From a virus (Duplodnaviria > Caudoviricetes), in the IMG/VR virus record IMGVR_UViG_3300024513_000076, positions 1 to 26,597 of that record: 26,597 bases of DNA. The stretch is one strand, 5' to 3'. Within the stretch, counting starts at the first letter, position 1. Each line of letters opens with the position of its first letter. Positions 1-26,597 of the stretch are shown here, piece by piece. The translations under genes and the position numbers were made by a program. A model generated the notes under the pieces. It searched no databases, had not been told where the DNA came from, and saw only the letters and a list, made by a program, of their open reading frames with translations.

Positions 1-1
1 A

Positions 2-979
2 TCCGTTACGGATACAACAGCATTTGCTGTGGGCGTTGGCGGAGGCATTAACTTTAGAGCGCAACTGAGTTCTTCGGCATACTCGACTTATGCAGCCATT
101 TGGAGTTACCGCGAATCTGCGAATGTTAGCGATTACAAAGGATCGTTGATCTTTGGGACTGCTGACAACTCACTTGGCTATCCCGTAGAACGCGCCCGGA
201 TAGATTCGTCTGGGAATTTGCTGGTTGGCTCTGCTACAGCATCTGCTTCTGGATTGTTGTCTGTGGCGGTGGGCAACGCTACTGGTGGATCAGTTAAAGC
301 CCAAGATACCGATGGCGCTGTAGTAGAGATGCAAGCGTCTGGATCAACGACGTATTTGTATTCAATAACCAACCACCCGTTAACTTTCGGCACCAACAAC
401 ACCGAACGCGCCCGGATAGATTCGTCTGGGAATTTGCTGGTTGGGACGACGAGTAACACTAACACTTCCAAGATATTTGTCCTTGCAACCTCAAGCGGGG
501 CGGCATTTGCTTGTCAAGGTTACTCCGGTGACGTATCCGCTACCGCCGCCCTATTTGGAAAGTTTGACAACGACACCACAACTAGCCAAATCTTTCTCAG
601 ATTTACCGTCAATAACAACAGTGCTGGCTCTGGACAGATCAATGCCAATGGTGCCAATGCTGCCGCGTTTGGGACTTATTCAGATGCACGACTCAAGAAA
701 AATGTTGTTGATCTGCCGCCGCAACTTGACAGTATCATGGCTCTGCGGCCTGTTGAGTTTGATTACATTGAGTCTGAGGGTGGCGGTCATCAAATCAGTT
801 TCATTGCCCAAGAGTTTGAAACTGTATACCCCGATGCTGTTGGAGAACGTGAAGACGGCATGAAGACATTGACGGGCTGGGGCAAAACTGAGGCGCGTCT
901 TGTAAAAGCAATTCAAGAGCAGCAAGAAATCATCAACGACCTCCGCGCCCGTGTGGCGCAGCTGGAGGCTCAAAAATGA
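2..979 (+). CDS. Tail fibre/spike protein, 5'-truncated, with C-terminal intramolecular chaperone (peptidase S74-type) domain
   Basis: Frame is open from the window start. Repeated ERARIDSSGNLLVG fibre motif. C-terminal SDARLKKN...LRPVEF...FIAQE...LVKAIQEQQ coiled coil matches the S74 chaperone pattern. Confidence 0.9.
   Translation, partial: SVTDTTAFAVGVGGGINFRAQLSSSAYSTYAAIWSYRESANVSDYKGSLIFGTADNSLGYPVERARIDSSGNLLVGSATASASGLLSVAVGNATGGSVKAQDTDGAVVEMQASGSTTYLYSITNHPLTFGTNNTERARIDSSGNLLVGTTSNTNTSKIFVLATSSGAAFACQGYSGDVSATAALFGKFDNDTTTSQIFLRFTVNNNSAGSGQINANGANAAAFGTYSDARLKKNVVDLPPQLDSIMALRPVEFDYIESEGGGHQISFIAQEFETVYPDAVGEREDGMKTLTGWGKTEARLVKAIQEQQEIINDLRARVAQLEAQK
188..444 (+). repeat. Exact 41-nt direct repeat (188-228 and 404-444) inside the tail fibre gene
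   Basis: GAACGCGCCCGGATAGATTCGTCTGGGAATTTGCTGGTTGG occurs twice, 216 nt apart and in frame. Confidence 0.95.
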
Positions 980-1461
980 CACAAGAAGAAGCATTGCGAC
1001 TTTTTGAGTACAAAGATGGAATGCTGTATTGGAAGACAAGAGGAAATGGTTTTGCACCTTTTAAAATAGGATCAAAAGTAGGATCGGTGTGTGAAAGAGG
1101 ATATGCAAGAACCAAAATTAACGGTAAAGGATACCTTGTGCACAGACTTATTTATTTAATGCACAACGGATTTATACCGGAATTTATTGACCACATTGAT
1201 GGAAACAAAAATAACAATAAAATAGAAAATTTAAGGCCTGCAACTCGCGCAGAAAATTATTGGAATGTTCCGGCAAGAAAAACAAATAATTTATCAAAAA
1301 TTAAAAATGTTCATTGGAACAAATCGTCAGAAAAATGGGCAGTAGTTATTAAAAGAAACAAGAAAACTCATTATTGTGGGCTTTTTAAAGATTTAGAACT
1401 TGCTGAATTGGTTGCAATTGAAGCAAGAAACCATTATCACGGGGCATTTGCCCTACAGTAG
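976..1461 (+). CDS. HNH endonuclease with C-terminal AP2-like DNA-binding domain (free-standing homing endonuclease type)
   Basis: HRLIY...IDHIDGNKNNNKIENLR HNH motif, followed by KNVHW...KWAVVI...GLFKDLELA...HGAFA AP2-like segment. Visibly more AT-rich than flanks. ATGA overlap with the fibre stop. Confidence 0.9.
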   Translation: MTQEEALRLFEYKDGMLYWKTRGNGFAPFKIGSKVGSVCERGYARTKINGKGYLVHRLIYLMHNGFIPEFIDHIDGNKNNNKIENLRPATRAENYWNVPARKTNNLSKIKNVHWNKSSEKWAVVIKRNKKTHYCGLFKDLELAELVAIEARNHYHGAFALQ

Positions 1462-1475
1462 AAAGGAGCCTAATC

Positions 1476-1775
1476 ATGGCAACGCAAATCACTTGGAAAA
1501 TTGAAAATTTGAATCGTAAGACTGCTGATGGTTTTGTCACCACCGCACATTGGCGTGTGACTGCTGTTGACGGAGACTTTTCCGCAACGATCTATTCCAC
1601 TGCATCTTGGGCAGAAGATAGCCCGCCAGCAATTCCTTATGCCAATCTTACTGAAGCAGAAGTGCTTAACTGGGTGTGGGCATCTGGTGTTGATAAAGAT
1701 GCTGCTGAACAAGCACTTGCAGACAACATTGCTTTGCAGAAGAATCCTGTGCAAGCCAATGGAGTGCCTTGGTAA
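1476..1775 (+). CDS. Conserved phage hypothetical protein, tail-fibre-associated
   Basis: AAAGGAG RBS. TWKI...AHWRV...IPYANLTEAEVLNWV...PW pattern often seen after tail fibre genes. Confidence 0.8.
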   Translation: MATQITWKIENLNRKTADGFVTTAHWRVTAVDGDFSATIYSTASWAEDSPPAIPYANLTEAEVLNWVWASGVDKDAAEQALADNIALQKNPVQANGVPW

Positions 1776-1821
1776 TAGGGTGAAGCCACTGCCCTTTCAG
1801 TGGCATTGAAGGAGAAGCGAA

Positions 1822-2046
1822 ATGGGTAAAGACAACAAGCCCCAGATCGTCACTATTGATGGTGTAGAACATGACATGACTCTTTGGGATGATCGGCAAA
1901 AGACCATCCTGAATCATGTTGCGGATCTTGATAGGAAGTTGGCGTCTACCAGGATGCAGTTAGACCAATTACAAGTTGGTCGAGATGCATTCTTCCAGAT
2001 GCTGAAAGAATCTCTAGATCCAAAAGAGGTTGGATTGAACGACTGA
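1822..2046 (+). CDS. Small coiled-coil hypothetical protein
   Basis: AAGGAG RBS. VTIDGVEH N-terminus plus a heptad-like C-terminus. Stop overlaps the next start. Confidence 0.8.
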   Translation: MGKDNKPQIVTIDGVEHDMTLWDDRQKTILNHVADLDRKLASTRMQLDQLQVGRDAFFQMLKESLDPKEVGLND

Positions 2047-2279
2047 TGGATTGGCAGAGCATTCTCAACATCGTTGCTGGTGCTGTTCTGACAGCTATCG
2101 GTTGGTGGTGCCGTGAAATCTGGGACTCATTGAAGTCTTTGAAAAACGACATCCAACGAATTGAGATTGATCTGCCTAAAACCTACGTTTCCAAGGTCGA
2201 AATTAACACCAGATTCGACAAGATCGACTCAATTTTAGAAAGAATCTTTGATAAGTTAGATCACAAAGCAGACAAATAA
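2046..2279 (+). CDS. Small membrane protein, one N-terminal TM helix plus coiled coil (holin/antiholin candidate)
   Basis: Hydrophobic ILNIVAGAVLTAIGWW followed by a charged helix. Lies upstream of the lysis genes. Confidence 0.7.
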   Translation: MDWQSILNIVAGAVLTAIGWWCREIWDSLKSLKNDIQRIEIDLPKTYVSKVEINTRFDKIDSILERIFDKLDHKADK

Positions 2280-2280
2280 A

Positions 2281-2751
2281 ATGGACCCAATCACCGCGAT
2301 GGCGGCTGTCAACAAGGCAGTCAGTCTCATCAAGCAAGCGTCCTCTACTGTTGACAACGTAGCATCGTTGGGTCCGTTGATTGGCAAATACTTTGATGCC
2401 AAGCACACTGCTGTCAAAGCGGTAAAAGAAAATAAAAAGAGTGGTGGCTCAAACATGGCAAAAGCCATTGAGATTGAGCTGGCACTGAAAGCACAGAGAG
2501 ACTTTGAGGAACAACTCAAAGGTCTATTTTTCTCCAGCAACAACATGGATGTGTGGAACTCCATTATGGAGCGAGTCCAGCAGATGAATGCTGAAGACTC
2601 CGCAGAAGCTGCTAGGGAGAAAGATCGAGCCAAGAATGCAAAGAGACGTCAGCAAGAGATCAATGAAGTCTTGCTGGCGATTGGGATTATTTTGATGGTT
2701 TTGATCTTTGGGATATGGGGGTTGGTTGAACTTGTCAACATGAACCGATGA
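2281..2751 (+). CDS. Hypothetical helical protein with C-terminal TM anchor
   Basis: MDPITAMAA start, coiled-coil middle, hydrophobic VLLAIGIILMVLIFGIWGLV tail. Confidence 0.8.
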   Translation: MDPITAMAAVNKAVSLIKQASSTVDNVASLGPLIGKYFDAKHTAVKAVKENKKSGGSNMAKAIEIELALKAQRDFEEQLKGLFFSSNNMDVWNSIMERVQQMNAEDSAEAAREKDRAKNAKRRQQEINEVLLAIGIILMVLIFGIWGLVELVNMNR

Positions 2752-2912
2752 ATCCTAAAGACAGGAAAGCAGTTCTTGATGGGATTGATACTTACATCAA
2801 GATCAACTGTTACTTAGGATTTATTTGGGTGTTCTTGGATCTGTTGAAGGTTTTACCCATATCGCTTGCGGATAAGTTGGTAGCAATGGTTTTGGGGAGA
2901 CTTGGGTTGTGA
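2748..2912 (+). CDS. 54-aa hydrophobic small protein (not in ORF track)
   Basis: Hand translation: MNPKDRKAVLDGIDTYIKINCYLGFIWVFLDLLKVLPISLADKLVAMVLGRLGL. ATGA overlap upstream and GTGA overlap downstream fill the gap exactly. Confidence 0.75.
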   Translation: MNPKDRKAVLDGIDTYIKINCYLGFIWVFLDLLKVLPISLADKLVAMVLGRLGL

Positions 2913-3115
2913 ATCGTTTTGTAGTGATGTCCATTCTTGTTTTGATGGCAGGGTGCCAGGACAGGTATCGCTACAAATGTCAAGATCCAAAGCATTTCCA
3001 AGATCCTGAGTGTCAAAGGCCAAAGTGTCTTTTTACTCAGCAGTGTCCTGATTACTTGGTTGCCCCGATTCTGGAGAAACAAATAAATGCCCAACCAGCA
3101 GAACCTCAACGCTGA
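2909..3115 (+). CDS. Small cysteine-rich lipoprotein
   Basis: Signal peptide II with lipobox LMAG|C, plus four further Cys in the mature part. Confidence 0.8.
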   Translation: MNRFVVMSILVLMAGCQDRYRYKCQDPKHFQDPECQRPKCLFTQQCPDYLVAPILEKQINAQPAEPQR

Positions 3116-3548
3116 CGAAATAGAGGTCCGTATCTGGGGCTTCGTTGTTGTCATGGTCACTCTAATCCTAGCAGTGATTGTGATTGCCTTGTTGTACTCT
3201 GTGACCTTTGTCACTCAGCCAATCAAGTCAATGGCTCCGATTGACCAGGCATATACCAAGATGCTGAATGACATCGTTCTATTGATCGTTGGTGGCATTG
3301 GTGGGGTAATGAGCAAGAGAGCAACCAAAGCGGCTTCACAAGCCATTGCAGAGCCTTCTGGAGCGCCTCCAGGCCCAAAACCTAGTGCCCATTCAGTGAT
3401 GCCTGAGTTCAACTGGATGGGCTACAAGAATCCTGAGTTAGACGAGACATGGGTTGCTCCTCCTCCTCCAACAACTCCTGCAAATTACATTGATCCAGCA
3501 ATGGAAGATATAGCGCAGGAAAGAGCAGCAGCAAGGAGTGAGACATGA
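3087..3548 (+). CDS. Two-TM membrane protein with Pro-rich tail (holin candidate)
   Basis: Two hydrophobic segments (IWGFVVVMVTLILAVIVIALLYSV and IVLLIVGGIGGVM). Directly upstream of Rz. Confidence 0.7.
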   Translation: MPNQQNLNADEIEVRIWGFVVVMVTLILAVIVIALLYSVTFVTQPIKSMAPIDQAYTKMLNDIVLLIVGGIGGVMSKRATKAASQAIAEPSGAPPGPKPSAHSVMPEFNWMGYKNPELDETWVAPPPPTTPANYIDPAMEDIAQERAAARSET

Positions 3549-4042
3549 ATCGAACCATCATCATTGTTGTTGTGACTCTTCTTGTGATTGCTGGTCTGTA
3601 TAAGTATGGGTATCACAATGGATGGGGTGATAGAGATGCTGAGATGCAAGCAGAGATTGCTAAAGCTAACGAGCAATCTAGGGCTACTGAACAGAAACTT
3701 ACAGAGCAACTCAACTCTAATGCTGTGCAACTCAAGGAGGCAAACAATGCTTTGGATCAAAAGTCTTCTGATCTTGATCGTGCCATTCGTGCTGGCAGGG
3801 TGCGGCTCCCCGCCCCAAGTTGCGTACAAGCCTCCACAAGTCCCTCCATTGCCAGCGGAAATAGCAACCAAGAAAGTGCCAAACCTGACAGAAAGGCTGA
3901 CTCAGTTGCTGATGAATCCGAGCGACAAACCCTCGCAGCAATCGCAGCAATCGTCGCAGAAGGAGACAAAGCCATTGTCCAGCTCAACGCCTGCATCGAC
4001 GCCTACAACCAAGTGAGGGCACAGTTCAATGTTGACCGCTGA
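3545..4042 (+). CDS. Rz: Rz-like inner-membrane spanin (i-spanin)
   Basis: N-terminal TM, periplasmic coiled coil, GRVRL and QLNACIDAY motifs. Contains an embedded lipoprotein gene. Confidence 0.88.
   Translation: MNRTIIIVVVTLLVIAGLYKYGYHNGWGDRDAEMQAEIAKANEQSRATEQKLTEQLNSNAVQLKEANNALDQKSSDLDRAIRAGRVRLPAPSCVQASTSPSIASGNSNQESAKPDRKADSVADESERQTLAAIAAIVAEGDKAIVQLNACIDAYNQVRAQFNVDR
3747..4016 (+). CDS. Rz1: Rz1-like outer-membrane lipoprotein spanin (o-spanin), embedded in Rz in the +1 frame
   Basis: AAGGAGG at 3734-3740, 6 nt before ATG 3747. MLWIKSLLILIVPFVLAG|C lipobox. Pro-rich mature region (SPPQVAYKPPQVPPLP). Confidence 0.88.
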   Translation: MLWIKSLLILIVPFVLAGCGSPPQVAYKPPQVPPLPAEIATKKVPNLTERLTQLLMNPSDKPSQQSQQSSQKETKPLSSSTPASTPTTK

Positions 4043-4625
4043 ACACCTTACAAGGCTCCATATTGGTCAAGAGTGGCTGGATGGGTTGAACGAGACGTTT
4101 GATAGGTTTGCTATTTCTTCTGCTTGGCAAAGGGCTGCTTTTATTGGTCAGTGTGGTCACGAATGTGCGAACTTCAAAGTTCTGGAAGAAAACCTTAACT
4201 ATCGAGCAGAAACTTTGATGAAGTTATGGGCAAAGAGATTCCCAACCAAAGAGATTGCTGACCAATATGCCAGGAACCCAAAGAAGATTGCCAACAAGGT
4301 CTATGCATCTCGCATGGGAAATCGGGATGAAGCATCAGGAGATGGATACAGGTTCAGGGGAAGAGGATGCATTCAACTGACGGGCCATGCAAACTATTTC
4401 CATGCTGGAAAAGCTCTTGGTGTTGACTTTGTAAAAGATCCTGATCTTGTTGCAACACCACGATATGCAGCGATGACTGCTGGATGGTTTTGGTCAACTC
4501 ACAAGTGCAATGAGCTGGCATCAAACAACGATTGGAAGGCTTTGACCAAAGCAATAAATGGTGGATATATTGGCTTAGAAGATCGTATAAAGCACACAAA
4601 CGAGGCTTACTCTGTCATCGTCTAG
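4029..4625 (+). CDS. Endolysin, glycoside hydrolase family 19 (chitinase-like)
   Basis: AAFIGQCGHEC, EENLNY, GDGYRFRGRGCIQLTG..NY, AGWFW and INGG..GLEDR motifs. Confidence 0.95.
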   Translation: MLTAEHLTRLHIGQEWLDGLNETFDRFAISSAWQRAAFIGQCGHECANFKVLEENLNYRAETLMKLWAKRFPTKEIADQYARNPKKIANKVYASRMGNRDEASGDGYRFRGRGCIQLTGHANYFHAGKALGVDFVKDPDLVATPRYAAMTAGWFWSTHKCNELASNNDWKALTKAINGGYIGLEDRIKHTNEAYSVIV

Positions 4626-4866
4626 CAAAGAGTTTTCCTTTAGGACCACAGATTCCAGATGTCCTTTCCTCGATACAGGTAGTTGCTCCGAACGGAGTTT
4701 TTCTGTCGGAGATCAAGCAGGTCATTGAGATGCTTTTTTTCTCTTTCAATGTTCCTGTTTCAACTGGCCTGTAGTACTTGCACTTTTCGCACAACTTCCT
4801 ATCTTTGTCCCAAGTGTATTTTGGCAACTTAAAGGTAGGCTCATAGATATATGTTCTTCTATACAT
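4615..4866 (-). CDS. Hypothetical Cys-containing protein
   Basis: CxxC plus three further Cys and a CGPxGKLF end. Last gene of the leftward operon. Confidence 0.7.
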   Translation of the reverse strand: MYRRTYIYEPTFKLPKYTWDKDRKLCEKCKYYRPVETGTLKEKKSISMTCLISDRKTPFGATTCIEERTSGICGPKGKLFARR

Positions 4867-5029
4867 TCTTATGTGCCATTACAGCAAGGTTGCACTGCAA
4901 CACAGAGAGTTCATACATTGATTCTCTGGCAAGCAACATAGCTTCTTCATACCGCTTATCAATGCAAAGCTGGTGAATCTCTTTCAAAAGATCATCTAGA
5001 ACAATCAGTGGGTGAGCGTAATCAATCAT
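4859..5029 (-). CDS. 56-aa hypothetical protein (not in ORF track)
   Basis: Hand translation: MIDYAHPLIVLDDLLKEIHQLCIDKRYEEAMLLARESMYELSVLQCNLAVMAHKNV. ATGA overlap with the upstream gene. Confidence 0.75.
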   Translation of the reverse strand: MIDYAHPLIVLDDLLKEIHQLCIDKRYEEAMLLARESMYELSVLQCNLAVMAHKNV

Positions 5030-5442
5030 TGGTTTTTTTCCTTTAACTTAGCTTCTATGGCGCGGGCAAATTGTTCTTCTTGGCAATGTGGGTCTACATA
5101 ACCAATTATTTCGTCTATTTCATCATCAGTCAGCCCATGCCATTCGCGCTTAGGTTCCCACCCCAACTGGATAGCGATACGTTTGGCTGCCGACTTGTCT
5201 ATGACCGGCTCACCCCACACGCCCACTTCCCCGACCTTTGCTAAGTCAGGCTGCATATCATCCAGCCCCAGCTCACGATCTATCTCAGCAAGGTCATCTA
5301 GGGCCTTGCGAGACAGCGCGGTGCGCAGGGCGGTGATGAGTTGGTGATACTGCGGTTTAAATTCCAGCCCCAAGATATTTGCATTGCATACTTCTTCCAA
5401 CGCCTCCAGCGCCATCTCTAGCAGCTCACGGTCAGTGGTCAT
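5026..5442 (-). CDS. Hypothetical mosaic early protein
   Basis: RELLEMALEALE start and REWHGLTDDEI...FARAIEAKLKEKN end, both recurrent phage early-gene segments. GAGG RBS. Confidence 0.8.
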   Translation of the reverse strand: MTTDRELLEMALEALEEVCNANILGLEFKPQYHQLITALRTALSRKALDDLAEIDRELGLDDMQPDLAKVGEVGVWGEPVIDKSAAKRIAIQLGWEPKREWHGLTDDEIDEIIGYVDPHCQEEQFARAIEAKLKEKNQ

Positions 5443-6097
5443 GCTTCACCTCATAGTCTTTGAATACGACGCCTTTGCTGGCATCCCCCACCTTGCAAGC
5501 CTTGACCCATCCTTTTTTGCCTGATGGATATGTTCTCCAATGACCACGCCGATCATGTAAACGTGGGCTTGCGTGAGTTCCTCCTTGCGGTTCAGACTTT
5601 TCAGCCTTTGGCCCAATCTCTACCGTGTGCCAATCAAATGTTAATGCTGGCTTTCCTTTGGCGGCTCGTTTGCGGTTGATGAATGTCTTTTGCGGAGTCG
5701 GTTTATAAGCCTGTCCACCTTCGGACAATTTGGCCAGAACCGCGCAAACCATCCTAAGAACTGGATCAATTTGCTGCCGAGTCACTTCTTTGTTGTTGTT
5801 GTAATACTTAAGACCATCATCGGTTTCTAGGTAGGCAAATGGCTCAAAGTATTGAAGCGGCTCCATCGTGCAGCCAGCCGTGGTCACACTTTTTTCGCCA
5901 GCAGTCATCCATAGACTGAACTTGCGACCTTTGGAGTCAATACCTGCGATGCCTGTGCGCTTAAATGGCGGGTGCATCAGAATATCTACCGGATACCGCT
6001 GCGCTTCAGGCAACGGAGTTAATCTACCAACATCAAACCACATTGCTGTTTCGGGTTGCGGTGCTACCTTGACAGCTTGTTGAACGAGCGGAGTCAT
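5432..6097 (-). CDS. Hypothetical protein with C-terminal HASPRxHxRRGHWR motif
   Basis: Long ORF. Start placed at ATG 6097 because of its ATGA overlap with the upstream stop. Confidence 0.8.
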   Translation of the reverse strand: MTPLVQQAVKVAPQPETAMWFDVGRLTPLPEAQRYPVDILMHPPFKRTGIAGIDSKGRKFSLWMTAGEKSVTTAGCTMEPLQYFEPFAYLETDDGLKYYNNNKEVTRQQIDPVLRMVCAVLAKLSEGGQAYKPTPQKTFINRKRAAKGKPALTFDWHTVEIGPKAEKSEPQGGTHASPRLHDRRGHWRTYPSGKKGWVKACKVGDASKGVVFKDYEVKHDH

Positions 6098-6402
6098 ACC
6101 TGCCCCCTTGCTCGGATGGCCTCCGCAAGGGAATGCTCCCAAGCGTCGATGCGCTCCTTTATCTGCCACTCAAGCTCTTTGAGTAGGTCTTCGGTTGTGT
6201 CGCCGTGCCCCGTGGCATAGCTATGTTGAATCATCCACTGCGCTAGTTTGTTTCGCTCCGCAGCAGCGACAAGCTCGGCAAAGCGTTCAAGGTCCTCGTC
6301 ATTACAAATAAAAGTATATTGAAAATCGTCGCTCAAAATGTCTTCGACCTCTACAGGAAGCCCAGCCTCCAATGCCATGTCGATGATGTCATCGCGTGTC
6401 AT
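6094..6402 (-). CDS. Hypothetical early protein
   Basis: MTRDDII...LERFAELVAAAER...AEAIRARG pattern. ATGA overlap supports the 6402 start. Confidence 0.8.
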   Translation of the reverse strand: MTRDDIIDMALEAGLPVEVEDILSDDFQYTFICNDEDLERFAELVAAAERNKLAQWMIQHSYATGHGDTTEDLLKELEWQIKERIDAWEHSLAEAIRARGQV

Positions 6403-6614
6403 TTCGCCCACCATTTCAACCTTTCCCACAACGTCTTAGGCTTTGCTGGCCTTTTGTCATTGATGGGCTTGCCTTCTGCTCTTAGCTTGTCTCGATAGCG
6501 AATCTGATGCACAGCATGAGGCGTGATCTTTAGAAGCGCTGCAATCTCTTTTGGCCTAAAGCCTTGATCTTGCAAACGCCGGACTTGCGGAGCGTGATAT
6601 TTTCTTTTACGCAC
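6399..6614 (-). CDS. Small helix-turn-helix DNA-binding protein
   Basis: GFRPKEIAALLKITPHAVHQIR fits an HTH. Basic protein. Confidence 0.7.
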   Translation of the reverse strand: MRKRKYHAPQVRRLQDQGFRPKEIAALLKITPHAVHQIRYRDKLRAEGKPINDKRPAKPKTLWERLKWWAK

Positions 6615-6906
6615 GTTGATACATCCTTATAACTCTGGCATGGGCTGATGGACGCTTAGACTCTACGAAGCCAACAGGATGAATGCGTCCTTGTAGCTTT
6701 CTTGTAAACGCTCCCCAAGCATTTGGATGATGCGGCTCAGGGAACTCAATTTCCTCGCAGAATGCTCTGAAGTCATCTATGGTGAATCTATCTTCAGCAA
6801 CAGACTCAAGCCACCAATCAAAAGCCAAATCTGCTTGTTCTTTCCACTCTGCTGCATGGTCTAGAACCAGCTTGATTCCAGCTTCTTTAAGTGAGCGTCC
6901 TTGCAT
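6607..6906 (-). CDS. Conserved phage hypothetical protein
   Basis: PEPHHPNAWGA...SKRPSAHAR motif. Starts 1 nt after the exonuclease stop, GGAGG RBS. Confidence 0.8.
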   Translation of the reverse strand: MQGRSLKEAGIKLVLDHAAEWKEQADLAFDWWLESVAEDRFTIDDFRAFCEEIEFPEPHHPNAWGAFTRKLQGRIHPVGFVESKRPSAHARVIRMYQRA

Positions 6907-6907
6907 A

Positions 6908-7567
6908 TCAGCCTCCGAATGTCATGCGCTTGTAGAGCCTTCTGGTGCGCTCTACGTCTCTTGCACAATAGACTCCGACTTCTTCCCACTTTCCTTCTTG
7001 AATCATGGGCCAAACATCGGCACCGCTGATTCCTTCTTTGCCTGGCAAGCCAAGGATCTTGCACAACTTGTCCATCGAGACAAAGTTCTTGACATCCCAT
7101 TGCGTCATGGTGTCGTATATATAGCTGTCCCAAGGTTTAGGATTCTTTGGAAACCAAAACGGTGGCTTGACGTTGTAGATCACAGCTTGTTTCCAGAGAA
7201 AAGGAATGTCAAAGCTGGCAATGTTATGACCTATAAGAACAGGCCTGTCTGAGTTGTCATAAGCCCGAATCAACTCGCTAAATAAGTCCTGGAGAATCTC
7301 TCGCACTGCTTCTGGTGAGTTGTTTGGGGTGTAAAGCCATTCAACATCCCCACTATCAATAGCCCAGGCCACAGCGCAGATTTGGCCCAATCCTCCGTCA
7401 AACGAAGTCTTTAGATAAGCCTCCTCAACCAATCCGGGTTTGGTTTCCCTTTCCCATTCAGCGATTGATTCGGCTTTCTTGAGTGTGCCTGGTGGCTTGA
7501 TCTCAATGGTGTCTTTGAACCCTGCGTGTTGGCAGGGGATCGTTTCAATGTCTAAAAAGATGTTCAT
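6908..7567 (-). CDS. 3'-5' exonuclease, DnaQ/DEDD superfamily, PolB-exonuclease-like
   Basis: ExoI FLDIETIP, ExoII GHNIASFDIPFL, ExoIII YCARDV. Confidence 0.92.
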   Translation of the reverse strand: MNIFLDIETIPCQHAGFKDTIEIKPPGTLKKAESIAEWERETKPGLVEEAYLKTSFDGGLGQICAVAWAIDSGDVEWLYTPNNSPEAVREILQDLFSELIRAYDNSDRPVLIGHNIASFDIPFLWKQAVIYNVKPPFWFPKNPKPWDSYIYDTMTQWDVKNFVSMDKLCKILGLPGKEGISGADVWPMIQEGKWEEVGVYCARDVERTRRLYKRMTFGG

Positions 7568-7585
7568 TGGTTGATCCCCTTATGT

Positions 7586-8215
7586 TTAGAACGGCACTGA
7601 ATCGTCGTCTACGGTGCTGGATGCAGTTTTGTTCCACTGCTTTTTCCATTCCGGGCTGGCTTGAATCTTCTCCTGCATCCATTGTGGAAGAGCGTCAAAG
7701 ACTTGCAGGTCAGGATCATCAAGATTGAAGATCACTGCTTCGTGGACGCCTTCTGGCTTTGCATTGGAAAGCTCTTTTGGCAGCTTTACCGCACTAACCA
7801 CATTGGCATAGGTCTTGCCGTTCTTTGACTCACTGTGAGCCACAGAAACCATTGCATAGGCTCCGACCAGTTTGCTGATGTCAAAGGTAAATGCTTCGTC
7901 ATCAGTAAATGCTTTGCCCCTCCAGTTGCTTAAGAAGGCCCGGAGCGTGGCGTTTTCATGCATTGACATGGTGAACTCACGATCAACGGTCATTGGCATC
8001 TGTTTGCCTTTGATGTCAACCGTCAGTGCTTGGCCTGAGTCATCTTCCCCAAACACTTCCCAGGAAATCCTGATCTTGTGCTGTTCTTTTTCTCCGAACT
8101 GACCGGTTGTCTTTTGCGTTCCAAGGTCAATCATTTGGTAGCACCTGGCGGTGTATGTGCCAGGTGGCACCAACTTGAACTCTCTTGCTTGTTGTTGTTT
8201 GGCAACGAATCCCAT
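7586..8215 (-). CDS. Putative ssDNA-binding protein (resembles the phage NGO0469-like family)
   Basis: PPGTYTARCYQMIDLGTQ N-terminus and acidic C-terminal DDDSVPF tail typical of SSBs. AGGAG RBS. Adjacent to the exonuclease. Confidence 0.7.
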   Translation of the reverse strand: MGFVAKQQQAREFKLVPPGTYTARCYQMIDLGTQKTTGQFGEKEQHKIRISWEVFGEDDSGQALTVDIKGKQMPMTVDREFTMSMHENATLRAFLSNWRGKAFTDDEAFTFDISKLVGAYAMVSVAHSESKNGKTYANVVSAVKLPKELSNAKPEGVHEAVIFNLDDPDLQVFDALPQWMQEKIQASPEWKKQWNKTASSTVDDDSVPF

Positions 8216-8261
8216 CTTTAACTCCTAGTTGATTCCAGACTTAGGGTGTCTGGCTTACCCA

Positions 8262-8369
8262 TCAAAACGGTGGTCTTGAAATAAGAATGTTGAAATAGTT
8301 GCGTACTGCCCACCAATTGCGGTTAAGCAAGTGTTTGCAGATCATCTTGATGCACAACCAGTTATCCAC
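8262..8369 (-). CDS. 35-aa small protein (not in ORF track)
   Basis: GTG start with GGAGGGGAG upstream. Translates as MDNWLCIKMICKHLLNRNWWAVRNYFNILISRPPF and overlaps the upstream stop. Confidence 0.55.
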   Translation of the reverse strand: MDNWLCIKMICKHLLNRNWWAVRNYFNILISRPPF

Positions 8370-8574
8370 GCAGCACTCCCCTCCACATGAATCTGTTTTG
8401 ATTCATTGATAGCATCGGCTCGATCTCTGCCAAGTGTGGTGTTTTGGCTCCCAGGAACCATTGCTCTCCGTCCCAATAGGAATAGCACTTGACCACATTG
8501 CTGACTTTGCGCTGGTAAACGCCTTCACGAACTGGCTTCATGGTGCCAGGGAACCAAGGGGTGTACTTGGTCAT
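8362..8574 (-). CDS. Conserved phage hypothetical protein
   Basis: TPWFPGxxKPVRxGVYQR...YWDGxxW...WRG motif. ATGA coupling. Confidence 0.8.
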   Translation of the reverse strand: MTKYTPWFPGTMKPVREGVYQRKVSNVVKCYSYWDGEQWFLGAKTPHLAEIEPMLSMNQNRFMWRGVLRG

Positions 8575-8972
8575 TGTTGCCTTCCTGTTGCTTTTGCGAT
8601 GGTGGCACGGGCTTTCCGGTAACCGTCTGTGTACGCTCCCTCAAGGACTGGCTCAGGCATTTGTCTAATTGCCCACTCCAACGCCTCCAACAACTCAGCA
8701 TTTAGCGAACGTTCCCTCGCATAAAGCCGACACATAGCTTCAGTGTCACGACGCTCACGTTCAATGCGCTGCGCTGGTGTTTCGTCTTCTTTTAGGAATG
8801 GTTCGCAAGCGCTGACTAAAGCGTGCAAGCGGCGCAGTTCGCTGGCTCCGTTCTGGCACAAGCACAGCAAAATGGCGACAGCTTTGCCCTCTGTTTCAAA
8901 GTTGCCGGGGTAAATCCTTTGGGGGTCTTCCAGCTCGGCAATCAACGCCAGGGTGTCTACGTCCGCGCTCAT
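8571..8972 (-). CDS. Hypothetical mosaic early protein
   Basis: ASELRRLHA and ELLEALE...ARATIAKATG segments. Start placed at 8972 by ATGA overlap. Confidence 0.75.
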   Translation of the reverse strand: MSADVDTLALIAELEDPQRIYPGNFETEGKAVAILLCLCQNGASELRRLHALVSACEPFLKEDETPAQRIERERRDTEAMCRLYARERSLNAELLEALEWAIRQMPEPVLEGAYTDGYRKARATIAKATGRQQ

Positions 8973-9142
8973 ACCGTCCACCACACTACGTAACAGATGG
9001 CAAAGAAGATACCAATAGCACAGGCCAGCAACACGCTCAGGAAGGCCTCAAATCGGCTCTGTACGCTCTTGATTTCTGCTTGTTGGTATCCGACATCAAA
9101 ATTGCATTCTGCAAGCGTTCTAGGGGTCTGATAGTTCTTCAT
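8969..9142 (-). CDS. 57-aa small protein with C-terminal TM helix (not in ORF track)
   Basis: MKNYQTPRTLAECNFDVGY...FLSVLLACAIGIFFAICYVVWWTV. ATGA overlaps at both ends. Confidence 0.8.
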   Translation of the reverse strand: MKNYQTPRTLAECNFDVGYQQAEIKSVQSRFEAFLSVLLACAIGIFFAICYVVWWTV

Positions 9143-9432
9143 TGAGCCTCCAGAGTGTTGGCAAGACGGTTCATCAGAATAAATCGAGCATCAAGTGCTT
9201 TCTTAGCGGTTGCATTCATAACGATGCTAAAAAGCTCTGCATTGGTTGCGCTGTTAAGGTCGTTAATCCTCCACCAAGCTACAGGATCGTCTGCATTGGC
9301 GCATTCGTCATAAATCATGCTGGCAAGCACTTCTGGAGTTGTCAGCCCGTCATCAACTTCTTGCGAGTCATTGCGCGGGTCGAGCGGATGATCCGTCAGT
9401 GGAAAAAACTCGTAATCGCCTGGTCCGTACAT
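9139..9432 (-). CDS. First gene of the leftward operon, acidic hypothetical protein
   Basis: GGAGG RBS 6 nt before ATG 9432 (MYGPGDYEF...DPRND). No HTH or S24 motif. Confidence 0.8.
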   Translation of the reverse strand: MYGPGDYEFFPLTDHPLDPRNDSQEVDDGLTTPEVLASMIYDECANADDPVAWWRINDLNSATNAELFSIVMNATAKKALDARFILMNRLANTLEAQ

Positions 9433-9460
9433 CTTTATCCTCCGTGTTAGTACGAAGCGA

Positions 9461-9489
9461 AGATTAAGGCGTCTTAAGCACAATGTCAT
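9461..9489 (-). promoter_or_regulatory. Leftward sigma70-type promoter (PL-like)
   Basis: Minus strand reads ATGACA-17 nt-TAATCT. Operator-like palindrome 9464-9477 overlaps the spacer and -10. Confidence 0.55.
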
Positions 9490-9530
9490 TAGGACTTTCC
9501 CTAAGTTGTCTTAAGAATTAGTTGCCTTAT
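9464..9530. promoter_or_regulatory. Three 14-bp operator-like imperfect palindromes
   Basis: TTAAGGCGTCTTAA (9464-9477), CTAAGTTGTCTTAA (9501-9514), ATTAGTTGCCTTAT (9517-9530). Consensus is roughly TAAG-N4-CTTA. Confidence 0.7.
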
Positions 9531-9533
9531 GAT
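9506..9533 (+). promoter_or_regulatory. Rightward sigma70-type promoter (PR-like), probably giving a leaderless cro mRNA
   Basis: TTGTCT-16 nt-TATGAT. The cro ATG at 9540 is 7 nt after the -10 box. Confidence 0.6.
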
Positions 9534-9539
9534 GTCGGA

Positions 9540-9716
9540 ATGGACAAAAAACAACTTATCGAAAAAGCTGGCAACCAAAAGGCGCTGGCGCAACTTCTTG
9601 GCATCTCTCAGGCTGCGATCAGTCAATGGAAAACCGTTCCAGAGGCTAGGATTTGGCAGCTCAAGGCCATGAAGCCTGAGTGGTTTGAGGCACAATCGGA
9701 ACCACAGTTGCCATAA
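9540..9716 (+). CDS. cro: Cro-like HTH transcriptional regulator
   Basis: GNQKALAQLLGISQAAISQW..VPEAR is a P22-Cro/YdaS-type HTH. First gene of the rightward unit. Confidence 0.9.
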   Translation: MDKKQLIEKAGNQKALAQLLGISQAAISQWKTVPEARIWQLKAMKPEWFEAQSEPQLP

Positions 9717-9724
9717 CTGTCTTT

Positions 9725-9754
9725 GGCCCAGGGTTCGCTCTGGGTCTTTTTTTT
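9725..9754 (+). terminator. Rho-independent terminator after cro
   Basis: GGCCCAGGG-TTCG-CTCTGGGTC stem-loop followed by T8. Confidence 0.85.
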
Positions 9755-9852
9755 CCAAGACGCATGGGGATTCCGTGGATGCAAAGCCCGAGTGATTAAG
9801 TTCATGAGGGACACCAGTTTGGTGAGTCATCAGGAGTCTCCAGCCGTGTTGG
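9755..9852 (+). ncRNA. Putative structured RNA element 1 (long closing stem)
   Basis: CCAAGACG/CGTGTTGG and TGGGGATTCC/GGAGTCTCCA pair (with G-U) and enclose a CACCA-GTT-TGGTG hairpin. Confidence 0.5.
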
Positions 9853-9878
9853 TACTTACGTGAGAGTGTGTGCCGACA

Positions 9879-9961
9879 GTTGGCCCGGAGCCGGTGAGTG
9901 GGTGTGGGTTTCATTCTCCGTAGTAGTCCCACAATAGTCCTGGGTTGCGCCAGGAGCCAAC
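9879..9961 (+). ncRNA. Putative structured RNA element 2 (multibranch, tRNA-like top half)
   Basis: GTTGGC/GCCAAC closing stem, TGTGGG/CCCACA arm, and a TCCTGG-GTTGCG-CCAGGA arm abutting the closing stem. Confidence 0.5.
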
Positions 9962-9970
9962 AACTTTTGC

Positions 9971-10000
9971 TTGCAAGGCATCTTAAAAGTGATGTAAGAT
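9971..10000 (+). promoter_or_regulatory. Putative sigma70 promoter carrying a fourth operator-like site
   Basis: TTGCAA-18 nt-TAAGAT. GCAAGGCATCTTAA (9973-9986) resembles the operator at 9464-9477. Confidence 0.55.
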
Positions 10001-10011
10001 GTTTTGAAATC

Positions 10012-10067
10012 TCGGCTAGGCAAGGAGTAGCTACCTTGCCGAAAAGCGTCACATCCCCGCCTGCCGA
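10012..10067 (+). ncRNA. c4/c4-2-like antisense RNA candidate
   Basis: Three-way junction: TCGGC/GCCGA, GCAAGG-AGTAGCTA-CCTTGC, GAAAA linker, GCG-TCACATCCC-CGC. Loop CATCCC is complementary to GGGATG at 10080-10085 and 10093-10098. Confidence 0.65.
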
Positions 10068-10102
10068 TGGTTTCTTTCAGGGATGCGTTTTAGGGATGAT
10101 GT

Positions 10103-10798
10103 ATGACCAGCATCAAGAACTGGAAAAAGTTTCAACACTTCCGAGACCGTCGGCCTCCATGGATCAAGCTGTACCGCGAGCTATTGGATGATCTGGATTG
10201 GCACGAACTAGAACCCAAGGCAGCAAAAGTCTTGGTCATGCTCTGGCTAATAGCCAGCGAAAATGACGGAAATCTCCCTGAAATCAAGAACTTAGCGTTC
10301 AGGTTAAGGATGTCAGAAAAGGACGCAATGTCCTGTGTTGACAAGCTGTCTCACTGGCTGGATCAAGATGATATCAGCGTGATATCAACCCGATATCAAG
10401 ATGATCTACCAGAGACAGAGACAGAGACAGAGATAGAGAAGAGACAGAATTCTTTGTCGGGAACTACGTTCCCTCCTTGCCCCCATCAGGAGATTTTGAA
10501 TCTTTGGAAGAAAAACCTTCCACATCTTGCCCAGCCAAGAAGTTGGGAGGGCAATCGGGTTGCCATGCTTAAAGCTCGATGGATTCAAGCTGCAAAGCCT
10601 TCCCCGTATTCGGAAGAAGGTTACGCCACGGTTGCTGAAGGGCTGGAGTGGTGGGACTCTTTCTTTGCTTATCTTGCCAAGCACACGAATTTGGCTAAGG
10701 GGTTCGAGTCCAATGGTCGGGTTTGGAGGCCTGATCTTCCGTGGGTGCTTAACGCAACCAACTTTCAAAAAATCGTTGATGGGAAGTACGACAAATGA
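10103..10798 (+). CDS. Phage replication initiator (lambda O-like architecture)
   Basis: N-terminal WIKLYRELLDD...LWLIASE...LAFRLR wHTH-like domain, ETETETE linker, C-terminal DLPWVLN..NFQKIVDGKY motif. Internal iterons. Located after cro. Confidence 0.85.
   Translation: MTSIKNWKKFQHFRDRRPPWIKLYRELLDDLDWHELEPKAAKVLVMLWLIASENDGNLPEIKNLAFRLRMSEKDAMSCVDKLSHWLDQDDISVISTRYQDDLPETETETEIEKRQNSLSGTTFPPCPHQEILNLWKKNLPHLAQPRSWEGNRVAMLKARWIQAAKPSPYSEEGYATVAEGLEWWDSFFAYLAKHTNLAKGFESNGRVWRPDLPWVLNATNFQKIVDGKYDK
10362..10448. repeat. Putative replication origin: 11-bp-spaced iterons plus CAGAGA hexamer run
   Basis: GATATCA at 10370, 10381 and 10392. ATCAAGATGAT at 10362 and 10395. (CAGAGA)x4 from 10410. 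Confidence 0.65.
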
Positions 10799-11208
10799 AA
10801 AGTTATAAGCGTGATGAACGGATTGCTGACGAAGCCAACAAGGAGTTGGACGAGCAAAAGCAGCTTCTCTGCCAAGCCCATGGTTGTCCGATGCCTTGGT
10901 CCTCGGATTTTGGGATGGGCCGGTTTTGCCGGTGGCATGTTGGCAAGAAGCCTTATGAGTGGCCCGAGATTACGCAGTTCACGCAAGCACAGTTTGATCT
11001 GGAGGCGCGGGAGCGTGAGCGACAAAGAAACCAACGCGGAGAGCGTTACGCTGATCCCGAGCGACTTAAGAAGATTATTGAGATGCTGGGTCAAAAGCCT
11101 GACCCGCTGGATTGGGCTAGAAGGTTAAGGGCTCGGGAGGAATCTGGGGAAAAGCTGTCAATGGTTCAGAAGGAAGCCTGGAGGAAGGCTCTTAAGGTGC
11201 CAGCATGA
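10795..11208 (+). CDS. Hypothetical protein coupled to the initiator (possible helicase-loader position)
   Basis: ATGA overlap. CxxxGC...FCxWH motif and DPLDWARRL segment. Confidence 0.75.
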   Translation: MKSYKRDERIADEANKELDEQKQLLCQAHGCPMPWSSDFGMGRFCRWHVGKKPYEWPEITQFTQAQFDLEARERERQRNQRGERYADPERLKKIIEMLGQKPDPLDWARRLRAREESGEKLSMVQKEAWRKALKVPA

Positions 11209-11390
11209 TTGCTTGCATGGGTGGATGGTGCACCAGCAGAGACAAATGCCAGCACTACTACGTGCACAGCAAAGTCATTGTTGAAAGGCTTTGTGGCAAG
11301 CTGGAAGAACCGGAGATGGTAAAAGTTGAACTAAAAACGGTTTCTATAAAACCATCAAGTTTTGATAGGAAAGAATATGACCATAAATAG
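11205..11390 (+). CDS. Small Cys-rich hypothetical protein
   Basis: CMGGWCxxRDKCxHY...ERLC. ATGA overlap. Confidence 0.7.
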   Translation: MIACMGGWCTSRDKCQHYYVHSKVIVERLCGKLEEPEMVKVELKTVSIKPSSFDRKEYDHK

Positions 11391-12255
11391 GTGGAGTGTT
11401 GAAGATATTGAATTCTTGAAAAAGTTTTATCCGTTAAAAGGAAAGAAATGGTGTTGTGATGCATTGCAAAAAACTGAAGCGTCTGTAAGATATAAAGCAT
11501 CTGCACTTAAATTAAAACAAGATCAAAATTCTCAATTTTTTTATGATTGGCAAGAAAGAGCAGCACTAAGCAAAATTGGCAAAAAAAGACCAGATCAAGC
11601 ATTTGTTATAAAAGATTTACATAGACTTGGAAAATTAAATAAAACAGACGAACAAAAAGCAAAATTAAGTTTAAGTAAAAAAAGATGGCATGAACAAAAT
11701 GAACATCCAAAAGGGATGCTTGGAAAAAAACATTCTAAAGAAGCATTAGAAAAAATGTCCATTGCATCAAAAAAGAATGCCGCTGCTATGAGTCAAGAAA
11801 AAAAAGCAGAAAAGACACTAAAGGCAATGAAAACAAGAGTTGCAAATGGTGGATTTGTACAACCAAGGCCAAAGACAACATGGAAGGGTGGTTGGAGAGA
11901 GATTGGTGGCGTTAACAAATTTTATAGATCAAGGTGGGAGGCCAACTATGCTAGATTTTTGGTTTGGCTCCAGCAACAAGGAAAAATAAGAAGTTGGAGA
12001 CATGAGCCTGAAACTTTTTGGTTTGAGGGAATTAAAAGAGGTTCTGTAAGTTATTTGCCAGATTTTTGGGTTCAAGAAATTGATGGAACTGATGCATTTC
12101 ATGAAGTCAAAGGATGGATGGATGACAGAAGCAAAACCAAATTAAAGCGAATGAAAAAATACTACCCTCATGTAAAATTGCTTATTGTTGGTGCAAAAGA
12201 ATACAAAGAATTAGAAAAACAATTTTCCAATTTAATTGTGGATTGGGAAAAATAA
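11377..12255 (+). CDS. NUMOD3-containing PD-(D/E)xK endonuclease (DUF1064/T7 endonuclease I-like C-terminus)
   Basis: GMLGKKHSKEALEKMS NUMOD3-like motif. C-terminal YRSRWEANYA...YLPDF...EVKGW catalytic pattern. Strongly AT-rich. Start may be 11362 or 11377. Confidence 0.8.
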   Translation: MTINRWSVEDIEFLKKFYPLKGKKWCCDALQKTEASVRYKASALKLKQDQNSQFFYDWQERAALSKIGKKRPDQAFVIKDLHRLGKLNKTDEQKAKLSLSKKRWHEQNEHPKGMLGKKHSKEALEKMSIASKKNAAAMSQEKKAEKTLKAMKTRVANGGFVQPRPKTTWKGGWREIGGVNKFYRSRWEANYARFLVWLQQQGKIRSWRHEPETFWFEGIKRGSVSYLPDFWVQEIDGTDAFHEVKGWMDDRSKTKLKRMKKYYPHVKLLIVGAKEYKELEKQFSNLIVDWEK

Positions 12256-12256
12256 A

Positions 12257-12589
12257 ATGGACGCTCCTTATAAAGCGGTAGAGTTTATTATTGAAAATTC
12301 TGCAAAGTACGCAGAAGCAAAATCAAAAAGAATCTATATATCTGAATTTAGAAAATCAAAGAAGGCATTGCTAATGAAGGAGGCAATGCTTAACAAGGTC
12401 GATGCAGCAAACGCTCAAGAACGCGAGGCGTACAGTAACCAGGAGTACATCGACCTGCTGGATGGTCTTGCAGCGGCGATTGAGGAAGAAGAAAGACTGT
12501 CCTGGATGCTTGAGGCTGCAAAGCTAAAGATAGAGATTTGGAAAACAGAATCCTTCAACAACCGCAGACAAGACAGAGCATCGGAATGA
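12257..12589 (+). CDS. Conserved helical hypothetical protein
   Basis: ATG 1 nt after the nuclease stop. YAEAK...EFRKSKKALLM...AQEREAY...IEIWKT all-alpha pattern. Confidence 0.8.
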   Translation: MDAPYKAVEFIIENSAKYAEAKSKRIYISEFRKSKKALLMKEAMLNKVDAANAQEREAYSNQEYIDLLDGLAAAIEEEERLSWMLEAAKLKIEIWKTESFNNRRQDRASE

Positions 12590-13269
12590 TTCACTACCAC
12601 GGAACTCCGATAACGCCAAAGTACGCTTTGGAATCAATGGGTGGAGAACATTTCTGTATAAGTTATTTCAGGCCAGATAGCCTTCAAACGTGCTTAAAAA
12701 TTGGTCAATCTTTAATGTTTGACAATGGGGCATTCAGTTGCAAAACCAGAAATGTGCCATTTGATTTGCATGGATTTTATGAATGGCTTGGCCCTTTGTT
12801 GGCCCATCCACATTGGGCAGTAGTGCCAGATGTCATTGATGGAACAGTAGAACAACAAAGACAAATGGTTAAGACTTGGCCTTACGGAAAGCAATTTGGC
12901 ATTCCTGTTTGGCATTGCGCTTTACCAATTGACTATTTGTTAGAACTTTGCGACTCATGGGGGAGAGTGTGCATCGGATCATCTGGAGAGTTTTGGCAAG
13001 TTGGCTCACCTAAGTGGTCAGCACGAATGGATGAAATTTTTAATGCATTGCACAAAACTTTCGGTCAGCGTTTGCCTTGGACGCATGGCTTAAGAATGCT
13101 TGGACAAGGAGAGAGCCATTGGCCTTTGTCATCTGCTGATAGCACTAATGTTGCTTTGAATCATGGAGAGCAACAACAGTGTGCCGGTTGCATGGCAAAA
13201 CGTATCAACAAACAAAACCCACCGACATCATGGAAACAACAACCAACACAAAATCACCTGTTTTGCTGA
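12586..13269 (+). CDS. TGT-fold protein, DpdA-like (putative DNA 7-deazaguanine transglycosylase)
   Basis: Ordered motifs FDNGAFS, VPDVI, PVWH, VCIGSSG, HGLRM, SADST parallel the TGT/DpdA barrel motifs. Adjacent to a YhhQ-like gene. ATGA start at 12586. Confidence 0.7.
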   Translation: MIHYHGTPITPKYALESMGGEHFCISYFRPDSLQTCLKIGQSLMFDNGAFSCKTRNVPFDLHGFYEWLGPLLAHPHWAVVPDVIDGTVEQQRQMVKTWPYGKQFGIPVWHCALPIDYLLELCDSWGRVCIGSSGEFWQVGSPKWSARMDEIFNALHKTFGQRLPWTHGLRMLGQGESHWPLSSADSTNVALNHGEQQQCAGCMAKRINKQNPPTSWKQQPTQNHLFC

Positions 13270-13751
13270 TTGCAATAGTTATATATGCATTGGCAATAAT
13301 TGCAGCAAATTTAACTGTTGCTGTATTTGGACCATCAATAACGCCAATTAACGCATTTGTTTTAATTGGGCTTGATCTTGCATTAAGAGATTGGTTGCAC
13401 TTAAGGCTTAAAACATGGCAAATGGGATGTTTGATATTTGGCACTGGATTGATAACTTATGTGCTAAACCAAGATGCTGGACGCATTGCTTTTGCATCAT
13501 CAGCATCTTTTGTCATTGCCGCTGTTGTTGATTGGCAAGTATTTCGTACCATCAAAGGATCGTGGTTGAAACGGTCTAATGTGTCAAACACTGCTGGTGC
13601 TGCGGTTGATTCGTTACTTTTTCCGACGATTGCGTTTGATGGGCTGATGCCTGAAATCGTGGCTTTGCAATTTGTTGCCAAGACTGTTGGTGGTGCAATT
13701 TGGGCATGGACATTGGCTTATGTACAAAAAACTGACCTACGTCCGCAGTAA
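13263..13751 (+). CDS. VUT/YhhQ-family membrane protein (queuosine precursor preQ0/preQ1 transporter-like)
   Basis: Multiple TM helices with IIAAN, LRDWLH, DWQVF and SNxxGAAVDSLLFPTIAF motifs. Start uncertain (TTG 13263 or ATG 13230). Confidence 0.8.
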   Translation: MLIAIVIYALAIIAANLTVAVFGPSITPINAFVLIGLDLALRDWLHLRLKTWQMGCLIFGTGLITYVLNQDAGRIAFASSASFVIAAVVDWQVFRTIKGSWLKRSNVSNTAGAAVDSLLFPTIAFDGLMPEIVALQFVAKTVGGAIWAWTLAYVQKTDLRPQ

Positions 13752-14034
13752 GCAGCTTCTGAGGATGGTGGCTGAACTTGAATGCCAGCACTGCGGAGCT
13801 TATCCAAGCCAAGCAGCTCACTCAAACTGGCATGGAAAGGGAATGGGCTTAAAAAGTTCAGATGTTAACGTAGCTGCATTGTGCTTAAGATGTCATTGGG
13901 AAGTTGACCAGGGAAATAAGTTAAGCAAAGAGGAAAGAAAGAAGATGTGGATGGACGCCCACAAGAAAACAGTGCAAACGATGTTAAGTCGAGGAAAGTG
14001 GCCTCAAGACATTGAGATTCCAGATTTGACATGA
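13720..14034 (+). CDS. Zn-binding HNH-like protein (DUF968/Ref-like)
   Basis: CQHCG...QAAHSN..GKGMGLK...ALCLRCH. Nin-region-like position. Confidence 0.8.
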   Translation: MYKKLTYVRSKQLLRMVAELECQHCGAYPSQAAHSNWHGKGMGLKSSDVNVAALCLRCHWEVDQGNKLSKEERKKMWMDAHKKTVQTMLSRGKWPQDIEIPDLT

Positions 14035-14402
14035 ACCTTACATCTCCAATCCCAGAACATCTCAAAGACGCTGAAGAAAGGCTTGAGAGGTACGGACGTT
14101 GGGCAGCAGATAGACCGCAGATCAAGACCTGCGGAAGTGCTGAAGGAAGATACAAGATTCCCCAAGATGACATTGACAGACAGCCAAAGACATTCAATTC
14201 AATCGACGAAATGATGCAATGTCAAAGGGCATTAGCTGCTGTAAGAAAAGAAGAAAGACAAGTTCTAACAATCCTGTACATCCCAAGAAAAGTTCCCATT
14301 GAGGCACAAATCAGGATTTTTAAGCTGGACAAAAGGACGTTTCCAGAAAGACACATCTCTGGTCTAAAACAATTTGACATCCTGCTAAGAACCGTGGTAT
14401 AA
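14031..14402 (+). CDS. Putative late-gene antiterminator (Q-like)
   Basis: ERLERYGRWA...GSAEGRY...RQVLTILY pattern. Last early gene, followed immediately by a strong promoter and terminator. Confidence 0.65.
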   Translation: MNLTSPIPEHLKDAEERLERYGRWAADRPQIKTCGSAEGRYKIPQDDIDRQPKTFNSIDEMMQCQRALAAVRKEERQVLTILYIPRKVPIEAQIRIFKLDKRTFPERHISGLKQFDILLRTVV

Positions 14403-14403
14403 A
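14374..14403 (+). promoter_or_regulatory. Late promoter (pR'-like)
   Basis: TTGACA (14374-14379), 18-nt spacer ending TGG, TATAAA (14398-14403). Confidence 0.7.
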
Positions 14404-14462
14404 GCATTACCTCATCACGGGATGGGAGCATCGCATGGCTCAAGCCAGGGCGAGGCGTCTTT

Positions 14463-14482
14463 AAGGCCAGAGGGCCTTTTTT
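14463..14482 (+). terminator. Rho-independent terminator (tR'-like)
   Basis: AAGGCC-AGAG-GGCCTT followed by TTTT. Confidence 0.7.
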
Positions 14483-14496
14483 CATTTGGGGGCAAG

Positions 14497-14658
14497 ATGC
14501 TGAAGAACCCTGCCAAAGAGATGCAGAAGTATCTCGACCAGAACAAGCGCAAATACCAGCAGACCAAGTTCATGAAGGCTTACCGCATGGCTGATGAGTT
14601 TGGTAAGGGCTACGAGGTAATCGAGATGCAAAAAGCCATGAAGGGCAAGAAGAAATGA
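14497..14658 (+). CDS. Small basic hypothetical protein
   Basis: MLKNPAKEMQKY...KGKKK. GGGGG upstream of ATG 14497. ATGA overlap downstream. Confidence 0.7.
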   Translation: MLKNPAKEMQKYLDQNKRKYQQTKFMKAYRMADEFGKGYEVIEMQKAMKGKKK

Positions 14659-15134
14659 TCTGCCCCATTGCTACGCAAGACATCCAAGAGAACCTCAAGG
14701 CTAGGGATTGGGCCTTCAAGAATGTTGGCTATGGTCCAGCAAACCCAGAGGAAGAAAACGAGGACTTCTGGCAAGCCAAATCAGACGAATGGCAGACTCC
14801 TATCGAGGAAGCCAAGTCAATGCGTTGCGGAAATTGCGCTGCATTCATCCAGACTCCAGAGATGATTGACTGCATTGTTGCAGGAATACAACAAGAAGAG
14901 TCTGACCAAGAAACGTACGCCAATGAAGTACAAGACGCTGCGAATCTTGGTTACTGCGAACTTTTCGAGTTCAAGTGTGCTGGAAACAGAACTTGCTCTG
15001 CTTGGTTAAGTGGTGGACCAATCACTCAAAAGCTGACTCAGAAGCAAAAGCAGATGCTGAGAATTGCCAAACACGAAGCAATGAAAGGGATGGAATATGA
15101 AGATGACTCCGAAGGGCCAGAAGAAGGTAGCTAA
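14655..15134 (+). CDS. Cys-rich protein with HiPIP-like cysteine spacing
   Basis: RCGNCAAF...GYCELFEFKCAGNRTCSAW. Confidence 0.75.
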   Translation: MICPIATQDIQENLKARDWAFKNVGYGPANPEEENEDFWQAKSDEWQTPIEEAKSMRCGNCAAFIQTPEMIDCIVAGIQQEESDQETYANEVQDAANLGYCELFEFKCAGNRTCSAWLSGGPITQKLTQKQKQMLRIAKHEAMKGMEYEDDSEGPEEGS

Positions 15135-15261
15135 AGTGATGTCCGAATGGGGCAAAGGAAAGCTCCACTCTGGCAGCAAAAAAGGACCAGTAGTTAAGAG
15201 CCAATCCCAGGCCGTTGCGATTGCAATGAGCGAAGCTCGCAAGGCGATGAAAAAGAAATGA
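15097..15261 (+). CDS. 54-aa basic protein, DUF6496-like (not in ORF track)
   Basis: MKMTPKGQKKVAKVMSEWGKGKLHSGSKKGPVVKSQSQAVAIAMSEARKAMKKK. ATGA overlap with the next gene. Confidence 0.8.
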   Translation: MKMTPKGQKKVAKVMSEWGKGKLHSGSKKGPVVKSQSQAVAIAMSEARKAMKKK

Positions 15262-15551
15262 CTGCCGCCTGGACCAGAAAAGAGGGAAAGAATCCAAAGG
15301 GTGGCCTCAATGAAAAAGGCCGTAAGTCTTATGAAAGACAGAACCCTGGTTCTAACTTGAAGGCTCCTGTAAAGAGTGGAGACAACCCAAGAAGGGCATC
15401 TTTTCTGGCAAGGATGGGGAATATGCCTGGTCCAGAATACAAGGATGGAGAGCCAACAAGACTCCTGTTGAGCCTAAAGGCTTGGGGAGCAAACAGCAAG
15501 GCAGATGCTAAAGCAAAGGCTAAAGCAATCAGCGCGAGAAATAAAAAATGA
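15258..15551 (+). CDS. Basic conserved phage protein, DUF6321-like
   Basis: AWTRKEGKNPKGGLNEKGR...RRASFLARM...LSLKAW. Confidence 0.8.
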   Translation: MTAAWTRKEGKNPKGGLNEKGRKSYERQNPGSNLKAPVKSGDNPRRASFLARMGNMPGPEYKDGEPTRLLLSLKAWGANSKADAKAKAKAISARNKK

Positions 15552-16732
15552 GTCTACTAGAAGACGAAATTAAGCCAACACCAAGGAATTACATACTTGG
15601 TTTATTGGCTGATGCAGCACAAAGGGCAAATGAGACGGTAAGCCGTCCTGCTGGATACGACAATCCGCCTGGCCGAATTCTGATGAGTCTTCTTGGTGTT
15701 CCTGCAATTGCTCAGACTCTTGATAGATTGTCTTATGGAGAGCCATTGACCACTGGCAGAGGAATGACAACAAAAGTCAGACCAGAAGCAATGGAAGCAG
15801 CAATGGCAATTGCTCCTGGAGTTGGGCCAGCAACAAAAGCAACTGCTAAAGCAGCTAAAGCCGCTGCAAAAGAACTTGGACCAAAAGCCGCAGACATTGC
15901 AGAGCGGTACATGATGGAACAGGGGTTAGCCAAGCCAATGATTGTTTGGCATGGAAGCCCACATAAGTTTAAGAAGTTCGACCCCTCAAAGATTGGGACG
16001 GGTGAGGGTGCTCAAGCGTATGGGCATGGGTTGTATTTGGCTGAGTCTCCTGACGTAGCCAAGGCATATCAGCCGCGTGACCCCAATCTAGAGCAAAGAA
16101 TCATGCAGCGGTATTCGCAAGCGGAAAAGGCAAAAGATTACCCGGCGATGCAGGTGTATGAGGATTACCTGCTGCACAAAACTCCAATGGACGTTGAGCA
16201 GGGATTGAAAGAGGCGGGCTTTGAAGGAAAAGACCTCGCGTCAGCGTTAAGAGCGCACAACATTGCAAAGAGGGAATACTTCAATCAGCGCGCTGGTTCC
16301 CTCTACAAAGTTGACTTGCCCGACGAGCAAATTGCAAAGATGCTTGATTGGGATAAGCCGCTGAGTGAACAAACGGAATATGTGCGCAAAGCATTGGAGG
16401 CGCTTGGATACAAGTACGACAAAGCTGCTTCTAATGCGTATTCTGACGCTCTACTGTCAGCGCTTGAGGGAGACGCAACTTTGGCATTGCCAAAAATGCC
16501 TCGCAACCCACAAGGTTCTGAGATTGCTCGCGGACAGGGAATTTTCGACGCTCCAAAAGACAAAGTTATTGCAGAAAAATTGCGTCAAGCAGGTATCCCT
16601 GGCATCCGCTATCTTGACCAAGGCTCACGCGGTGCAGGTCAAGGCACCAGCAACTTTGTAGTGTTTCCTGGAGAAGAAGAGTTGCTTAAAATCCTTGAGC
16701 GCAACGGGATACCAATAGAGTCACTACTGTAA
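15548..16732 (+). CDS. Two-part protein with C-terminal ADP-ribosyltransferase-like domain (polyvalent-protein type)
   Basis: VWHGSPHKF..FD...GTGEGAQAYGHGLYLAESPDVAKAY...LYKVDL...GIPGIRYLD...NFVVF, preceded by an Ala/Lys-rich linker. Confidence 0.7.
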   Translation: MSLLEDEIKPTPRNYILGLLADAAQRANETVSRPAGYDNPPGRILMSLLGVPAIAQTLDRLSYGEPLTTGRGMTTKVRPEAMEAAMAIAPGVGPATKATAKAAKAAAKELGPKAADIAERYMMEQGLAKPMIVWHGSPHKFKKFDPSKIGTGEGAQAYGHGLYLAESPDVAKAYQPRDPNLEQRIMQRYSQAEKAKDYPAMQVYEDYLLHKTPMDVEQGLKEAGFEGKDLASALRAHNIAKREYFNQRAGSLYKVDLPDEQIAKMLDWDKPLSEQTEYVRKALEALGYKYDKAASNAYSDALLSALEGDATLALPKMPRNPQGSEIARGQGIFDAPKDKVIAEKLRQAGIPGIRYLDQGSRGAGQGTSNFVVFPGEEELLKILERNGIPIESLL

Positions 16733-16788
16733 ACTTAAAGAGTAATTGCTATAAACTTAAGCCCGATGGCCCGAAAGGAGTCGGAAAC

Positions 16789-17076
16789 ATGAATAAACAA
16801 TCCTTAAATAATCGAGGAAGACCAAAAGGCTCACCAAATAGGGCTACGGCAGACGTACGGGCCGCTATAGCCACTTTTGCAGAGGGTAACGCACACAAGC
16901 TCCAGGAATGGCTTGATCGCGTTGCAGAGGGTTCTGAGGGCATTAGGCCAGATCCTGCAAAAGCCGCAGATTTGTATCTGAGGGCAATTGAGTACCACAT
17001 TCCAAAGCTGGCTAGAACTGAAGTCAGTGGTGCTAATGGCGAGCCTATCAAGCAGGTGATTACTTGGGCCAAGTAA
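16789..17076 (+). CDS. terS: Putative terminase small subunit
   Basis: GRPKGSPN N-terminus and TEVSGANGEPI C-terminus. Directly upstream of and overlapping terL. Confidence 0.75.
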   Translation: MNKQSLNNRGRPKGSPNRATADVRAAIATFAEGNAHKLQEWLDRVAEGSEGIRPDPAKAADLYLRAIEYHIPKLARTEVSGANGEPIKQVITWAK

Positions 17077-18332
17077 ACGAGATCGTAATTCCGTATAGCC
17101 CAAGAACACCGCAGTTAGCAATACACAGTGCTCTTGACCACAATAGATTCGTTGTTGTCGTTGCCCACAGACGGATGGGAAAGACTGTATCGGCCCTGAA
17201 TCATCTGATTAAAGCCGCAGTCGAGAACGAGAAAGAGGCTCCAAGATACGCTTACATAGCTCCGACCTACACTCAAGCAAAGAGAGTGGCTTGGGACTAT
17301 TTGCTTAAGTACACAGCTCCATTAAGCGCAACAGCAAACCACTCTGAACTAAGGGTGGACTTCTGGGGGCGCAGGATAAGTCTGTATGGATCTGACAACT
17401 TTGACTCACTTCGGGGCCAATACTTTGATGGTGTTGTCCTGGATGAGATTGGAGACCAAGACCCAAGAATCTGGAACGAGATCATTCGTCCATCACTTGC
17501 TGATAGACAAGGCTGGGCGCTGTTTATTGGAACTCCCAAAGGGGCGAACCACTTTAAGGATTTAAGAGACAGGGCTGGAGAAGAACCTGGCTGGGCATCA
17601 CTAGAGTTCAAAGCCTCTCAGACGCAGTTAATCCCGCATGAGGAATTGGTTGCTGCAAAGAGGGAGATGGGTGAAGACAAGTACCAGCAAGAGTTTGAGT
17701 GTTCTTTCAATGCTGCTGTGGAGGGTGCTTATTACGCAACCTTCCTCAATGAGTTGGAAGAAAAACAACGGATGGTTGAGATTGAAAGAGACGATCTCAC
17801 AAAGACATTCACGGCCTGGGACTTAGGAGTTGGTGACTCAACAGCAATCTGGGTGCTTCAGGCTGCTGGGCAAGAATATAGAGTCATGGACTTCGTGGAA
17901 AATCACGGTGTTGGACTCGATTGGTACGTAAACTGGATTAAAGAAAACAAGTGGCACACTGCCGAGCACATCCTTCCTCATGACGTTGAGGTTAGGGAAC
18001 TCGGAACTGGACGCAGCAGAAAAGAAATGCTGCAAGAAGCAGGACTTAGCATTACTGTCGCACCAAGACTGTCTGTTGCTGATGGCATTCAGTCAGTGAG
18101 GAGAATGCTTCCAAAGTGCTGGTTCAATATGCCAAAAGTTAAGCAAGGACTTGACGCTTTAAGAAACTATCGACGCGAGTACGACGAAAAAAGAAACGTC
18201 TACTTTGACAAGCCGCTACACAATTGGGCCTCTCACGCAAGTGATGCATTCCGATACATGGCTGTTGGAATAAACACACAAGGCGGCGATTGGAGCAAGC
18301 CTTTGTCCGTGAACTTAAAGTGGGTGGTCTGA
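17064..18332 (+). CDS. terL: Terminase large subunit
   Basis: Walker A HRRMGKT, Walker B VVLDE, motif III GTPKG, nuclease motifs AWDLG and HASDAFRY. Confidence 0.96.
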   Translation: MGQVNEIVIPYSPRTPQLAIHSALDHNRFVVVVAHRRMGKTVSALNHLIKAAVENEKEAPRYAYIAPTYTQAKRVAWDYLLKYTAPLSATANHSELRVDFWGRRISLYGSDNFDSLRGQYFDGVVLDEIGDQDPRIWNEIIRPSLADRQGWALFIGTPKGANHFKDLRDRAGEEPGWASLEFKASQTQLIPHEELVAAKREMGEDKYQQEFECSFNAAVEGAYYATFLNELEEKQRMVEIERDDLTKTFTAWDLGVGDSTAIWVLQAAGQEYRVMDFVENHGVGLDWYVNWIKENKWHTAEHILPHDVEVRELGTGRSRKEMLQEAGLSITVAPRLSVADGIQSVRRMLPKCWFNMPKVKQGLDALRNYRREYDEKRNVYFDKPLHNWASHASDAFRYMAVGINTQGGDWSKPLSVNLKWVV

Positions 18333-18557
18333 ATGTGGGTTGACAAACAAGGAAACCTTCCGGCGCTTCTTAAGTCTTTGCAAGACAGAATCGCCAAACT
18401 GGAATCTGAAGTTGAAGGATTGAAGAATGAATCAAGAGAGCCTGAAAAGCCTGCTGGATCAGGAAATCGACGACGCTATCGGTTACGTGCAGAGCGAAAC
18501 GACGGAATCGAGAACGAAAGCTCTGGAGTATTACCTTCGCTATCCGTACGGGAATGA
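18333..18557 (+). CDS. Small coiled-coil hypothetical protein overlapping the portal start
   Basis: ATG directly after the terL stop and a heptad segment LQDRIAKLESEVEGL. The 3' half overlaps the portal in another frame. Confidence 0.5.
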   Translation: MWVDKQGNLPALLKSLQDRIAKLESEVEGLKNESREPEKPAGSGNRRRYRLRAERNDGIENESSGVLPSLSVRE

Positions 18558-20472
18558 GGTAGAAGGCCGCAGCCAGATTGTTACTGGCGAGGTTGCAGAA
18601 GTCATTGATGGCGCATTGCCTCAACTGATTCGCATCTTTACTGCTAGTGATGATGTCGTTCGGTTTGAACCTGTTGCTCCTGGCGACGAAGGTCCAGCTA
18701 AACAAGCCACAGACTACACAAATTGGGTTTTCTACAAAGACAACCCTGGCTTTGCTCTGCTGCACGATTGGTTCAAAGACGGACTCCTTGAGAAAGTCGG
18801 CATCGTTAAGGCTTATTGGGACGATTCCTACGACATCACCAAGGAAACTTACCAAGACCTGACAGACGATGAATTGACCCTCCTACTTTCGGATGGTACT
18901 CGGGAGATCGTTGAACAGGAGACGGTTACCTATCCAGTGTTCAATCCAGATGGATCACCAACGATTGGGACTGATGGCGCTCAACTGATTCAGTCTTCTC
19001 ATAGCGTAAAAGTTATGAAGAAGACAAAGATTGGGCGAGTAAAGATTGAGAATCTGCCGCCAGAAGAGTTCCTGATCTCTAAGCGTGCTAGGACGATTGC
19101 TGACTCGCCTTTCTGCGCACATCGAGTTTTGCTTGCTAGGTCTGATCTGGTTGCGATGGGTTATCCGCAAGAGATTGTTGACAACCTGCCTGCTTACGAC
19201 GATCTGAGTTTCTCTCCAGAGCGTGTGGCTCGATTCTCTGAAGGAGAGCAACCAAGCGGAATGGAGTCCAACGACCCATCAATGCAGGAAGTTGAAGTCT
19301 ATGAGTGCTATATCCGCGCTGACATGGATGGAGACGGAATCGCAGAGTTGCATCGGGTTGTCTACGCTGGCAAAAAGATCATGGAGCAAGAGGAAACGGA
19401 CTATGTTCCGTTCCACAGTCTCTGTCCTATTCCAATTCCCCATAAATTTTATGGGTTGAGCCTTGCTGACAAAGTAATGGATCTTCAACTCCAGAAGTCC
19501 ACTATTACTCGGCAGATGTTGGATAACTTGTATCTGACAAACAATGCGCGGGTTGGTGCTGTTGAAGGCCGAGTCAACATTGAGGATTTGCTGAGTGTTA
19601 CGCCTGGTGGCGTGGTTCGGATGAAAGATCCGAATGCGGTTGTTCCTCTTGCTGTGCAGCCAGTTGCAAATCAAGCCTTTCCGATGCTTGAATACCTGGA
19701 TCAAACGCAAGCAAAGAGAACTGGAATTTCTGATGCAAGTCAGGGCCTAGATCCAAACATCCTACAAAACGTCACTGCAACGGCTGTTGCTGCATTCCAA
19801 AATGCATCTTCTGGCAAGTTGGAATTGATCGCCAGGATCTTTGCTGAGACAGGTGTAAAGAGTCTGTTTAAGGGAATCCTGCATCTGCTGTGCAAGTATC
19901 AGGACAAGCCACGCATCATCCGCATGAATGGTCAATATGTGGCGATGGATCCAAGGATGTGGAGCAATCAATATGATGTCTCTATCTCTGTGGGTCTTGG
20001 TACTGGGAATCAGCAGCAACAGATGGCAATGCTGTCGATGATCCTGTCCAAGCAAGAGCAAATTCTCCAGCAATACGGGCCTGCCAATCCTTTGGTGAGC
20101 GTTGGTCAGTATCGGGAGACTCTTGGAAGGATGATCGAGGCGGCTGGATTCAAAGATGCGGCTACCTTCTTCAAGACGATTACGCCACAGATGGATCAGG
20201 CTTTGAGCAATCCGCAGCCTCAGCAGCCGCAGCAAGATCCTGCTACACAAGCAATGATGGTTCAGGCAAATGCCCAGATCGCCATTGCACAGCAAAAAGC
20301 TCAAGCAGACATTCAGTTGGCAAGAGAGAAAGCTGCTGCCCAGATTCAGTTGGAGCGTGAGAAGGCTGCTGCTGAATTGGTCAGGAAGAAGCAAGAATTT
20401 GAAGCCGAGGTCCAGTTGAAAGCCGCTAAAGTCGGTGCTGGCATTGCAACGAACGTACAAATTCCGGGGTAA
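18427..20472 (+). CDS. Portal protein (P22-like, with Gln-rich C-terminal helix)
   Basis: 681 aa after terL. GIVKAYWD, PEEFLI, PIPHKFYG and RQMLDNLY motifs. Q/A-rich coiled-coil tail. Confidence 0.92.
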   Translation: MNQESLKSLLDQEIDDAIGYVQSETTESRTKALEYYLRYPYGNEVEGRSQIVTGEVAEVIDGALPQLIRIFTASDDVVRFEPVAPGDEGPAKQATDYTNWVFYKDNPGFALLHDWFKDGLLEKVGIVKAYWDDSYDITKETYQDLTDDELTLLLSDGTREIVEQETVTYPVFNPDGSPTIGTDGAQLIQSSHSVKVMKKTKIGRVKIENLPPEEFLISKRARTIADSPFCAHRVLLARSDLVAMGYPQEIVDNLPAYDDLSFSPERVARFSEGEQPSGMESNDPSMQEVEVYECYIRADMDGDGIAELHRVVYAGKKIMEQEETDYVPFHSLCPIPIPHKFYGLSLADKVMDLQLQKSTITRQMLDNLYLTNNARVGAVEGRVNIEDLLSVTPGGVVRMKDPNAVVPLAVQPVANQAFPMLEYLDQTQAKRTGISDASQGLDPNILQNVTATAVAAFQNASSGKLELIARIFAETGVKSLFKGILHLLCKYQDKPRIIRMNGQYVAMDPRMWSNQYDVSISVGLGTGNQQQQMAMLSMILSKQEQILQQYGPANPLVSVGQYRETLGRMIEAAGFKDAATFFKTITPQMDQALSNPQPQQPQQDPATQAMMVQANAQIAIAQQKAQADIQLAREKAAAQIQLEREKAAAELVRKKQEFEAEVQLKAAKVGAGIATNVQIPG

Positions 20473-20474
20473 TC

Positions 20475-21929
20475 ATGGCTGACATTGAAACTGGCTACGG
20501 AAATGATAGTTACTACGGCCCAGGTGGTGGTTATTACTGGGAAACCTCTGGTCAACCGTCTGGGTCCTCGCAGAACAATGCTTGGCAGACGATGATAAAT
20601 CCGGCTGATACGTTTATCCCACAAACGCTTGCTGGATTGCCATTGACAAGCCTTCCTATTGAAGGCTATCAGAATCGTTATTTTGGTGAGGGGTATGGCT
20701 ATGGTGCTGGAAGGTTTATTGACCAAACAACCCCGTTGGCGATGCAGTTTGGCGCTCCACAGCAAACGATTCAAACTCCAACTCAGCGTCCTCTCTATAC
20801 CCCTTCAGCCTGGGAAGCTCCTGCTATTGGTACAGTGGTCCAGAAGCAAGGAGATCAAACGCTTGCCAACATTCAGACTCAACTGACCAATTTAGCCAAT
20901 CAGCAAGCATCTTTGCAAAACCAGTTGGCTGGTGGAATTGAGTTGACTCCTGAACAGATCAATATGATCGGAAGTCAGTTCAAGCCTACTGACCTATCTG
21001 GGCTGCAAAGCGAGTTGGACGCTCTTAAGGGGCTATACAAGCCGACAGATTTGACGAGCATACAAGACCAACTAAACACGCTCAAAGACTTGTATCAGCC
21101 TACTGACTTTACTTCGTTGCAGGACCAGTTGAAATCATTAAAGGATCTGTATCAGCCAACTGACTTAACTGCATTGCAGGATCAGATTTCTTCGTTGAGA
21201 GACCTATATCAGCCAGCAGATTTGACATCTTTGCAAAATCAGTTGGCATCTTTGAAAGATCTGTATGGTTCTTTTGATCTGACATCTTTGCAAGATCAAC
21301 TGACAAGTCTTAAGGATCTCTATCAGCCAACGGATCTGACTTCTTTGCAGGATCAAATCTCTAATCTGAAAGATTTGTATCAGCCTACTGATTTGACATC
21401 CTTACAGAATGAACTTGCATCTTTGAGAGATTTGTATAAACCAACAGATCTTTCTGAATTGCAATCTCAACTAGCTGACTTGCAAGGCCGTGGACCTGTT
21501 GATTTGTCATCGATCTACGACCAATTGGCAGAACTTCAGAGCCGCCCAAGTTATGAACCCGTAGACTTGTCTACACTGCAAAGTCAACTGGATTCATTGC
21601 AAAGCCAAATCAGTGGAATTCAACCAACTGATCTTTCAGGGTTAATTTCTCAACTTAATACTTTGCAAGATCAGGTCTCTGGAATCCAATCAACAGACAT
21701 CTCTGGCTTAACCTCAGATATTGCTGCACTGCAAAATCAGATTTCTGGAATCAAGCCAACTGACCTGTCTGGAATACAAGCACAGATTGACGCTCTTAAG
21801 GGTTTATACCAACCAACTGATCTGACAAGCATCATTGATTCTTTGGCTGCTTTGCAAAGCCAGATTGGTTCTTTGTCTAATTTAGGCCAGCAATCTTCTG
21901 AATTGGTTGACTACGGATTACTACAATGA
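20475..21929 (+). CDS. Repeat-rich segmented coiled-coil protein
   Basis: G/Y-rich N-terminus followed by about 15 units of YQPTDLTSLQDQLxSLKDL type. Confidence 0.85.
   Translation: MADIETGYGNDSYYGPGGGYYWETSGQPSGSSQNNAWQTMINPADTFIPQTLAGLPLTSLPIEGYQNRYFGEGYGYGAGRFIDQTTPLAMQFGAPQQTIQTPTQRPLYTPSAWEAPAIGTVVQKQGDQTLANIQTQLTNLANQQASLQNQLAGGIELTPEQINMIGSQFKPTDLSGLQSELDALKGLYKPTDLTSIQDQLNTLKDLYQPTDFTSLQDQLKSLKDLYQPTDLTALQDQISSLRDLYQPADLTSLQNQLASLKDLYGSFDLTSLQDQLTSLKDLYQPTDLTSLQDQISNLKDLYQPTDLTSLQNELASLRDLYKPTDLSELQSQLADLQGRGPVDLSSIYDQLAELQSRPSYEPVDLSTLQSQLDSLQSQISGIQPTDLSGLISQLNTLQDQVSGIQSTDISGLTSDIAALQNQISGIKPTDLSGIQAQIDALKGLYQPTDLTSIIDSLAALQSQIGSLSNLGQQSSELVDYGLLQ
20979..21875 (+). repeat. Degenerate in-frame tandem repeat, mostly 57 nt (19 aa), with 66-nt (22 aa) variants
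   Basis: Recurrent TATCAGCC(A/T)AC(T/G)GA motif. Peptide units counted by hand. Confidence 0.9.
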
Positions 21930-22156
21930 ACAAAGCAGAGCGAGCAAAAACGCTCCTAACTGATGATTGGTTCAAGGGTGAATTAGATGCGTTAAGATCG
22001 CAGTTCATTACAGAGATCCTTAACTCCAGAGAATCAGACATTGAAGAACGTGAGAAAGCCTACTTGAAAGTAAGGTTTCTTGATGAAATAATTGCACATT
22101 TCCAGTCCATTGCTGATAGCGATCAAATCGTTAAGAAGCGGTGGAAAATTCTGTGA
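21926..22156 (+). CDS. Small conserved head-module protein
   Basis: KAERAKTLL...EREKAY pattern. ATGA overlap. Lies between portal and scaffold. Confidence 0.8.
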   Translation: MNKAERAKTLLTDDWFKGELDALRSQFITEILNSRESDIEEREKAYLKVRFLDEIIAHFQSIADSDQIVKKRWKIL

Positions 22157-22197
22157 ATCCGTACCGATTCGGTTAATCGGAAAATTGAAGGAAGCAA

Positions 22198-23136
22198 ATG
22201 GCAGAGAACACCGAGCCGCAAGGCAGTGGTTCAATGACTGTGAATCAAGCAGCACAATCCTTTCTTGGATTGATGGATGCTCCGCAGGAATCCGAACAGG
22301 AAGCTCCTGAAGAGCAGATGTCACAAGAGGAAGAAGCTGAACCTGAAGAAGCTCCACAAGAAGAGGAAGCTCCTGAACCGCAGCGATTCCGGGTGAAAGC
22401 CGCTGGAGAGGAAAGAGAGGTAACCTTTGATGAACTTGTGGATGGCTATCAAAAGGGTCTTGACTACACAAAAAAGTCACAAACGCTCGCAGAACAACGT
22501 AAAGCCGTTGAATCTGAGCGATTGGCTGTTGAACAGGCGAAGCAAGCACGTGATGCCTACGCGCAAAGACTAAACCTGATCGAGCAATTCCTGACCCAGC
22601 AAAACCAGGGCGAGAACCTTGAGGCGCTCAAGGAATCAGACCCTATTGGCTACGCAGTCAAGTTCGCAGAGAAGACGGAACGCGAACAACAACTGGCAAG
22701 AGTAAAAGCAGAACGTGAGCGACTGCTACAACAGCAATACCGCGAACAACAAGCCCAACTTGCACAGCGTGTTGAATCCGAGCGTCAGCGAGTGACTGAG
22801 ATCATTCCTGATTACGCGCACCCAGAAAAAGGGAACGTAATCAAGAAGCAGATGCGTGACTATGCAACAAGTCTAGGCTTTTCTGAAAATGAACTGTCTC
22901 AGGCTTATGATTCCCGCATGATCCAAGCTCTTTGGGAGGCTTCGCAATATCGCAAGCTACAAGCCCAAAAGCCTGACGTAACCAAGAAAGTCCAAGAAGC
23001 GCCAAGGATGCTTAAACCAGGCGTCGCAGCAACTCAAAAGGCTGCGGGTGACGAGCAGACGAAAAAAGCTCATGCACAGCTAAGGAAGTCAGGAAAAGTC
23101 TCCGACGCTGCTGCTCTGTTTGAACGTCTACTTTAA
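22198..23136 (+). CDS. Capsid scaffolding protein
   Basis: Acidic N-terminus, EVTFDEL..GYQ...DYTKKSQ motif, long coiled coil. Directly upstream of the capsid gene. Confidence 0.88.
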   Translation: MAENTEPQGSGSMTVNQAAQSFLGLMDAPQESEQEAPEEQMSQEEEAEPEEAPQEEEAPEPQRFRVKAAGEEREVTFDELVDGYQKGLDYTKKSQTLAEQRKAVESERLAVEQAKQARDAYAQRLNLIEQFLTQQNQGENLEALKESDPIGYAVKFAEKTEREQQLARVKAERERLLQQQYREQQAQLAQRVESERQRVTEIIPDYAHPEKGNVIKKQMRDYATSLGFSENELSQAYDSRMIQALWEASQYRKLQAQKPDVTKKVQEAPRMLKPGVAATQKAAGDEQTKKAHAQLRKSGKVSDAAALFERLL

Positions 23137-23145
23137 GGAATCAAA

Positions 23146-24093
23146 ATGCCTCAGTTTCGTACCTATGCCGCAGTTGGTATGCGGGAAGACCTGTCGGATG
23201 TGATCTATAACATCTCTCCGACTGACACGCCTTTTATGTCCTCGATTGGAAAGACCAAAGCTACGGCGGTCTACCATGAGTGGCAAACCGATTCGTTGGC
23301 TGCTGCTGCCGCTAACGCTGCTGTTGAAGGCGCTGATGCTACGGAAGCAACGCTGACCGCAACGACCCGTGTTGGCAACCGCACCCAGATCAGCCAGAAG
23401 ACCGTTGGTATTACTGGCACCCTGGAAGCTGTTGACAAAGCAGGCCGTAAGTCTGAAAAGGCTTATCAGTTGGCTAAAGCCTCCAGCGAAATCAAGCGCG
23501 ATATGGAGTTCACGTTGCTGAACAATACCGTTCAGTCAAACGGTACTGCTGGCTCTACGGCTCGCGTTTTGGGTGGTTTGCAAACTTGGTTGGCAAGCAA
23601 CACCAGCAACGGCACTGGTGGCTCTGCTGGTGCAAGTGGCACGACTGCTCGCACTAACGGCACTGACCGTACTTTCACCGAAGCTCTGTTGCAGAGCGTT
23701 GTGAAGTCTGTCTTTACCTCTGGTGGCTCTCCCAAGGTGCTGATGGTCACTCCGTCCCACAAGCAAACCGTGTCGGCTTTTGCTGGCATCGCTGCACAGC
23801 GTTACATGGCTCCTGCTGATGCTCCTACGACCATCATTGGTGCTGCTGACGTTTATCTCAGCGATTTCGGTTCGATGAGCGTTGTTCCTAACCGCTTTAT
23901 GCTGTCGGGCAATACTGCATCTGATGTGGCCTTTGTGCTTGATCCTGAGTACGCTGCTGTTGCTTACCTGCGTCCGTTCTTCACGAACGACCTGGCTGTT
24001 ACCGGTGACTCTGCCAAGACTCAACTTCTGGTTGAGTACACCTTGGAAGTCAAGACCGAAGCCGCTCATGGGATCGTGGCAGACCTTTCGTAA
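23146..24093 (+). CDS. Major capsid protein (DUF5309/SU10-like)
   Basis: REDLSDVIYNISPTDTPF, HEWQTDSL, NRTQI, EIKRDME and YLSDFG motifs. Strong codon bias. Terminator follows. Confidence 0.93.
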   Translation: MPQFRTYAAVGMREDLSDVIYNISPTDTPFMSSIGKTKATAVYHEWQTDSLAAAAANAAVEGADATEATLTATTRVGNRTQISQKTVGITGTLEAVDKAGRKSEKAYQLAKASSEIKRDMEFTLLNNTVQSNGTAGSTARVLGGLQTWLASNTSNGTGGSAGASGTTARTNGTDRTFTEALLQSVVKSVFTSGGSPKVLMVTPSHKQTVSAFAGIAAQRYMAPADAPTTIIGAADVYLSDFGSMSVVPNRFMLSGNTASDVAFVLDPEYAAVAYLRPFFTNDLAVTGDSAKTQLLVEYTLEVKTEAAHGIVADLS

Positions 24094-24112
24094 TCTGTCT
24101 TAACAACAGTAC

Positions 24113-24143
24113 AAGGGATCAGGGGAAACTCTGGTCCCTTTTT
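24113..24143 (+). terminator. Rho-independent terminator after the major capsid gene
   Basis: AAGGGATCAGGG-GAAA-CTCTGGTCCCTT followed by TTT. Confidence 0.85.
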
Positions 24144-24146
24144 CAC

Positions 24147-24476
24147 ATGAACATCAACGAAATAGCAAAGCAAAACAATTTCCGTTCACGTAAAGCTCAT
24201 GCTACGGATAACGGTGAAGTTGTCATCGAGACTGTCCAAGATGTCTCTGGAATCGTTGAAAGCAATAAACGAGAGTTCAACTCGTATGATGAAAGAACTA
24301 GGTGGTCAAATCATCTGTTTGGGAATAAAATCGCAAGTATTCCGCTAACGGTGATCGACCAGTTGAACAAGGATGGAATCATGCGCGGATTCCACATCCT
24401 TGACCAAAAACGTTTCAAGGCGTGGTTGAACGAACGAGACAATCAAGCCTTTAGAACCCGTCCTGGGAGGATTTAA
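24147..24476 (+). CDS. Conserved post-capsid hypothetical protein
   Basis: QDVSGIVE.NK...IASIP...FKAWLN..DN.AFRT pattern. Confidence 0.8.
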   Translation: MNINEIAKQNNFRSRKAHATDNGEVVIETVQDVSGIVESNKREFNSYDERTRWSNHLFGNKIASIPLTVIDQLNKDGIMRGFHILDQKRFKAWLNERDNQAFRTRPGRI

Positions 24477-25096
24477 TGCCTTTCACCAGTTTCAGCGATC
24501 TCAAGACATCCGTTGCCAACTACCTGGCTCGGACTGACTTGACGGATCAAATTCCAGACTTTATTACGCTTGCAGAGAACCGTCTTCGCAGGGAACTTCG
24601 CATCCGTCAGATGCTGAAGATTGCCACTGCATCGACCACTGCAAACGACTCAACTGTTTCTTTGCCAAGCGACTTTCTTGAGTTAAGAGACATCCATCTC
24701 AACACGACTCCGATTGAGGCGCTTACTTATTACGCACCAAGCATATTTTTCAGGAATGCAAGGGCAACTGACACTGGAAGACCGAAGGCTTACACAATCA
24801 CAGCTTCCGAGATTCAGTTCGCCCCGATTCCTGACTCTGTAATGACGGTTCAGTTGCTTTACTACGCAGCACCAACCTATCTGTCATCGACTAATGCATC
24901 CAATGTGTTCTTGGCGAACTGCCCAGATGCCTTGTTGTATGCATCTCTTGGAGAGGCAGAGCCTTATTTGATGAACGATGAGAGGCTGTCTACTTGGGCA
25001 GCACTGTATCAACGTGCAATTGATACTTTGACGGTTTCTGATGACCGTGGCGAGTATTCTGCACAACCATTAGCAATGACGCTGGCAAAGAGGTAA
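24476..25096 (+). CDS. Head-tail adaptor protein
   Basis: LARTDLT..IPDFI.LAE...LPSDFLE...GRP..Y...PIPD...PDALLY pattern. Position after the capsid. Confidence 0.8.
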   Translation: MPFTSFSDLKTSVANYLARTDLTDQIPDFITLAENRLRRELRIRQMLKIATASTTANDSTVSLPSDFLELRDIHLNTTPIEALTYYAPSIFFRNARATDTGRPKAYTITASEIQFAPIPDSVMTVQLLYYAAPTYLSSTNASNVFLANCPDALLYASLGEAEPYLMNDERLSTWAALYQRAIDTLTVSDDRGEYSAQPLAMTLAKR

Positions 25097-25099
25097 ATC

Positions 25100-25486
25100 A
25101 TGGCTGAAATGAGCAACTATCTGGAGAATGCGCTTATCAACGCAACTCTGCGGAACACTTCCTACACTTCCCCAACCACTGTCTATCTGGCTCTGTATAC
25201 GACAGATCCAACTGATGCGGACACGGGAACTGAAGTTTCTGGGAATGCCTATGCTCGGCAATCCATCACGTTTGGAGCGCCAAGCAATGGGGTTTCTACT
25301 AATTCAGCAGCAATCGAGTTTCCACAGGCCACTGGCTCATGGGGAACGGTTGCCTACGTTGGCATTAGAGACGCCTCTAGTGCTGGAAATCTTTTGTATC
25401 ACACACCTTTGGACGCATCGAAGACGATTGCAACGGGTGATGTGTTCCGAGTTGCAATTGGTTCCCTGAGCGTGACGCTGGCCTAA
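25100..25486 (+). CDS. Virion structural protein (tail/fibre-associated)
   Basis: MSNYLEN...YLALYT.DP...EVSG..YARQ...FPQAT.SWGT...DA...GNLL pattern. GAGG RBS. Confidence 0.8.
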   Translation: MAEMSNYLENALINATLRNTSYTSPTTVYLALYTTDPTDADTGTEVSGNAYARQSITFGAPSNGVSTNSAAIEFPQATGSWGTVAYVGIRDASSAGNLLYHTPLDASKTIATGDVFRVAIGSLSVTLA

Positions 25487-26373
25487 TGGCTGATTTGCTC
25501 CCACCGTGGACGATAGACTCACTTGACAATCTCAAGGCGAGTCTAGACGATCTCACGCTAACGCTTGATTCTCCGTTATACGACACAAGCGTTACAAGGT
25601 GGGATGCTTACGCATCTGTAAGTGTTACCGCAACTGCGACGGCAGATGGAATCAGGGTTCAATTTGGATCAGGATCGGTGGACGCGAATGCTAGCGTTTC
25701 TGCTCAAGCCATTAGAGTCCAATTTGGTGCTGGAGACATCCAAGCAGCAGCAACCGTTGTTGCAGAAGCAATCAGAGTCCAATTCGGTACAGGCGTCATC
25801 GAGGCCGTTGCCACGTTTGTTGCAGACGCAATACGAGTCCAATACGGACAAGCCGATGTCTCAGGACAAGCAACAGTAACTGCTGACGGAACAAGGGTTC
25901 AATTTGGTGCTGGATCAATCACCGCAGATGCCACTGTTTCATGTTTTGGTGGAATCGTTGCAGGTGGTGTTGCATCAATCACGGCTGAAGCAACTGTCAC
26001 AGCAGATGGAATTCGCGTAAGGCTTGCAGATGCCTCAATAACGGCTGATGCGACGGTTTCTTGCCTTGGTGGGTTGGTAGCGGGTGGAGACGCTCAAATA
26101 ACGGCTCTGGCGCTTGTTTCTTGCCTAGCAAATGCCACATTTTCAGCATACGCCTCGATAGCAGCAAACGCAGATGTAAGTTGCATCGGATTCAAGCAAG
26201 GTCAGGAATGGAGTCCTGTAACACCTGGAACTAACACTTGGACAGACTCAAGTGCTGGATCAACGTCTTGGACTGATGTTCCTGAAGACGAAACGACATG
26301 GACAGACATTACTCCGGGATCTAATTCCTGGACAACTCAAAGTGCAGGATCGACAACATGGAGCAACGTATAA
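25486..26373 (+). CDS. Repeat-containing beta-rich structural protein (fibre-like)
   Basis: 19-aa repeats (AxVxAdaIRVQFGxGxI) and six C-terminal 10-aa Trp repeats. Confidence 0.8.
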   Translation: MADLLPPWTIDSLDNLKASLDDLTLTLDSPLYDTSVTRWDAYASVSVTATATADGIRVQFGSGSVDANASVSAQAIRVQFGAGDIQAAATVVAEAIRVQFGTGVIEAVATFVADAIRVQYGQADVSGQATVTADGTRVQFGAGSITADATVSCFGGIVAGGVASITAEATVTADGIRVRLADASITADATVSCLGGLVAGGDAQITALALVSCLANATFSAYASIAANADVSCIGFKQGQEWSPVTPGTNTWTDSSAGSTSWTDVPEDETTWTDITPGSNSWTTQSAGSTTWSNV

Positions 26374-26597
26374 CTTTTGGTGAGTGGTTGCCAGATCAGC
26401 CTGGAATTGCTGGGGCCTTGCAAGCTGCTTACAACGTCTATCCGCAACAGGTTGGATATGGTCCAATTCCGTCTTTAAGTGATTACTCTAATGCGGCATC
26501 AGAAAACCTTATCTCAATCACATCAGGAAAGTTCTCTGGAAGTTCTTATCTTTTCGCTGGTGGTGCTACTAAGCTCTTTAAGTATGACTCTGCAACC
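26358..26597 (+). CDS. Tail nozzle/DNA-stabilisation protein (P22 gp10-like), 3'-truncated (not in ORF track)
   Basis: Open to the window end: MEQRITFGEWLPDQPG...NVYP...GYGP...FAGGATKLFKYD. Confidence 0.7.
   Translation, partial: MEQRITFGEWLPDQPGIAGALQAAYNVYPQQVGYGPIPSLSDYSNAASENLISITSGKFSGSSYLFAGGATKLFKYDSAT

Follow-up and report, generated by a model that had tools for sequence, protein, structure and literature searches.

A 1,159-bp cassette encoding a compact, predicted DNA guanine transglycosylase of the DpdA family and a phage-type YhhQ/VUT membrane protein represents a clean insertion-deletion polymorphism in a riverine phage population, both alleles being present in the same river samples. 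It is, in our assessment, probable that the membrane protein imports a 7-deazaguanine and that the DpdA-family enzyme swaps this base for guanine at a few sites in phage DNA. The locus is situated in a viral contig (here termed the window and analyzed over its full length) that is linear, measures 26,597 bases, originates from riverine metagenomes, and has an estimated completeness of 74%. Its genes include those for a terminase, a portal, and head proteins as well as replication genes and genes of the nin-like and Q-like types.

All genes of the locus are encoded on the plus strand. The first gene of the cassette, dpdA (positions 12586 to 13269), specifies a protein of 227 amino acids and is preceded by a conserved open reading frame (ORF) of 110 amino acids (12257 to 12589), which is retained in relatives whether or not they carry the cassette and which returned no match in Pfam, NCBIfam, or PHROG. 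Because the stop codon of this upstream ORF and the start codon of dpdA share the sequence ATGA, translational coupling of the two is likely. The second gene, vut (13263 to 13751), most likely starts with the TTG at position 13263, where close relatives possess an ATG, and would thus encode a protein of 162 amino acids; longer forms starting at 13179 and 13230 were rejected on the same grounds. The overlap of dpdA with a multispanning VUT ORF that had been noted in a preliminary description of this DNA was thereby borne out, amounting to 7 nucleotides if the TTG start is adopted. Downstream, an HNH-like ORF of 104 amino acids (13720 to 14034; PHROG 131, E value of 1.1e-20) begins within the final 32 nucleotides of vut and is followed, further along the same flank, by a Q-like antiterminator gene, in keeping with the nin-like setting originally ascribed to the pair. 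An Rfam search of the window returned no family, and hence no preQ1 riboswitch, while promoter-like sites were no more frequent than expected by chance (3 versus 6.2) and PADLOC returned no match for dpdA or vut. Contigs from RNA libraries span parts of both genes in two runs, an observation which cannot show transcription.

The polymorphic nature of the cassette became apparent among 80 loci collected via their terminase genes, five of which are near identical to the window and span both flanks. Two of these five carry the cassette at 100% identity to the window, whereas in the remaining three (L135, L136, and L139), whose flanks are 93 to 95% identical, positions 12591 to 13749 are replaced by 25 bases with which the HNH-like gene begins. 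In the filled allele, the HNH-like gene restarts at position 13720, and its translation agrees with the N terminus specified by the empty allele. In seven more distant relatives, the flanking genes lie close together with no cassette between them, one of these (L168) possessing dpdA and queD further upstream. The empty joint between positions 12590 and 13750 was found in three of the four river runs examined, and in two DNA runs the contig depth, a rough measure, was 43.2 for the empty versus 15.9 for the filled allele and 24 versus 17.9, respectively. No variant letters were listed within the cassette and many in its flanks, in contigs that drop rare variants. The third-position GC content of the two cassette genes (0.36 and 0.29) may be compared with that of eight other genes, seven of which range from 0.40 to 0.54, the eighth (0.22) being itself part of a variable insert. 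A recent gain of the cassette by recombination is the likelier history. Codon changes relative to locus L003 are indicative of purifying selection on both genes, with 103 synonymous and 40 nonsynonymous changes in dpdA and 66 and 49, respectively, in vut.

The assignment of the 227-amino-acid product as a compact, TGT-fold DpdA, proposed in the preliminary description on the basis of short motifs, was confirmed at the level of sequence family and predicted structure. The motifs in question, namely, HYHG, DNGAF (containing D46), PDV (D82), PVWH (H110), IGSSG, HGL (H167), and SADS (D185), are all present, and the protein falls into PHROG 887 (E value of 3.9e-43), which also contains the DpdA proteins of phages 9g, CAjan, 7-11, and MED16. 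It shares 31% identity with the DpdA of phage 7-11 (gp32; E value of 9e-32), and a family profile of 137 rows reaches the CAjan and 9g DpdA proteins at E values of 1.4e-22 and 2.6e-19, respectively. A tblastn search matched 105 of 50,697 phage records, the best 60 of which include SfI, BTP1, SEN1, SPN3UB, and MED16. No Pfam family (including PF01702, TGT, and PF23859) or NCBIfam family was matched, and sequence searches of the PDB with the enzyme, its 137-row profile, and the transporter returned nothing meaningful. In a quick, midpoint-rooted tree, the window enzyme is placed in a separate branch together with freshwater viral contigs and betaproteobacterial prophages.

An AlphaFold2 (AF2) model based on a deeper alignment predicts an eight-strand barrel (pLDDT, 96.3; pTM, 0.92). 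It replaced a first model, built from 44 close homologues, in which strands 7 and 8 were unresolved (pLDDT, 78) and which had retrieved generic barrels only. In a Foldseek comparison of the model with the PDB, Cap10 was the best match (E value of 5e-4; TM score of 0.59), with TGTs scoring approximately 0.5 amid other barrels. A second look using VIA covered 998 of the top 1000 Foldseek chains, and all 50 matches listed belong to the TGT family, with Z scores of 13.4 to 14.7 (Cap10, 14.7; arcTGT, 14.1; bacterial TGT, 13.4 to 13.8) and root mean square deviations of 3.0 to 3.5 over approximately 200 residues; bacterial DpdA is not among the 50 matches listed, which excludes nothing. Matches in BFVD are models of phage proteins labeled “queuine tRNA-ribosyltransferase.”

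Catalytic roles are predicted for D46 (acid/base) and D185 (nucleophile), and the predicted pocket comprises F50, D82, H110, G131, and L169. These assignments are consistent with residue conservation, as D46 is found in 135, D82 and H110 in all, H167 in 134, and D185 in 131 of 137 sequences. Residues D46, F50, H110, G131, H167, L169, and D185 align with D63, F67, H132, G153, H187, F189, and D206, respectively, of the CAjan enzyme, and H167 aligns with H196 of 9g, so that D46 and D185, from the motifs originally described, do fall at the catalytic positions represented by CAjan D63 and D206, which in this superfamily follow strands 3 (acid/base) and 8 (nucleophile). The placement of D82 in the pocket rests on its invariance, because two aligners pair D82 with CAjan S102 and D85 with CAjan D105, the counterpart of D130 in bacterial DpdA and the third Asp of the superfamily, which reads the edge of the base. 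In tRNA TGTs, the pocket residue corresponding to H110 is Gln. With the exception of H187, the CAjan positions are assigned to catalysis or to the pocket in the published work on that phage (PMC7544227), and the residues reported for bacterial DpdA (D95, F99, D130, H181, L236, and D256 [PMC10164549]) run in the same order of residue types as in the window enzyme, a match by order only, with the sequences unaligned. The clade of the window enzyme furthermore displays N47 (126 of 137 sequences) and R170 (133 of 137), where CAjan and 9g possess Ser and Gly.

The Zn-binding motif of the TGT type (CXCX2C…H) is not present in the 227-amino-acid sequence. C199 and C202, which form a CxxC pair, are invariant in the 44 close homologues, yet Cys is present at these positions in only 30 and 28 of the 137 wider family members, and the pair was therefore rejected as a family-wide Zn site and is regarded as clade specific. 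Short length and a missing Zn site had been taken initially as marks of an unusual enzyme, a view that does not hold: the DpdA proteins of 7-11 and MED16 comprise 234 and 261 amino acids, respectively, and CAjan DpdA1 is devoid of CXCX2C, so neither feature separates the window protein from known DpdAs.

The product of vut was described at the outset as a YhhQ-like transporter, a designation which stands at the level of the YhhQ/VUT family. The 162-amino-acid form matches the Pfam family Vut_1 (PF02592) over residues 4 to 148 (E value of 8.7e-11; 42.8 bits versus a gathering score of 27.2), as did the ORF ending at position 13751 prior to correction of its start (E value of 1.9e-10), and its hydropathy peaks form a multihelix hydrophobic profile. 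It is assigned to PHROG 4899, a phage-type family shared with CAjan gp41 (159 amino acids) and phiLM21 gp26, and 12 columns are invariant across an 18-sequence alignment that includes these two proteins. The scores for the YhhQ equivalogs were below cutoff (TIGR00697, 20.9 versus 50.95 bits; PRK11212, 21.4 versus 252), PHROG 4899 being a shorter phage subfamily, and alignment to full-length enterobacterial YhhQ extends to only 73 columns at a probability of 84%. Uptake of preQ0 in E. coli requires YhhQ, as shown in a study which also warns that the family is heterogeneous (PMC5372724). Deletion of yhhQ in CAjan, a phage which synthesizes its own preQ0, has no effect.

The statement in the preliminary description that the window carries no folE, queD, queE, or queC was upheld, in that profiles for QueC, QueD, FolE, and radical-SAM proteins yielded no match in this 74%-complete contig, while the controls were positive in 10 to 14 of 14 genomes. 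QueC, QueD, and FolE were likewise missing from all five related IMG/VR records, two of which are complete with terminal repeats. Gene neighborhoods of homologues, examination of which had been advised, revealed pathway genes as partners of the DpdA clade. Among 88 groups defined at 90% identity, VUT was found in 29, a QueF-L-like protein of 80 amino acids (best PDB match, 5jyx; E value of 0.008) in 16, and QueD in 4, with none of these in 45, as judged within the stretches examined; the QueF-L-like and QueD partners are both missing from the window. In IMG/VR, VUT adjoins dpdA at 34 of 39 loci, or in 14 of 15 groups when these are clustered at 90% identity, and one of the five exceptions is cut at a contig end. 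The corresponding count for GTDB is 13 of 80 loci, and both gene orders are represented. Fusions were also encountered, namely, QueD-DpdA and, in P0269, a Dam-type methylase joined to DpdA.

If the VUT protein imports a precursor, it might be expected to accompany hosts that are unable to make one, and an association of this kind was observed. Host queC was missing or below cutoff in 6 of 13 genomes with VUT at the dpdA locus versus 4 of 67 without (Fisher P value of 9e-4, with two partial matches at contig ends scored as present), an association which rests largely on metagenome-assembled genomes (MAGs) and is limited by possible gaps, misbinned phage contigs, and kinship. When only MAGs are considered, queC is missing in 6 of 11 versus 4 of 29 (P = 0.014), and when three related Solirubrobacterales are collapsed and one doubtful bin is dropped, P ranges from 0.001 to 0.01. 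Omission of 12 VUT-negative loci having fewer than 600 bases on one side leaves queC missing in 1 of 55. On the other hand, queC is present in 7 of the 13 VUT-bearing hosts. Host YhhQ (TIGR00697) scored above its cutoff in 8 of the 30 genomes searched, out of 80, a count given no weight here. The association fits what an importer role predicts, and the import function suggested initially thus finds support in the greater frequency of VUT-bearing loci in hosts lacking queC.

It is proposed that the transporter would supply the infected cell with a 7-deazaguanine precursor, presumably preQ0 or a closely related base, both substrate and direction of transport being inferred, and that DpdA would exchange guanine for this precursor at a minor fraction of positions once the phage DNA has been replicated. 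By analogy with bacterial DpdA, for which a two-aspartate double displacement is known (PMC10164549), D185 would act as the nucleophile and D46 as the acid/base. The transporter may in this way free the enzyme from dependence on a preQ0-making host. By analogy with 7-11 and MED16, the target would be DNA and the product low-level dADG or dPreQ0. Salmonella phage 7-11, which possesses dpdA only, contains 50 dADG per 1e6 nucleotides, or approximately 0.02% of G (PMC6884629), and Pantoea phage MED16, likewise with dpdA only, contains 354 dADG and 3 dPreQ0 per 1e6 nucleotides, dADG representing approximately 0.13% of G; in both phages, the link between dpdA and dADG is drawn from gene content. The presence of dADG in phage DNA largely answers, in favor of DNA, the doubt raised in the preliminary description as to whether DNA or tRNA is the target, and its hint that the inserted base may differ is a fair one in view of the finding that both assayed relatives yield dADG rather than dPreQ0.

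This last finding points to a refinement of the proposed mechanism, which we regard as possible while judging it less likely than its alternative, whereby the enzyme would accept ADG (7-amido-7-deazaguanine), an intermediate of the QueC reaction (bioRxiv 10.1101/2025.04.06.647259), and thus generate dADG directly, without a DpdC-like hydratase. Such a specificity would be consistent with the approximately 100-fold excess of dADG over dPreQ0 in MED16, with N47 and R170 in place of the Ser and Gly of the preQ0-inserting CAjan and 9g enzymes, and with the binding of amido-deazaguanine by Cap10, the best structural match. The mini QueF-L gene, moreover, was not found in MED16, 7-11, or PEAT2, in a search that lacked a positive control genome. 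However, dPreQ0 could equally be converted to the same product by enzymes of the host or be hydrated spontaneously, the Z scores of Cap10 and arcTGT differ by less than 1 unit, and Hutinet 2019 proposed an unknown phage oxidizing protein instead (PMC6884629).

As regards the benefit of the proposed import and exchange, the anti-restriction role originally envisaged is a weak step, because the assayed relatives carry trace dADG and because EcoRV, EcoRI, HaeIII, BamHI, and others all cut the DNA of MED16, only Dam-sensitive enzymes having failed to do so among the tested enzymes with G-containing sites. A CAjan derivative without queC, with 12-fold-less dPreQ0, similarly has DNA that is cut and shows no protection. 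Instead of giving blanket protection, the modification may shield the DNA from a single sequence-specific nuclease of the host or a small number of them, and we infer that such narrow protection at a rare motif represents the simplest benefit. Six-base palindromes containing GA or GGC are avoided in the window (27 observed versus 109 expected), the corresponding values being 195 versus 200 for 9g and 157 versus 221 for CAjan, and the ratio in five relatives' loci without dpdA (0.15 to 0.28) is like that of the window; since the cassette is polymorphic, such avoidance cannot decide function and is a weak test of a recently gained cassette.

The modification may also be real without serving anti-restriction, as a sparse mark affecting packaging, transcription, or the exclusion of rival phages, or as a near-neutral passenger of the nin region. 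We consider this unlikely overall, although the unprotected DNA of MED16 and of the low-modification CAjan mutant, the apparently greater abundance of the empty allele in the two DNA runs, and the similar palindrome avoidance in loci without dpdA are all in agreement with it. Against it stand the strong purifying selection on the cassette genes and the large size of the family (7,980 proteins at 90% identity among 7,999 scored), while the palindrome comparison carries little weight if the cassette was recently gained. Full modification of a single rare motif would furthermore defeat the nuclease that recognizes it, although bulk liquid chromatography-mass spectrometry would register no more than a trace. 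Counter-defense genes, too, are usually optional in their presence.

It is improbable that the pair instead counters deazaguanylation-dependent defenses (type IV CBASS and QatABCD), either by draining CDG or ADG into DNA or, as a Cap10 mimic, by binding the modified protein tail. Cap10, which also lacks a Zn site, ranked first in both structural comparisons, and low modification without a restriction benefit in MED16 would be compatible with such a role, but Cap10 is only 11% identical to the window enzyme and is tied with ordinary TGTs, and an importer would raise the precursor pool rather than drain it, VUT moreover tracking hosts without queC. Equally improbable is a version in which the cassette acts against these defenses instead of disguising phage DNA, the enzyme being a pared-down barrel of the Cap10 type whose pocket reads the amide and which captures CDG/ADG or the modified protein tail, and the trace dADG of relatives being a by-product. 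Least probable of all is a TGT acting on host tRNA, with the transporter raising queuosine for phage translation, as the structural likeness to tRNA TGTs, the database label, and the role of bacterial YhhQ in tRNA queuosine salvage (PMC5372724) are outweighed by the pocket histidine H110 shared with CAjan and bacterial DpdA, by H167 as the equivalent of 9g H196, the missing Pfam TGT match and Zn subdomain, the modified DNA of relatives, and the DNA methylase fusion.

Cultured phages already supply examples of both genes and of their pairing, and the module is not new. The present analysis adds the clean indel, whose filled and empty forms occur together in river samples and provide a natural allele pair within one population, and the host queC association, which offers an initial quantitative indication that the small phage VUT accompanies hosts unable to make preQ0. 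At 227 amino acids, the predicted transglycosylase is, in addition, a very small candidate enzyme for writing 7-deazaguanine into DNA, and the origin of dADG in DpdA-only phages and the use of trace modification are questions raised in the literature (PMC8306585 and PMC6884629).

Among known systems, the bacterial DpdA of Dpd restriction-modification is characterized by a CXCX2CX22H Zn site, a large insertion after strand 8, and the partners dpdB and dpdC (PMC10164549), in contrast to the window enzyme with its missing Zn motif. Cap10 of type IV CBASS (PDB 9ntn) resembles the window enzyme as a TGT-family barrel without a Zn site, yet there is no CBASS context at the window locus, and Cap10 is a bacterial defense protein which binds a modified protein (bioRxiv 10.1101/2025.04.06.647259). 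The DpdA1 proteins of CAjan and 9g share PHROG 887 and the catalytic and pocket positions with the window enzyme, and the transporter gp41 of CAjan matches that of the window in size and family, but these enzymes comprise 306 to 317 amino acids and occupy a long, separate branch. The two phages encode preQ0 synthesis, modify approximately 25 to 30% of G, and resist restriction (PMC7544227 and PMC6884629).

Also related are the “DpdA-only” phages, which constitute group 3 of Hutinet 2019 (PMC6884629) and cluster DpdA/TGT_1 of a later study (PMC8306585), and whose members include Salmonella phage 7-11 (gp32), Pantoea phage MED16 (gp38), SEN1, BTP1, SfI, and SPN3UB; Supplementary Data 1 of the former study holds rows for SfI, PEAT2, 7-11, SEN1, SPN3UB, BTP1, and Athena1. 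Their enzymes are 31 to 40% identical to that of the window, are short, and share its motifs, including HGLR and the Asn that follows the first Asp, and no synthesis genes are present; the branch of the window enzyme differs by its clade-specific CxxC, and no VUT lies beside dpdA of 7-11 and MED16 in the stretches examined. For such phages, Hutinet 2019 proposes host-made or imported precursors and mentions phage YhhQ genes (PMC6884629).

Both functions are found together in two further sets of phages. In Supplementary Data 1 of Hutinet 2019, rows with DpdA and YhhQ only are given for Sinorhizobium phage phiLM21 (gp25 and gp26), Clostridium phage CDKM15, and halophage eHP-6 (PMC6884629). As in the window, the two phiLM21 genes are adjoining, the transporter belongs to PHROG 4899, and synthesis genes are absent, but the DpdA (gp25) represents another subfamily (PF23859 at 2e-43; PHROG 1279), PF23859 not being matched by the window protein. 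A search of the openly accessible literature retrieved no experiments on a phage with DpdA and VUT only and no studies of the pair in the prophage or temperate-phage DpdA literature, nor DNA assays for the cultured phages in which we identified a DpdA of the present family together with VUT. These are Pectobacterium phage PEAT2 (gp18 and gp19), whose DpdA is listed and whose VUT is unlisted in the table of Hutinet 2019 (PMC6884629), Pseudanabaena phage Pam5 (gp30 and gp28), Rhizobium phage RHph_X2_30, Tbat1_6, the E. coli K-12 phage LHE71, Phc, and AB3P2. In these phages, the two genes are adjacent or lie within two small ORFs of one another, occurring as a pair in variable order.

In relatives, the compact DpdA family is adjoined in 16 of the 88 groups (dpdA loci grouped at 90% identity) by an 80-aa protein of PHROG 37496, a family of unknown function, which, depending on the group, either replaces the YhhQ-type membrane protein VUT or accompanies it. 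This protein, which is absent from the window, is encoded at relative loci L006 (3054-3305), L017 (1333-1572), L035 (5739-5996), L055 (3350-3598) and L091 (3759-4001), among others. Its CP, VE and E...H motifs are invariant, and its top PDB match is QueF-L (5jyx; E 0.008). A second small unannotated family (approximately 85 aa; L050:4178-4435, L048:5723-5977, L049:3012-3257 and L110:266-685), for which a Pfam search returned no match, recurrently adjoins dpdA or sits between dpdA and VUT.

Within the window, an AT-rich ORF at 11355-12255 (third-position GC of 0.22) encodes a 297-aa endonuclease with NUMOD3-like and DUF1064 domains; it represents a second variable insert, having no counterpart in the near-identical phage L139, and a loose end is present in the reads at position 12256. 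A further indel site, whose joint is visible in two DNA runs, lies at 14015-14022 between the HNH-like and Q-like genes, and the near-identical phage L135 carries approximately 390 extra bases at the matching site. Ahead of the terminase genes, the region of a 394-aa ORF with an ART-PolyVal domain (15548-16732; E 4e-8) also varies between near-identical phages. The 484-aa ORF following the portal gene (20475-21929) harbors imperfect repeats of approximately 19 residues (YQPTDLTSLQ-like), the number of which seems to differ between relatives.

Across the window (1-26597), 6-mer palindromes are strongly avoided (153 observed versus 324 expected), TGATCA, AAGCTT and CTGCAG being absent against expected counts of 13.5, 10.2 and 8.5, respectively. 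This avoidance is common to the window and its relatives and points to a host that exerts heavy Type II restriction pressure.

Certain homologues of this DpdA are fused to other domains: in P0166 the partner is QueD, in P0269 it is an adenine methylase of the D12 class, and at L078:4001-5716 a PAPS-reductase-like domain shares a single long frame with DpdA. With no other preQ0 genes nearby, a two-gene queD-dpdA pair occurs in L168 (approximately 2250-3400), a more distant terminase relative of the window's phage, as it does in Caulobacter phage DMCA (L048:4705-5726).
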